From an uncultured Nitrospiraceae bacterium (GTDB lineage: Bacteria > Nitrospirota > Nitrospiria > Nitrospirales > Nitrospiraceae), in assembly GCA_963730935.1 (NCBI GenBank), contig CAVSTP010000003.1:192001-256000 (forward strand): a stretch of 64,000 bases of DNA, read 5' to 3'. Below, one piece after another: positions 1-64,000 of the stretch. The notes under the pieces are model-generated. The model made no database searches. It saw only the letters and a list, made by a program, of their open reading frames with translations, and was not told the DNA's origin. How positions within the stretch are numbered: position 1 is the stretch's first letter; each line of letters begins with the position of its first letter. The position numbers and the translations under genes were made by a program.

Positions 1-848
1 TTCAGCCAGGTCTGCACGTCGCCTTTTCCTATCCAGGCCCATGGATTCTTGCTGTCCAATTGCACGGCTTGGTCAAAATCTGACCGAGCTTTGTCGATAT
101 GATCCGAGAAACCGCTCGGAGAACTGTGGTCGGAATACGCAATGGAAACCAGGCGCAGATAGGCTTGACCCCTGACGATCAACGGTTCGACGGAATGCGG
201 ATCCAATTGGACGGCCTCGGACGCAAGCTGAATTTTTTTCCAGAGGTCCGGAGTTTGAAACGCGGTTTCGAGCTGTTGTTTCGCCCGCAGCACCGGCTCG
301 GGCTTTCCATTTGGTTCGATCGTGAGCATCCTGACGCCTGTGGGTTCCTGTTGGGATTCTCGAAGCTGAGCGCGAAGATGCTGATTTTCCTGTTGGAGTT
401 CGCGAAAATGTCTGGCCAATTGGGCTTCGGACTGATGGCGGCGAACCGCATCGGCTAGGCTTTGCACGTCCACATTGGCGCGGATGCGGATGAAAAACAC
501 CGGCCGGTCGTTCTCGAGCGATCGGTGTGACTCGAGCACCTCGGTTTCCGCGACCGCGGCCGCGATCGTGCGGATTTCCCAAGAGGTGTTTCGGATCGTC
601 CGCCCTTGCGATTCCTTTTCCAGATCGTAGAACGTCGACTCCAGATAGACGCCGGCTTCCTCCACGGCTCTGCGCTGAGCACGCTGCAGGACTTTTTCCT
701 CAGCTGTGGCGAGTGTATCCCCATCGGCCATCACGTACTGAGCCTCGGCGATCACGGTTTTCGTAGCGGTGGCAAATGTAGTGGTGGGTACGAAGGCAGC
801 GAGGATAGCGGCCGCCGTTGCGAGACCCAGCCGGGACTGAATGCCCAT
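1..848 (-). CDS. Exported TPR-containing protein (partial, runs off window start)
   Basis: Hand-translated from ATG at 848: MGIQSRLGLATAAAILAAFVPTTTFATATKTVIAEAQYVMADGD...; signal-peptide-like N-terminus, coiled coil, then TPR-like DKARSDFDQAVQLDSKNPWAWIGKGD. No stop before position 1, so absent from the ORF track. Confidence 0.75.
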   Translation of the reverse strand, partial: MGIQSRLGLATAAAILAAFVPTTTFATATKTVIAEAQYVMADGDTLATAEEKVLQRAQRRAVEEAGVYLESTFYDLEKESQGRTIRNTSWEIRTIAAAVAETEVLESHRSLENDRPVFFIRIRANVDVQSLADAVRRHQSEAQLARHFRELQQENQHLRAQLRESQQEPTGVRMLTIEPNGKPEPVLRAKQQLETAFQTPDLWKKIQLASEAVQLDPHSVEPLIVRGQAYLRLVSIAYSDHSSPSGFSDHIDKARSDFDQAVQLDSKNPWAWIGKGDVQTWL

Positions 849-952
849 GTGATCAACTATACCGCCCGTTTCGTAGCTCGGCAACGCACCGGAGGGAGGG
901 GGCGAAGGAGGATTCCAATGCTTGGTGAGCCTGTAAGCGCTTGATTTTGCGC

Positions 953-1231
953 CTACCTCGCCTTGGGGAAGACCTGAGTAAAAGGATGGACTTCGACCCG
1001 TTCGAACACGCCGTGAACCGTATAGGGGTCTTCCCGGGCAAACTTTTGAGCTTCTTCGAGTGAGTCTGCCTCGATCACGATGAGGCTGCCGGTGTGATCG
1101 GTGAGTGGTCCTGCAAGCACGACCCGGCCGGCTCGGTCGAGGGGTTCCATGTTCGCCAGGTGCGCCGGCCGATAGATTTTGCGTTTGGCTTGGCCGTCGG
1201 GACCATCAAAACCGATGATGACGAATTTCAT
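953..1231 (-). CDS. YciI family protein
   Basis: MKFVIIGFDGPDG...RPAHLA...LAGPL...GSLIVIEADSLEEAQKFAREDPY matches the YciI pattern. Confidence 0.85.
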   Translation of the reverse strand: MKFVIIGFDGPDGQAKRKIYRPAHLANMEPLDRAGRVVLAGPLTDHTGSLIVIEADSLEEAQKFAREDPYTVHGVFERVEVHPFTQVFPKAR

Positions 1232-1251
1232 TCGTGTCGAGCGCGGCGAGC

Positions 1252-1662
1252 TTAGGCCGAGCCTTCCAGCGGGCAACGGTCTTTATATCCGGTGGTGATT
1301 TCATGCCACCATTTGATTTCTGGCTCGCCGTATTTCCAGCACAGAAATACGACACGGCCGTCTCGCAGGTGAGGAAAATCGCAGAGGCCGAGATCGACGT
1401 CTTTGACGACAACGCCCATTTCCTGAATGGCCTGAAGATTTTGACTGATCTGGTGCAGGCTGGTTATATATAGTGGACCGACAGCGCTGCCGCCTCCGTA
1501 TTCCGCTCGGGCGCTCGCTCGCCGAATATCATCTCTCGTGCGCGCCATCACGGCCTTTGCCTGGCGCACGGAGGCGATGCGCGTATTGAGCTGAGGAATG
1601 AGATGGTTGGCTTCCGAGATGCTAAACAGCCGGTCATGCTCTTGGTCGTCTTCACGGCCCAT
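1252..1662 (-). CDS. DUF2203 family protein
   Basis: RLFSISEANHLIP...GVVVKDVDLGLCDFP...VFLCWKYGEPEIKWWH...GYKDRCPL; GGAGGA SD before ATG 1662. Confidence 0.8.
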   Translation of the reverse strand: MGREDDQEHDRLFSISEANHLIPQLNTRIASVRQAKAVMARTRDDIRRASARAEYGGGSAVGPLYITSLHQISQNLQAIQEMGVVVKDVDLGLCDFPHLRDGRVVFLCWKYGEPEIKWWHEITTGYKDRCPLEGSA

Positions 1663-1788
1663 CGCTCGTTCCTCCAGCCTGGGATGTAGCACACCCTTCG
1701 AAGCCGCCGCAACCGCGGCTTTTCTCATCGGAGGATGACAGGGTTGGGCCCGACGAAAGGTGAGCGGAGGCTGGAAAGAAGCCCGGTG

Positions 1789-1817
1789 TTGACAACCATT
1801 GACCCGCGGGGTATGCT
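1789..1817 (+). promoter_or_regulatory. Sigma70 promoter of rho
   Basis: TTGACA (1789-1794), 17 nt spacer, TATGCT (1812-1817). Confidence 0.7.
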
Positions 1818-2139
1818 CCCATTAGTAGCGTTTAGTAGCGTTCCATTGTCGAGTCTACGTTCTCTCCACACACAAGAACTCCGAGGCAACTTTCCAAGAG
1901 CATTACATAAGAATAGGAATGAGTTCGGCTTTGGTTGCAGTTGACGGGCGCATCCACCATATGGACAACGGGCACGTCCTTCGCGGCACATCCCCTCTAG
2001 CAAACACACAATAGTCAACTCACTACTCAACGGTAATTGCGCATCGCTTCAATGGTTGATCATATTCCGCGTCGATACTCGTCTTTGACCATCAGCCCCC
2101 AGCTTGAGGATATGTATGGCACAAACTAAGGGAGAAGTT

Positions 2140-3387
<1,248 letters not shown>

Positions 3388-3472
3388 ACTTGTATCTGTG
3401 GATCGAGACAAGGTAAAGTGACGCGCCTTCGAATAGGCGAAGGCCGAACGCTTTAATGCCAGGAGTGCGATC

Positions 3473-3679
3473 ATGAAAAAGGGCATTCATCCGCTGTATC
3501 GAGAGGCGACGGTGCATTGCGCCTGCGGAAACAGCTATAAGACCCGATCGACCGTCGGCGACATCAACGTTGATATTTGCTCCAGCTGCCATCCCTTTTT
3601 TACCGGCACGCAAAAGATCGTCGATACCGAAGGTCGGGTCGAACGGTTTAAGAAGAAGTACGCGAAGAAGGGCAAGTAG
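3473..3679 (+). CDS. rpmE: 50S ribosomal protein L31 (Zn-binding type)
   Basis: MKKGIHP...CACGN...[12 protein letters not shown]...GRVERF. Confidence 0.97.
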
Positions 3680-3699
3680 TCGGGCCAAGCCAACATAGG

Positions 3700-3736
3700 A
3701 GAGACCCTGCTTCGCAGAGGCAGGGTCTCTTTTTTT
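3700..3736 (+). terminator. Intrinsic terminator after rpmE
   Basis: AGAGACCCTGC...GCAGGGTCTCT hairpin followed by a T tract. Confidence 0.85.
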
Positions 3737-3771
3737 GTGTCCGCAACACGTGAGGAGATTGAGGACTCGGA

Positions 3772-4851
3772 ATGGATACGGGCTTGATGAAAAAGTGGGA
3801 AGCATCGGCCAGCCGGTACGACGAGCTGACGAGCCAGCTCATGGACGCGTCCGTCATCAGCCAGCCCGCCCTCCTCGTCAAGCTGACCAAGGAGCGCACG
3901 GAACTGGAAACGGTCTCGCAGCTGTTTCACCGGTATCAAGAGATCCTCAAACAATTGGACGAGGCGGCGCACATGCTGGCGGATTCTTCTGCCGGAGCCG
4001 AGCTTCACTCGTTGGCGACCGAAGAAACTGCGCAATTGGGGGCCGAGCGCGACGACCTCGAGCGACAGGTGTTGGAGCATCTCACGCCGAAAGATCCGAG
4101 GGACGAAAAGAATCTATTCTTGGAGATTCGAGCCGGAACCGGCGGGGATGAAGCCGCCTTGTTTGCAGGTGACCTCTTTCGGATGTATGCCAAATTTGCA
4201 GAGCGGCACAAGCTGAAGGTCGATATCGTCGAGGCGTCGGAAGCCGGCAAGGGCGGATATAAAACGCTCATCGCCGTCATCGAAGGCAAGGGCGGCTACG
4301 GACTCTTCAAATATGAGAGCGGCGTTCATCGCGTGCAGCGCGTGCCGGTGACGGAAGCCGCCGGTCGAATCCATACCTCGACAGTTACCGTCGCTGTCAT
4401 GCCCGAGGTCGATGAAGTCGACGTCCAGATCGATCCGAAAGATTTGCGCATCGATACGTTTTGTTCTTCCGGTGCCGGCGGCCAGAGCGTCAATACGACC
4501 TATTCGGCCGTCCGCATCACCCATATTCCGACCGGCGTCGTTGTGTCCTGCCAGGACGAGCGGTCGCAATTAAAGAATCGTACGAAGGCCATGCGGACGC
4601 TCCGTGCCAGAATCGTCGAGGCAAAGCGCGAGAAGCAGGAGGCTGAAATCGCGCAAACCCGAAAGGCGCAGGTCGGAACCGGCGATCGCAGCGAAAAAAT
4701 TCGCACCTATAATTTCCCTCAGAATCGCGTCACAGACCATCGCGTCGGATTGACGCTGCATAAGTTGGAGCAGGTCCTCGCAGGCGATATGGACGAGTTT
4801 GTCGAGGCGTTGCGCGCCCAACGTGATCATGCGGCTGCGGAGGCCTCATGA
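3772..4851 (+). CDS. prfA: Peptide chain release factor 1
   Basis: GGQ motif (SSGAGGQSVN) and RF1 PVT motif (QRVPVTE). Confidence 0.97.
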   Translation: MDTGLMKKWEASASRYDELTSQLMDASVISQPALLVKLTKERTELETVSQLFHRYQEILKQLDEAAHMLADSSAGAELHSLATEETAQLGAERDDLERQVLEHLTPKDPRDEKNLFLEIRAGTGGDEAALFAGDLFRMYAKFAERHKLKVDIVEASEAGKGGYKTLIAVIEGKGGYGLFKYESGVHRVQRVPVTEAAGRIHTSTVTVAVMPEVDEVDVQIDPKDLRIDTFCSSGAGGQSVNTTYSAVRITHIPTGVVVSCQDERSQLKNRTKAMRTLRARIVEAKREKQEAEIAQTRKAQVGTGDRSEKIRTYNFPQNRVTDHRVGLTLHKLEQVLAGDMDEFVEALRAQRDHAAAEAS

Positions 4852-5750
4852 CACCGCGTACTGCCATGGATAACCAATCCGACCAGTGCACCCTGGCATC
4901 CGCGATGGCGGATACCCGCCGGCGACTCGTTGCCGCGGGAGTTGAAGCCGCTGACCGCGAAACGCGATGGTTGATCGAGCATGCGCTGGGTCTGACCGGT
5001 TCAAGCCAGCTCGTCGACCCCGCACGTCCTCTGGATGAACGCGAGAGGGCAAAAGTGGATGACTACGTCACCCGAAGGGCCGCAAGGGAGCCGCTTCAAT
5101 ACATTTTGGGAACCCAGGAATTTTGCGGGCTAGATTTCGACGTCAATCCCGCCGTGCTGATTCCCCGTGCTGAAACGGAGCTGTTGGTGCAGGAAGTGAT
5201 TCGTCGCCTGACGCGAGGGGGGCGTCCCACGGTCGTCGACGTCGGTACGGGATCCGGCTGTGTGGCTGTGACGCTTGCACGAGCCCTATCGAGCGCAAGG
5301 ATATTTGCCACTGACCTCTCCGGTCAGGCGCTGGAAACAGCCAAACGCAACGCCTCCCGCCACGGCGTCGATACAACCATCCGCTGGCTCGAAGGCGACT
5401 TGTTAGCGCCTCTTGTCGGCGTGTGCTGCGACGGCGAGGTGACTGCGATTGTGGCCAACCCGCCCTACATTCCCGAATCCGAATGGAGCGGTCTGCAGCC
5501 GGAGGTCAGCGGCTACGAGCCGCGGATGGCACTGGTCGCAGGAGCCAAAGGCACCGAAGTTCATGAACGGCTCCTTGATGAGGCGGCTTCGTTTCTGGCT
5601 CCCGGAGGATTGTTGGCCATGGAGTTGGGACAGGGTCAGAGCACTGGTCTCCGCGCCAAGATCGAGACCATGTCTGTTTATGAACGCGTTGAAATCCTGC
5701 CGGACGAGGCTGGGATTGATCGAATTGCGATCGTCGAGCGAGCCGGATGA
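4848..5750 (+). CDS. prmC: Release factor glutamine methyltransferase
   Basis: REPLQYILG, VLIPR, DVGTGSG, NPPY; overlaps the prfA stop. Confidence 0.95.
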   Translation: MTPRTAMDNQSDQCTLASAMADTRRRLVAAGVEAADRETRWLIEHALGLTGSSQLVDPARPLDERERAKVDDYVTRRAAREPLQYILGTQEFCGLDFDVNPAVLIPRAETELLVQEVIRRLTRGGRPTVVDVGTGSGCVAVTLARALSSARIFATDLSGQALETAKRNASRHGVDTTIRWLEGDLLAPLVGVCCDGEVTAIVANPPYIPESEWSGLQPEVSGYEPRMALVAGAKGTEVHERLLDEAASFLAPGGLLAMELGQGQSTGLRAKIETMSVYERVEILPDEAGIDRIAIVERAG

Positions 5751-5762
5751 GGGAGCCTGGGT

Positions 5763-7022
5763 ATGGATAAAATCGTCATTTCGGGGGGCATTCCGCTTCG
5801 CGGCGAGGTTCAGGTCAGTGGAGCAAAAAACTCTGCGCTGCCTATCCTTGCGTCCACGATTCTCGGCGGTGGTGAGTGCGTCATCAGCAATGTGCCGCGT
5901 GTCGTCGATGTCGTCACCATGGGAAAACTTCTGGGCATCCTCGGCGCGGACGTCCATCACGAAGGCAATCGGGCGGTCATTAATGCGGATGTCATTCGAT
6001 CGACGCAGGCTCCCTACGAGTTGGTGAAGACGATGCGCGCGTCAGTACTCGTGCTGGGGCCGCTGGTGGCCCGCTGGGGAGAAGCAGTGGTGTCCTTGCC
6101 CGGCGGTTGTGCGATTGGCTCCCGTCCTGTGAATCTGCATCTGGCCGGGTTGGCCAAGTTGGGAGCCAAGGTGTCCATCGAGCATGGATACATCCGGGCT
6201 AAAGCCAAACGGCTCAAAGGCGCGCCCATCTATTGCGATGTGCCGACCGTGACAGGGACTGAAAATCTGATGATGGCGGGCTCACTGGCTCAGGGTACGA
6301 CGGTCATTGAGAATGCCGCGAAGGAACCCGAGATCGTCGACCTGGCGGAATTTCTCATGAAACGCGGCGCGCGCATCTCTGGCGCCGGCACGGATGTCAT
6401 TACGATTGAGGGCGTTCGCGAGCTGCGCGGAAGTGATCACGAGGTGATTCCAGACCGCATTGAAGCGGGTACCTATGTCGTGGCAGCAGCCATCACGAAG
6501 GGTGCCGTGTCGGTCGCTCGATGTCGTCCGGACCATCTGGAGCCGTTGCTGAACAAGCTTGGAGAGGCCGGCGTGTCAATCGCCGTCGAAAAGGAACGGG
6601 TGCACATCGATGCGACCAAGTCCGTCCGATTGAAAGGCGTTGACGTCCGTACGCTGCCATTTCCCGGGTTTCCCACCGATATGCAGGCGCAAATGGTCGC
6701 GCTGATGTCGGTGGCCGAGGGCACGAGCATCATTACGGAAACGGTGTTCGAAAGCCGGTTCATGCACGTTGAAGAGCTACGGCGTATGGGAGCGGACATC
6801 CGCGTCGAGGGCAACCGTGTGGTGGTGACCGGGCGGGATCGGCTCACCGGCGCCCCGGTCATGGCGTCAGATCTGCGCGCCAGCGCCGGTCTGGTGTTGG
6901 CCGGTCTGGCCGCCGACGGCACCACCGAGGTGCTGCGCGTCTATCATCTGGACCGTGGCTACGAGCGAATTGAAGAAAAGCTTCGCGGACTTGGCGCCGT
7001 CATCGAGCGACGAAAAGGATAA
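5763..7022 (+). CDS. murA: UDP-N-acetylglucosamine 1-carboxyvinyltransferase
   Basis: [34 protein letters not shown]. Confidence 0.97.
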
Positions 7023-7025
7023 ACG

Positions 7026-7730
7026 ATGCTGACCGTTGCACTCTGCAAAGGCAAGCTGATCGAGCCGACGTTCAAACTGTTTGCGAAGGCCGGGTATGGC
7101 GCGATCCAGCCCGCGGCCGATAGCCGGCGCCTGCTGCTTCCCTGTCCTGAAATCGGGATGACGTTCCTGATCGTCAGGCCCGCCGATGTGCCCACGTATG
7201 TTGAGCACGGAGCCGCCGACGTCGGCATCGTCGGCAAGGATGTCTTGCTGGAGCAGGACAGCGACGTCTATGAGCCATTGGATTTGGGGTTCGGAGCGTG
7301 TAGAATTGCCGTCGCCGCTTTCCGAGGGCAAATAGCGCGTGACCGGCTCTCATCAAAAATCCGCGTCGCGACCAAGTATCCGAAGATTACTGAACGCTAT
7401 TTCAACCAGCGCGGAGTGCCGGTTGAAATCATCAAGCTCTACGGCTCAATTGAACTGGCACCTATCGTCGGCCTGGCCGATCGCATTGTCGATCTGGTTG
7501 AGACCGGCAATACGCTCAAGGCGCATGGTCTGGTCGAGATCGAGTGTATCGCCCGGTCTACGGCCCGTTTAATTGTCAACAGAGCCAGCCTCAAGTTGAA
7601 ACACCAGGCCATAGCGGAGTTACTGAAGAATCTTCGGCTGGCTTGCGCTTCTCCACAACGACCCTCCAGGGCCGGGTCGGCGCAGCAAGTGCGGCCGCCC
7701 GGGCGGAAAGAGAATCGGACGCGCAAATGA
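7026..7730 (+). CDS. hisG: ATP phosphoribosyltransferase (short form)
   Basis: [44 protein letters not shown]; no C-terminal regulatory domain. Confidence 0.93.
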
Positions 7731-9010
7731 AGATTGTCGCTTCCACTGACCGGGCCTTCGCTCCCACCCTGAAGAAGGTGGCCGCGCGTGCACGGGCCCA
7801 GGGCAGTACAGTCGAGAAGCCGGTCAAAACCATCCTCCAGGCCGTGGAGCGTGGCGGCGACAAAGCGGTCCTTCGCTTCACCAAACAATTCGACAAGGTC
7901 GCCCTAGCTCCTCATCAGATGAAGGTCACTCCTGAAGAAATCAAGGAGGCGTACTACCATATTCGTAAGGAGGAGGGTGATGCGCTGCGTTTTGCGGCTC
8001 AGCGGATCGAGGCCTTTCACGAACGCCAGCGGACGAAGACCTGGATGTATCAGGATGGCGCGGCGACGCTAGGCCAGGTGGTTACGCCGATCGATGCTGT
8101 GGGCGTGTATGTACCGGGCGGCAAGGCCGTCTATCCGTCGACCGTGTTGATGAGCGCGATTCCGGCCAAGGTTGCGGGCGTGCAGCGCATCGCGATGTGT
8201 ACGCCACCTCAGAAAGGTGGGGTCAATCCCTATCTGCTGGTTGCAGCGGACATTGCCGGTGTCACGGAAATTTATCGCGTGGGAGGCGTGCAGGCCATCG
8301 GTGCGCTGGCCTTCGGCACCAAGACCATCGCCAGAGTGGACAAGATCGTAGGGCCGGGCAACCTCTACGTCGCTACGGCCAAGCGGATGCTGTACGGGAC
8401 CGTCGGCATTGACATGGTTGCTGGTCCCAGCGAGTTGCTCGTCGTGGCCGATGAAGGGGCGAAGCCCGCACATGTGGCAGCGGACCTACTGTGCGAGGCC
8501 GAACACGACGAAGAGGCGCAGGTCTGGTTGGTGACGACCTCCGCATCGCTTGCCAAGGAGGTCGTCGATCTCGTTGAGCGTCAATTGAAGGGGCTGCAAC
8601 GGGAAAAGATCGCGACGAAATCGATCGACAGATATTCCGTCGCATTCGTTGTGACAACGATGGATGAAGCGATCAATGTGGCCAACGAGATTGCAGCTGA
8701 GCACCTGACGCTTTCAGTGGACGAGCCGTTCGATTATCTCGAGCGCATACGGCACGCTGGGGCGTTCTTCCTGGGCCGATATACTCCGCCCTCCGTGGCG
8801 GACTACATCGCCGGACCCAATCACGTGCTTCCGACCGGTGCGACGGCACGGTTTTTCTCGGCGCTGTCCATTCATGACTACACGAAGATCAGCAACATCG
8901 TGCACTACACGAAGGAAGAACTCAGTAAAGTAAAGGACCATCTTATTCGGCTTGCGCAGATCGAAGGGTTCGACGCGCATGCCAAAGCCGCTCAAAGCAG
9001 GTTCTCATGA
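7727..9010 (+). CDS. hisD: Histidinol dehydrogenase
   Basis: [39 protein letters not shown] overlap with hisG. Confidence 0.95.
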
Positions 9011-9615
9011 AAAAAAACGGATCGGCGCCCAGACAGGCGTCGCTGCATCGCGCGACGAAAGAAACCGACATTCGCGTCGAATGGACAATTGACGGGAGCG
9101 GACAGGGAAAGATCGATACGGGCATCCGGTTTCTCGATCACATGCTCGAGTTGCTGGCGAAACATGGGTTCTTCGATCTCACCGTTCACGCCAAGGGCGA
9201 TCTCGACATCGACGAACACCACACGGTCGAAGATGTGGGGATCGTCATGGGGAAGGCGCTTCATCAGGCTTTGGGGGAGAAGGCGGGGATCAAGCGCTTC
9301 GGATTCTCTTCTGCACCGCTGGATGAAACGCTGGCGCAGGTTACGATCGACCTCAGCGGCAGACCCTTCTTGGTCTACAACGTCAATCTGCCGGATCGGA
9401 AGATCAAGGCGTTCGATCTCGGCCTGTTCGAAGACTTCTTCCAGGCGTTCGTGACTCACGGCGGGCTGAACCTGCACGTGAATCTCCTCTATGGCCGCAA
9501 CCCGCATCACATCATGGAAGCAATCTTCAAAGCCACGGCCAAGGCCCTGGATCAGGCAACGATGCTGGAGGAACGATTGGCAGGAAAAGTGCTTTCGACC
9601 AAGGGGACGTTGTAA
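9007..9615 (+). CDS. hisB: Imidazoleglycerol-phosphate dehydratase
   Basis: [29 protein letters not shown]. Confidence 0.96.
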
Positions 9616-9760
9616 CCGTCCTCGCACCCCGACGGGTGTAGGGACCCCGCTGTGGACGCTTGGGAGGAATAACCGCGTCTCTGCGCGCTTGGGGTGGGCG
9701 GGTGAGAATGCTCCTGATCGGTGACACCCGCGAGTTGCCGGGGATGGTGCTAGGGATATG

Positions 9761-9799
9761 GAGGCAGGTTTCTAAATAAGAAACCTGCCTCTTTGTTTT
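9761..9799 (+). terminator. Intrinsic terminator-like hairpin between hisB and hisH
   Basis: Perfect 13-bp stem GAGGCAGGTTTCT/AGAAACCTGCCTC followed by TTTGTTTT. Confidence 0.7.
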
Positions 9800-9883
9800 C
9801 GGTGGCAATGAGGCGAACAAGATTAGGTAGTAGCAGGCTGAATCGGGTTGCGGTATTGTTACAGCCGTTTCCAGGAACAGGTC

Positions 9884-10495
9884 ATGATCGCGATTGTCGA
9901 CTACGGAATGGGAAACCTGCGCAGCGTCTCGAAGGCGTTTGAGTCGGCCGGGCATCAGGCGGTTGTCACTCGAGACCCAGTCATGATCAGGAATGCTGGT
10001 CATGTCGTGTTGCCGGGGGTTGGAGCCTTTGGTGATTGTATGGCGAACTTGGAGCGATTTGACCTGGTCGAATCGATTCGATCCACGATTCACTCGGGGA
10101 AGCCGTTCTTGGGTATCTGTCTGGGTTTGCAACTCCTCTTCACTGAAAGCGAGGAGTTCGGCGTTCACAAGGGATTGAACATCATCCCCGGAAAAGTCAG
10201 GAGGTTCGTTCTCGACCCCTCGTTGAAGATTCCTCACATGGGCTGGAACCAAGTCCACGTCCGGCGGGACTGTCCGCTCTTCGGTGATATCCCGAACGGC
10301 TCCGATTGGTACTTTGTCCATTCCTATTTCGTCGACCCGGCCGACCCTGTCGTGGCAGTCACTACCACGACGTATGGGGTTCCTTTTGTATCCACCATCT
10401 GGAAGGACAATATCGTCGCCTGCCAGTTCCACCCGGAAAAGAGCCAATCCGTGGGCTTACGGTTGATCAAAAACTTCGGAGCGTGGCGTGGATAA
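9884..10495 (+). CDS. hisH: Imidazole glycerol phosphate synthase subunit HisH
   Basis: IAIVDYGMGNL, LPGVGAF, LGICLG, QFHPEKS. Confidence 0.96.
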   Translation: MIAIVDYGMGNLRSVSKAFESAGHQAVVTRDPVMIRNAGHVVLPGVGAFGDCMANLERFDLVESIRSTIHSGKPFLGICLGLQLLFTESEEFGVHKGLNIIPGKVRRFVLDPSLKIPHMGWNQVHVRRDCPLFGDIPNGSDWYFVHSYFVDPADPVVAVTTTTYGVPFVSTIWKDNIVACQFHPEKSQSVGLRLIKNFGAWRG

Positions 10496-11243
10496 CCGTG
10501 CGTGGGGTCAGGGCCGATTCTGTACGCTGGCGATTGCGTCACTGTTGATGGCCGGGATCGCATGCAGCGGCCCCAAGGTGACGACGCAGACCTCCAAGGA
10601 ATTGCCTCGCTATCAGATCCGCACCATCGCCTTGATGCCGTTTACGAGCTTGGGGACACCGCAAGTGCGGGATCCGGCTGATATGTATATGTCCGCACCG
10701 CAAAGCGTGAAGGGCTCGGATATCTCGTTAGGTGTGCCTACCGGCGTCGAGAGCCAGTTGAAGCAGACCATAACGGTGCCGGCCTATGCGGCTGAGAAGC
10801 TGACGCAGCTGTTTTGGACGAGGCTGAAAAACCGGCCAGGAGTCCTAGTGCTTCCTCCCGCCCAAGCCGCTGCCGCCAAGGTTGCCATCCAACCGGCGGA
10901 AGAGACCACGAAGGCTACGCCGGAACACCAGGCTGCGGGCCTCGCCGCCAAACTCAAGGCCGACGCAGCCTTGATGGGACAGGTTCTGGTGTATCAGGAG
11001 CGATCGGGCGGCAAACTCGGAGCAAACCCTCCCGCGACGGTCGGATTTGAAGTGAAGGCGGTAGCGGCAGACGGTCAACTGCTCTGGGTCGGCAACTACT
11101 ATGAACAGCAGAAGCCGCTGACCCAGGATTTTCTGGGATTCGTTCAGCATGGGGGCGTATTTGTGACAGCAGAAGAATTGGCCCAGTATGGTGCTGATCA
11201 GATGTTAAAAAAGTTTCCATTCGGCAGCCACGAAGGAGAGTGA
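10488..11243 (+). CDS. Lipoprotein of unknown function
   Basis: Lipobox-like IAC-SG after a hydrophobic stretch; IRTIALMPF and ADAALMGQV motifs resemble alpha/beta periplasmic lipoproteins. Confidence 0.75.
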   Translation: MDNRAWGQGRFCTLAIASLLMAGIACSGPKVTTQTSKELPRYQIRTIALMPFTSLGTPQVRDPADMYMSAPQSVKGSDISLGVPTGVESQLKQTITVPAYAAEKLTQLFWTRLKNRPGVLVLPPAQAAAAKVAIQPAEETTKATPEHQAAGLAAKLKADAALMGQVLVYQERSGGKLGANPPATVGFEVKAVAADGQLLWVGNYYEQQKPLTQDFLGFVQHGGVFVTAEELAQYGADQMLKKFPFGSHEGE

Positions 11244-11246
11244 GCG

Positions 11247-11966
11247 ATGATGGTCATTCCGGCCATCGACGTCAAAGATGGACGGTGTGTCCGATTGCGT
11301 CAAGGCGATATGGCTGCGGAAACAGTGTATTCAGACGATGTTGCTTCGATGGCCCGACGGTGGGAGGAAGCTGGCGCGCGGATGATTCATCTGGTGGATC
11401 TCAACGGCGCCGTGGAGGGAGAGCCGAAGAATTTTCCCCACATTGAGGCAGTGCGGAAGGCGGTAGGAGTCGAGGTCCAAGTTGGTGGCGGGATACGAAC
11501 GCTTTCGACGGTCCGGCGGTATCTCGAGGCCGGCGTCTCTCGCATCGTGCTTGGCACCGCGGCTCTGACGGACCGGAAATTTCTCGACGAAGCCTGCCGT
11601 GAATTCCCCAGGCGCATTCTCCTCGGACTGGATGCACGGGACGGCAAAGTTGCTGTAAAGGGTTGGACGTCGGTGTCTGAGACCACCGCTATTGATCTGC
11701 TCAGGGAGCTGTCTGGCTATCCGATCGGAGCGGTAATCTACACCGACATCGATCGGGACGGGATGCTGGGCGGGCCGAATCTGTCTGCGCTCAGGGAAAT
11801 CGCGACCTATTCTCCGTTTCCCGTCATCGCCTCCGGAGGGATCTCCCACGTTGAAGATTTGAAGGCCGTGCGCACTCTGGGGCCACAGGTCGTGGGAGCA
11901 ATTGTGGGCAAGGCGCTCTACGATGGAAAGCTCGATTATCGCGCCGCCCTTGCCGCCATGCGCTAA
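11247..11966 (+). CDS. hisA: ProFAR isomerase HisA
   Basis: [36 protein letters not shown]. Confidence 0.96.
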
Positions 11967-11986
11967 CGGTAGAGGTCAAAATCGAC

Positions 11987-12769
11987 ATGTTGACCAAACG
12001 CATCATTCCCTGTCTTGATGTCAAAGACGGCCGGGTGGTCAAGGGCGTCAGCTTCGTCAATCTTCGGGATGCGGGGGATCCTGTCGAAGTGGCGATGGTC
12101 TATGATCGTGAAGGCGCGGATGAGCTCTGTTTTCTCGACATTACGGCCTCGCACGAAAACCGGAAGACGATCATCGACGTGGTGGAACGCACTGCTGCGA
12201 GTGTCTTCATGCCGATGACCGTGGGCGGGGGCGTCCGCACGCTCGACGATATCCGCAACCTGCTCAATGCCGGGGCAGACAAGGTGAGCATCAACACGGC
12301 TGCCGTCGAGCGGCCGCAGTTTGTGAAGGAAGCTGCTGAGCGGTTTGGGACGCAGTGCATCGTCGTGGCCATCGACGCCAAGCGGGCAGCAGTACACCAC
12401 GAGTGGGAAGTCTTTACGCACGGCGGACGGAAACCGACCGGCATCAATGCGGTGGAATGGGCTCATCAGATGGAGAAGTATGGCGCGGGGGAGATTCTCT
12501 TGACGAGTATGGACGAAGATGGCCAACAGCGGGGGTATGACCTCGATCTGACAGCGGCAGTGGCGGAGCGTGTGTCCATTCCGGTGATTGCCTCAGGCGG
12601 TGTGGGAACGTTGGAACATCTTTACCACGGCTTGGTCACCGGAAAGGCGGATGCCGTACTGGCCGCCTCGATTTTTCATTTTCGACGCTATACGATTCCT
12701 CAGGCGAAGGCCTATCTTCGGGATCGAGGAGTGCCGATTCGGCATGAGCCGACTGGACAGGTAGCGTAA
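11987..12769 (+). CDS. hisF: Imidazole glycerol phosphate synthase subunit HisF
   Basis: [35 protein letters not shown]. Confidence 0.97.
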
Positions 12770-13428
12770 TGGCCAATCGTGAGCTAAAGTTCAACGAGCA
12801 GGGACTGCTTCCCGCCGTCATCCAGGACTGGCTGGACGGGACCGTCCTCATGCTCGGGTATATGAACCAAGAGGCACTGGCCCGAACCCTGGCGACCAAG
12901 TCAGTGCATTTCTGGAGCCGATCGAGACAGAAACTCTGGGAGAAAGGCGAAACGTCAGGTCACAAACTCCTGGTGAAGGACCTCTTCATCGACTGTGATT
13001 GCGATACGATTCTCGTGAAGGCGCAGCCTACCGGGCCTATCTGCCACACTGGCGAACGCGCATGCTTTTTCTCCAAGTTGAACGAGGCCGGTCACGAACC
13101 CATCGAGAAATCTCAGGAGGCACAGGGCGGAATCCTCGACAGTGTGCTGCGGGTTATCGCTGCCCGCAAGGCGGCTCCGCAGCCTGGCTCCTACACGACC
13201 AAGCTCTTCGAAGGCGGTCATGACAAGATTTTGAAAAAGGTTGCGGAAGAGGCCGGCGAAGTCCTGATTGCGGCGAAGGGAGGCAAGAGAGCAGAGATTG
13301 TCTATGAGGTGGCGGACCTTCTGTTTCACACCTTGATGGTCTTGGGATATCACGACGTCTCTCTCCATGAGGTCTATCAGGAGCTGGGGACACGATACGG
13401 TAAATCGGGTTTGCGAAAGTCCACCTGA
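12769..13428 (+). CDS. hisIE: Bifunctional phosphoribosyl-AMP cyclohydrolase / phosphoribosyl-ATP pyrophosphatase
   Basis: WSRSR..LWEKGETSG, DCDCD, CHTG..ACF, then KKVAEEAGEV...EVADLLFH. Confidence 0.95.
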   Translation: MANRELKFNEQGLLPAVIQDWLDGTVLMLGYMNQEALARTLATKSVHFWSRSRQKLWEKGETSGHKLLVKDLFIDCDCDTILVKAQPTGPICHTGERACFFSKLNEAGHEPIEKSQEAQGGILDSVLRVIAARKAAPQPGSYTTKLFEGGHDKILKKVAEEAGEVLIAAKGGKRAEIVYEVADLLFHTLMVLGYHDVSLHEVYQELGTRYGKSGLRKST

Positions 13429-13437
13429 GGACAAGCC

Positions 13438-13782
13438 ATGACCGATTGTTTATTTTGTAAAATTGTTCAGAAGGTGATTCCGGCCAAGATCGTGCACGAG
13501 GACGATCGCACGTTGGCCTTCGACGATATCAACCCGCAGGCGCCGGTCCATACGCTCATCATTCCCAAAAAGCATGTAGCAGCGGTGCAGGACTGCCGCG
13601 ATCAGGACTCCGACCTCCTGGCTCTGCTCTTGATGACCTGTACCAACGTGGCGAAACAAAAGGGGTTGGCAGAATCCGGCTATCGAATCGTCACGAACAC
13701 CGGCCGCGATGCCGGCCAAACGGTATTCCATCTCCATCTCCACGTCTTGGGCGGTCGGCACATGCGCTGGCCGCCCGGGTAA
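13438..13782 (+). CDS. Histidine triad (HIT) nucleotide-binding protein
   Basis: DCLFCKI, DINPQAPVH, QTVFHLHLHVLGGR. Confidence 0.95.
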   Translation: MTDCLFCKIVQKVIPAKIVHEDDRTLAFDDINPQAPVHTLIIPKKHVAAVQDCRDQDSDLLALLLMTCTNVAKQKGLAESGYRIVTNTGRDAGQTVFHLHLHVLGGRHMRWPPG

Positions 13783-13819
13783 TAGGACATTGCATCTCCC
13801 TGTGCTCGCACGCCTTGCA

Positions 13820-13849
13820 TTGACAGATTTCCTTTGTGTCTGTTAATCT
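13820..13849 (+). promoter_or_regulatory. Putative sigma70 promoter of dnaG-rpoD
   Basis: TTGACA (13820-13825), 18 nt spacer ending in TGn, TAATCT (13844-13849). Confidence 0.45.
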
Positions 13850-13923
13850 GACCGGTCAATTTTATCGATCACTTACGAATACCGATCCACCGGTTTCGGT
13901 GGGGATGAGGAGCTGCGTCTCCC

Positions 13924-15735
13924 ATGGGCCGAGGCCTGATTTCCGAAGATGTTATCAATCAGATCAGAGACCGGATCGATATCGTAGACCTCGTTGGGCA
14001 GCATGTCAGTTTGACCCGCGCCGGACAGAATCTGAAGGGGCTGTGCCCCTTTCACCAGGAAAAGAGTCCGTCGTTCACGGTGAGCCCGAGCCGGCAGATC
14101 TTCCATTGTTTCGGCTGCGGTGCCGGAGGGAATGTGTTCACGTTTCTCACTCGGATCACCGGAGCAAGCTTCCCTGAAACGGTCCGCGATCTCGGCCGGA
14201 AGGTAGGGATCGAAGTGCAGGAGCCGACAGCCGAATCCGGGTCTCAGGCCCAACAAGCCAATCGGGCCGAGCACGTGAATCAGACGGCGGCGCGATGGTT
14301 TCACGAGAATCTTCGCGACGATCGGGTGGGCGCGGAGGCGCGCACCTATCTGGCCGGACGTGGAATCCAGCAAGTCACGATCGACCGGTTTGGTATCGGG
14401 ACTGCACCGGTGGAATGGGACGCCTTGCTCAAGGCCCTGGCGAAGCAGGGCCTCACGTCTCAGGACCTGGCTTCGGCCGGGCTGGTCATCGCACGCGACA
14501 GCGGTACAGGATATTACGATCGTTTTCGCAGCAGGGTCATGTTTACGATCACCGACCTGCGCAAGCGCGTGGTCGGCTTCGGCGGTCGCGTGCTGGGAGA
14601 TGGGACACCAAAGTACTTGAACTCTCCCGATACGCCGTTATTTAAAAAGGGACAGACGCTTTTTGCCCTGGATGTAGCCCGGGAGGCCATTGCCCGTACG
14701 AAGACGGTCATCGTCGTGGAAGGCTATTTCGATGCGATCGCGTTGCATCAGGCCGGCCTCACCCATACGGTAGCGACGCTCGGTACCGCCCTCACGCCTG
14801 AGCACGTGCAGGTGTTGCGGCGCTTCGCTTCAAAGGTGGTGCTGCTGTTCGACCCGGACGCTGCAGGCGTCAGGGCTGCGCTCCGTGGGTTGGATCTGTT
14901 CGTGAACAGCGGACTCGGGGTCAAGGTCGTAACATTGCCTGCAGGAGACGATCCTGACACCTACGTGCGCAAGGAGGGGCCTGAAGCGTTTGTCCGCCTC
15001 GAGCAACAGGCGCCCAGCTTGTTGGATTTCGCGCTTGAGCATAGTTTGAAAACCGCTGAAGGCAGCACGATCGAGGGACGAATCCGCAGCGTCGACGAAA
15101 TCCTGAAAATCCTGCAGAAGAGCGAACACCCCATCGAGCGGGAAGAGCGGATCCGTCTCGTTGCCGAACGCTTCGGCATCAATCAGCAGCGGCTCATCGA
15201 TCGGTATCCGGCGTTGAAGGACAAATCCCGACCCGCTTCCGGGGCACTGAGAGCTGTCCCACCGCCGGTGCCGCCCTCGAAAGGTGCCCCGGAAGAGCGT
15301 GATCTGGTTTATCTCCTGCTGCACGGACAGTTGTCTCCTTCGGAGGTGCGGAGGCTGCGCCCAGATGCCTTCTCGGTTCCGGCCTGCCGGAGGATCGTCG
15401 AACGGGCACTGGCCAATCTCGAACAGGACGGACGAGTGGGGCTTCGCAGAGTGCTCGATAGCGTCGTCGACGATCCGGAGTGCGGCTCGCTGGCGACGGA
15501 GTTGTCCATGCGGGAAGAGCATTTTGACGATCCTCGCGCACACATTCTGGGGTGTCTCAGTACAATCGATCGCAAGCGCGCGGAAGCCGTCTTGCGCGAC
15601 CTCATCGGTCAACTCAAGGCGGCCGAGCGGGAAGGACGGGTCGAAGACGCCCGGGCCTTGAATGAGCAGGTCAACGAATTGCGGTCGCAGAAGGCCGGAC
15701 GGCCGGCAGGAACGCTTTCTTTGGTGAAGGAGTAG
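13924..15735 (+). CDS. dnaG: DNA primase
   Basis: CHC2 zinc finger CPFH...CFGC, KYLNSP, TOPRIM VVEGYFD, FDPDAAG. Confidence 0.97.
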
Positions 15736-15737
15736 GT

Positions 15738-17552
15738 ATGGCGAAACAAGAATTGCTCGTGGAAGTGAAGAAACTCATCTCGATCGGTAAAGAGAAGGGT
15801 TTTCTCACCTACGACGAGCTGAACAGCACGTTGCCGGCGGAGGTGGTCTCGTCAGAGCAATTCGGCAGCATCATGACGATGTTCGGTGAAATGGATATTG
15901 AGATCGTCGATGCGCCTGAGGGCGGACGTCAGCAGAAAAGCCGCAGCGCTGCCGAGCCGGAGGAGGCCAGCGAGGATTCAGACGAGGGCGATGCAGGAGA
16001 GGACAGTGAAAAGGAGATCGACCTGACGCCTGGGGCCTTGAGCCGGACCGATGATCCGGTGAGGCTCTATCTGAAGGAAATGGGCAGCGTCGCGCTGCTG
16101 AGCCGGGAAGGCGAGATCGAAATCGCCAAGCGAATCGAAGAAGGAAAGCGGGACATTGCGTTCGTCATTTACGGCATGCCAATGACGATTGAATTCATCC
16201 TCTCGCTGCGTGATCAACTCAAGAACGGCAAGATCGACGTCCGTGAAATTGTGCCGATTCAGGAAACGGAAGAGGACTTTGAGGAAGAGGAAGTCGAGCG
16301 CGATTATGAGGAGTTGCGGCTCAAAACCCTGGAAGGCCTGAACACCGTCCGCAAGGTGTCGACGTCGCTCAAGGGCCTCTATGACAAAGCGCGCCAGGCC
16401 ACCAAGGATCCCGCCAAGCTGAAAAAGGTCAAGAAGCAGATCGATGCGATCCGAGAGCAGGTCGTGGACAAGATGGAAGCCGTCAACCTGCATGGCGTGC
16501 TCAAGGACCGGATGGTCCAGCGCGTCAGGGAGATGGCGATTCAGATCCGCACCGCCGAGCGAGAGATCGTCAGCTGTCAGCGGCGTCTCGGGATCGGCGG
16601 AGAAGCGGGCGCCGAATTGCTGCGGAAGCTCTGTCGCGAGCGAAAGGATTTCCAGGCGGTCAAGCGGAAGACGGGCGTATCCGAAGACACGCTGCTGGAC
16701 GTCAAGAAACTATATCAGGCCGCGAAGAGCCGCATCCGTCAATTGGAGACTGAAGAGGCACTCGTCCCAGGGGAAGAAATCAAGGATGCGGTCAAACACC
16801 TGGATGTGGCCGAAGAAAAGGTCAAGCGCGGGAAGGCCGAGCTCGTGGAGGCCAATCTCCGGCTCGTCGTGAGCATCGCCAAAAAGTATACGAACCGCGG
16901 CCTGCAGTTCCTGGACCTGATCCAGGAAGGCAATATCGGATTGATGAAGGCGGTCGACAAGTTTGAATACAAGCGCGGGTACAAGTTCAGCACGTATGCC
17001 ACGTGGTGGATCCGTCAAGCCATCACACGCGCCATCGCAGACCAGGCCAGAACCATCCGCATTCCCGTGCACATGATCGAGACAATCAACAAGTTGATCA
17101 GGACGTCCCGCCACTTGGTGCAGAAGCTCGGTCGCGAACCGACTCCAGAGGAGATCGCGGAGCGTATGGATTTGCCGCTGGACAAAGTGCGCAAGATTCT
17201 GAAAATCGCTCGGGAGCCGATCTCATTGGAAACGCCGATTGGTGAAGAGGAAGACAGCCACCTGGGAGACTTCATTGAAGACAAGAAAGCCATTTCTCCC
17301 TTGGAAGCGGCGATCCGGTACGATTTGCAGCGGCAAATTAACAGCGCCCTCGAGACGCTGACGCCAAGAGAAGAAAAGGTGCTGCGCAAACGATTCGGCA
17401 TCGGTGAAGCGACCGACCATACGCTGGAAGAGGTCGGCCAGGACTTCGAGGTCACCCGCGAACGCATCCGGCAGATCGAAGCCAAGGCTCTCCGGAAGCT
17501 GCGCCATCCGAGCCGGAGCAAAAAGCTCCGCAGTTTTGTCGAGAGCTTGTAA
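15738..17552 (+). CDS. rpoD: RNA polymerase primary sigma factor
   Basis: Region 1.1, [38 protein letters not shown]. Confidence 0.98.
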
Positions 17553-17652
17553 GAGTGAGTCGGATGATTTGACTCTGTCTCGCGCTCAGGCCTAGAATCG
17601 GATTCATCGAGGTCGATCGTAATCTGACCGGCGGCTGAGCGGTTCCGTTCGG

Positions 17653-17729
17653 GGGCCCATAGCTCAGGTGGTTAGAGCGGCTGACTCATAATCAGCTGGT
17701 CCTAGGTTCGAGTCCTAGTGGGCCCACCA
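17653..17729 (+). tRNA. tRNA with CAT anticodon, most likely tRNA-Ile2 (lysidine-modified)
   Basis: GGGCCCA acceptor stem pairs with TGGGCCC-A-CCA; anticodon arm GCTGA-CTCATAA-TCAGC; T loop GTTCGAG; fully paired G1-C72 (not initiator); ileX-like sequence and position after rpoD; upstream TTGACT-18-TAGAAT promoter. Confidence 0.9.
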
Positions 17730-17784
17730 TGGACCGGCAATAAGCAGGCGAGACCTTCCGCGTGATTTCGGGTATGGGAGTGCA

Positions 17785-18558
17785 TTGAACCAGAACCTGT
17801 CTCCGCTCATCGAACTGCAGAAACTGGATCTCCGTATTATGGAGATCACCGACCAGCGCCGCAAGATCCCCGAACGTCTTCATGCCGTCGAAGCGCCACT
17901 CCGTGAGGCGAAACACTCATTACACGAGATGAGCGCTGCGGTTGAAGCCTCTGTGAAGGAGCGCCGGGCTCATGAGAGGGATGTCGAGGCGCAAGACGCT
18001 CACACCGATAAAATGCGCGCCAGGTTGTCTGAGCTCAAGACCAACAAGGAGTATCAGGCCCATCTCTTCGAATTGCAGATGGCCAACAAAAAGAAGTCTG
18101 AAATCGAAGACAAGGTGTTGGCGTGCATGGAGAAAATCGAACAGCTGCAGCAGACGGCCAAAGAGGCTCAGGACAAGGTGCGAGCCGCCGAGCAGGTCTA
18201 TACCAATGAAAAACAGGTGCTCGATGAACTCGACAGCCGATTGTCCGTGGAACTGGCTGAACTGGAATCGCAGCAGCGGGATCGTTCAGGCAAGGTTGAG
18301 CCGGGACTGTTGGCCCGCTATACCAAACTGAAGGCCGCCAGAAAAGACCAGCCGCTTGCGGCGATTAAGGGGGGCATGTGTGCAGGGTGTCGCCTGCAGA
18401 TTCCTCCGCAACTGGTCGCCGAGGTCAAACGGTCGCAGGATCTCCACACCTGTCCCTACTGTCACCGCATGCTGTACTGGGACGGCGACGTGCAGGCGGA
18501 CCAGCGACCGCACGATCAATCCAAGCCGTCCGATCTCGAAGTGGGTGAATCGGTTTAA
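17785..18558 (+). CDS. Coiled-coil C4-type zinc ribbon protein (DUF164-like)
   Basis: LIELQKLD start, long coiled coil, CAGCRLQIPPQ...CPYCHRMLY. Confidence 0.88.
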   Translation: MNQNLSPLIELQKLDLRIMEITDQRRKIPERLHAVEAPLREAKHSLHEMSAAVEASVKERRAHERDVEAQDAHTDKMRARLSELKTNKEYQAHLFELQMANKKKSEIEDKVLACMEKIEQLQQTAKEAQDKVRAAEQVYTNEKQVLDELDSRLSVELAELESQQRDRSGKVEPGLLARYTKLKAARKDQPLAAIKGGMCAGCRLQIPPQLVAEVKRSQDLHTCPYCHRMLYWDGDVQADQRPHDQSKPSDLEVGESV

Positions 18559-18599
18559 CCCTCCCCCTTCTTCCCGGCTCTTCAACACTCTCCAAAGCT

Positions 18600-19253
18600 C
18601 TAGTCAGCTGAAGTCCCGAGGACGGCTTTCGTCGTTTTGAAATGAAGCTTCGCCACCGTGGCCAAGCATGGCTCACCGTGCTTTTTCACAACCATCCTGC
18701 CTGCCAGCTCCACGGCAGGCGAGGCTCCTTTCGGAAGGGTGGTGCCCACATCCTCTGAGAGGCGTTTCAGCCGCAGGAGAAATTCGGCCCGGGCAAGGAT
18801 GGATGCGGCGGCGACGGCGAGGTCGGATTCCGCTTTGGTGCGCTGCTCGAGCACGATTCTCCGTCCTTTTTCCTGAAGGGCATTGAGGATCAGTCGTTCA
18901 TCCCCAAACTGATCGGAGATGGCACGTTCACACGATACGCGCTCAAGCAGGGTTTCAAGTGCCTTGGCGTGCCCCCAGGCGAGCAGCCGGTTCAAGTTTT
19001 TGATCTTCGCATAGAGCTCGTTGTATTTCTGGGGCCCGATGACGATCACGCTGTGCGGACAGATCGTCTTGATATCTGGGGCAAGTTCGAGGATACGGCC
19101 GTCTGAAATTTTCTTGCTGTCCCTGACCGCCATGAGCGCCAGCTCGTCTTGTGTCGTTGCGTCCACGAACACGGCGGCCACGACGAGCGGACCAAAGTAA
19201 TCGCCCTTGCCCGACTCGTCGATTCCGATGCGTTCAATGGAGTCTGGAGGCAT
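18600..19253 (-). CDS. rnhC: Ribonuclease HIII (catalytic domain only)
   Basis: IGIDESGKGDYFGPLVVAA, DSKK, DQF, AVAAASILAR, LPKGA, KLHFKT; ATG at 19253. Confidence 0.85.
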   Translation of the reverse strand: MPPDSIERIGIDESGKGDYFGPLVVAAVFVDATTQDELALMAVRDSKKISDGRILELAPDIKTICPHSVIVIGPQKYNELYAKIKNLNRLLAWGHAKALETLLERVSCERAISDQFGDERLILNALQEKGRRIVLEQRTKAESDLAVAAASILARAEFLLRLKRLSEDVGTTLPKGASPAVELAGRMVVKKHGEPCLATVAKLHFKTTKAVLGTSAD

Positions 19254-19391
19254 CCCGTGACTGACGTGTAAGCGGTATTGAGAGCCGGGCTGTCGTCCTG
19301 GCCAGTAGAATCTGTCGTTGAGGGGCGGTAATGTACCAGAGCAGTTGAGGTGGGTCAAACAAGGTCCACACAAACGAGGTGCTGGAGGAAC

Positions 19392-20261
19392 ATGATACGT
19401 GCATTCCAAGCGAGGGTCCGCGCGGTGACGCTCTTAAGTCTTCTTCTGCCACTCGGCTTGCTTAGCGGATGCGAGACAAATCCTTACACCGGGCGATCAC
19501 AGTTCCTCATGACGTCGGTGTCGGATGAGATGCAAATGGGAGCACAGGCGTACGATCAGGTGAAAACCGACCCCAAGATGAAGCAGTCGCAAGACCCACG
19601 CGAGATCGAACCGGTCAAACGGGTGGCCGCACGCATCATCGAAGCGGCAAAACGGTCGAAGTACGCCGAGATGGCGCAGCAGTTTCAATGGGAAGTGACA
19701 GTGTTCAAGGACGATAAGACTGCCAACGCGTTTGCGCTACCAGGAGGAAAAATGGCCGTGTACACGGGCATTTTCCCAATGGCGAAGACGGAATCGGGGT
19801 TGGCGGCAGTGATGGGGCATGAAGTCGTCCATGCGTTGGCGCGCCACGGAGCCGAGCGGATGAGTCAGGGACAGGCGACGAGCATCGGCATCCAAGTGCT
19901 GGGTACAGCGGCCGGCGTCGGGACGGGCAACGCCGCGCTGGGACAGGCGACCATGGCGGCGTTGGGAGTGGGCGCTCAAGTCGGGATGTTGCTTCCCTTC
20001 AGCCGAAAACATGAATCGGAAGCGGATTACATCGGCATTCTGCTTGCCGCCGATGCCGGGTATGACCCGAGAGAATCGGTGGCTTTGTGGGAGCGAATGG
20101 CGCGCATGTCCGGAGGAGGTGCACCTGCAGAATTCATGTCGACCCATCCGAGTAACGAAACACGCATCGATCAACTGAAGAAATGGATGCCTGAGGCGAT
20201 GGCGATCTATCAATCAAAGCAATCCGCTCCGGCCGCTGAATTGCCTCCGATCGGCCGCTAG
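19392..20261 (-). other. Reference only: no supported antisense feature opposite the M48 peptidase (see + strand entry)
   Basis: Minus-strand ORFs here (19497-19688, 19737-20213) are shadows. Confidence 0.05.
19392..20261 (+). CDS. M48 family metallopeptidase lipoprotein
   Basis: Lipobox LSGC-ETNPYTGRSQ, NAFALPGG, HEVVH (HExxH), SRKHESEAD, FMSTHP. Confidence 0.92.
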   Translation: MIRAFQARVRAVTLLSLLLPLGLLSGCETNPYTGRSQFLMTSVSDEMQMGAQAYDQVKTDPKMKQSQDPREIEPVKRVAARIIEAAKRSKYAEMAQQFQWEVTVFKDDKTANAFALPGGKMAVYTGIFPMAKTESGLAAVMGHEVVHALARHGAERMSQGQATSIGIQVLGTAAGVGTGNAALGQATMAALGVGAQVGMLLPFSRKHESEADYIGILLAADAGYDPRESVALWERMARMSGGGAPAEFMSTHPSNETRIDQLKKWMPEAMAIYQSKQSAPAAELPPIGR

Positions 20262-20287
20262 TCCTTCGCTAGCATTCCTTCGGCTTC

Positions 20288-20316
20288 TTGCATCCGGCGC
20301 GTTCGTTTTCTATACT
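20288..20316 (+). promoter_or_regulatory. Sigma70 promoter of rnpB
   Basis: TTGCAT, 17 nt spacer, TATACT, about 14 nt upstream of P1. Confidence 0.7.
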
Positions 20317-20330
20317 GAGCTTCGCGTGAG

Positions 20331-20750
20331 GGAGAGGACCGGGTGATCGCTCGTCATGCGACGAGAGGAAAGTCCGGACTTCAGGGGCAGAGCGCTGGGT
20401 AACACCCAGGCGGAGCGATCCGACACCCGCACCACAGAGAACAGACCGCCGATGGCCAAAGCGACGGGATCCCAATCGAGTCGCAACGGATCAGGCAAGG
20501 GTGAAACGGTGGGGTAAGAGCCCACCGCGGGGATGGCGACATCACCGGCACGGTAAGCGTCGCTCGATGCAAGACCAAATAGGAAGACAACTGCCGCATT
20601 CCCTTCGGAGTGCGGCGACCGGCTGGCCCGGCCGAGGTCTTCGGGTAGGTCGCTTGAGGTTCGAGGCAACTCGGATCCCAGAGAAATGATCACCGCCGTC
20701 AAGGAGCATATCCTTGACGGGACAGAATCCGGCTTATAAGTCCTCTCCAC
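20331..20750 (+). ncRNA. rnpB: RNase P RNA, type A
   Basis: GAGGAAAGTCCGG, AAGGGTGAAACGGTGGGGTAAGAGCCCACCG, CAAGACCAAATAGG, ACAGAATCCGGCTTATA; P1 GGAGAGGAC/GTCCTCTCC. Confidence 0.97.
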
Positions 20751-20823
20751 CGCGCCCTTTCTGCATCGATCGCCTGCTCATGATCCAGAAGGGGATCTCG
20801 CTCAGCAGTGCGGAGATCTCCTA

Positions 20824-20852
20824 TTGACCCGGCAGGACCGTGGTGCTAGGAT
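20824..20852 (+). promoter_or_regulatory. Sigma70 promoter of the ilv operon
   Basis: TTGACC, 17 nt spacer ending TGC, TAGGAT (extended -10). Confidence 0.6.
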
Positions 20853-20981
20853 CTTTGATCTTTCTCATTGATTTTTAAGATGTTTCTGAATAATCAGTGG
20901 GAATGGTGTAGGTACGGATAGCCGCAAAGGGATGGGTGTCTCCATCCGTGTACCGTCACGGAGCAGGAGAGGAGGCTCAGT

Positions 20982-22757
20982 ATGAAAATGACAGGCGCCG
21001 AAATCTTTATCGAATGCCTCAAACGTGAAGGCGTGAAGACGCTCTTCGCGCTGCCTGGGGGCGTTGTGCTTAAGATTTTCGACATGCTTTATCAGCAAAA
21101 GGACATCGAGGTGGTCTTGACCCGCCATGAGCAAGGCGCCGGTCACATGGCAGAGGGGTATGCAAAGGCGACAGGGAAAGCGGGTGTCTGCTTAGTGACA
21201 TCAGGACCTGGGATGACGAACGTCATCACCGCCCTGGCGGATGCCTATATGGACTCCGTCCCACTGGTCTGCTTCAGCGGTCAGGTCCCGACGAGCCTCA
21301 TCGGCAACGATGCGTTCCAGGAGGCGGACAACGTCGGTCTGAGTCGTCCGTGTACGAAGTACAATTTCCTCGTCAAAGACGTGAACGAGCTGGCCTCCAC
21401 GATCAAAGAGGCGTTCTATATTGCCACCACCGGCCGTCCGGGGCCGGTGTTGGTGGATATTCCCAAAGATGTCTCAATGGACAAGGCGGAATTCAATTAT
21501 CCCAATTCCGTGTCGATCCGGGGCTATAACCCGACGTACGAAGGGAACAAGTGGCAGATCAAACAAGCGGCCGAAGCGATTATGAAGGCCAAAAAGCCGA
21601 TTCTCTACGTCGGCGGCGGCGTCATCTTCTCCGGAGCTTCCAAGGAATTGATCGAGCTGGCGGAACTCACGCAGATTCCCGTGGACATGACGCTTATGGG
21701 ACTGGGCGCGTTCCCTGGGGAGCATCCGTTGTCTCTCGGCATGATGGGTATGCATGGAACCTATCAAGCCAACATGGCGGTCCATTATTCCGACCTCGTC
21801 GTGGCGATCGGCGCACGTTTCGATGACCGGGTGACCGGCAAGGTGTCGGAGTTCTGTCCCTACGCCAAGATCATTCACATTGACATCGATCCGACCTCGA
21901 TCAGAAAGAACATCAACGTCGATATCCCGATTGTCGGCGACTGCAAGGCCGTCCTTCGAGAGTTAAACCAGATTCTCAAGGCGACGGTGAACGGCGAACA
22001 AAAGGAACTCCGCAAGGCCTGGTGGGACCAGATTCGTGAATGGGAGCGGTCCCATCCCCTCGCCTACCAACAGGAAGCCGAAGGACCGATCAAGCCGCAA
22101 CAAGTTATCAAGCGCCTGTATGAATTGACCAAAGATCTGGATCCGATCGTCTCCACGGATGTCGGCCAGCATCAAATGTGGGCTGCGCAATACTTCAAGA
22201 TGGCCAAGCCCAACCGCTGGTTGACCTCCGGCGGCCTGGGCACGATGGGGTTCGGCTTTCCCGCGGCCATGGGTGCACAAGCAGCTTTTCCTGGCCGGCT
22301 CGTGCTCTGCATTGCCGGCGACGGCAGCGTGCAGATGAACATGCAGGAGATGGCTACGGCGGTCGTGCATAAGCTTCCCGTGAAAGTGATTGTCTTGAAC
22401 AACCGGTTCCACGGAATGGTTCGGCAATGGCAGGACCTCTTCTACGAAGGACGCTATGCCTCCAGCTACCTCGATACGACACCGGATTTCGTCAAGCTGG
22501 CTGAGGCGTATGGGGCGGTCGGATTGCGTGCCGGGAAAGTGGGTGACCTTGACGGCGTGCTAAAGGAAGCCATCGCGGCCAAGGGACCGGTAATCGTCGA
22601 CGTGCCGACGCATCCCTTTGAAAACGTCTATCCGATGATTCCCGCCGGCGGCTGCAATCACGAGATGATTCTAGAGGATCCGCCGGAGTTGAAGCAAAAG
22701 CAGAGCGGCGCGGCCAAGACCGCCCCACAGGATAACGACACGATTTTGACGGCCTAG
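20982..22757 (+). CDS. ilvB: Acetolactate synthase large subunit
   Basis: RHEQGAGHMAEGYA, TSGPG, RFDDRVTG, GDGS ThDP motif, GMVRQWQ. Confidence 0.96.
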   Translation: MKMTGAEIFIECLKREGVKTLFALPGGVVLKIFDMLYQQKDIEVVLTRHEQGAGHMAEGYAKATGKAGVCLVTSGPGMTNVITALADAYMDSVPLVCFSGQVPTSLIGNDAFQEADNVGLSRPCTKYNFLVKDVNELASTIKEAFYIATTGRPGPVLVDIPKDVSMDKAEFNYPNSVSIRGYNPTYEGNKWQIKQAAEAIMKAKKPILYVGGGVIFSGASKELIELAELTQIPVDMTLMGLGAFPGEHPLSLGMMGMHGTYQANMAVHYSDLVVAIGARFDDRVTGKVSEFCPYAKIIHIDIDPTSIRKNINVDIPIVGDCKAVLRELNQILKATVNGEQKELRKAWWDQIREWERSHPLAYQQEAEGPIKPQQVIKRLYELTKDLDPIVSTDVGQHQMWAAQYFKMAKPNRWLTSGGLGTMGFGFPAAMGAQAAFPGRLVLCIAGDGSVQMNMQEMATAVVHKLPVKVIVLNNRFHGMVRQWQDLFYEGRYASSYLDTTPDFVKLAEAYGAVGLRAGKVGDLDGVLKEAIAAKGPVIVDVPTHPFENVYPMIPAGGCNHEMILEDPPELKQKQSGAAKTAPQDNDTILTA

Positions 22758-22758
22758 C

Positions 22759-24353
<1,595 letters not shown>

Positions 24354-24439
24354 GGAGCAGCGATCGGCGATCAGCCGTCCGCCGTGGACCGCAAGCGTCT
24401 ACGGAATTCAGCAGATTGCCGGCAGCTGATGGCGGACAA

Positions 24440-25090
24440 GTGGCGGATCGTGCCTTGGGCGTGCCCTTTGCCAAAGAAGGATTTCCCTTCATTGGCGTGG
24501 CCGCCGGCATTACACTGATCGCAGCATGGCTGGGATGGACCCCGGTCGCCATCGCGGCGGCAATCCTGACCCTCTTCGTGTCGTGGTTTTTCCGCAATCC
24601 GCCGCGCGTGGTTCCTCAGGGACCGAGACTCGTCGTATCTCCCGGGGACGGCAAAGTTCTTGCGGTGGAGGAAGAATTCGAGCCTCGCTACCTCAAGGAA
24701 CGTGCGGTTCGGGTCTCCATTTTCTTGAACGTGTTCGATGTGCACATCAATCGTATTCCCTGCGACGGGATCATCGAAAACGTGCAGTATCAACCCGGAT
24801 TGTTTTTGGTGGCCAGCAAGCCGCACGCCACGTTGCAGAACGAACAGAATGCCGTGATGATCAAGACGGCGGAAGGCGCCAAAGTCCTGTGCGTGCAGGT
24901 CGCGGGATTAATCGCCAGACGCATTGTCTGGTGGGTGAATCCGAAAGACCGAGCGGTGCGTGGAGAGCGCTACGGGCTCATTAGATTTGGGTCTCGAATG
25001 GACACGTATGTGCCGGTCGGGACGGCGATCAGGATCGCGGTCGGTGACCGGGTCAAGGGCGGGGAGACAATTCTAGGAGAATTACGATGA
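24440..25090 (+). CDS. psd: Phosphatidylserine decarboxylase (short type)
   Basis: WFFRNPPR, SPGDG, SIFLNVFDVHINR, QVAGLIARRI, RFGSRMD; GTG start inferred. Confidence 0.9.
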   Translation: MADRALGVPFAKEGFPFIGVAAGITLIAAWLGWTPVAIAAAILTLFVSWFFRNPPRVVPQGPRLVVSPGDGKVLAVEEEFEPRYLKERAVRVSIFLNVFDVHINRIPCDGIIENVQYQPGLFLVASKPHATLQNEQNAVMIKTAEGAKVLCVQVAGLIARRIVWWVNPKDRAVRGERYGLIRFGSRMDTYVPVGTAIRIAVGDRVKGGETILGELR

Positions 25091-25884
25091 AAGGCACAGC
25101 ACTGAGACAATCCTTCGCGAAGGGCGGCAAGCGGCACAAGGCCGCGATGCATCTCATTCCCAATCTGTTTACGACGGGTAATCTCTTTTGCGGCGTCTTC
25201 GCCATCTTGTCCGTATTCAACGCCAACTATTTGGCGGCGGCGGTTGCCATTTTGGTGGCGATGGTGTTCGACGTCTTGGACGGGAAATCAGCAAGGTTGA
25301 CGAATAGCACCAGCCACTTCGGCCTTGAGTACGATTCCCTCTCTGATGTCGTCTCGTTCGGAGTTGCGCCGGGGCTCTTGCTCTATTCCTGGGCGTTGAG
25401 CGGGCAGGGGACGTTTGGCGTGGCCGTGATGTTCGCGTATGTGGCGATGGGTGCGGTCAGGCTCGCTCGATTCAATGCGACTGCGACCCTCTCGGACGGT
25501 AAATATTTTACCGGTCTGGCCATTCCTGCGGCGGCCGGGGTGGTTGCCTCGATGGTGATTTTTGATCATTACATCGTCCGGGTCGGGGCCGAGGTCAAGC
25601 CGATGGCCGTGCTGATCGTGACCCTGCTGCTCTCGTTTTTGATGGTCAGCACGATCAAGTATCGCAGTTTCAAGGACTTGAAATTTCGGGGCCGACAGCA
25701 GATCACCTATTTGGTCTGGGGCATTCTTGCCCTCGTACTAGTAGCGGCCTGGCCCGAAGTTATGCTATTTGTGATGTTCGCCGGTTATGCGTTGTTGGGG
25801 CCGATTGAGCGTGTCGTCGGGATGTTGGCCAAGTTGGCGGGAAAACCAAAGAGAGAGCAGCCGGTCAGCGAACTTAAGTTTTAG
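25087..25884 (+). CDS. pssA: CDP-diacylglycerol-serine O-phosphatidyltransferase
   Basis: IPNLFT, DVLDGKSAR...FGLEYDSLSDVVSFGVAP, RLARFN. Confidence 0.93.
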   Translation: MKGTALRQSFAKGGKRHKAAMHLIPNLFTTGNLFCGVFAILSVFNANYLAAAVAILVAMVFDVLDGKSARLTNSTSHFGLEYDSLSDVVSFGVAPGLLLYSWALSGQGTFGVAVMFAYVAMGAVRLARFNATATLSDGKYFTGLAIPAAAGVVASMVIFDHYIVRVGAEVKPMAVLIVTLLLSFLMVSTIKYRSFKDLKFRGRQQITYLVWGILALVLVAAWPEVMLFVMFAGYALLGPIERVVGMLAKLAGKPKREQPVSELKF

Positions 25885-26197
25885 CGGCAGCGACGAGGAG
25901 TAGTAAACAACGGTTCAGGAAAAAGAATGTTGAAAGCGGTCGTCCAGCAAGGCCGCTGTTTGTAACATTCTCCAGAGAGCTGGCGGGTGGTGCAAGCCAG
26001 TCCGGGACCCTGTTGAACTCGCCTCCGAGCCGAATCCGTGAAACGAGAGTAATGGATTCCGATTCGCCCTCGTGACGGGCCGAATGAAGGGTGGGGAATG
26101 GCCCAACGGTCGTTCAACACCGAACCAGGGTGGTACCACGAAGCGCGTCAAGCCTTCGTCCCTGAACGAAAGACAGGGATGAAGGCTTTTGCTTTTT
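25885..26197 (+). promoter_or_regulatory. T-box riboswitch (Leu, CUC specifier) upstream of leuA
   Basis: Stem I 25885-26031 with AGTAGTAA, AG box AGAGAG (25974-79), GGTG loop, specifier GAA-CTC (CUC 26018-20); T-box AACCAGGGTGGTACCACG (26123-40); terminator AAGCCTTCGTCCCTG/CAGGGATGAAGGCTT plus T tract. Confidence 0.92.
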
Positions 26198-26291
26198 GAG
26201 GCCGATGAAAAATGGGATTGGCCTTGCAGAAAATCCATTTTGATGGACTTCGGTCACACTGTGAACCACGAAGAACAGAAGGGGTGACACG

Positions 26292-27839
26292 ATGACGCGC
26301 ATGATCAGGATCTTCGATACGACGTTGCGGGATGGCGAACAATCCCCTGGCGCCAGCATGAACGTGGAGGAGAAAGTGATGGTCGCCAAGCAGCTGGCGC
26401 GGCTCGGTGTCGACATCATCGAGGCAGGCTTCGCCTACAGCTCGCCGGGGGATTTCGAGTCCGTCCGGCGCATCGCGCAGGAGGTCGAAGGCCCGACGAT
26501 CTGCAGTCTCGCCCGGGCGCGCCCTGAGGACATCGATCGGGCCTGGGAAGCCTTGAAGGGTGCGCCAAAGGTTCGCATCCACACCTTTCTTTCAACGTCG
26601 GACATCCACTTGAAGCATCAGTTCCGGATGACTCGCGACGAAGCCAAGAAGCGCGCCGTGGAGATGGTGCAGCGGGCCAGAGGGTACGTGGACGACGTGG
26701 AATTTTCGCCGATGGATGCCAGCCGTTCGGACCCCGCCTACCTCTACGAAGTCATCGAGGCAGTCATCAGCGCCGGCGCAGGCACGGTCAACATTCCCGA
26801 TACCGTGGGCTATGCGATTCCCCAGGAGTTTGGCAAGCTCATCAGAGGGATCCGTGAACATGTGCCGAACAGCGGCAAGGCGGTCATCTCGGTGCATTGC
26901 CACAATGATCTCGGATTGGCAGTGGCGAATAGTCTCGCGGCAGTCATCGAAGGGGCGGGGCAAGTCGAGTGCACCATCAATGGGATCGGCGAACGGGCGG
27001 GCAATACGTCGTTGGAAGAGATCGCCATGGGATTGCGGACCCGCAAGGACTTGTATCAAGCCGACACCACGATTCACACGGAAGAGATCTCGAAGACGAG
27101 CCGGCTGGTCAGCAAGATCACCGGGATGGTTGTGCAACCGAACAAGGCCATCGTGGGAGCGAACGCGTTTGCCCACACGTCCGGCATTCACCAGGACGGG
27201 CTGCTGAAGGACAAAACGACCTATGAAATCATGCGGCCGGAGTCAATCGGGTTGGTGGAAAGCAAGATGGTGATGGGCAAGCTTTCCGGTCGTCATGCGT
27301 TCCGTCAGCGGCTCGAGGAGCTGGGGTACAAACTGACCGACGAGGAAATCAATCACGCGTTCGAACGCTTCAAGAAACTCGCCGATCACAAGAAGGAGAT
27401 CTATGAAGAGGATCTTGAAGTGATTGTGTCGGAGGAACTGGCCAAAATGGCCGACCGCATCACGCTGAAATCCTTCAGCGTGAAGAGCGGGACGGATCAA
27501 GTGCCGACCGCCACCGTCGAGTTGGAAGTCGACGGGAAGGCCATCAGCCAGACAGGGACTGGGGACGGACCGGTGGACGCCGTCTATCGGACAATCGCCG
27601 CAATTACCCAGACCAAGAGCAAGCTGCTCATGTACGTGGTCAAGGCGATTACCGGCGGGACCGATGCGCAGGGCGAGGTCTCTGTCCGCGTGCAGGAAGA
27701 TGGGCGGACCGTTTCAGGCCATGGCGCCGATACCGACATCATCACGGCTTCGGCGCGCGCGTATTTAAGCGCCCTCAACAAGCTGGCATACCTGGCCGCG
27801 AAACAGGCGCAGGGCGAGCAGAAGGTGAACTTGATCTGA
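26292..27839 (+). CDS. leuA: 2-isopropylmalate synthase
   Basis: [36 protein letters not shown] regulatory domain. Confidence 0.97.
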
Positions 27840-27904
27840 GGATCTCCCTCACGGTACAGTGCCCTCTTCGTTTGGCGCTGTCCTGTGGCGGAAGGAATGC
27901 CTCC

Positions 27905-28267
27905 GTGTTCAAAGTCAGGGCCTCTGATCGTCCTCAATTCCTTGCCGGCGACCATACGCGGCTTCGAGAAGTCCTTCATCCAGCCCAGCACCCGCTGAAA
28001 CTTGGATACAGCCTCGCCCATGGGATTTTGGGGCCCGGCCAGCGCTCGAAGTGGCATGTACTGGACTCCTCGGAGGTCTATTATTTCCTCGCCGGGGAGG
28101 GAAGGTTCATGATTGACGATGAGGTGACGAGCGTGGAACCCGGCACCACCGTGTACGTACCACCGGGGGGAAGGCAATCATTGGAGAATACCGGCAGTCA
28201 GAATATCGAATTCCTCTGTCTGGTTGATCCGGCGTGGAAGGCAGAGGACGAACGTATTTTAGAATGA
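27905..28267 (+). CDS. Cupin domain protein
   Basis: LREVLHP, YSLAH, H...SEVYYFLAGEG, VYVPPG..QSLEN; GTG start after GGAAGGA. Confidence 0.85.
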   Translation: MFKVRASDRPQFLAGDHTRLREVLHPAQHPLKLGYSLAHGILGPGQRSKWHVLDSSEVYYFLAGEGRFMIDDEVTSVEPGTTVYVPPGGRQSLENTGSQNIEFLCLVDPAWKAEDERILE

Positions 28268-28311
28268 CTGCCGTGGTGACCGAGATCTTGTGCTAGAGGG
28301 AGGCGAGGATC

Positions 28312-29385
28312 GTGAAGGCAAAAATCGCAGTCTTGGCAGGCGATGGCGTAGGCCGTGAAATTGTGCCAGAAGCGGTCAAAGTCTTGAAAGCCGTCGCTGA
28401 AAAATGCGGGCATACGTTCGGCTTTACACAAGGCGACATCGGCGGACAAGCCATCGATAAGGTCGGCGTGCCGCTGCCTCAAGACACCTTGAGCTTGGCC
28501 AAGCAAAGCGACGCCGTGCTGCTGGGCGCGGTCGGGGGACCCAAGTGGGAAGGACTGGACTACAGTTTGAGGCCCGAGCGCGCGCTGCTGGGCATCCGCG
28601 AAGCCCTTGGACTGTATGCAAATTTGCGGCCGGCCAAGCTGTACCCCAATTTGGCCGATGCCTCGACCTTGAAAAAAGAAGTCGTGGAAGGCATCGACAT
28701 CCTGGTGGTTCGCGAGTTGACCGGCGGAATCTACTTCGGCAAACCGAAGGGCATCGAGAAATTACCAAACGGGAGCGAGCGCGGCACCAATACCGAGGTG
28801 TATACGACGGAGGAAATTCGCCGGATCGCCGTCGTGGCCTTTGAAGCCGCCCGCAGGCGTCGGAAGAAAGTCGTCTCGGTCGACAAGGCGAATGTGTTGG
28901 AGTCTTCCGAGTTGTGGCGACGCGTCGTCACCGGCGTGCACAAAGACTACCCCGACGTCGATCTCGGGCATATGTATGTGGACAACGCGGCGATGCAGCT
29001 GGTGCGCAATCCCCGCCAGTTCGACGTCATGCTCTGCAACAACATGTTCGGCGATATCCTGAGCGACGAAGCCGCGATGCTGACCGGCTCGATCGGCATG
29101 CTGCCTTCCGCCAGCCTCGGCGCGCAAGTGGGGCTCTTTGAGCCGATTCATGGAAGCGCGCCCGACATTGCCGGTAAAAATATCGCCAATCCCATCGCGA
29201 CGATCGCATCGGCGGCCATGATGCTGTCCTATGGGTTCAAGCTCGACAAGGAAGCGGAACTGGTCGAGCAGGCGATCGTCAAGACACTGGATCTCGGCTA
29301 CCGAACCAAGGACATCCAAAGTCCCGGCATGCGGGTCGTTGGAACCACCGAGATGGGTGATGCCATCGTGCGAAGTCTTGGATGA
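28312..29385 (+). CDS. leuB: 3-isopropylmalate dehydrogenase
   Basis: [42 protein letters not shown]. Confidence 0.97.
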
Positions 29386-29389
29386 TGCC

Positions 29390-30583
29390 GTGAACATCGA
29401 TACCCGCCTTGGCACCATGCGAACCGTTGCCGGCAACGGGACACCTGGTTTCTCCGGGGACGGCGGCCCTGCCGTCGCCGCCTCTCTGAATGAACCGAAA
29501 AACCTGTGCCTCGACGGCCACGGGAATCTGCTCATCGCCGATTCCGAAAACCATGTTATACGCAAGGTTGATCGGGTGAGCGGCACCATCCAGACGGTCG
29601 CTGGAGGGTCCGCAATGCCGTCCGCGCAGGGAAGGGCTGCAGAGCAGGCCGCCGTCTCGGCCGACGATCCCTTCAGCGAAGGGAACACGACTGCTGGCAC
29701 GGCCTTCGCCCAGCAGGCGGACCTGAGCGGGACGGTGCGCTACGTGGTGAACGGGATCGGCGTGGCCAAGCGGCTTGCAGGAGACGGAGGGCCGGCGCCA
29801 AAAGCGCTCTTGAATTTTCCGACGGCGATTGCCGTGGACCAAGATGGTCATTTGTATATTGCCGATACCATGAATCACCGCATTCGTCGGGTGGACGCCA
29901 GGACAGGTCTGATATCCACGCTCGCAGGGGTGGGCCACCCGCGATTCAGTGGCGATGGCGGCCCATCGGTCAACGCCGGGCTGAACGAGCCGGCTGCCCT
30001 GGCGGTGCACGGAACCCGTGTGTATATCGCGGATCAGAGCAACAATCGCGTCCGAATGATCGATGTGGCAACCGAGATCATCACCACCGTCGCCGGCACC
30101 GGGTCGGCTGGATATAATGGCGACGGGATGGCTGCGGCCGAAGCCTCTCTTGCCGGTCCCAGCGGCCTGACGGTCGGCGCGGATGGCACGCTGTACATCG
30201 CTGACACGTTCAACGGGAGGATCCGTGGCGTCGATCCCACGACCGGCATGATCAGCACCGTCGTCGGTGATGGCGTAGATTACCGTTATCAGGGTCCAAC
30301 AGAGACCTCGTCGGGCAGCCTGTCTCGTCCCTCGGGAATTGCCCTTGATCCTGACGGGAATCTGGTAATCACCGACTCCGACAATCATCTAGTGCGCCGG
30401 TGGGAGCGAGCGACCCGCCGGATCGACCGGCTCGCCGGCACCGGCGAAGCCAGCGGGGGAGGCGACGGAGGACCGGCGCTCGCGGCTGGGTTATCCTATC
30501 CCTTCGGCATCGTCGTTGACGCGAACGGCCGTCTGTTGGTGGCAGACACGTTCAACCACCGGATACGCGAAATCATTCTCTAG
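29390..30583 (+). CDS. NHL-repeat (beta-propeller) protein
   Basis: About 6 repeats of TVAGxG..GFSGDGGPA..A.LN.P..IA.D..G.LYIAD..NHRIR; GTG start inferred. Confidence 0.85.
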   Translation: MNIDTRLGTMRTVAGNGTPGFSGDGGPAVAASLNEPKNLCLDGHGNLLIADSENHVIRKVDRVSGTIQTVAGGSAMPSAQGRAAEQAAVSADDPFSEGNTTAGTAFAQQADLSGTVRYVVNGIGVAKRLAGDGGPAPKALLNFPTAIAVDQDGHLYIADTMNHRIRRVDARTGLISTLAGVGHPRFSGDGGPSVNAGLNEPAALAVHGTRVYIADQSNNRVRMIDVATEIITTVAGTGSAGYNGDGMAAAEASLAGPSGLTVGADGTLYIADTFNGRIRGVDPTTGMISTVVGDGVDYRYQGPTETSSGSLSRPSGIALDPDGNLVITDSDNHLVRRWERATRRIDRLAGTGEASGGGDGGPALAAGLSYPFGIVVDANGRLLVADTFNHRIREIIL

Positions 30584-30613
30584 GGGCGGGAAGATTGTGA
30601 TGGGTGCTCAGCC

Positions 30614-31636
30614 ATGCTGAAGAAAAAGTCGTCCTATGTAATGGCGATCCTCGGCGCGACCGGGGCCGTGGGAAAAGAGACGCTCGAGATTCTTGATGAG
30701 CGCAAATTTCCCATCGCCGGACTTCGATTGTTCGCGTCGAAGCGTTCAGCCGGAGGGGTCCTGACCTGTCAAGGGAAGGAGTGGACGGTCGAGGAATTGG
30801 CGCCCGAGTCTTCGTTTGCCGGCGTCGACATTGCGCTCATTTCGGCGACGGACCCGATCAGCCGCGAATATGGCGAGCGCTTAGGAAAAGCGGGCATCAT
30901 CGTCATCGACGATAGCGGCGTCTTCCGTATGGACGCGAACGTCCCCTTGGTCGTCCCCGAAGTGAATGCTCAGGCACTCTCCTCCATGCCTCGTGGGATT
31001 GTCTCGATCCCGAACTGTACGACCACTCCTTTGGTCATGGCGCTCAAGCCACTGCAAGATACGGCCGGGATCAAGCGGGTAGTCGTCACGACGTTTCAAT
31101 CCGTGTCGGGCACCGGCGCGGCCGCCATGGATGAATTGGTGACTCAAACGAAGGATCTCATGGCATTTCGTGATGTGAAGGCTGCAGTGTATCCCTATCA
31201 GATCGCCTTCAATCTCCTGCCGCACATTGGCTCCTTCAACGAGCAGGGCGACTGTTCGGAAGAGGTGAAGATCGCCAATGAAACGAGAAAAATTCTCGGG
31301 TCCCCGACACTTCGCGTCACGGCCACGACGGTTCGCGTGCCGGTGCTGCGCTGTCATTCAGAGGCGATCAACGTGGAATTGAATGCCCCGCTGAAGCCGA
31401 ACGAAGCGCGGGCCGCTTGGGCCGCGATGCCCGGCGTGATCGTGTATGATGATCCCAACCGGAAGCTCTATCCCATGCCGCTCGATGCGACCGGAAAGGA
31501 TGAGGTGTACATCGGACGGATCAGGGAAGATCCCTCTGTCACGAACGGGTTGAACCTCTGGGTGGTATCAGACAATCTCCGGAAGGGCGCTGCGCTCAAC
31601 GCCGTGCAGATTGCCGAATGCCTAGTCAACGGCTGA
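30614..31636 (+). CDS. asd: Aspartate-semialdehyde dehydrogenase
   Basis: ILGATGAVG, PLVVPEVN, PNCTT, QSVSGTG, DNLRKGAALNAVQIAE. Confidence 0.96.
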   Translation: MLKKKSSYVMAILGATGAVGKETLEILDERKFPIAGLRLFASKRSAGGVLTCQGKEWTVEELAPESSFAGVDIALISATDPISREYGERLGKAGIIVIDDSGVFRMDANVPLVVPEVNAQALSSMPRGIVSIPNCTTTPLVMALKPLQDTAGIKRVVVTTFQSVSGTGAAAMDELVTQTKDLMAFRDVKAAVYPYQIAFNLLPHIGSFNEQGDCSEEVKIANETRKILGSPTLRVTATTVRVPVLRCHSEAINVELNAPLKPNEARAAWAAMPGVIVYDDPNRKLYPMPLDATGKDEVYIGRIREDPSVTNGLNLWVVSDNLRKGAALNAVQIAECLVNG

Positions 31637-31896
31637 TGACCGAGTGGGGAGGAGGAGGTTTCGGCAAGCTCCTCATCGGCCTTGGCGTGGCGGTCGCACT
31701 GGTAGGAGGGCTGTTACTGCTCGCCGATCGGATCCTAGGCGTGAGCCACCTCTTAAGCTGGATGGGCAAGCTCCCCGGCGATATTTTCATAAAACGCGAC
31801 AATTTCAGCTTCTTTTTCCCTCTCGGCACCAGTATCGTCCTGAGCGTCGTCCTCAGTCTGGTATTCTATCTCTTATCATGGATTTTTCGCCGGTGA
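31636..31896 (+). CDS. DUF2905 family membrane protein
   Basis: GKLLIGLG...GKLPGDI.IKRDNFSFFFPLGTSIVLSVVLS. Confidence 0.88.
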   Translation: MTEWGGGGFGKLLIGLGVAVALVGGLLLLADRILGVSHLLSWMGKLPGDIFIKRDNFSFFFPLGTSIVLSVVLSLVFYLLSWIFRR

Positions 31897-33098
31897 GGCC
31901 GACCGTCCATCGCATAGCGATCGCCGTGACTGCCTGGCTACTGCTTGCGGGCGGAGCGTCTAGGGTGGAGGGGGCGCAATCGATCCGCGTCCTTCTGTCG
32001 TCCGATGTCCACAAGCTGGATGTGCAAGCGGAGGGCGCCGTGTGGCTGACCGATTCGAGCCGCCATGGGCGCGCGATCCGCTCGAGCGCACATATCACCG
32101 TGCATGGGAAAGGATTTCTGGTCAACGGTGTCCGCATGGCCCATGAACGGTTGACCATGCGGGCTGGCGAACAAGGGCTGACCTTGATGCTGGTCAAGCC
32201 GAATGAGAAGGCGCCCAGCGCTGCGAACGATCAACGCTTCACCGTTCCGGTCAGCGGCTTGGTTCATATCGTGCGAAAGGGCAAGGGCTTCCTCGTCATC
32301 AATCAGGCAGATTTGGAAGAATACGTCAAAGGTGTCGTTCCTGCCGAAGTCAATTCATCCTGGCATCCGGAAATGCTCAAGGCGCAGGCCGTGGCGGCAC
32401 GCACCTATGCGTTGTACCAGCAAATGCTGAGCGCCGCGCGCGACTATGACGTGGTGGCCACGGTGCAGGACCAAGTCTACAAAGGCAAGAACGGCGTCGA
32501 TGCAGCGGTCTCGCGAGCGGTCGACGAAACTCGGGGGCTCGTCCTTACCTATCAGAATGCGCCGATCTATGCCGCGTTCTCCTCGACAGCGGCGGGACTT
32601 ACTGAAGACGCGATGAATGTCTGGGCAAAAGACTACCCCTATCTGAAAGGCGTCGAATGTCCGTTTGATTTGGACTCGCCGTATTACCATTGGACGGTCT
32701 CGTTTCGGCTGGACAAGCTCGAGGAGAGCCTGCGTCAACAGGGGTTTGCGGTAGGGGCCATCGCCTCGATGGAACCGCTGTTGTTCAGCCGGGGCGGCCG
32801 CGTCGCCAAGCTTCGGGTCGTCCATTCGGAGGGAGAGCTCATTTTGCGCGGCGAAGATCTCCGCAAAGCGGTGGGGTATTCGATCGTGCCCAGCACACAG
32901 TTCACCATCGATTCCATCGGACAGGACATCGTGCTCTCAGGCTACGGCGCCGGTCACGCCGTCGGCATGTGCCAATGGGGCGCGAAGGAACTGGCCCAAT
33001 TGGGGTATCCTTTCTCGACGATTTTGTCCTACTACTACCCAGGGACAGAGTTACAGGATATGTCGCTCACCAAGCAGCCTATCCCGCCGAGTTCGTAA
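31893..33098 (+). CDS. SpoIID/LytB domain protein
   Basis: LEEYVKGVVPAE, LKAQAVAARTYA, DQVYKG, GAGHAVGMCQWGA, ILSYYYPG; GTG start inferred. Confidence 0.9.
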   Translation: MRPTVHRIAIAVTAWLLLAGGASRVEGAQSIRVLLSSDVHKLDVQAEGAVWLTDSSRHGRAIRSSAHITVHGKGFLVNGVRMAHERLTMRAGEQGLTLMLVKPNEKAPSAANDQRFTVPVSGLVHIVRKGKGFLVINQADLEEYVKGVVPAEVNSSWHPEMLKAQAVAARTYALYQQMLSAARDYDVVATVQDQVYKGKNGVDAAVSRAVDETRGLVLTYQNAPIYAAFSSTAAGLTEDAMNVWAKDYPYLKGVECPFDLDSPYYHWTVSFRLDKLEESLRQQGFAVGAIASMEPLLFSRGGRVAKLRVVHSEGELILRGEDLRKAVGYSIVPSTQFTIDSIGQDIVLSGYGAGHAVGMCQWGAKELAQLGYPFSTILSYYYPGTELQDMSLTKQPIPPSS

Positions 33099-33116
33099 GG
33101 CCTTCTCTCAAACGAG

Positions 33117-34157
33117 ATGCAGTTGTCCCAATTCAATTTCCCCTTCGATGCATCGCTCATCGCGACGGAACCGGTGCTTCCGCGGGAACAGGCGAGACTG
33201 CTTGTGCTGAACCCGCGTGATCGTTCCATCACCCATCGCCGGATTGACGATCTGCCGGACCTACTGACGCCGGGCGATCTGCTCGTGGTCAACGACACCC
33301 GCGTCCGGCCGGCGCGTGTGAAGGGACGGAAGCCGTCAGGACGATCCGTGGACGTTTTATTCGTAAAAGCGGTGACCGATCGAGACTGGGAGGTCTTGAT
33401 GAAGGGCACCTGGCGTGCGGGACAGGTCATCGAGGTGGCCCCTGATGCCTGGTTGACCGTTCTCAGCCGGGAAGGCGGCCGAACGGTGGTCCGCATCGAA
33501 GGAGCCCTTCCTGTGGCGGACTGGTTTCAAGCGCATGGCTGCATGCCCTTGCCTCCGTACATCAAGCGGCCGCCGACTGACCAGGATCGCGAATGGTATC
33601 AGACCGTTTTTGCCAAAGAGGAAGGGGCGATTGCCGCCCCCACGGCGGGCCTTCACTTTACTCCGGCGCTGTTGACCCAGTTGGCCACGCGGCGTGTCGA
33701 GGTGGCCAAGGTCACGCTGCATGTCGGGGTTGGAACGTTCAAACCCGTCACGGCAGATCGCATTGAAGAACATCGAATGGAACCGGAATACGTGGAAGTG
33801 GGGGCGGAGACCGTTCGGGCGATTGAAGAAACCAGGCGGCGAAAAGGAAAAGTCGTAGCCGTGGGAACGACGGTCGTGAGGGCGCTCGAATCAGCGGTTT
33901 CTGGACCGGAAACTCTGCAAGCCTATCGAGGAGAAACGCGCCTATTCATAAAGCCTGGGTATCGCTTCCAGATTGTTGAGGGACTGTTGACGAATTTTCA
34001 TCTCCCCCAAACTACTTTGCTGATGTTGGTGTCCGCCTTTGCCGGCACTGAATTTTTGAGGCAAGCCTACGATGAGGCGGTGCGGCTGCGCTACCGGTTC
34101 TACAGCTATGGTGATGCGATGTTGATCACCGGGCGTCAGGGGCTGGCCGGCAGCTAG
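33117..34157 (+). CDS. queA: S-adenosylmethionine:tRNA ribosyltransferase-isomerase
   Basis: PLPPYIKR, YQTVFA, AAPTAGLHFT, TNFHLP, YRFYSYGDAM. Confidence 0.96.
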   Translation: MQLSQFNFPFDASLIATEPVLPREQARLLVLNPRDRSITHRRIDDLPDLLTPGDLLVVNDTRVRPARVKGRKPSGRSVDVLFVKAVTDRDWEVLMKGTWRAGQVIEVAPDAWLTVLSREGGRTVVRIEGALPVADWFQAHGCMPLPPYIKRPPTDQDREWYQTVFAKEEGAIAAPTAGLHFTPALLTQLATRRVEVAKVTLHVGVGTFKPVTADRIEEHRMEPEYVEVGAETVRAIEETRRRKGKVVAVGTTVVRALESAVSGPETLQAYRGETRLFIKPGYRFQIVEGLLTNFHLPQTTLLMLVSAFAGTEFLRQAYDEAVRLRYRFYSYGDAMLITGRQGLAGS

Positions 34158-34852
34158 AGCACTTCTCGCCTGATGGTGATCGGAAGCGTCGCTTTGAGCG
34201 ATTGAGCGTAGGCGGCCAACGTCCGTTGTTGCTTTTGGAACAACACATCCTGGATGGCTCGGTCCTTTGCCGCAACGGCTTTAGCGGGGTCGGGATCCGG
34301 CTGCCTCAGCATCAGGGCTTGGGCCTCCGTCAGCTCCGCGGGCGTCAGGGCAACGGCCTCACTCACCACCATGCGGGCCTTGAGACTGAGCAGTTCCTTG
34401 GACTGCACCGCTTCGAACATCGAGGGCGTGAGGTGGTTCGCGGCCAGCAATCGTTGGTAGTGCTCTGGATCGAAGCGGCCGTTCCTCTGGAACTCAGGAA
34501 TTTGCATGATCGAGGCTCGTAAATCTTCATCGGAGACTGACAGACCCATGTTGTGGGCGGCGATGAGCCACACCCGGTGATCCACGAGTTGCTCGACCAC
34601 GTATTGCTTGATCGTTTCGTCTTTGAACTCTCCCGGCACTTTTTCTTTGTAGAACCGGTAGGTGTTTTCGTAGGCGCGCTTGAATTCCTCCGAAGAAATC
34701 GAAAGGTCGCCGACGGTCGCGACGATGGAGCCGGTATGTTCGCCGAAGCCCCACCAACCCATGCCCACGATGAAGGTGACGGCGATGAAGCCCATCGTGA
34801 TGGCTAAAAACCACGGGTATTTTTCATTTGCGAATCGAAGAACTTTGATCAT
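34154..34852 (-). CDS. SurA/PpiD N-terminal domain protein
   Basis: N-terminal TM, VATVGD..IS, VSDEDLR..I...PEFQRNGRFD..Y..LL. Confidence 0.8.
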   Translation of the reverse strand: MIKVLRFANEKYPWFLAITMGFIAVTFIVGMGWWGFGEHTGSIVATVGDLSISSEEFKRAYENTYRFYKEKVPGEFKDETIKQYVVEQLVDHRVWLIAAHNMGLSVSDEDLRASIMQIPEFQRNGRFDPEHYQRLLAANHLTPSMFEAVQSKELLSLKARMVVSEAVALTPAELTEAQALMLRQPDPDPAKAVAAKDRAIQDVLFQKQQRTLAAYAQSLKATLPITIRREVL

Positions 34853-35053
34853 CGATCAATCCGTCGTTGTCTTTTTGGAAAAGATCGCGGATTGTACGGC
34901 AGCGTCGTGGCCAAAGGCAAGTCTCCGTCGTTCAAGGCGTCCATGGTTCGCAGCGTCAAAGAATGCCGATTCGTTTGTGCTAGGTGCTCGTCTTTGCTAT
35001 ACTTTGTCCCTAATTACGAGGAGATCCCTGGCGAGCAGGCGGGGATCCATCCA

Positions 35054-35482
35054 TTGGGCACAGGGATCTACCCCAAGGCGACCGTTCTGAATCGGTTTAT
35101 TGCCAAGCTGATCGATGTGTTTCTCGCAGCAGCGGCGACGGAAGTCATTGCTTCTGTGGGTTTCCTTGCAGGGGCAGCCTATCTGTTCGTTGCGGACGGA
35201 TTTGCAGGCGGTCGAAGCATCGGAAAGCGGCTCATCGGGCTTCAGACGGTGCTGCCTGAGATCCGTGAACCGGCTGGATTTCGGGAATCCATCATCCGCA
35301 ATATTCCTTTTGCGGTGGCCCAGTTGCTCTTTGCCGTTCCCTATGTCGGGTGGCTGGCTTCGGCGGCGATTGTCGGCTTTGAAGCGGTCTTGATCATTGG
35401 CAACGAGCAGGGGCGCCGTTTGGGCGACGAATTGGCTGGGACGCAGGTACTGGATGCCGGCCGGTTGGCCTTGCCCGACTAG
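35054..35482 (+). CDS. RDD family membrane protein (start uncertain)
   Basis: RFIAKLID, GRSIGKRLIGL, IIRN, RRLGDELAGTQV. Confidence 0.8.
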   Translation: MGTGIYPKATVLNRFIAKLIDVFLAAAATEVIASVGFLAGAAYLFVADGFAGGRSIGKRLIGLQTVLPEIREPAGFRESIIRNIPFAVAQLLFAVPYVGWLASAAIVGFEAVLIIGNEQGRRLGDELAGTQVLDAGRLALPD

Positions 35483-35522
35483 CAGGGAGCGTGGGCGTTC
35501 CCGGCTCCGTTGGGCGGTCTAG

Positions 35523-36584
<1,062 letters not shown>

Positions 36585-36601
36585 GGGTTCCATCCCGATA
36601 C

Positions 36602-37489
36602 ATGTGGATGGTCAACGTGCGTTCTCCCCACGGTGCTAGGCGTCTGGCGCTAGGAATGTTTGCCCTTCTCCTGGCGGCCCTCCTCCTGTTCCCAGGACAA
36701 AGTCAGGGATTGTTCGACTATCTCGACGGGCCGGTGGGTCAGCTGGTCCGTCTGCCGCTCGAAGCCGTGTCCTCGCTCGATCAAGGCATCTCCGCGATGT
36801 GGCACCAGTACGTGTCCCTGCAACACGTCGCCGATGAAAATCGTCGACTGAAGCAGGAAATGGACTGGCTGCGCGGGGAGAACAACCAATTGCGCGAAGC
36901 GGCCTCTGCCACACAGCGACTCACGTCCCTGCTTCAGTTCAGGGAACAGGCCTTGCCAGCCATGGTGGCCGCTCAGGTCATCGGGCGCGACTCGAGCAAC
37001 CGCTATAGATCGGTCATTCTCAACAAAGGGGAAAGCGACGGGATTCAGAAAGATATGGGTGTGATTACTCCGGCGGGTGTTGTCGGCCGTGTGGTGAAAA
37101 TCACCGGGGCCACCTCGGTCGTGCTGCTGCTAACTGATCCCAACAATGCCATTGCCGGGTTGATCCAGCGTACGAGAGACGAAGGCATCGTCGAGGGCGT
37201 GCCTCAAGGCCGGGCCAAATTGAAGTATATTCCCATGCTGTCGGCCGTCAAAGAAGGAGATCGTGTGGTGACATCAGGCTTGGTGGGTGGCTTCCCGCGC
37301 GGGCTGGCCATCGGGACCATTACCGCAATTGACCGCGAGGAGGGCGCCCTCTTTCAAACCGCCGAACTCGCCCTCGAAGTGGATGTGAACCGTGTAGAAG
37401 AGGTATTGGTCATTCAAGCGCCCCACAGTCCGTCCGCGGACCAGCCAACAACACCAAAACCTGGTCCCGTAACGAAACCACAGCCATGA
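36602..37489 (+). CDS. mreC: Rod shape-determining protein MreC
   Basis: TM, coiled coil, AQVIGRD, NKG..DG, GVVGRV, VVTSG.GG.FPRG. Confidence 0.93.
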   Translation: MWMVNVRSPHGARRLALGMFALLLAALLLFPGQSQGLFDYLDGPVGQLVRLPLEAVSSLDQGISAMWHQYVSLQHVADENRRLKQEMDWLRGENNQLREAASATQRLTSLLQFREQALPAMVAAQVIGRDSSNRYRSVILNKGESDGIQKDMGVITPAGVVGRVVKITGATSVVLLLTDPNNAIAGLIQRTRDEGIVEGVPQGRAKLKYIPMLSAVKEGDRVVTSGLVGGFPRGLAIGTITAIDREEGALFQTAELALEVDVNRVEEVLVIQAPHSPSADQPTTPKPGPVTKPQP

Positions 37490-37992
37490 AGAAGTTTTTC
37501 GGATACGGCGGGCTGGTGTTACTTCTCGTGCCTGTCCAAACCACGTTGCTCCCGCATGTGGCCATTTGGGATATCAAGCCCGATCTTGGGCTCGTCCTCG
37601 CGGCGCTCATTGGAGTGCTCGCGGGCGAGTTGGAAGGTCTCATAGTGGGGTTGGCGATCGGATGGATCCTCAATTTGTATTCGGCCGGCGATCTCTGGTT
37701 GAATCTCGTCACGACCGGCGGGGCCGGACTGTTTGCCGGGTTGTTGGCCAGACAGGTTGCCGAAATCACCCCGACGATTTTGGCCGTCGGGCTGCTCTTG
37801 CTGTCGTTGGCCGGTGGTCTGGTGGCTGTGTTGAACATGAAGCATGCGACGATGGCTGACACGTGGTGGATGGTGCAGTTCGTGGTGGTGCCGCAAGCCT
37901 GCTTTGACGCCGCCGTGGGCGCCGGCCTACTCTGGTTTCTCGAGCAGCGGGTCGCTCTGCCACGCTTCGGGATATTGGATCGGTACTCGTAA
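37486..37992 (+). CDS. mreD: Rod shape-determining protein MreD
   Basis: Multi-TM protein with KPDL motif between mreC and mrdA. Confidence 0.8.
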   Translation: MKKFFGYGGLVLLLVPVQTTLLPHVAIWDIKPDLGLVLAALIGVLAGELEGLIVGLAIGWILNLYSAGDLWLNLVTTGGAGLFAGLLARQVAEITPTILAVGLLLLSLAGGLVAVLNMKHATMADTWWMVQFVVVPQACFDAAVGAGLLWFLEQRVALPRFGILDRYS

Positions 37993-38006
37993 ATCAGTGA
38001 AATCCC

Positions 38007-39875
38007 ATGGCGACCTCCACTTTACAGGATTCTGACTTTGCCGAACTGCAGCGCCGATTGTTGGTACTGCGGGTCGGATTGTTGCTCGTCGTGGCCTTGC
38101 TGGCCTTGCGGTTGTGGCATCTGCAGATTCGCGAGGGGCCATATTATCGCGACCTGTCGGAAAACAACCGCACCCGCTCCGTGATCTTGGAGCCGGCGCG
38201 CGGCCTCATCTACGACCGCAACGGCGTCTTACTGGCCAACAACGTGCCGAGCTTCAGTTTGTATGTCTCGCTCGAAGACGTCAAAGACCGTGAGGTCCTC
38301 ATTGACGAACTCAGCGCATTGATCGGGATTGATCCAGAACTCGTTCGTAAAAAATTGGCGGTACGCGGATCGAAGCAGCTGCCACGCAAAATCAAAGACC
38401 GGTTGACCTTGAAAGAAGCGACGTTGATCGAATCGCATCGTCTCGACCTGCCCGGCGTCATGGTTCAAGTCGAATCACGCCGCAATTATCTCGGCGGGAT
38501 GGCCGCGTCGCACGTCTTGGGCTATGTAGGCGAAGTCTCGGCGGAGCAGTTGGAAAAGCCGGAGTTTGCGGAATTGCACCAGGGCAGCATCGTCGGACAA
38601 TACGGCGTCGAAAAATTTTTCGATCAGATCGTTCGTGGATTGGCGGGGCAGAAAAGCGTTGAAGTCGATGCGTTGGGCCATGAGAAGCGGACCGTGCTGG
38701 TAGATCAACCCCATGCAGGAGATGACCTGTATCTGACGATCGACCTGCGGCTACAGAAAGTGGCGGAAGATCTCCTCGGGCAGGAGTCGGGTGCCATCGT
38801 CGCCCTAGACCCCACCAACGGCGACATCCTGGCGATGGCTAGCCGTCCGGGCTTCGACCCCAATGTGCTGTCGCGAGAATTGACACCGAAGCAGTGGGTC
38901 GAGATCGTGCAAGACGAAGGGCGGCCGTTGAACAACAGGGCCTCGCAGGGCCAGTACCCTCCCGGCTCCACGTTCAAAGTCATGATGGCCGCCGCCGCCC
39001 TTGAATCCAAGACGGTGACGCCTTCTTCAACCGTCTTCTGCAACGGAGGGTATCAATTCGGCCGGCGCGTGTATCATGACTGGAAAGCCACCGGACACGG
39101 CTCGGTCGATCTGCGCAAAGCGCTGATCCATTCGTGCGATGTCTATTTCTACACCGTCGGACAGCGTATGGGCATCGATACCATGGCCTCCTATGCGCAT
39201 CAGTTCGGTCTCGGCGAAGAAACCGGCGTCGAACTGCCGTCCGAGCGGATCGGCATTGTGCCCTCGACGGAATGGAAGCAGAAGGCGAAGCACGAACCGT
39301 GGTTGCCTGGTGAAACGATTTCCGCAGCGATCGGCCAGGGGTATGTCACGGTCACGCCGCTGCAGATGGCCAGCCTGATCGGTACGGTGGCCAATGACGG
39401 GGTGACGTATCGGCCGCGCTTGGTGCAGGCGATCATGGATCGGACGACGGGACAGCTCCAGCAGTTGCCGACGGTGGCCAAAGCCAAATTGAACGTGAAG
39501 CCGGACACGCTGAAGTTGATTCGAGAAGCGTTGGCTGCCGTGGTGACGGAAGGCACCGGCGGAAGAGCCAAGTCCTCTCTCGTGACGATCGGGGGAAAGA
39601 CGGGTACGGCGCAGACCGCCGCACTCCGAACGGGCCCGGAAAAGGACATTCCCAAGAAATTCAGAGACCATGCGTGGTTTGTGGCCTTCGCGCCTGTCGA
39701 GAACCCCAAGATTGCGGTAGCCGTCCTAGCCGAACACATGGGCCATGGCGGTTCCGCGGCCGCCCCCCTTGCCAAGGAGCTCATCGAGACTTATATCAAA
39801 GTGACGGCGGCTAAACCTTCGACTCCCCCGGCTCCCACGACGCCAGCACAAGTGGCCAAGGCAGGGACGCCATGA
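38007..39875 (+). CDS. mrdA: Penicillin-binding protein 2
   Basis: RGLIYDRNG, PGSTFK (SxxK), SCDVYFY, GKTGTAQ. Confidence 0.95.
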   Translation: MATSTLQDSDFAELQRRLLVLRVGLLLVVALLALRLWHLQIREGPYYRDLSENNRTRSVILEPARGLIYDRNGVLLANNVPSFSLYVSLEDVKDREVLIDELSALIGIDPELVRKKLAVRGSKQLPRKIKDRLTLKEATLIESHRLDLPGVMVQVESRRNYLGGMAASHVLGYVGEVSAEQLEKPEFAELHQGSIVGQYGVEKFFDQIVRGLAGQKSVEVDALGHEKRTVLVDQPHAGDDLYLTIDLRLQKVAEDLLGQESGAIVALDPTNGDILAMASRPGFDPNVLSRELTPKQWVEIVQDEGRPLNNRASQGQYPPGSTFKVMMAAAALESKTVTPSSTVFCNGGYQFGRRVYHDWKATGHGSVDLRKALIHSCDVYFYTVGQRMGIDTMASYAHQFGLGEETGVELPSERIGIVPSTEWKQKAKHEPWLPGETISAAIGQGYVTVTPLQMASLIGTVANDGVTYRPRLVQAIMDRTTGQLQQLPTVAKAKLNVKPDTLKLIREALAAVVTEGTGGRAKSSLVTIGGKTGTAQTAALRTGPEKDIPKKFRDHAWFVAFAPVENPKIAVAVLAEHMGHGGSAAAPLAKELIETYIKVTAAKPSTPPAPTTPAQVAKAGTP

Positions 39876-40993
39876 TCGACCGGATGATGGACCGCCGGGG
39901 GCTCGACAACTTCGACCTGCGGTTTCTTGGCCTCATCTTTGCCATCCTATCGATCGGCGTGCTCTCGATTTACAGCGTCACCCATGATCAGGGCGGACCC
40001 GGGGTGCCTTTTTTTGCGAAGCAGCTGTTATGGATTCTGCTCGGAGCGGTGGCCTTCCTTATTATGCTGGTCTGGGACTACCACCGCATCGCACGATTAG
40101 CGTATCCTGCCTATGCAATAGTCTTGATCCTGTTGGCGGTTGTGCTCTTTGAGGGGAAGACGAGCCGTGGAGCCCAGCGCTGGATTCCCATCGGCCCCTT
40201 CGCCTTTCAGCCGTCGGAGTTTGCGAAGCTGGTGTTGATTCTCGTAATGGCTCATTATTATTCCAAAGCGCCCAGGGTCGGCTGGCTGCAGCGCGTGGTG
40301 ATTCCCGGCGCCTTGATGCTTCCCGGGTTGTTGTTGATTCTGAAGCAGCCAGATCTCGGCAGCGGTTTGAGCTTCATGGCCGTGTATGCCGCGATGCTGC
40401 TGATGGTGGGCATGCGCTCGCAGGCGTTAGGCGTGATCTTACTGTTTTCACTGATGCTCTTTCCCTTCGCGTGGGAGGCCATGTGGGGTTCGTTGCATGA
40501 TTACCAGCGCCAGCGCATCATGGCCTTCGTCGACCCGAACTATGACCCGGGCGGAAAGGGTTATCACGCGTTGCAGTCCCGGATCGCCATCGGCGCCGGA
40601 GAATTGACCGGCAAAGGGCTATACGGCGGCACACAGAGCCAATTGAAATTTCTCCCGGAAGGGCATACGGATTTCGTCTTTTCGGTATTTGCGGAAGAAT
40701 GGGGATTTCTCGGGGTGCTTGTTTTGCTCCTCTTGTTCGTCGCGCTGATCTGGCTGTCTCTGGAAATTGCGACGCGCGCGAAGGACGAGCTGGGCGCTCT
40801 CCTGGCGGTCGGCGTCATTGCGATGCTGTGTTTTTGCGTCGTCGTGAACATCGGCATGACCGCCGGCATGTTCCCAATCGTCGGCATCCCGCTTCCGCTG
40901 ATGAGTTACGGCGGCAGCGCCACCATCATGACGATGGCCTCGCTCGGGCTGTTGCTGAACGTGAAACGGCGGCGATTGAGTTTGTTTTATTAA
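39872..40993 (+). CDS. rodA: Rod shape-determining protein RodA
   Basis: GAQRWI, QPSEFAK, QPDLG, FLPEGHTDF, PLMSYGGS. Confidence 0.95.
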   Translation: MIDRMMDRRGLDNFDLRFLGLIFAILSIGVLSIYSVTHDQGGPGVPFFAKQLLWILLGAVAFLIMLVWDYHRIARLAYPAYAIVLILLAVVLFEGKTSRGAQRWIPIGPFAFQPSEFAKLVLILVMAHYYSKAPRVGWLQRVVIPGALMLPGLLLILKQPDLGSGLSFMAVYAAMLLMVGMRSQALGVILLFSLMLFPFAWEAMWGSLHDYQRQRIMAFVDPNYDPGGKGYHALQSRIAIGAGELTGKGLYGGTQSQLKFLPEGHTDFVFSVFAEEWGFLGVLVLLLLFVALIWLSLEIATRAKDELGALLAVGVIAMLCFCVVVNIGMTAGMFPIVGIPLPLMSYGGSATIMTMASLGLLLNVKRRRLSLFY

Positions 40994-40998
40994 AATGA

Positions 40999-41034
40999 GT
41001 GGCGGTCCATTGAGGTGCCGCCACCAATTTTTTT
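40999..41034 (+). terminator. Probable intrinsic terminator after rodA
   Basis: GTGGCGG...CCGCCAC hairpin followed by a T tract. Confidence 0.6.
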
Positions 41035-41145
41035 GATTGTGCGGATCATCGAATCGACGAGGACTTGAGTGACATCGGAACCTGGGTTCGCCCGCGTTCC
41101 ACCCTCACGTCGGTTCGAAGATTCTGCTGAACGGAAGGAGTCAGT

Positions 41146-42654
41146 ATGGGTGTGGAAATTGCGATAACCGTCGCACGGGAAGAAACCCGTGTTGCGGTGT
41201 TGGATAACGGCGTGGTCACGGATCTCTTCGGCGACCGCGCCAAGCACAAAGATTTTGTCGGGAACATCTATAAAGGCAAGGTGGCCAAGGTGTTGCCCGG
41301 CATGCAGGCCGCCTTTGTGGACATCGGCCTAGAAAAAGCGGCGTTCATGCATGTCTCGGACTTGTCTCTGGATGCGGAACCCAATGATACGTTGTTGGAT
41401 TCCGATGACGACGATAAGGACGGCGACGAAATGCGCCCCCGACGGGAAAGCAGCAAACCCATCGAACAGTTGCTCACCGAAGGACAGGAGTTGATGGTGC
41501 AGATTTCGAAAGGGCCGATTGGAACGAAAGGCCCTCGGGTGACGACGTATGTCTCGCTGCCCGGACGGTACTTGGTCTTCATGCCGAACGTGGAGCACAT
41601 CGGCGTCTCTCGCCGCATTGCTCGCGACGAAGAGCGTGCGCGGCTGAAGGACATCATGAAGCGGGTGCGCCACCCAGGCTGCGGGTACATCGTGCGGACG
41701 GTCAGCGAAGGGGTCAAGGAGGACGAATTGCGGTCCGACGTCGATTTCCTCCATGTCCTCTGGCAAGACATCAAGACCAAGCGCGATCAGCAGCCGGCGC
41801 CCGCCTTGTTGCATACCGATCTGAGTCTCAGCTTCCGCGTGGTCCGCGACCTCTTCGGCAAAAAGGTGGAGCGGCTGTGGATCGATTCCCGACAGGAATA
41901 CGATGCGGTGCGCGATTTCGTTCAGCGCTTCTCGCCGGAGCAGACGTCACGGATTCACTTTTATGACAAGGATGAAAGCCTGTTCGAGTACCTCGGCGTG
42001 GAGCAGGAAATGGCGCGGGCGTTGAGCCGCAAAGTCTGGCTCAAGTCAGGCGGTTATCTGGTGATCGATCATACGGAAGCGATGACCGTGATCGATGTGA
42101 ACACGGGCCGCTTCGTGGGAAAACGAGATCAGGAGGAAACGATTTTGCGCAACAATCTGGAAGCGGCCAAGGAGGTAGCCTACCAGGTGAAACTGCGCGG
42201 AATCGGCGGCATTATCATCGTCGATTTCATTGATATGGAGCGGGAGAAAAACCGGGACAAAGTCTACCACGCCTTGATGGATGCCATGGCGTCGGACAAG
42301 GCTCGGACCAGGGTCTCCCGCATCTCCGACCTTGGATTGATTGAAATTTCCCGCGAGCGCGTGCGCGAAGATCTGTTGCGCTCGCTCTCAGAACCCTGCC
42401 GCTACTGCGAAGGCCGAGGGTATACCAAGTCGCCGACGACGGTGGCGTATGAGATCTTCCGCGAGATCAGAAAAATCGGAAAAGCAAATGAACAGCAGCG
42501 GATCGTCGTGGGCGCCCATCCTTCCGTCGCTGGACTGCTTCAAGATGAGGAACGGCAGGGCGTTGAAGCCCTCGAGCGCGAATGCGCCGCCAAACTCCTT
42601 GTCATGCCGGATGAACAATTGCACCTAGAGCAATACGATCTCGTCGTAATGTAG
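41146..42654 (+). CDS. rng: Ribonuclease G (Rne/Rng family)
   Basis: GNIYKGKV..VLPGMQAAFVDIG, IDVNTG, GGIIIVDFIDM, CxxCxG. Confidence 0.92.
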   Translation: MGVEIAITVAREETRVAVLDNGVVTDLFGDRAKHKDFVGNIYKGKVAKVLPGMQAAFVDIGLEKAAFMHVSDLSLDAEPNDTLLDSDDDDKDGDEMRPRRESSKPIEQLLTEGQELMVQISKGPIGTKGPRVTTYVSLPGRYLVFMPNVEHIGVSRRIARDEERARLKDIMKRVRHPGCGYIVRTVSEGVKEDELRSDVDFLHVLWQDIKTKRDQQPAPALLHTDLSLSFRVVRDLFGKKVERLWIDSRQEYDAVRDFVQRFSPEQTSRIHFYDKDESLFEYLGVEQEMARALSRKVWLKSGGYLVIDHTEAMTVIDVNTGRFVGKRDQEETILRNNLEAAKEVAYQVKLRGIGGIIIVDFIDMEREKNRDKVYHALMDAMASDKARTRVSRISDLGLIEISRERVREDLLRSLSEPCRYCEGRGYTKSPTTVAYEIFREIRKIGKANEQQRIVVGAHPSVAGLLQDEERQGVEALERECAAKLLVMPDEQLHLEQYDLVVM

Positions 42655-42720
42655 CAGGAACGCTCTCCCGGCAGAACCATGAGGCGGTGCAATCCTCCGT
42701 CCGTCTCCCTGTGAGGGATC

Positions 42721-43863
42721 ATGAATCGTGTGGCCGATCGCTTTTCCTCGTCCGCGTCGCTCGAAGCGTGGATGAAGCTTCGTGCCATTGAAGGAGTGGG
42801 CGATCACATCGTGCTGGCGCTCGTGCGGGAATGGCAGAGCCCCGATGCGGTGCTTCGCGCATCGGCCGGCGATCTGATTGAGAGAGGCTGCAGCGCCAGA
42901 CTTGCCGAGAAGATCGTCCGCGGGCCGGATCGCGACGCCTGCCGGCGCATTGCCAGTGAACTCCATGACATCGAGCGGACGGGCATCGAGGTGCGGAGCA
43001 TGCTGGATGCGAATTATCCTGCGCGGCTTCTCATGATTCCCGATCCGCCTCCTCTCCTGTACGTTGCCGGGTCATTGCAAGCGTCGGACGAGCTGGCTAT
43101 TGCGGTGGTCGGCGCACGCCGCGGAACAGCGGCCGGGCGTGTGGTGACGGAACAGTTGGCCGGCGGCTTGGCTGAGGCTGGGTTCACGATCGTCAGCGGG
43201 TTGGCACGAGGCGTCGATGCAGCCGCGCATCGAGGCGCGCTTGCGGCCGGCGGTCGAACCGTCGCTGTGCTCGGCTGCGGTCTTGGACGAACGTACCCGC
43301 AAGAGCATCAGCGGCTTCGTGACGAGATCGAAGAGCACGGTGCCGTGGTATCAGAACTATCCTTCGACGCCCCTCCACACAGCGGGCATTTCCCGCGCAG
43401 AAACCGGATCATCAGCGGTCTGTCGTTCGGCGTGATCGTGACCGAAGCTGCGATCGACAGCGGCTCATTGATTACGGCACGGTTGGCCGCCGACCAGGGG
43501 AGAGAGGTCTTTGCGGTTCCCGGATTCGTGAACGAAGAAACGAGCCGCGGTACGCATGCCTTGATCAAAGAAGGGGCCACCTTGGTGGAACAGGCGCAAG
43601 ATGTGATAGATGTCATTGCACCACAGCTCGAACCGGCGATGCGATCGCGCGTGTCGGCCGTACGCACGCCGCACGTTCCCGTCGAGAATTTTGGAAATCA
43701 TGAACGGGTGGTGTACGATGCGCTCTCGTACGAACCGCTTACCGTGGACCATCTTCTCGAGCGGACGCGGTTGCCGGTGCCCTCAGTGATGGCGTCGTTG
43801 TTGTCGCTTGAGCTTCGGCGACGCGTGCGACAACTGCCCGGGCAACGGTATCTGAGAATGTAA
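42721..43863 (+). CDS. dprA: DNA processing protein DprA
   Basis: YP..L..IPDPPPLLY, IVSGLARGVD, FPRRNRIISG, SGSLITA. Confidence 0.95.
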   Translation: MNRVADRFSSSASLEAWMKLRAIEGVGDHIVLALVREWQSPDAVLRASAGDLIERGCSARLAEKIVRGPDRDACRRIASELHDIERTGIEVRSMLDANYPARLLMIPDPPPLLYVAGSLQASDELAIAVVGARRGTAAGRVVTEQLAGGLAEAGFTIVSGLARGVDAAAHRGALAAGGRTVAVLGCGLGRTYPQEHQRLRDEIEEHGAVVSELSFDAPPHSGHFPRRNRIISGLSFGVIVTEAAIDSGSLITARLAADQGREVFAVPGFVNEETSRGTHALIKEGATLVEQAQDVIDVIAPQLEPAMRSRVSAVRTPHVPVENFGNHERVVYDALSYEPLTVDHLLERTRLPVPSVMASLLSLELRRRVRQLPGQRYLRM

Positions 43864-43950
43864 ACCTTCCATTTTCAGGCCGCCGGTTGCACTCATCTGC
43901 TATATTTGGTACGGATGTTACAGTAAGCTGTTTGCGAGATTGGAGTCGAC

Positions 43951-46290
43951 ATGGCGAAATCGCTGATCATCGTTGAGTCTCCCACCAAAGCCAAAACGAT
44001 CACCAAATACCTTGGACGAGGGTATACCGTGATGGCTTCGGTCGGACACATCAAGGATCTGCCGACCAGCAAACTGGGTGTAGATCTCGACCACAACTTC
44101 AAACCACAGTACGTGACGATCAAAGGCAAGTCCAAGGTTCTGGCCGATATCAAAAAGAAAGCGGAAGCCGCCGACAAAATCTTCCTTGCTCCGGACCCCG
44201 ACCGTGAAGGGGAGGCGATTGCCTGGCATCTTGCCGAAGAGCTGCGGGGAAAGTCGAAGAAGAAAAACGACGGGAGGGTGTTTCGCGTGCTCTTCAATGA
44301 GATCACCGAGCGGGCGATCAAGCAGGCGCTGCAGTCTCCCGGACAGATCGACATGAAGCTCGTGAACGCGCAACAGGCCCGGCGCGTCCTCGACCGCATC
44401 GTCGGCTATCAGGGCAGTCAGTTGTTGTGGAACAAGGTGCGCCGCGGGCTCTCGATGGGACGGGTGCAGTCGGTGGCCGTGCGGCTCATGTGCGAGCGAG
44501 AGGCTGAGCGGGAAGCGTTTCGTGCGGAAGAGTATTGGTCGATTACCGCCTTACTTACCGGGTCCAATCCTCCGCCGTTTGAAGCTAAGCTTCATAGTAT
44601 TAATGGTGAAGAGGCTTCGATCGGAAATGCCGAACAGGCCCAGCACGTCGTCAACGCGATTCAGGGGAAAGCCTTCGTCGTCACGTCGATCGAACGGAAG
44701 GAAAAGAAGCGGAACCCGGTGGCCCCATTCATCACGAGCCGTCTGCAGCAAGAGGCGGCCCGTAAGCTTCATTTCACGCCGAAGAAGACCATGACGCTCG
44801 CGCAGCAGCTGTACGAAGGCGTAGAAATCGGCTCTGAGGGCTCCACCGGACTCATCACGTACATGCGGACCGATTCGCCGCGGATCTCCCAGGAGGCGAT
44901 GACCGATGCCAGACAGGTCGTCCAAGAGCGGTTCGGCGCCGAGTATCTTCCGGACACACCGAACGTCTATAAGACCTCAAAGGCTGCCCAGGAAGCGCAT
45001 GAGGCCATCAGGCCCACGTCGGCGGCGCGGGATCCGGAATCGATCCGTGCCTATCTTGAGCAGGATCAGTACAACCTGTACAAATTGATTTGGAACCGGT
45101 TCATTGCCTCGCAAATGGTGCCGGCCATTTTGGATGTCACCCGCGTCGAATCTTCGCCGGTGGACACGACTGCCAGGTATCTGTTCCGTTCCAGCGGCAC
45201 CATCGTGAAGTTTCCGGGTCATACGATTGTGTACATGGAAGGCGTCGACAAGGAGCTCTTCGCGCAGAAACAAAAGCAGGAAGAGGAACCCGAGGACAGT
45301 GCTGAGCGGCAGCTGCCTGAATTAACGGAAGGCGAGCGGCTGCGCCTCGTTGAACAGGCCGAGCAGACCATCCCCGGCGTCACCTCCAAGCAACACTTCA
45401 CTCAACCGCCTCCACGCTACAATGAAGCCTTGTTGATCAAGGAGCTCGAGGAGAAGGGCATTGGACGGCCGTCGACTTATGCGGCCATTATTTCGACTAT
45501 TCAAGAACGGAAGTACGTCGAAAAAGTAGAGGGACGGTTTTTCCCGACTGAAACGGGAAGGACCGTCAACGATTTTCTGGTCAAGGGGTTTCCGGATGTC
45601 GTCAACGTCGATTTTACGTCACAGCTCGAAGCGGAGCTTGATGAAGTCGAAGAAGGCAACAAGCCCTGGGTGGATGCTGTGCGCGACTTTTATAACCCCT
45701 TCGCTGCCGACCTCGAGAAAGCGAAATCCATCCCGGGGCCGAAGGACACGGTCGAGCCTCCCACCGACATTCCCTGCGAGAAATGCGGCCGGATGATGGA
45801 AATCAAATGGGGACGCAACGGCAAGTTTCTGGCATGTCCCGGCTACAAGGACGATCCGCCCTGTAAAAACACCCAAAACTTTGAGAAGCTGCCCGACGGC
45901 ACGATCAAAATCATTCCGAAGCAGGAACTCACCACCGATCAGGTCTGCGAAAAATGCGGGAGCCCAATGGTGGTGAAGACCGGCCGTTTCGGGAAGTTCA
46001 TCGCATGCTCGGCCTATCCGGAATGCAAGACGACGAAACCTCTGGCGCTCGGTGTGAAATGCCCCCAGCCTGGTTGCGGAGGGGATCTTGTCCAGAAGCG
46101 AACGCGCAAGGGCCGTTCGTTCTTTGCCTGCAGCAAATATCCAGCCTGCGAATTTGCCTTGTGGGACCGTCCCATTCCCAAAGCCTGTCCGACCTGCAGC
46201 GCGCCTTTTCTTATCGAAAAAGTCAGCAAGCAAGCCGGCCGCAGCGTGCAATGCCGAAACGAGGACTGCGGTTACCGCGAAGCCGGATAG
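43951..46290 (+). CDS. topA: DNA topoisomerase I
   Basis: IVESPTKAKTI, DPDREGEAI, GRVQS, LITYMRTDS, C-terminal Zn ribbons. Confidence 0.97.
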   Translation: MAKSLIIVESPTKAKTITKYLGRGYTVMASVGHIKDLPTSKLGVDLDHNFKPQYVTIKGKSKVLADIKKKAEAADKIFLAPDPDREGEAIAWHLAEELRGKSKKKNDGRVFRVLFNEITERAIKQALQSPGQIDMKLVNAQQARRVLDRIVGYQGSQLLWNKVRRGLSMGRVQSVAVRLMCEREAEREAFRAEEYWSITALLTGSNPPPFEAKLHSINGEEASIGNAEQAQHVVNAIQGKAFVVTSIERKEKKRNPVAPFITSRLQQEAARKLHFTPKKTMTLAQQLYEGVEIGSEGSTGLITYMRTDSPRISQEAMTDARQVVQERFGAEYLPDTPNVYKTSKAAQEAHEAIRPTSAARDPESIRAYLEQDQYNLYKLIWNRFIASQMVPAILDVTRVESSPVDTTARYLFRSSGTIVKFPGHTIVYMEGVDKELFAQKQKQEEEPEDSAERQLPELTEGERLRLVEQAEQTIPGVTSKQHFTQPPPRYNEALLIKELEEKGIGRPSTYAAIISTIQERKYVEKVEGRFFPTETGRTVNDFLVKGFPDVVNVDFTSQLEAELDEVEEGNKPWVDAVRDFYNPFAADLEKAKSIPGPKDTVEPPTDIPCEKCGRMMEIKWGRNGKFLACPGYKDDPPCKNTQNFEKLPDGTIKIIPKQELTTDQVCEKCGSPMVVKTGRFGKFIACSAYPECKTTKPLALGVKCPQPGCGGDLVQKRTRKGRSFFACSKYPACEFALWDRPIPKACPTCSAPFLIEKVSKQAGRSVQCRNEDCGYREAG

Positions 46291-46535
46291 ACCCTCCCAC
46301 GACCTCCTTTCAGCTCTCTGTCCACTCCGTTGATTGATGTCGACTTGTCGATCATTCGGTATTTCTGTGCCTCGCGGCGATCCTTCGATCGAAATTGAGA
46401 ACTCATGTCGTCGAAACTGAGAGATGAAATCAAAACGGCGCCATCATGTGAGTTGACGTGTGAGCCCAGGGCATGCTGATAATAACTTAAGGGAATGAAA
46501 AAACGGCGTCTTACTCTTTCGGAAGGAGAACCATC

Positions 46536-47012
46536 ATGAAGGCAAAAGAAGGCGTGGTGAACATTCTCAATAAGATTCTTACGGCCGACTTGACGGCCAT
46601 CAATCAATACTTCGTCCATGGAAAGATGTGCGAAAATTGGGGATATGACCGCCTCTATCACAAGGTGAGGGAGCGCAGCATCGATGAGATGAAGGATGCA
46701 GACGAACTGATCGGCCACATTCTCTATCTGGAGGGTGTGCCGAACGTTCAGCGGATGAATACTGTCCACGTCGGGGAGACCGTGCCTGAACAGTTCAAGC
46801 TCGACTTAAAGGCTGAACAAGAGATGCTCGCCCTGTTGAATGACGGTGTCGTCCACTGCACAAAGGTGATGGATTTCACCACCCGACACATGCTCGAGGA
46901 TATGGCAAAGGACGTCGACGATCACATTGATTGGATCGAAACGCAGATGGAAACGATCAAGCAGATCGGGCTGGAAAACTACCTCGCCGAGCAGATCAAG
47001 AAAGAATCATAA
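46536..47012 (+). CDS. bfr: Bacterioferritin
   Basis: LTAINQYFVH, SIDEMKDAD.LI..ILYLEG.PN; heme Met present; some ferroxidase positions look substituted. Confidence 0.9.
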   Translation: MKAKEGVVNILNKILTADLTAINQYFVHGKMCENWGYDRLYHKVRERSIDEMKDADELIGHILYLEGVPNVQRMNTVHVGETVPEQFKLDLKAEQEMLALLNDGVVHCTKVMDFTTRHMLEDMAKDVDDHIDWIETQMETIKQIGLENYLAEQIKKES

Positions 47013-47056
47013 AGAAGGAAGGCGGGAGGCCCCAGGAGGATGCAAGGCCTCCCGCC
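47011..47056. terminator. Hairpin between convergent bfr and cytochrome c genes
   Basis: GGCGGGAGGCC/GGCCTCCCGCC 11-bp stem; pyrimidine tract TTCCTTCTTT on the minus strand. Confidence 0.65.
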
Positions 47057-47105
47057 ACTGAGCGGGGCAAGTCGTCTCCCGCTCGTATGCTGATCGCAAC
47101 CCTCC

Positions 47106-48827
47106 CTATTGATAGTCCTCGTTCAACGCTCTCAGAAACGCCACCAGTGCCGTGGCGTCTCCTGCCGTCAACGCGATGCCCTGCAGCTCTGGAGCTCCAT
47201 TTCTCAGGGTCCCCGCTCGTGCGAGCGTCGAAGTATCGCGATAGAACGTGATGATGTCGTTCAGCGTGTTGAACTGGCCGTTATGCATATACGGTGCGGA
47301 ATGACTCAAGTCGCGAAGTCCAGGCGTTTTGAAACGAGCGATGGCACGAAGCAAGAGCACATCATCGGCCGGGCAGGGCATTTGGCCATCGCACAGTATC
47401 GCCCGAATCTTCGTCTGAGGGGCCGGCATGTCATCGTTGCGAAAGACATTCCACACTCCCAAATCCGTCAGCGTGGTACTGGCCGATGGAATCGATCGGA
47501 AGCGTTCGCTCGCCGTGGGATGCTGTTCGGTGGCCGGAAGGTCGTTGGCTGTTCTGGCGGCAAGGATAGGAATCGGTAGAGTGAAAAAATCGCCTGTAGC
47601 ATGCAAGCTGTCGTATTCTCTCTGGGTCGTGCCGGTATTGTGCAGCTTGAAATCGGTAAAGTTGGGCGCCATATGGCAGGCAATGCAATTCCCGACCTTC
47701 CCCGCCGTCAGTTCTGCCGGTGAAGCGACCGGGGCCGCCGGTTCCGCAAGGAACATCTTCAAGCCCTCCAGTTCAGTCGCACCGAATTCGAATGGTTGAG
47801 AATGAAATTGGAATTGGCCATCGGGTCTGTTGGGGTTGGACGTCACGAATTGAGGAGCGAAACCAGGTGCATTCACGAGCGTTCGTAGGCGTCGGCTGTA
47901 GTCGATCGGAGACTCGTTGGGATCCGGTTGTTGAGGAAGCCCGTTTATTTCGAGGAACACGTCGAACGGCGAGCGAATCGGAGCGCCGCTGTCCTCGGTC
48001 TGCGAAAACAGCAGGCCATTCACGTATGCGGCCACGACTTTCACCACGGCATCGAAGATTTCTTGATCCGTGGCCGATGCGATGAACGCGCGGAATTCGG
48101 GTGATAGACGAGACTCATCTGGGATCGCCGGATTGCTACCGGTAAACAGGATACGGTAGGAGAGCCCGCCGAACTGATCGGACGGGTCGAACGATCCGTC
48201 ATCGCCTCGAACCACACTCGCGATGTGCGCAATGGCCTGTGCTCGCTCGCCCGGCAGCCAGCCGAAGTTTCGGCCGGTGAAGGTTCCGGCGACCAGATCT
48301 TCCATGGAGTTGAATTCTGCGTCGAAATGGAAAAGGACACCGCCCGGCCGATCGAGCGCCGAATTGACCAGCGGAGGCGAATTACGGGGCGTATGGGTCT
48401 TGCCGTCGGCGCGAGCGGGGATCGGACTCCGTGATGCAAAATCAGTATAGGTACGCATGCTGCCTCCGGGAGCCGTCAGGAGGTCGTCGACAAAGTGACA
48501 GGACCGGCAGTTCATCGACATCCCTTTGAAGGGCGCTTCGGCGGTAATTGGGGCTCCCAAGGTTTCCACTGAATCCACGACAGGGTCACCTGCATTCGGA
48601 TCGTTGACGTCTCCTCCGCTGTCCAAAAACGCCTTGAACGCCTGGGCAAATCGGGTTTCCATGAACAAGCGCTCGCCGACGGCCTGTTCCGCTCCAGGGG
48701 TCCCTGTGGTCCTGGCGGTGGCAGGAGCACCAGAATTTCCGCTGCCTGAACAGCCTGTCGCGACCATGGTGGTAATAAGTAGGAGTCTTAAAGTAGACAG
48801 AAAAAATCCGCAAGGCGTTGGGAACAT
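47106..48827 (-). CDS. Di-heme cytochrome c peroxidase/MauG-superfamily lipoprotein
   Basis: Lipobox ATGC, GERLF.E.R, CRSCH and CIACH heme motifs, PRNSPPLVN, FKTPGLRDL..SAPYMHNG; AGGAGGAG SD before ATG 48827. Confidence 0.85.
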   Translation of the reverse strand: MFPTPCGFFLSTLRLLLITTMVATGCSGSGNSGAPATARTTGTPGAEQAVGERLFMETRFAQAFKAFLDSGGDVNDPNAGDPVVDSVETLGAPITAEAPFKGMSMNCRSCHFVDDLLTAPGGSMRTYTDFASRSPIPARADGKTHTPRNSPPLVNSALDRPGGVLFHFDAEFNSMEDLVAGTFTGRNFGWLPGERAQAIAHIASVVRGDDGSFDPSDQFGGLSYRILFTGSNPAIPDESRLSPEFRAFIASATDQEIFDAVVKVVAAYVNGLLFSQTEDSGAPIRSPFDVFLEINGLPQQPDPNESPIDYSRRLRTLVNAPGFAPQFVTSNPNRPDGQFQFHSQPFEFGATELEGLKMFLAEPAAPVASPAELTAGKVGNCIACHMAPNFTDFKLHNTGTTQREYDSLHATGDFFTLPIPILAARTANDLPATEQHPTASERFRSIPSASTTLTDLGVWNVFRNDDMPAPQTKIRAILCDGQMPCPADDVLLLRAIARFKTPGLRDLSHSAPYMHNGQFNTLNDIITFYRDTSTLARAGTLRNGAPELQGIALTAGDATALVAFLRALNEDYQ

Positions 48828-48842
48828 GATCACTCCTCCTGA

Positions 48843-49517
48843 TCAGTTTAAAATAAGGTTCGGTCGTTGCAGGCAGTGCCCACACATCTCGACAAGCTGA
48901 GGATCGAATTGTGTACCCGATGCGACGGTGAGAATACGGTAGGCCGCTATGTTACGTGCGTCCTGATCGATCGCTCCGGGGATCTGGATGGCGTCGAAGG
49001 CGTCCGCAATTGCGAGGACACGAGCCTCGATTGGAATGAAGGTTCCTCGTATCCCATAGGGATATCCTGATCCATCCCATCGTTCGTGGTGGTGTGCGAT
49101 GATCACCGACGCATTTCCGAGAAACCGGTATGGTTCAAGCCATTGAGCACCGGTTCGTGGATGGCATTGGACGGCAGTATACGATTCACCATCGAGATAG
49201 CCGGCATGCGCATGCAGCCTGCTGGGCAATGCTAACAGACCAATGTCGTGGAGCAGTGCCGCGAGCGTCAAATGGTGCCATGCATCTCGACAGAGACCTG
49301 CGGCTGATCCGATGGCCTGTGCCAGGGCGGCGGTTCTCCGCGCATGTCCTTGCTGCCATGGCAGGGCCTGATCCATTATCTTCGCCACTTGCCGGACGAG
49401 AACGGCTTCGATATGGGGCCGGGCTGAACTGGGTAGCCGAAGGACATCAATCGTTCGAAGTGCCAATCGGATGCGTTCCAGTGCTGAATCAGTGCTGATC
49501 ATTGGAATCGACTGCAT
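48843..49517 (-). CDS. Stand-alone HD-GYP domain protein
   Basis: ALLHDIG, HP..GA, HHHERWDGSGYP, IP..ARVLAIADAFDA, GTQFDP; start uncertain (49517 or 49532). Confidence 0.85.
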   Translation of the reverse strand: MQSIPMISTDSALERIRLALRTIDVLRLPSSARPHIEAVLVRQVAKIMDQALPWQQGHARRTAALAQAIGSAAGLCRDAWHHLTLAALLHDIGLLALPSRLHAHAGYLDGESYTAVQCHPRTGAQWLEPYRFLGNASVIIAHHHERWDGSGYPYGIRGTFIPIEARVLAIADAFDAIQIPGAIDQDARNIAAYRILTVASGTQFDPQLVEMCGHCLQRPNLILN

Positions 49518-49530
49518 GACGTGCGCTCGC

Positions 49531-49567
49531 AAACAAAAAGCCCAAGATCCTGTCTCGATCTTGGGCT
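49531..49567 (-). terminator. Intrinsic terminator immediately upstream of the HD-GYP gene
   Basis: Minus strand AGCCCAAGATC-gagacag-GATCTTGGGCT followed by TTTTGTTT. Confidence 0.8.
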
Positions 49568-49604
49568 CTGGGTGAACAACCGCTGGCCTCTACAGATATT
49601 TACG
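49563..49604 (-). repeat. Shared cis-element, copy B
   Basis: CGTAAATATCTGTAGAGGCCAGCGGT-tgttcac-CCAGAGCCC; similar to 52914-52964. Confidence 0.6.
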
Positions 49605-49620
49605 GACTGAAGTTCGAATG

Positions 49621-50139
49621 CTAGCTCTCTTCTCCTCGCTTCCCTGCCATCAACGGTTGCCCCAAGATCCACATCTCATACAATGGCACAGCCATCATGA
49701 CGAAGAAGCTGAGCATCATGAGGGTGTCTCCCGTGAGCATGGTCAACACAAAGACGGGGGAGACATAGCTGATCAGCCACGGCGAGATGAGATCGAGAAT
49801 AACGCCGCCGAATCCTGACCAGGTCAGGGCAGCCTTCAAGGCATGGCTGGCATTGGTGAGGAACATGACGTGCACCAAAATTATAAACACGACCGGCATC
49901 GTGAAAAGGTGAAAGTGCGTGACCTCGGCCAATTCGCGGAACGACATCGGTTCGCCGAACGTCGCGTCTGACCCTCGATAGTGATCGGCAATGCCTGATG
50001 GCGATAATCCGGTCATACTGTGGGCCCAAAAAAAGGAAAACAAGAAGCCGGCCAACATCAACAGTAAGAACAACGTGTACAACAGCCGAATATGACGATC
50101 GGAGTCACGGAGCCTGAATCGCTGATTGAAGTTGCGCAT
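49621..50139 (-). CDS. Four-TM membrane protein with several His residues (possible cytochrome b-like partner)
   Basis: Hydrophobic segments; IADHYRG, EVTHFHLFTM, ILVHV; directly downstream of the FMN-binding protein. Confidence 0.8.
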   Translation of the reverse strand: MRNFNQRFRLRDSDRHIRLLYTLFLLLMLAGFLFSFFWAHSMTGLSPSGIADHYRGSDATFGEPMSFRELAEVTHFHLFTMPVVFIILVHVMFLTNASHALKAALTWSGFGGVILDLISPWLISYVSPVFVLTMLTGDTLMMLSFFVMMAVPLYEMWILGQPLMAGKRGEES

Positions 50140-50161
50140 GCGGGACGCGTGGTCCGCTTTC

Positions 50162-50839
50162 TCAATTACCGAACACCGAGCCCCAAAAACCCTTTTCGGC
50201 TTTTCGCGCGGCGATGGTGTCGCTGCCTAATCCGACAGGTTTTAAATAAAATTCATCAACAAGGACCAGGACGCGCTTAACTCCAGCGCTGAAAGAGCGC
50301 ACAGACATGGTGGCTCCGCTGATGTTGATGATGTCTTTATTGATGCGGATCGGATCGTGAACTGTCTTGCCTTCGTACTGGACATTGAATCGTTTGGTGC
50401 GTACCTCGCTGCCTTTGGCCTCTCGGAAGACGAGCAGTTCGACATCGGTGCAAGCGCCCGTTGGGTCGACTCCGACCATATAGGTCATGGGCTTATGCTT
50501 GCCGATCGTGTTCTGAATTAACGCATATCCGTCAACTCTGGTGCCGGTTTCGCCAACGAAGACTTCAAAAGATTCCTCAGGAAATTTCCACCCGATTCGC
50601 TCTTCGATCTGAGCTTTCTTTTCCGGTGTAAGCCGGATGACATCCTGCCGAATGCGTTCGGAATTCGGCAACATGATTTTGAGTGCCTCCTCCTCCGTCA
50701 GAAAAACCTCCGCATGAGTCATTTCTTGTTCGGTCAGGAAGCGTTTGAGTTCGGCATCCCAAATGCGCTCGCTCCAGGCCGGCGTTGCAAATGCGATAAA
50801 CAGGCATAGGCTGCTAAGAAATGAGGCCAGAGGTTTCAT
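50162..50839 (-). CDS. Exported FMN-binding (flavinylation substrate) protein
   Basis: Signal peptide (PAWS), GKHKPMTYMVGVD, FRE..GSEV, DIINISGATMS with the [S/T]GA[S/T] flavinylation motif; ATGA overlap with the upstream gene. Confidence 0.88.
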   Translation of the reverse strand: MKPLASFLSSLCLFIAFATPAWSERIWDAELKRFLTEQEMTHAEVFLTEEEALKIMLPNSERIRQDVIRLTPEKKAQIEERIGWKFPEESFEVFVGETGTRVDGYALIQNTIGKHKPMTYMVGVDPTGACTDVELLVFREAKGSEVRTKRFNVQYEGKTVHDPIRINKDIINISGATMSVRSFSAGVKRVLVLVDEFYLKPVGLGSDTIAARKAEKGFWGSVFGN

Positions 50840-51297
50840 GATGTTGCACATCCTTTTTCGTGTAACTTAGAGTTCAATTGGTTGGAAACATCGTTCAGCA
50901 CCTCTTCCGAGGGGTCGATTGGCCACCACCGGGTAGCTGCCTGCGTAACCCCGCCCTTTGCATGCCACCGCTGGCGGGTTTCCAAAATGCTGACCGCTGC
51001 TACGTCATCCATGCGTTTGACCGCCGCGCTGAGCCGGGCGCGTTCGCGGTTGCCGAATCCTTCCCTTCCGAAGGCCCCGTAGGTTCGTTCCTTACCTTCC
51101 ATTTCAATCCAGGCGGTTTCTATGACGCCCTTTTCTTTGTTTTGGCTTGTGATGGAATGGCCTTTGAGCGTATCGATGGCCGCATCCCATACGGTGTCGT
51201 ATGCGCAGGTGTAATAATGATCATGACTGCCGCTTACCGCGGCGCATCCAGCGGCGAGCACCAGGAAGGAAAGACAAACGATGTTGTTCACGCTCAT
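50836..51297 (-). CDS. Lipoprotein (possibly BamC/NlpB-like fold)
   Basis: Lipobox LAAGC; YDTVWDAAIDTL...KEKGVIETAW pattern. Confidence 0.75.
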   Translation of the reverse strand: MSVNNIVCLSFLVLAAGCAAVSGSHDHYYTCAYDTVWDAAIDTLKGHSITSQNKEKGVIETAWIEMEGKERTYGAFGREGFGNRERARLSAAVKRMDDVAAVSILETRQRWHAKGGVTQAATRWWPIDPSEEVLNDVSNQLNSKLHEKGCATS

Positions 51298-51318
51298 GTT
51301 GTACCTGAATGTGGATCA

Positions 51319-51354
51319 TGTGGGGCTCTTTCATTCGCACGAAAAAGCCCCACG
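51319..51354. other. Intergenic hairpin between the porin and lipoprotein genes
   Basis: GTGGGGCT...AGCCCCAC inverted repeat; no clear downstream U tract on the minus strand. Confidence 0.55.
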
Positions 51355-51362
51355 ATAACGAC

Positions 51363-52865
51363 CTAGAAATACGTCGCTGCTGAAATGACAAATGCGTTGT
51401 CGTGAATACGCTGACCGGAGTTTGGATTAAAAGACATCGGCAGATATTGGTAACTCATCTTGAATACGCAATCTTCGATGGGCCGGTAGTTCAAGCCGAA
51501 CGAGATTTGCTCCAGGTTGCCCTCGTTTTCCCCTTTGTTATCCATGTTGAGGTTAACTCGGTCGTACCGAATGACGGCCGTGAAGGTTGACCCCTCGCCG
51601 AATCGTTTCGGTGACCAGTTGGCCAGGAACGCAGGCATGAAATGATAGTTTGCTTGGATGTAGTACCCTTGCATTCGCTGTGGTGGAGCGGCAAACGAGT
51701 TCAGCGTGTTGACCCCCGTGAGTAAGGAACCAGGACTGAAACCGAAGGTACTCCCAGGGATCGCCCGGGAGTTACCGCGAGCATAGGACCAGGCTGCTTC
51801 ACCGATGAGTTCAAACGGACCTTTTTGAAGTGTCCAGTCGATTGCTGTGATACTTAAGGGGTTATAGCTGGATGGAGAGGCATTGCCAAAATATCCCGAT
51901 CCGGCAACCTCCACGCCAAGCATCGGGCTGAAGGCCAGACGACCTGAGACAGCCTTTCCGTTATTAATGTCAAGCCCGTCAGCGGTCTGTTCACATTTCC
52001 GTTGGCGAGTATTCTTTGTCCCGTTTTCCTCGTTAGCACGTGGGGACCCGTCACTGTTATACCCACAAGGGCCTGTTGTGAAGTACAACTCATAGTCCAG
52101 CTTACTGGTCCTTCCCGGGTAGAATGTCCCGTAAAAGCCTGCGCCGGTTTCTGACATGGTTGATGGGACGACGAACTGGGCGACAAGTGGCCGATCGGTT
52201 AAGTCGTTCAAGGGCGAGTCGTGCAGCAGGTTGAACTTGCCGATTGGAATGAGCAAAATTCCTGCCCGAATATTGAAGGGTTCATTCACCAGGTAGTCGA
52301 TATGAGCGAACTCCAGACTAATTTCGATTTCACCGGCCCCTCTAATCCCATGTTCGATCTCAAGTTCTGATGCGAACTTCACATGCTCGGTGATGTCGGC
52401 GTAAATGAATGGCACGAAACGCTGCTGGTCGAATCCGTTGGTCGTACCCTGGTCACCCCGTATAGCGTTATAGTCTCCCGTTTCGAGGACACCCTTTTGG
52501 TGACTCCGATATTGAATGTCCATGTAACCGCCGACAATGGCTTTGGGCGCAGCCACGAACGGTTTGGCGTAGACCAAGCGGCCTGATCCGGTCGATCCAA
52601 AGCCTAATGGAACTTTTTCCTCCCCCTTCCGCTCGACTCTGACCTCGCTCATCGGACCTGTGGGTACCGGGTACTGAGGAGCAGCTTCCTTCTGTTCCAT
52701 ACTTCGCTCGGCTGCGCCTTCGCGTCGTTCGTGCTCCTGCATCTTCCTGTTGACTGCCTCATCAACCATCTTTTGAATTTCCTCGGGGGTCATGTCGGCG
52801 GCCAGGGCCGGCATCACCGGCAAGCTTGCGATCACGAGAGTCCCGAGGATTGACCTGATCCTCAT
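51363..52865 (-). CDS. Outer-membrane beta-barrel (porin-like, not TonB-dependent)
   Basis: Signal peptide (ALA), N-terminal coiled coil, amphipathic strands, FASELEIEH...LEFAHIDY...RAGILLIPIG...DRP, C-terminal ATYF; GGAGG SD. Confidence 0.8.
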   Translation of the reverse strand: MRIRSILGTLVIASLPVMPALAADMTPEEIQKMVDEAVNRKMQEHERREGAAERSMEQKEAAPQYPVPTGPMSEVRVERKGEEKVPLGFGSTGSGRLVYAKPFVAAPKAIVGGYMDIQYRSHQKGVLETGDYNAIRGDQGTTNGFDQQRFVPFIYADITEHVKFASELEIEHGIRGAGEIEISLEFAHIDYLVNEPFNIRAGILLIPIGKFNLLHDSPLNDLTDRPLVAQFVVPSTMSETGAGFYGTFYPGRTSKLDYELYFTTGPCGYNSDGSPRANEENGTKNTRQRKCEQTADGLDINNGKAVSGRLAFSPMLGVEVAGSGYFGNASPSSYNPLSITAIDWTLQKGPFELIGEAAWSYARGNSRAIPGSTFGFSPGSLLTGVNTLNSFAAPPQRMQGYYIQANYHFMPAFLANWSPKRFGEGSTFTAVIRYDRVNLNMDNKGENEGNLEQISFGLNYRPIEDCVFKMSYQYLPMSFNPNSGQRIHDNAFVISAATYF

Positions 52866-52913
52866 TCCAAACCTCCATAAGGTAAGTGGTAGTGGTCAGA
52901 CTCGGGACTCGAC

Positions 52914-52964
52914 GGTCTCTGGTCATCTTGATTTCAATACGGCTGTGCCTCGACGATATTTCCG
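52914..52964 (-). repeat. Shared cis-element, copy A
   Basis: CGGAAATATCGTCGAGGCACAGCCGT-attgaaatcaagatga-CCAGAGACC in the porin leader; similar to 49563-49604. Confidence 0.6.
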
Positions 52965-52977
52965 AAAGCCTCCTTTC

Positions 52978-53163
52978 TCATAGCCGACTTGATGATGGGG
53001 CGTTCCTCCATCCCTGGATCGAGGAGAAGGGAATGACCACGATGCGTTTACATCGTTTGCATTTCAGCTCCAAGCTTTGGCCTCTGACTTTTGCGATTAA
53101 TTGGCCGCATTCGCAGCGGGTTTCAGATGTTTCGGCGATCGCGTGTGAAGGACCAGTGATCAT
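52978..53163 (-). CDS. Small Com-family-like Cys4 zinc-finger protein (61 aa)
   Basis: ETRCECGQLIAK...LELKCKRCKRIVVIP resembles the Mu Com pattern RCxxCxKLL...IEIxCPRCKR; AGGAAG before ATG 53163. Confidence 0.75.
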   Translation of the reverse strand: MITGPSHAIAETSETRCECGQLIAKVRGQSLELKCKRCKRIVVIPFSSIQGWRNAPSSSRL

Positions 53164-53176
53164 AAGGCGACTTCCT

Positions 53177-53195
53177 GATATTGAGAACAATTATT
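53177..53195. promoter_or_regulatory. Fur box
   Basis: GATATTGAGAACAATTATT, 14/19 match to GATAATGATAATCATTATC; AT-rich island just downstream of a promoter. Confidence 0.8.
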
Positions 53196-53208
53196 AAAAT
53201 CGCTGGCG

Positions 53209-53237
53209 AGTATAGCGACGTCCTCCTACACTGTCAA
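53209..53237 (-). promoter_or_regulatory. Sigma70 promoter of the Com-like/porin operon
   Basis: Minus strand TTGACA (53237-32), 17 nt spacer, TATACT (53214-09). Confidence 0.8.
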
Positions 53238-53298
53238 GAGGTGTCCCTCGAGGGATCGTGCTCCCCTTGGATCGAGGCGATGCCGTATAATCACGGTA

Positions 53299-53910
53299 AT
53301 GGTGCCTATGTCATCCGTATGGCGGTCCTGTGCGGTAGGACTCATCTTCCTGCAGGGCTGCCTAAGTGAACTCCCTGCCGTGCCTGAGGAGGGGATCGTC
53401 CAGTCGAATGTTGCTGTCGGGCGGGTCGTTGCTGTGCTCACCGGCGAGCGGAGGCGGATCTACGAGCCAGCTGTCAGATCGTTCGAGGTCCAGAATAGGC
53501 AGACCAAGGAACGTTTTACGGTCGAGATAGAGTCGGACGACGAACGATTCATTCTGCCACTTGCCCCAGGTGAGTATGAATTGATCCGCGTTCAAATCAA
53601 TGAAGGCCCTTTCTTGTCGATCGCCCAACTGGCGTCGACGTTTTCGATTGGCCGAGATCCGGTCACCTATCTGGGAACCTGGAGGTTCGGAGTTGATTCT
53701 CCGAAATATGGCCGGATGGTATCTGTGTCCATGGTCAGTGACGAAGCAGACCGCGCTCACGCAATCGAAACACTCACACACGAAGAGCCGTCGTGGGAGG
53801 CTGGCACTGTTCCCACTGTGCTGCCTGATCCGACAGAAGTGCAGGCGCGTCTGTACGAAGTCATGCCTTATCCCCGAGTGCCCCGCTATTTCCGTCGCCA
53901 CTGGTGGTGA
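53299..53910 (+). CDS. Lipoprotein of unknown function
   Basis: Lipobox-like LQGC; FILPLAPGEYEL and VTYLGTW beta-sandwich-like motifs; overlaps the apbE ORF. Confidence 0.75.
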   Translation: MVPMSSVWRSCAVGLIFLQGCLSELPAVPEEGIVQSNVAVGRVVAVLTGERRRIYEPAVRSFEVQNRQTKERFTVEIESDDERFILPLAPGEYELIRVQINEGPFLSIAQLASTFSIGRDPVTYLGTWRFGVDSPKYGRMVSVSMVSDEADRAHAIETLTHEEPSWEAGTVPTVLPDPTEVQARLYEVMPYPRVPRYFRRHWW

Positions 53911-53921
53911 AGCCCTACTAC

Positions 53922-54965
53922 ATGAGCCTCAAGCGCACCATGGCCGTTGTCTGTCTGGGTGTTGCAATTCTGTCTTGTGCTAAAGGCGGGTCTCCTGAAC
54001 TTCTCTTGGTGACGGTGAAACGGACACAGATGCATATGGGCACGCTGGTGTCCATCACCGCGGTTGGACGGACACAAGAGGAGGCCACTGCCGCCATTAC
54101 CGCCGGGTTTCAGGAAGTGAAGCGCCTCGAACAATTGCTGAGTACATGGATTCCCGATAGCGAGCTCTCACAGGTCAATGCTGCTGCAGGGCGAAGCCCC
54201 GTACGGGTCAGCTTGGAAACCATGGTGCTTGTGAGAAAATCGCTCCAGGTTGCCGAAATGACCGAAGGGGCGTTCAACATCGCCATTGGCCCGGCCGTCG
54301 ATGCGTGGAATATCTCGGCCGAACCTCGGCTTCCGACTGCTGAAGAATTGGCCGCTCTCAAGCCGTTGATAGATTTACAGCATGTGCATACGGACGTCTG
54401 GGAGCGGACGATTTACCTGGAAAAGCCCGGTATGCGCGTCGACGTGGGAGGTATCGGTAAAGGCTATGCTGCCGATCAGGCCGTTCTGGTGATGAAAAAG
54501 GCAGGAGCGGTCGCCGGCGTCGTGGCATTGTCTGGCGATATCAAGGGCTTCGGACGTTTGCCGGATGGTGGAGCTTTTCGGGTCGGAATCCAGCACCCTA
54601 GGAAGGAGGGCGAAATCATAGCGGAGATCAATCTGCAAGACGAGGCCATTTCAACTGCCGGCGATTACGAGCGGTTCTTCGAAAAGGATGGTATCCGATA
54701 TCATCACATCCTGGATCCCAACACGCTGCAACCGGCTAGGGGCTGTCAAAGTGTGAGCGTGATTGCCAAGGAAGGAATTTGGGCCGACGGCCTTGATACC
54801 GGCATTTTCGTGCTGGGCGCTGAGCGAGGCATGGAACTGGTCGAGCAGTTGGAAGACGTCGAAGCGATCATCGTCGACCGAGATGGCCACGTGCTGATCT
54901 CATCCGGACTGCGAAACCGAGTGCGATTATCGCTCCGACTCGACGAGTTGAAACTCAATCACTAA
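53922..54965 (+). CDS. apbE: FAD:protein FMN transferase ApbE (lipoprotein)
   Basis: MGTLV, SELSQVN, GAFNIAIGP, DVGGIGKGYAAD, STAGDYERFF, YHHILDP, ADGLDT; start 53904-53940 uncertain. Confidence 0.93.
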   Translation: MSLKRTMAVVCLGVAILSCAKGGSPELLLVTVKRTQMHMGTLVSITAVGRTQEEATAAITAGFQEVKRLEQLLSTWIPDSELSQVNAAAGRSPVRVSLETMVLVRKSLQVAEMTEGAFNIAIGPAVDAWNISAEPRLPTAEELAALKPLIDLQHVHTDVWERTIYLEKPGMRVDVGGIGKGYAADQAVLVMKKAGAVAGVVALSGDIKGFGRLPDGGAFRVGIQHPRKEGEIIAEINLQDEAISTAGDYERFFEKDGIRYHHILDPNTLQPARGCQSVSVIAKEGIWADGLDTGIFVLGAERGMELVEQLEDVEAIIVDRDGHVLISSGLRNRVRLSLRLDELKLNH

Positions 54966-54993
54966 CATTGGACAGTCGTTTTATCGGGTATGG

Positions 54994-55870
54994 CTAAGGC
55001 TCAAGTCGATAACTCATCGGAATCTTCACGGTCATCTGAGGTTTCTCCAGTGGACGAGGGAGGTGGAAGGGTGCGGCGAGATTTAACAATTCGACTGCTG
55101 CCAGATCCAGGCTTTGATGGCCTGAACTTTGAAAGATTTCAACGGCCTCAATGCTCCCATTGCTTCGGAGAAGCGCTTTCAAGACCACTTTCCCTTCTGC
55201 CCGCTCGAGTCTCGCCTCCGTCGGGTACCTTTTCAGTTCCTGCATGCGGCGCATGATCGTCTCAGACAACCACGCATAGTCGGCGCGCGGGGTGGAAGAG
55301 GCAACAGGTCCTGGGGTTTGCGCCGACAAACCGGCTTCCTGCTCTTGCGACAACGGCTGCATTGTCGGAACTCAAGTCTGATGCCAGCTCCGGCTGTGGA
55401 CTGGACAGTTGGGGAGTCGAGGGCGGTGCCTGCGCCGGTGCAAGGGCTTGTTCAATCGCCTGTTCAGGTTCGGTGCTTTCCACGGGTGGAGGGCTGTCTA
55501 GGGCCTGCGGAGCCTGATTTCTGCGATCCATCGCTTCCGCCGCGCGCGGCATCGTCGGTTCAGCGGTCATGGCTCTCATCGAACCGGCGTCCCGCGCTGG
55601 TGCTGGTGCTGGTGCAGTGCTTGCTGATCGCGCCGGTGATGGAGGCTGGTTGAGAGGCGGATGGATGGTTGTCGTAGGGCTGGCCGATGACTGGAGTGGC
55701 CCGGAAGGCTCAGTGACCATGGCGACGTTCCATGTGAAAGGAACCGGTTGAGGGGCGAGCGTCATGCGTTGTGTGACCACCAGTGCGCCGAAGGCCAACG
55801 TGGCATGCAGACAAAGCGAGGTGAGCCATCCAATCGAGTGGGCACCTCCCGATTGTCCGGCGACAATCAT
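54994..55870 (-). pseudogene. tonB: TonB, split by a +1 frameshift into N-terminal (55262-55870) and C-terminal (54994-55362) ORFs
   Basis: N part has a TM with SLCLH and a Pro-rich linker; C part has KRYP..AR....EGKV...G......I..SSG...LD.AA...P..Y.L; the two frames overlap by about 100 nt. Confidence 0.8.
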
Positions 55871-56241
55871 ATGCGGACAACCTCTAGACTCACATGTTGG
55901 AATCCCAGTCCTCTCACGTCGTCGACAAGTGAGACAAATCGTTCGAGCAATGTCGTCTTATCCGCGCGAACCACCACTGCCGACTCACGGTCTTCCACCC
56001 GCAGAGTCTCCTTCAATCCGTCCGCAGTTACTGGTCGGTCATTGACGAACAAATGGCCTTCGGCGTTGAGCGTGATCACGATCGGCGCATCTTTTCGATC
56101 GCCGGCCTCCTTCGCTTTGGCGAGATTGACGGGAATCTGACCGGTACTGATGAATGTGGCAGTCGTCAAGACGATGACGAGCAGCACGAGCATCACATCG
56201 ACAAGGGGTATGACGTTGATTTGATCAAGCTCGCGATCCAT
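55867..56241 (-). CDS. exbD: Biopolymer transporter ExbD
   Basis: INVIPLVDVMLVLLVI, VNL.KA, VVVRAD. Confidence 0.93.
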   Translation of the reverse strand: MDRELDQINVIPLVDVMLVLLVIVLTTATFISTGQIPVNLAKAKEAGDRKDAPIVITLNAEGHLFVNDRPVTADGLKETLRVEDRESAVVVRADKTTLLERFVSLVDDVRGLGFQHVSLEVVRI

Positions 56242-56656
56242 GCGTCACCTTGTACTGGGCCATCAGTTCACTCACTTTCCGGCGCAGAATGTTGTTCATG
56301 ACGACGCAAGGAATGGCCACGAGCAGTCCCACCGCCGTCGCTTTCAATGCGAGGCTCAATCCGATCATGATCGTATTGACGGCCATGGTCCCCGACGTTC
56401 CCATGGTATGAAATGTGAGCATGATGCCCAGGACCGTCCCGAGGAGGCCGATGTACGGCGCGTTGGCCGCCACCGTACCAATCACGACGAGCCGCTTAGT
56501 AAGCGCGATTTCCAGGGTTTGTTGCGACGCAAACTTCGCCAGGTCGATCCGACTGTAGTACAGCCAACGTTCAACCGCAATGGCGACCGACCAGACACTC
56601 AGAGCCAAGAGCAGGCCGATAATGCCATAGTCGACTGCATTGTTCAGCGCGTCCAT
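56225..56656 (-). CDS. exbB: ExbB (short type)
   Basis: GTVAANAPYIGLLGTVLGIM, ALKATAVGLLVAIP. Confidence 0.92.
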   Translation of the reverse strand: MDALNNAVDYGIIGLLLALSVWSVAIAVERWLYYSRIDLAKFASQQTLEIALTKRLVVIGTVAANAPYIGLLGTVLGIMLTFHTMGTSGTMAVNTIMIGLSLALKATAVGLLVAIPCVVMNNILRRKVSELMAQYKVTHGSRA

Positions 56657-56757
56657 CAATCGGCTCCTTCTCCGCTTCGGTGTGGGAAGACGGTGGGTCG
56701 CGGGCCCTTGGCTGGTGACTGTGCCAGAAGCGGAAAACCGCTGTCAACGTGAGGATC

Positions 56758-57873
56758 TTACGTTGGCCCGGCGCCGGCCTGCTTGAACAGCACGGTATGA
56801 GTAGCCAGCACACGCAACTCGACGGGAGTGCCTTCTTGATACACACTCGTCGAGCCCTGACTGCTGTGCACGACCTGTCCGGAGGAAAGGCTCACGGCGT
56901 AGATATTTTCCGATCCCCTGAATTGACGTGAAAGGACGTGTGATGTGGCGGTCTTTGTGGGCACCAAATGGATGTCGTCCGGGCGGATCATGACCACGAC
57001 CGACGTTCCGTCCTCGCAGTCAAGCGTGTCCGGGAACTCTCCCAGTTCTGTGTGCACCATCCCGCTGGACACTGTGCCGGGAATAAAGTCGGCCTGTCCG
57101 ACGAAATCGGCGACGAACGGCGTCGCCGGCATGTGATAGATGGTTTCCGGCGTGTCGAACTGTTCCAGCCGACCCTGGTTGAGCACCGCGATGCGATCGG
57201 CCATGGCAAACGCTTCGTCGTGATCGTGCGTGACGAGGATCGTTGTGGTCTTCGTGCGGCGCAGCAAGTCATGCAGTTCCTGGCGCATCCGCCCGGCCAT
57301 ATCTGGATCAAGGTTGCTGAAAGGTTCATCGAGCAGAAGTAAGACGGGATGTTGCACCAACGCTCTAGCGAGAGCCACGCGCTGCTGCTGACCGCCGGAC
57401 AACTCATGCGGGTAGCGACGTTCGAAACCTTCCAGGCCGACCAGACGGAGCATGTCCTGCACACGCATTTTCCGCTCGCTCCGGCTCAGCCGGCGCAGGC
57501 CGAAGGCAATGTTCTCCTGAACACGGAGGTGGGGGAACAACGCGTACTCCTGAAACACCATGCCGACGTGTCGGTCTTCGGTCGGTATCATTTGATCCGG
57601 CGATGACACCAGCTGTCCTGACAAAAAGATCTGACCCGACCGGACGGGCTCGAATCCCGCGATGGCGCGCAAGATAGTCGTTTTCCCGCATCCTGATGGA
57701 CCCAACAAGCACAAGATTTCACCCTCATGAGCAGCGAACGCGATGTTGCTCACGGCCGGACGCCCAACGTCGTACGCGCACGAGACGCCGCGCAATTCCA
57801 ACACGGAAGAAGCAGGCCGATAGAGATCGGGCTGTAGGTTGGATTCACTCATGACCGAGGGCCGGGGTTTCAT
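56758..57873 (-). CDS. Fe3+ ABC transporter ATP-binding protein (FbpC/FutC-like)
   Basis: GPSGCGKT, VFQEYALFPH, LSGGQQQRVALARA, LLLDEPFSNLD; TOBE-like tail. Confidence 0.9.
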   Translation of the reverse strand: MKPRPSVMSESNLQPDLYRPASSVLELRGVSCAYDVGRPAVSNIAFAAHEGEILCLLGPSGCGKTTILRAIAGFEPVRSGQIFLSGQLVSSPDQMIPTEDRHVGMVFQEYALFPHLRVQENIAFGLRRLSRSERKMRVQDMLRLVGLEGFERRYPHELSGGQQQRVALARALVQHPVLLLLDEPFSNLDPDMAGRMRQELHDLLRRTKTTTILVTHDHDEAFAMADRIAVLNQGRLEQFDTPETIYHMPATPFVADFVGQADFIPGTVSSGMVHTELGEFPDTLDCEDGTSVVVMIRPDDIHLVPTKTATSHVLSRQFRGSENIYAVSLSSGQVVHSSQGSTSVYQEGTPVELRVLATHTVLFKQAGAGPT

Positions 57874-57889
57874 GGTCTTTCATCTCTTG

Positions 57890-59473
57890 TTATGCCGCTC
57901 GCCAATCCTTCGACAACAATAGCAGTAACGTCGGCAGCCCGAGCAGCACGATCAGCAGTGCTGAGGGGGCGGCCAACTGATAATACTCTTCGCTGGCTTC
58001 CATCCAGACCCGAATTGCCAAGGTGTCGAATCCGACGGGACGCAACAGCAAGGTTGCTGGAAGCTCTTTCATCGTCTGCAGGAACATGAGCACCCAGGCT
58101 ACAATAAATCCATTGCGCATGAGCGGCAGCGTCACGCGCTTCCAGGTCTGCCGCACGCCGAGGCCGAGCGTACGGGCCACTTCCTCCAGGTTGGGCGTAA
58201 TCTGCTGCAAGGCGGGCTCCAGCGACTGCAGTCCGGCGGGCAGGAAATGGATCACATAGGCTACGATGAGGACGAGAACCGAGCCGTACAGGAAAGGTGT
58301 CAGATTCAGGCAGAGAACCAGGACTGCCAACGCAGCGACAGGTCCGGGTAGGACATAGCCAGCATAGGCTGCCTGTAAACATCCAAGGTTCAGCCAGCTG
58401 GGACGGCGGTTGGCCATATAGGCGAGCGGCAGGCCGATCAACACCCCGCCGGTGGCCGCACAGGCAGCCAGGAAGCCGCTATTCCACAGAAAGCCGAAAA
58501 AACGGCTGTCGATGGTGGCTTGGGCTTCAGGAGAGAGACACCAGACGACGAGCAGGTACGCCGGCAGCACGAACGACGCTCCTACCACGAACATGAGGTA
58601 GCCGGTGACCATGGAGGTTCCAAGCCATCCATAGCGATGTCGTTCAGGGCGGCGATACCGTCCGGTCGTCTGGTAAAACCGGCTTCGATGGCGAAACCAC
58701 CGTTCGGTGACGAGAAACAACAGCGCCAATCCGACGAGCAGGAGACTCAGGATGCTGGCAGCCGTGTTATCCGACCGACCGGTCATCTGTTGGAACACTG
58801 CATAGGTCAGAGTTTGATACCGCAGTAGGGAAACCGCTCCAAAATCCGAAACCACATAGAGGATGACCAGCGCCAATCCGGCAGCGATGGACGGGCGCAT
58901 GAGGGGAAGCGTGACCAGCCATAACGTCTTCATCCGAGAGATGCCGCTGGCACGTGAGACCTCTTCGAACGAAACGTTCAGATTGAGAAGTGCGCTGCGG
59001 CTGAGTAGATACACGAAGGGGAAGGTATCCAGCGTCATGACCAGGGTGGCGCCCAAGTAGCTATGAGGCGAAAAGATGCGCGCCTGGGGGCCGGCGACCA
59101 GCTGCCAGACGTGCTCGACAGGACCGCCGAATCCTAGAAGATACGAATAGATGTAGGCCAGCACGTAGGTCGGCATCGCCAGCGGCAGCACCAGCGCCCC
59201 TTCCCAGAGCCGACGCCCGGGGAACTCTACCCTCGTGACAAGCCAGGCGGTGGAGACCCCAAGCAGGAGCGTCAGGCAGGCCACGCTGGCTGCCAGCCAG
59301 ATCGTATTCGTCAGTAGCTCGGGGATACGCGTCGTCCACAGGCGGCTCCAGACGGCCGGATCAGCAGACAATGCCTGGGACGTGACATACCCGAGGGGCA
59401 GCAGGATGAGCGTCGCGCTGGCCAATGTGACGAGCTGCAAAGGTGAACTGAGGTGGGCGCGAAGAGTGGTCAC
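57890..59473 (-). CDS. Fe3+ ABC transporter permease (FbpB/FutB-like)
   Basis: Duplicated permease; LPLAMPTYVLAY, DFGAVSLL, KELPATLLLRP.GFDTLA. Confidence 0.9.
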   Translation of the reverse strand: MTTLRAHLSSPLQLVTLASATLILLPLGYVTSQALSADPAVWSRLWTTRIPELLTNTIWLAASVACLTLLLGVSTAWLVTRVEFPGRRLWEGALVLPLAMPTYVLAYIYSYLLGFGGPVEHVWQLVAGPQARIFSPHSYLGATLVMTLDTFPFVYLLSRSALLNLNVSFEEVSRASGISRMKTLWLVTLPLMRPSIAAGLALVILYVVSDFGAVSLLRYQTLTYAVFQQMTGRSDNTAASILSLLLVGLALLFLVTERWFRHRSRFYQTTGRYRRPERHRYGWLGTSMVTGYLMFVVGASFVLPAYLLVVWCLSPEAQATIDSRFFGFLWNSGFLAACAATGGVLIGLPLAYMANRRPSWLNLGCLQAAYAGYVLPGPVAALAVLVLCLNLTPFLYGSVLVLIVAYVIHFLPAGLQSLEPALQQITPNLEEVARTLGLGVRQTWKRVTLPLMRNGFIVAWVLMFLQTMKELPATLLLRPVGFDTLAIRVWMEASEEYYQLAAPSALLIVLLGLPTLLLLLSKDWRAA

Positions 59474-59488
59474 GTGGGTCTCGTCAGA

Positions 59489-60526
59489 TTAGCGAAGCCC
59501 CACTTGTTCGATGAGTGTGAGGGTCGGTTCCCGCAGTTCCGCCAGCCTCGTCAAGGGCACCTGTGCTGCTCGGAAATTCTTACGTTCCACGAGCGCGGGA
59601 TCCGCTTTCACCTCGGGGTGGAGCGGATACTCTTTGTCCAAGTCGGCGAAGAGTTTTTGTCCCGCTTGGGCGACAAGGAATTCAACCAAAAGCTTGGCCG
59701 ATTCGAGATGCTTGGTAGATCTGACGATGCCCACTCCAGCGACGTTCATGATTGCACCCATCCCGCTCTCCTGCTGATCAGGCATGAAGGCGGCGATCGG
59801 CGCCGTCGGTTGGGCGGCGAGATGGCGATAGATATAGTAGTGGTTGACGATGCCGAGCGAGGCTTGTCCCTTCGCAACGGCTTCCACGATTTGAGAGCTT
59901 TTTTGGTAAACCTGGGCGCCGGCATTGTCCTTCAGCCCCAAAAGGAACTCCTTGGTTTTTGCGTCTCCGTGACTGGCACGGATCACCGACACGCCGGCCT
60001 GCAGATATTCGCTCCCGGCGTTGGGAATGGCGAGCTTTCCCTTCCATTTCGGATCGGCGAGATCCAACAGTGATTTCAGTTCATCCGGTTTGACCAGCGT
60101 CTTGTTGTAGACAATGATCCAGAACCGACCGGACAGGCCGATCCAGGCATTATCCGGCGCGCGGAACTGCGGCGGGATCGCGCGGTCGACTTCCCGCATA
60201 TTCAAGGGCCGGAGAATCCCAGCCGCCCGAGCCTGCTCAAGGCTGCCGGCATCGTTGGTCAGGAAAAGATCCGCCGGGGTTCGATCGCCCTCTGCCTTGA
60301 GCCGATTGACGAGTTCCGTTGTTCCGGAAGAGAGGAGATCCACTTGAATGCCGGTCTTCGAGGTGAATTCGTCCAAGACCGGTTTGATCAATCGTTCGGA
60401 GCGGCCCGAATAGACCGTCAGCTTGTCGGCGGCAAAGACCGTGACAGCATGCGCAAAGAAAGCGATCAGGCAGGCGAGTCCGAGCAGTCGTTGGGTCGAG
60501 CGTGGAAATTGAAATTGATAAGCCAT
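59489..60526 (-). CDS. Fe3+ ABC transporter substrate-binding protein (FbpA/FutA-like)
   Basis: Signal peptide, LTVYSGRS, EGDRTPADLF, GIVNHYY (tandem Tyr iron ligands), EYP. Confidence 0.9.
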   Translation of the reverse strand: MAYQFQFPRSTQRLLGLACLIAFFAHAVTVFAADKLTVYSGRSERLIKPVLDEFTSKTGIQVDLLSSGTTELVNRLKAEGDRTPADLFLTNDAGSLEQARAAGILRPLNMREVDRAIPPQFRAPDNAWIGLSGRFWIIVYNKTLVKPDELKSLLDLADPKWKGKLAIPNAGSEYLQAGVSVIRASHGDAKTKEFLLGLKDNAGAQVYQKSSQIVEAVAKGQASLGIVNHYYIYRHLAAQPTAPIAAFMPDQQESGMGAIMNVAGVGIVRSTKHLESAKLLVEFLVAQAGQKLFADLDKEYPLHPEVKADPALVERKNFRAAQVPLTRLAELREPTLTLIEQVGLR

Positions 60527-60561
60527 CTCAAAATGATACCAAAAGCTGGGGCAATCGTCAA
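60515..60561 (-). promoter_or_regulatory. Sigma70 promoter and Fur-box-like site of the Fe ABC operon
   Basis: Minus strand TTGACG (60561-56), 17 nt spacer, TATCAT (60538-33); TGAGATG-G-CTTATCA (10/14 to the 7-1-7 Fur motif) spans the start codon. Confidence 0.65.
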
Positions 60562-60995
60562 TGACGGCAGCGGGAGCAGAGTCCGTAGAGTTCAAGGCGG
60601 TGGGTCTGGATGGTAAAGCCGTTGCGGGCGGCGACCTCCTCCTGCAATTTTTCGATCTCGCAGTTTTCAAATTCGACGATTTTGCCGCAACCTGTGCAGA
60701 TGAGGTGATCGTGATGCCCCTTATGGGCGACGTTATCGTATTGCGTTTGTGAGCCGAAATGCCTGGCCTGCGCGATGCCGGCGTCGCAAAACAAATTCAG
60801 TGTCCGATAAATCGTCGCCAGTCCAAGATGAGGATCCGTCTTGGCGAGTTGATGGTACATGGCCTCGGCGGTGATGTGTTCCTGCCGTAGAAAGGCCGTC
60901 AGAATGAGTTCCCGCTGGCGGGTGAATTTCAGCTGGTGCTTGCCAAGGTGTTCCTTCAGCACGTTCATCTCTTTCGCGAATTTGCCTGCCGGCAT
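60558..60995 (-). CDS. fur: Ferric uptake regulator (Fur family)
   Basis: TRQR..IL, GLATIYRTL, HHDHLICTGCGKIVEF, LYGLCSRC. Confidence 0.92.
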   Translation of the reverse strand: MPAGKFAKEMNVLKEHLGKHQLKFTRQRELILTAFLRQEHITAEAMYHQLAKTDPHLGLATIYRTLNLFCDAGIAQARHFGSQTQYDNVAHKGHHDHLICTGCGKIVEFENCEIEKLQEEVAARNGFTIQTHRLELYGLCSRCRH

Positions 60996-61058
60996 ATCAA
61001 CGTGTCTCCAGCCGGTGATCATTAGAAACAGAAACACGTGATGCGGTCAAGGGGGCGA

Positions 61059-61087
61059 TTGACGGGTTTTCTGCGCTTGTCTATAGT
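61059..61087 (+). promoter_or_regulatory. Sigma70 promoter divergent from fur
   Basis: TTGACG, 17 nt spacer, TATAGT. Confidence 0.65.
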
Positions 61088-61128
61088 GCAGCGCCCGTCC
61101 GGGCGTTGACGAGAAGGATTCCCAGCCG

Positions 61129-61692
61129 ATGCGCCAGCCTCATCAGATTGCCGTCGACCGCGCGCTCCTGCTCTATGCGCTCCATCTGGCTGAACCTCAC
61201 GGGCTGCTGAGCGACGTCAAACTTCAGCAGCTCTGTTTTCTCTGCGAGCTGCAGATGTTCGGAAAGGGCCTCAAAGGGTTTCATTTTGAGTTTTTCCGGT
61301 TCGCCTATGGCGCTTTCAGCAAGGATCTGGACAACGATCTCACGTCGCTCCGTCGGAAGGAGCGCGTGGAGAACTTTACGCTCTCCGATCAGGCGCAGGA
61401 GGCGGTCCTCCCTTTGATTGAACAAGGCGTCGCCGACATCGAAACCAATGAAAAGGTCATCGAGATTCTGAAAGCCGTCATGGCGACCTACGGGCCTCAA
61501 GACAGCGGTGCCATTACCTCATCCGTCGAAGCAGTCGAATTGAGTACGCCGCAGGATCCGGAATTCAAGATTCCTATCCGCGACATCGTGTTTCACACGA
61601 CGCTGCTTGTGCCTCATCGCATCGAGGTGCAAGCGGAGTTTGCGTTCGCGCCGGCACTCCTGGGGAAGCTGAACCAGGCAATGGGCTATTAA
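61129..61692 (+). CDS. Hypothetical protein with DUF4065/SocA(Panacea)-like N-terminus
   Basis: LLLYAL...VKLQQLCFL...FEFFRFAYGAFSKDL..DL..L resembles KLQKLxY...F..W.YGP.S..L. Confidence 0.6.
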   Translation: MRQPHQIAVDRALLLYALHLAEPHGLLSDVKLQQLCFLCELQMFGKGLKGFHFEFFRFAYGAFSKDLDNDLTSLRRKERVENFTLSDQAQEAVLPLIEQGVADIETNEKVIEILKAVMATYGPQDSGAITSSVEAVELSTPQDPEFKIPIRDIVFHTTLLVPHRIEVQAEFAFAPALLGKLNQAMGY

Positions 61693-61743
61693 AGGGAATC
61701 GCAGACAGCGAAGGGCGGTGATGCGATGGAAGGAATGAGACCG

Positions 61744-63285
61744 TCAGGCCTTGTCGAGCCGGTAGAGCTCTCCGTACTTCCGTTCGATATAGCGTAAAAA
61801 TGGTTCTGGGCTGAGACTCACGCCGGTCACTCGCTGGGCCAGGTGATCGGGGGTGAACATGCGACCCCAGCGATGAATCTTCTGGCCTAGCCAGCGGCGC
61901 AACACCATCAACTGTCCCGCGGCGATTTCATCTTCGAGGTGAGGGATCTCCTGTTTCGCCTGTTCGTAAAACTGAACAGCATAGAGATTGCCCAAGGTAT
62001 ATGTCGGGAAGTAGCCGAAGGCTCCCATCGACCAATGGACATCCTGTAACACGCCTTCTCCGTCTAGTGACGGAACGATCCCCAGATACTCCTTCATCTT
62101 GTGGTTCCAGATGCCGGGAAGCTCCTCCGGGTTCGTCGTGCCCTCGATCAGGTCCTGCTCGATCTCGAAGCGCAGCATGATGTGGAGGTTGTATGTGAGC
62201 TCGTCGGCCTCGACGCGAATCAACGAGGGTTTGACTCGATTGATCACAGCGTAAAACTGTTCCATCTCCACCCCGCGCAGTTGATGATGGAACGTGGCTT
62301 GGAGGATCGGATAAAAAAACCGCCAGAAGGCGCGTGAGCGGCCGACGCAGTTCTCCCACAATCTCGATTGACTCTCATGCATGCCGAGCGATACGGATTC
62401 GCCGAGCGGAGTTCCATAGTGCGTTGGGTCGAGCCCCTGATCATACAGGCCGTGGCCGCCCTCATGGATGCAGCTAAAAAGGCACGAGGGCAGGTCGTGT
62501 TCGTACACGCGAGTGGTGACGCGGACGTCCGTCGGATGGAACGACGTGGTGAAGGGATGGGCCGACAGATCCAGCCGGCCTTTTTCGAAGTCGTAGCCCA
62601 TCGCGATGAGCACCAGACGGCCGAACTCCAGCTGCCGGGCCTGGTCATAGGCATGGTACAAAAAGGTGTCGTCGATCTGGACGGAGCTCTGTTGAATGCG
62701 CCTTAGTAATGGGACGAGCCCGGTCTTCAGCTGTGCAAACAGCGGCCGCAACCCGGCGACTGTCGATCCCGGCTCATAGACATCGAGCAGCGCATTGTAG
62801 GGCGTGCTTTCAAATCCAAGATACTGGGCTTCTTCCCGCTTGAGCGACAACACCGTGCGCAGGTTGGGCAGAAACGATTTGAAAGTATTTTGGGTCTTCG
62901 CTTCTGCCCAGACTTGTTGCGCCAGGGAGCATTCCCTGCTCAACCGGATCACGAAATCTGACGGGAGTTTTCTTGCGCGACTGTAGTCACGCCACACTTC
63001 ACGCAGCAGGGCATTGGACGATTCATCCCAGAGTTCCCCGTCCTGTTCGAGCGCAAGACCCGTCTGGAGATTGAGCCATGTGCCAAGGAGCCGCTCGGTG
63101 TCGGACGACACCAGTTGCTGATGCGCGATTCCCTGAAGTGTGGCAATTTGCTCTGCGCGGGCCGTACCTCCGCCCGCCGGCATGTAGGTTTCTTGGTCCC
63201 ACGACAGGACAGAGGCCGCGCTGTTGATCCGCTGAATTTCCAGGAGCCGGTTCGAAAGCGGCTCCAGCGTTTTCAGGGTTTTCAT
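61744..63285 (-). CDS. Carboxypeptidase, M32 (Taq) family
   Basis: LSWDQETYMP, HPFT, DVRVTT, HEGGH, HESQS, IRVEADE, GVLQDVHW, GYFPTY. Confidence 0.95.
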   Translation of the reverse strand: MKTLKTLEPLSNRLLEIQRINSAASVLSWDQETYMPAGGGTARAEQIATLQGIAHQQLVSSDTERLLGTWLNLQTGLALEQDGELWDESSNALLREVWRDYSRARKLPSDFVIRLSRECSLAQQVWAEAKTQNTFKSFLPNLRTVLSLKREEAQYLGFESTPYNALLDVYEPGSTVAGLRPLFAQLKTGLVPLLRRIQQSSVQIDDTFLYHAYDQARQLEFGRLVLIAMGYDFEKGRLDLSAHPFTTSFHPTDVRVTTRVYEHDLPSCLFSCIHEGGHGLYDQGLDPTHYGTPLGESVSLGMHESQSRLWENCVGRSRAFWRFFYPILQATFHHQLRGVEMEQFYAVINRVKPSLIRVEADELTYNLHIMLRFEIEQDLIEGTTNPEELPGIWNHKMKEYLGIVPSLDGEGVLQDVHWSMGAFGYFPTYTLGNLYAVQFYEQAKQEIPHLEDEIAAGQLMVLRRWLGQKIHRWGRMFTPDHLAQRVTGVSLSPEPFLRYIERKYGELYRLDKA

Positions 63286-63387
63286 ACTGCCACTTCCTCC
63301 GTCACAGCATGCTATCATCGTGTCGCTGATCAGATTCATGCAGTCTCGCACGCAGCAGGCCATTTTTCAAACGGGGAGAATGCGCAC

Positions 63388-64000
63388 ATGAAGGCATTAG
63401 TTTCCGCTGAAATCGAAGCCTATGCGACGGCACATTCCATGGGCGAGTCCGAGATCTGCCGTGCCCTGCGTGCGGAAACGCACCGGCAAATGGACTGTCC
63501 TCAGATGCTTGTCGGACCCCTGGAAGGTGCCTTTTTGAAACTGTTGACCCAAATCGTGCGGGCCGCCCATGTCCTGGAAATCGGCATGTTTACCGGCTAC
63601 AGCGCCCTCTGCTTCGCCGAAGCCCTCCCCAAAGAGGGTGTCGTAACGACCTGTGAAATTGACGAAACATCGGCAGCGGTGGCCCGCCGTTATTTCGCGA
63701 TGTCACCGCACGGTCAAAAAATCACCGTTCGTATGGGACCTGCCCTTGAGACCATGCGCGTACTGAAGAGCCGCTATGACCTCATCTTTATCGATGCCGA
63801 CAAGCAAAATTACCTGAACTACTATCGGCGCGCGAAAGAGCTGCTCTCGCCCAACGGCGTCATCGTCATCGACAATGTGTTGTGGGATGGGGACGTGTTG
63901 TTGGAACCGCCTCCCGATGAACGAACGGCAGCCATTCAGGAACTGAATCGGGCGGTCGCCTCGGACCCCGACGTGTCAGCCACGCTTCTCACGATCAGGG
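63388..64000 (+). CDS. Class I SAM-dependent O-methyltransferase (CCoAOMT-like), partial
   Basis: Hand-translated: MKALVSAEIEAYA...VLEIGMFTGYS...DLIFIDADKQNY...DNVLWDG; runs off the window end, so absent from the ORF track. Confidence 0.9.
   Translation, partial: MKALVSAEIEAYATAHSMGESEICRALRAETHRQMDCPQMLVGPLEGAFLKLLTQIVRAAHVLEIGMFTGYSALCFAEALPKEGVVTTCEIDETSAAVARRYFAMSPHGQKITVRMGPALETMRVLKSRYDLIFIDADKQNYLNYYRRAKELLSPNGVIVIDNVLWDGDVLLEPPPDERTAAIQELNRAVASDPDVSATLLTIR

Follow-up and report, generated by a model that had tools for sequence, protein, structure and literature searches.

A gene for a small four-cysteine protein stands at the head of an operon in a 64,000-nucleotide stretch of DNA, referred to here as the window, from an uncultured Nitrospiraceae bacterium. 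The question the locus raises is whether this protein, like Com of phage Mu, reads a signal in RNA, and if so whether the signal is in the transcript that carries its own message.

A Com-like gene and its iron-uptake operon

The com-like gene heads an iron-uptake operon that carries two copies of a conserved RNA hairpin, all operon features described below being on the minus strand. The open reading frame at 53163-52978 encodes the 61-aa CxC...CxxC protein seen in an earlier note on this sequence, and the near-consensus promoter of that note is a sigma70-type TTGACA-17-TATACT (53237-53209) that agrees with the consensus at 11 of 12 positions. TTGACA is also found upstream of com in most orthologous loci inspected. 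Just downstream of the -10 box the Fur box proposed in the same note is matched by a predicted Fur-like operator (53195-53177), the sole 14/19 match within the window. Among 79 regions that precede com-like genes, 51 reach at least 14/19, scored against a Fur consensus as are all Fur-box counts here, and 0 of 74 control windows do. The predicted box, again by that consensus, overlaps the transcription start in the manner of Fur regulon operators, and Fur would be expected to control the operon.

The four cysteines and flanking arginine of the 61-aa protein are invariant in 49 homologues. PHROG matches are to a translational regulator (E 7e-5) and gpCom (E 2e-3), and hhalign of its family profile against Mu Com gives a probability of 95% (E 2.8e-8), so the comparison with Com-family profiles advocated earlier identifies a distant Com relative. 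Pfam PF10122 has no match to the window protein at E <= 0.1, and at E <= 0.01 is matched by 7 of the 49 family members, the best at 3.7e-5; judged by its sequences, the group is a divergent subfamily of the Com family PF10122. Its four-cysteine zinc ribbon is homologous to that of Mu Com, the first knuckle being CxC here versus CxxC in Mu. Several relatives are named 'phage FluMu protein Com' by JGI, and the database cluster name for relatives is 'Com family DNA-binding transcriptional regulator'. The predicted structure is a beta-ribbon (pLDDT 72), with which a Foldseek search returned nothing at E <= 0.001. Homologues are present in 130 of 151 genomes of the order Nitrospirales, at the same locus across the order. 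The setting is non-phage, as 'domesticated' in the earlier description implied: none of 10 neighbours of the com-like gene matches PHROGs, no match was found among 50,697 phage records, and neither a Mu-type phage context nor a DNA-modification target gene is found. By its homology the protein may bind both RNA and zinc. Com-like genes are short and easily missed by annotation.

Downstream are genes for a porin-like outer-membrane protein (52865-51363; Pfam Porin_O_P E 5.5e-5), which is the putative target of the first hairpin, site A, a lipoprotein-like product (51297-50836; weak Lipoprotein_18 and DUF3576 matches, below cut-off), an FMN-binding, RnfG-like exported protein (50851-50162; Pfam FMN_bind E 1e-7) and a 172-aa hydrophobic protein without a Pfam or NCBIfam match (50139-49621). 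Behind a terminator follow an HD-GYP-type (HD_5) gene (49532-48843; Pfam HD_5 E 1e-33) and one for a MauG/MbnH-like di-heme protein (48833-47106; CCP_MauG E 2.5e-4; TIGR04039 E 2.5e-13, below cut-off).

A conserved hairpin at two positions

The two repeats quoted in the earlier note, copies A and B, are both present where it placed them, and they are not a generic genome-wide repeat: patterns built from the quoted strings match only these two places in the 4.05-Mb genome, which has two significant covariance-model matches. The register of copy A did not survive comparison. With up to three substitutions its 22/27 prefix is in only 3 of 52 orthologous com-porin leaders, those of the window genome and of the two genomes most closely related to it. 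Identity at single positions across leaders is mostly 10-40% in the prefix versus mostly at least 90% from 52924 on, three apical-loop positions excepted. An AAATATC-like prefix precedes none of 32 orthologous B sites; the one other genome that has it is the closest relative (G010). Conservation places site A at 52924-52899, where it has just its first 11 nt in common with the quoted copy A. The 5' part of that copy (52964-52925) is lineage-restricted and outside the conserved element; the register proposed there was rejected because the prefix is not conserved in orthologous leaders, and the fold at copy A is corrected.

What is conserved is a hairpin of 25-26 nt, interrupted by a 4x4 internal loop and assembled from CC-N-GAG, the determinant published for Com. 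In the published account the determinant is 5'-CC(N)2-3GAG-3' in a hairpin loop, with bipartite GAG-NN-CC repeats and the hairpin next to an inhibitory stem (PMC6483171). What had been called an unnamed RNA motif has no Rfam match; its core has been described (PMC6483171). In the region and 13 related loci nothing reaches the Rfam gathering score except one tRNA, matches by E-value being at chance only; the element was not found in the literature searched, keeping in mind that supplementary motif tables of RNA-discovery surveys could already list it. A structural descriptor gives 12 matches in the genome, among which only A, B and one at C5:1587 on contig C5 look real, and the bare published consensus gives 31 scattered matches and so is not specific alone. 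Loose pattern matches in four other regions (L036-L039) were set aside, being recovered by neither covariance model nor descriptor. No com gene is beside the C5 copy, on which the same Com-like protein probably acts in trans.

Site A, GAC-CAGA-GAC-CGTCGA-GTC-CCGA-GTC, comprises an outer stem, the 4x4 internal loop, an inner stem and a C-N3-GA loop, and is present in 59 of 62 porin leaders of family f1. In its alignment, from which the three leaders that did not parse were left out and for which five porin starts were re-called by rule, 342 of 342 cells are paired; G-U pairs and compensatory changes are seen in the stems of the element. The CC(N)2-3GAG determinant is in its apical loop, in a hairpin just 3' of com, in those 59 leaders, and leaders of families f2 (18/18) and f3 (4/4 of those bearing com) have a bipartite determinant with spacers of 2-5 nt. 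Overlapping site A is a competing long-range stem (52910-52838), in which 52910-52901 pairs with porin nucleotides +19 to +28 (52847-52838), and which in the minimum-energy fold encloses the porin Shine-Dalgarno sequence (SD; 52876-52872) and ATG (52865). It is paired in 96% of alignment cells, and in 51 of 53 leaders synonymous recoding gives a weaker stem, a sign of codon tuning; the stem covaries weakly (19 of 500 shuffles score at least as high), and a GGG codon kept in 11 of 11 com-less f3 leaders counts against the long-range-stem model.

Site B, the candidate antiterminator GGC-CAGC-GGT-TGTTC-ACC-CAGA-GCC (49588-49564), follows the 172-aa gene in 22 of 25 f1 and 8 of 13 f2 regions. Its inner stem is 100% paired with 23 double changes, a score reached in 0 of 500 shuffles; the outer stems show no covariation. 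The terminator whose 5' arm had been equated with the end of copy B is confirmed at about 49569-49537 (49569-49530 as a whole feature), and the 6 nt that open it (49569-49564) also close site B, so the two folds are, as had been suggested, mutually exclusive. Its stem is 95% paired with double changes in 9 of 14 pairs, and 32 aligned B sites retain the 6-nt overlap. The decayed L112 and the spurious L120 were taken out of the 33 parsed sites ahead of the alignment. Relative to the terminator, a forced site B is less stable by 10.3 kcal/mol (30 orthologues have a median of 11.3, and a longer window gives 19), and capture must therefore be both co-transcriptional and tight. Some contigs from RNA libraries bridge the terminator, though one run also covers the promoter region, so that DNA origin is possible. 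Read-through at site B may depend on the protein.

The arrangement has a counterpart in the BglG/LicT/SacY antiterminators, where a protein-stabilised short internal-loop hairpin (RAT) has about 6 nt in common with the 5' foot of an intrinsic terminator, as site B does. BglG-type proteins have CAT plus PRD domains and are controlled by phosphorylation; in contrast the present protein is unrelated to them, and no CAT/PRD protein or known Rfam antiterminator was found here.

Association with com-like genes in other bacteria

A structural descriptor, written after seeing these loci, was applied to the 250 nt that follow the com stop codon, 2 of 80 loci being set aside for their short flanks. It recovered the hairpin at 14 of 17 loci from Nitrospirota and at 38 of 61 without that label; controls for the 61 gave 1 upstream and 0 antisense, with 0.24 expected from shuffles. 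The site overlaps a compact terminator in 16 of the 38, once 8 of the 24 terminator calls, in which a long fold runs into coding sequence, are discounted, and 23 of the 61 distant loci are without a site. The genomes compared are related and the counts are not independent. The expectation that the RNA element would be conserved and co-occur with Com-like genes is borne out, and in one family site and gene are lost together: the site is absent from 11 of 11 com-less f3 porin leaders, as it is from all five f4 leaders. In one com-less genome (G156) site A is gone and site B has decayed. A further genome (G027) has com with no site nearby or at its porin, and two (G087 and G144) have kept site B with no com found, both assemblies breaking where com would lie. 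Paralogues at seven other loci (L156, L157, L160, L164, L166, L167 and L170) are followed by a site and a terminator-like stem, and a divergent paralogue (L352, L353) by a different repeat that again overlaps a terminator. Genes behind the sites include those for TonB receptors, HmuY/HemS, FecR/ECF sigma, FTR1, TonB/ExbB and PepSY_TM proteins, often with an iron or heme connection.

What binding would do

A cascade from Fur through the Com-like protein to antitermination and translational activation is judged likely. At low iron Fur would leave its operator and the operon would be transcribed. The first product, a Com-family zinc ribbon, would, by analogy with Com of Mu and Haemophilus, bind an RNA unit in which a C-G pair has an unpaired C to one side of it and GA to the other. 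From sequence and covariation this unit is presented twice at site B, in its symmetric internal loop, and three times at site A, in the internal and apical loops. At site B the bound nascent hairpin would hold the foot of the terminator 5' arm so that polymerase passes the terminator and enters the HD-GYP and di-heme genes. At site A the bound protein would keep hold of a strand whose alternative partner is porin codons 7-10, in a pairing that shuts in the SD and start codon, and porin translation would be released as in Mu mom. The targets would thus wait on two events, the release of Fur and the accumulation of the small protein, a feed-forward step.

Which way site A acts is where the models diverge, since the predicted sign of the effect depends on the model and footprint used. 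An unlikely alternative keeps the protein and its sites, with antitermination at site B, and has binding at site A lower porin translation in negative feedback, the freed nucleotides +16 to +28 pairing with the SD or first codons. With site A formed, it becomes harder to expose the SD by itself in 40 of 60 f1 leaders, and the stretch -13 to +3 in 33 of 60, and the forced hairpin leads to a new stem over the first codons; yet wider footprints open more easily, -18 to +20 in 56 of 60 and another in 60 of 60, with -15 to +15 divided between 28 easier and 22 harder (23/53 in a separate fold analysis). Mu Com moreover activates (PMC6483171), and in G179 (L156) and at L291/L292 the porin follows a site of the terminator type, at which binding would be expected to increase expression. 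That mRNA protection or processing is the main role of the bound hairpin, the terminator being simply leaky and the overlap incidental, is rather improbable: it would fit the high energy cost of undoing the terminator and the sites lacking a compact terminator or tested inhibitory stem, and is opposed by the recurrence of the same 6-nt overlap in the B-site alignment and at the 16 distant loci, and by the different repeat at L352/L353.

A protein-independent riboswitch for a metal or metabolite, with the small gene a passenger, is very improbable. The overlap does resemble an expression platform, and the C5 copy, G087 and G144 show sites without com beside them; against this, the element is no longer than 25-26 nt, folds marginally (-2.5 to -4.3 kcal/mol), is built from the Com determinant, lacks an Rfam match and was lost with com in f3 and G156. 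The cluster name and the direct-repeat nature of the element might suggest instead a DNA-binding transcription factor and its operators. This is scarcely credible given sites on one strand only, G-U pairs and compensatory changes, a position far downstream of the promoter that is tied to terminators and start sites, and the binding of RNA by Mu Com (PMC6483171).

The antitermination and activation scheme shares with Mu Com/mom (PF10122; PMC6483171) a small Cys4 protein with a homologous core, a site just 3' of its own gene, the CC-N-GAG determinant and, going by the Mu sequence, overlap of the site with the 5' arm of an SD-enclosing stem. It differs in belonging to a chromosomal iron operon rather than a phage, in presenting the determinant as a symmetric internal loop, in a second site that overlaps a transcription terminator, in having several sites per operon and in trans, and in a target that is not a DNA-modifying enzyme. 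Pseudomonas com-like genes likewise precede non-Mu target genes, for bacteriocins, tailocin cargo and levansucrase; those cases are phage-derived or SOS-type, the relevant passages of the review mention no RNA site, terminator or iron link, and there the general role 'remains to be explored' (PMC6240691). HemP/HmuP/ChuP with its HPRE is, in the part of that work drawn on, similar in that a Fur-repressed small protein heads an iron/heme operon, with a post-transcriptional need exerted via the leader and targets in trans; the HPRE sequences quoted there differ, ChuP binds heme, and its mechanism is left unresolved there (10.1101/2022.02.10.479982). The protein families are distinct, HemP Pfam having no match to the window protein or to the 49 family members. 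genY/genZ of the delta-proteobacterial Fur regulon are, from passages of PMC545781, unrelated.

A broader proposal, about as likely as not, is that Com-family zinc ribbons are a general bacterial RNA-switch system in which one ~60-aa protein reads a modular C-G/C/GA unit and is antiterminator or translational activator according to hairpin position. Iron/heme uptake would be gated in this way, beneath Fur, in groups that include Nitrospirota, Myxococcota and Binatia; each paralogue would have sites of its own, tandem two-domain forms would match the two-fold site, and Cys4 metal load would possibly be a second signal. Such a system would give a family known mechanistically from one phage gene pair a role in transcription antitermination and a host regulon, and iron control in nitrifiers and myxobacteria would gain a post-transcriptional layer that can be tested. 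A switch of 25 nt paired with an effector of 60 aa would, in addition, make a compact tool. Loci of Myxococcus and Corallococcus have the site before a TonB receptor and HmuY, and so a genetic system exists.

The Com-like gene and its operon

The elements that an earlier note had placed at the head of the operon and before its distal genes were all found on the minus strand: a promoter (53237-53209), a Fur-like box (53195-53177, scored against a Fur consensus), a 61-aa ORF (53163-52978) and a terminator (49569-49537). The ORF is followed by genes for a porin, a lipoprotein-like protein, an FMN-binding protein and a 172-aa protein, then by the terminator and by HD-GYP and MauG-like di-heme genes. 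An ApbE gene is upstream and divergent. Within 8 kb there are exbBD-tonB, fur and an Fe-type ABC transporter, and a bacterioferritin gene is at the far end; control of the operon by Fur is putative. Close homologues carry Nitrospira labels, and a host of that group is probable. The porin, FMN-binding protein, 172-aa membrane protein and ApbE, encoded here within 49621-54965, co-occur again in Binatia, Myxococcota and others. Between the porin and lipoprotein genes (about 51318-51352, minus strand) a strong hairpin without a U tract, about -29 kcal/mol for the region, is possibly an mRNA stabiliser. Elsewhere the window has a tRNA (17653-17726) and a class A RNase P RNA (20331-20752).

Judged by its sequence, the 61-aa protein is a divergent, chromosomal relative of Com, the RNA-binding activator of phage Mu. 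It matches the PHROG families 'translational regulator' (E 7e-5) and 'gpCom' (E 2e-3), and a 49-sequence alignment of its homologues, with four cysteines and two flanking arginines invariant, aligns with Mu Com at 95% probability. Pfam PF10122 is matched by 7 of the 49 family members and not by the 61-aa protein itself. None of ten operon neighbours matches a PHROG and no phage record matched in a search with the 61-aa protein; its description as Com-like and non-phage holds. In the order, 130 of 151 genomes have a homologue of its gene, com; for the phylum the figure is 66 of 201.

A hairpin shared by two sites

Together com and the hairpins make up a module of protein and RNA, varying on the Com system, that is real and conserved; its parts, conservation, covariation, overlaps, co-loss and spread are directly observed. 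Both strings quoted in the earlier note are present, and patterns built from them match only these two places, but the register given for the copy before the porin had to be abandoned: its prefix is kept in only 3 of 52 orthologous leaders, and conservation starts at 52924. Site A is accordingly the hairpin at 52924-52899, and site B that at 49588-49564. The prefix (52925-52964 and 49589-49604) occurs in both intergenic regions only here and in one other genome, G010; it may have been duplicated recently or be what is left of an additional site.

Both copies have one architecture: a 3-bp outer stem, a 4x4 internal loop (CAGA or CAGC opposite CAGA or CCGA), a 3-bp inner stem and a short loop. 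Among porin leaders of family f1 (one of several, f2 to f4 included), 59 of 62 fit when parsed on loops alone, and each of the 27 distinct variants has standard pairs at all six positions (342/342 cells paired). In all of 32 B sites the inner stem is intact, with both sides changed in 23 cells, which 0 of 500 shuffles reach; the outer stem of these sites lacks covariation. The internal loop may be read as two oppositely directed units, each made of a C-G pair, an unpaired C and GA, and this two-fold reading fits with the existence of proteins carrying two tandem Com domains (P0121, P0122, P0123, P0125, P0127, P0136, P0137, P0143). PMC6483171 reports that the repeats selected by Com are GAG-NN-CC and that its target within a hairpin loop is 5'-CC(N)2-3GAG-3'. 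A bipartite Com form with 2-5 nt spacers precedes the porin in 18/18 f2 leaders and in 4/4 f3 leaders with com; as these hairpins were chosen for pairing, their stem types are descriptive. The Com-like protein is predicted to bind the hairpin RNA; metal sensing by it is unsupported so far. At loci L242 and L308 the site after the com-like stop has a long inserted helix replacing the short loop, and the descriptor misses both.

Predicted action at the porin start and the terminator

In the predicted ground state the 3' half of site A pairs with porin nucleotides +19 to +28, enclosing the Shine-Dalgarno sequence and ATG. This long-range helix is 96% paired with weak covariation, and is stronger than synonymous recodings (p <= 0.05) in 51/53 f1, 10/18 f2, 0/4 f3 and 1/7 second-porin leaders. 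With the hairpin formed, the region -18 to +20 opens more easily in 56 of 60 f1 leaders and the Shine-Dalgarno alone is harder to open in 40 of the 60. A switch at site A is likely, the sign of its effect depending on the footprint, and activation of porin translation there by the Com-like protein is somewhat more probable than not. Mu has the same topology as the site A stem, but a shorter loop.

The overlap of copy B with the terminator was rightly noted: the terminator's 5' arm has as its foot the last 6 nt of site B. Across 32 sites, 95% of the terminator stem is paired and 9 of its 14 pairs covary. Downstream of the 172-aa gene, site B is present in 22/25 f1, 8/13 f2, 0/12 f3 and 0/4 f4 regions. 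Antitermination here by the Com-like protein is probable. At equilibrium the hairpin can be forced only at a cost of about 10 kcal/mol, which we count against antitermination, and the protein would therefore have to capture the hairpin before the terminator's 3' arm, made 27 nt later. At five loci (L070, L074, L075, L076, L081) a second porin, which has a site A variant of its own, stands behind site B and the terminator.

The open-access literature, the scope of our search, yielded no paper on Com-family antitermination or a Com-controlled iron regulon. In Pseudomonas, bacteriocin and levansucrase genes are preceded by com-like genes, whose role PMC6240691 leaves open. ChuP (10.1101/2022.02.10.479982) has regulatory logic like that of the com operon but belongs to a different protein family. 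The Myxococcus hemin-transport regulon is listed, in the passages of PMC3986340 consulted, without mention of a Com-like regulator. The genY/genZ genes of the delta-proteobacterial Fur regulon (PMC545781) are unrelated.

Co-occurrence and spread

Site A is absent from 11/11 f3 leaders without com before the porin and from 5/5 f4 leaders; in a profile search of 17 such genomes, 15 had no com and the other two had just a divergent paralogue at another place. In genome G156 both com and site A are missing and site B is decayed. A covariance model built on the site B and terminator region, run on 66 chosen genomes, matches 33 (f1 25/28, f2 7/10, f3 0/12, f4 0/3, other families 1/13), the compared genomes being kin and the counts not independent. 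The motif co-occurs with com-like genes and goes missing with them in com-less f3 leaders, f4 leaders and G156. Exceptions are G087 and G144, where the site is kept and no com was found, the assembly breaking at that spot, and G027, with com present and the site absent. Nor is the motif a generic repeat: besides site B, the model detects in the motif's own genome a single further site, on contig C5 (G000:C5:1511-1591, minus strand). This third hairpin and terminator lie behind promoter-like and Fur-like sequence, with no com adjoining; downstream come a 57-aa CxxC..CxxC gene and one that is AhpC/TSA-like.

A contig scan gave 396 pattern matches, 381 relatives and 80 kept loci, labelled Binatia, Myxococcota, Rokubacteria, Thermodesulfovibrionia, Syntrophobacteraceae and others. 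A hairpin lies within 250 nt past the com stop in 38 of 61 non-Nitrospirota-labelled and 14 of 17 Nitrospirota-labelled loci (controls: upstream 1/61, antisense 0, shuffles 0.24 expected), and 16 of those 38 overlap a compact terminator. A Fur-like box with at least 14 matches to the consensus precedes the gene in 51/79 loci versus 0/74 control windows. Among 75 neighbor proteins, hand-picked from 117 references and further neighbor lists, were 6 TonB receptors, 5 TonB, 5 FTR1, 4 FecR, 4 ECF sigma, 3 PepSY_TM, 2 HmuY, 2 ExbB and HemS, with 23 lacking a family.

At L352 and L353, which carry a divergent paralogue, a tandem repeat of another kind stands just past the com-like stop and also overlaps a terminator, a hint of protein-site co-variation. 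On viral contigs (L176/L178, L186) a bipartite Com-type repeat after the com-like stop overlaps a terminator-like stem, and the Mu-type loci L180, L183 and L187 have the classical site.
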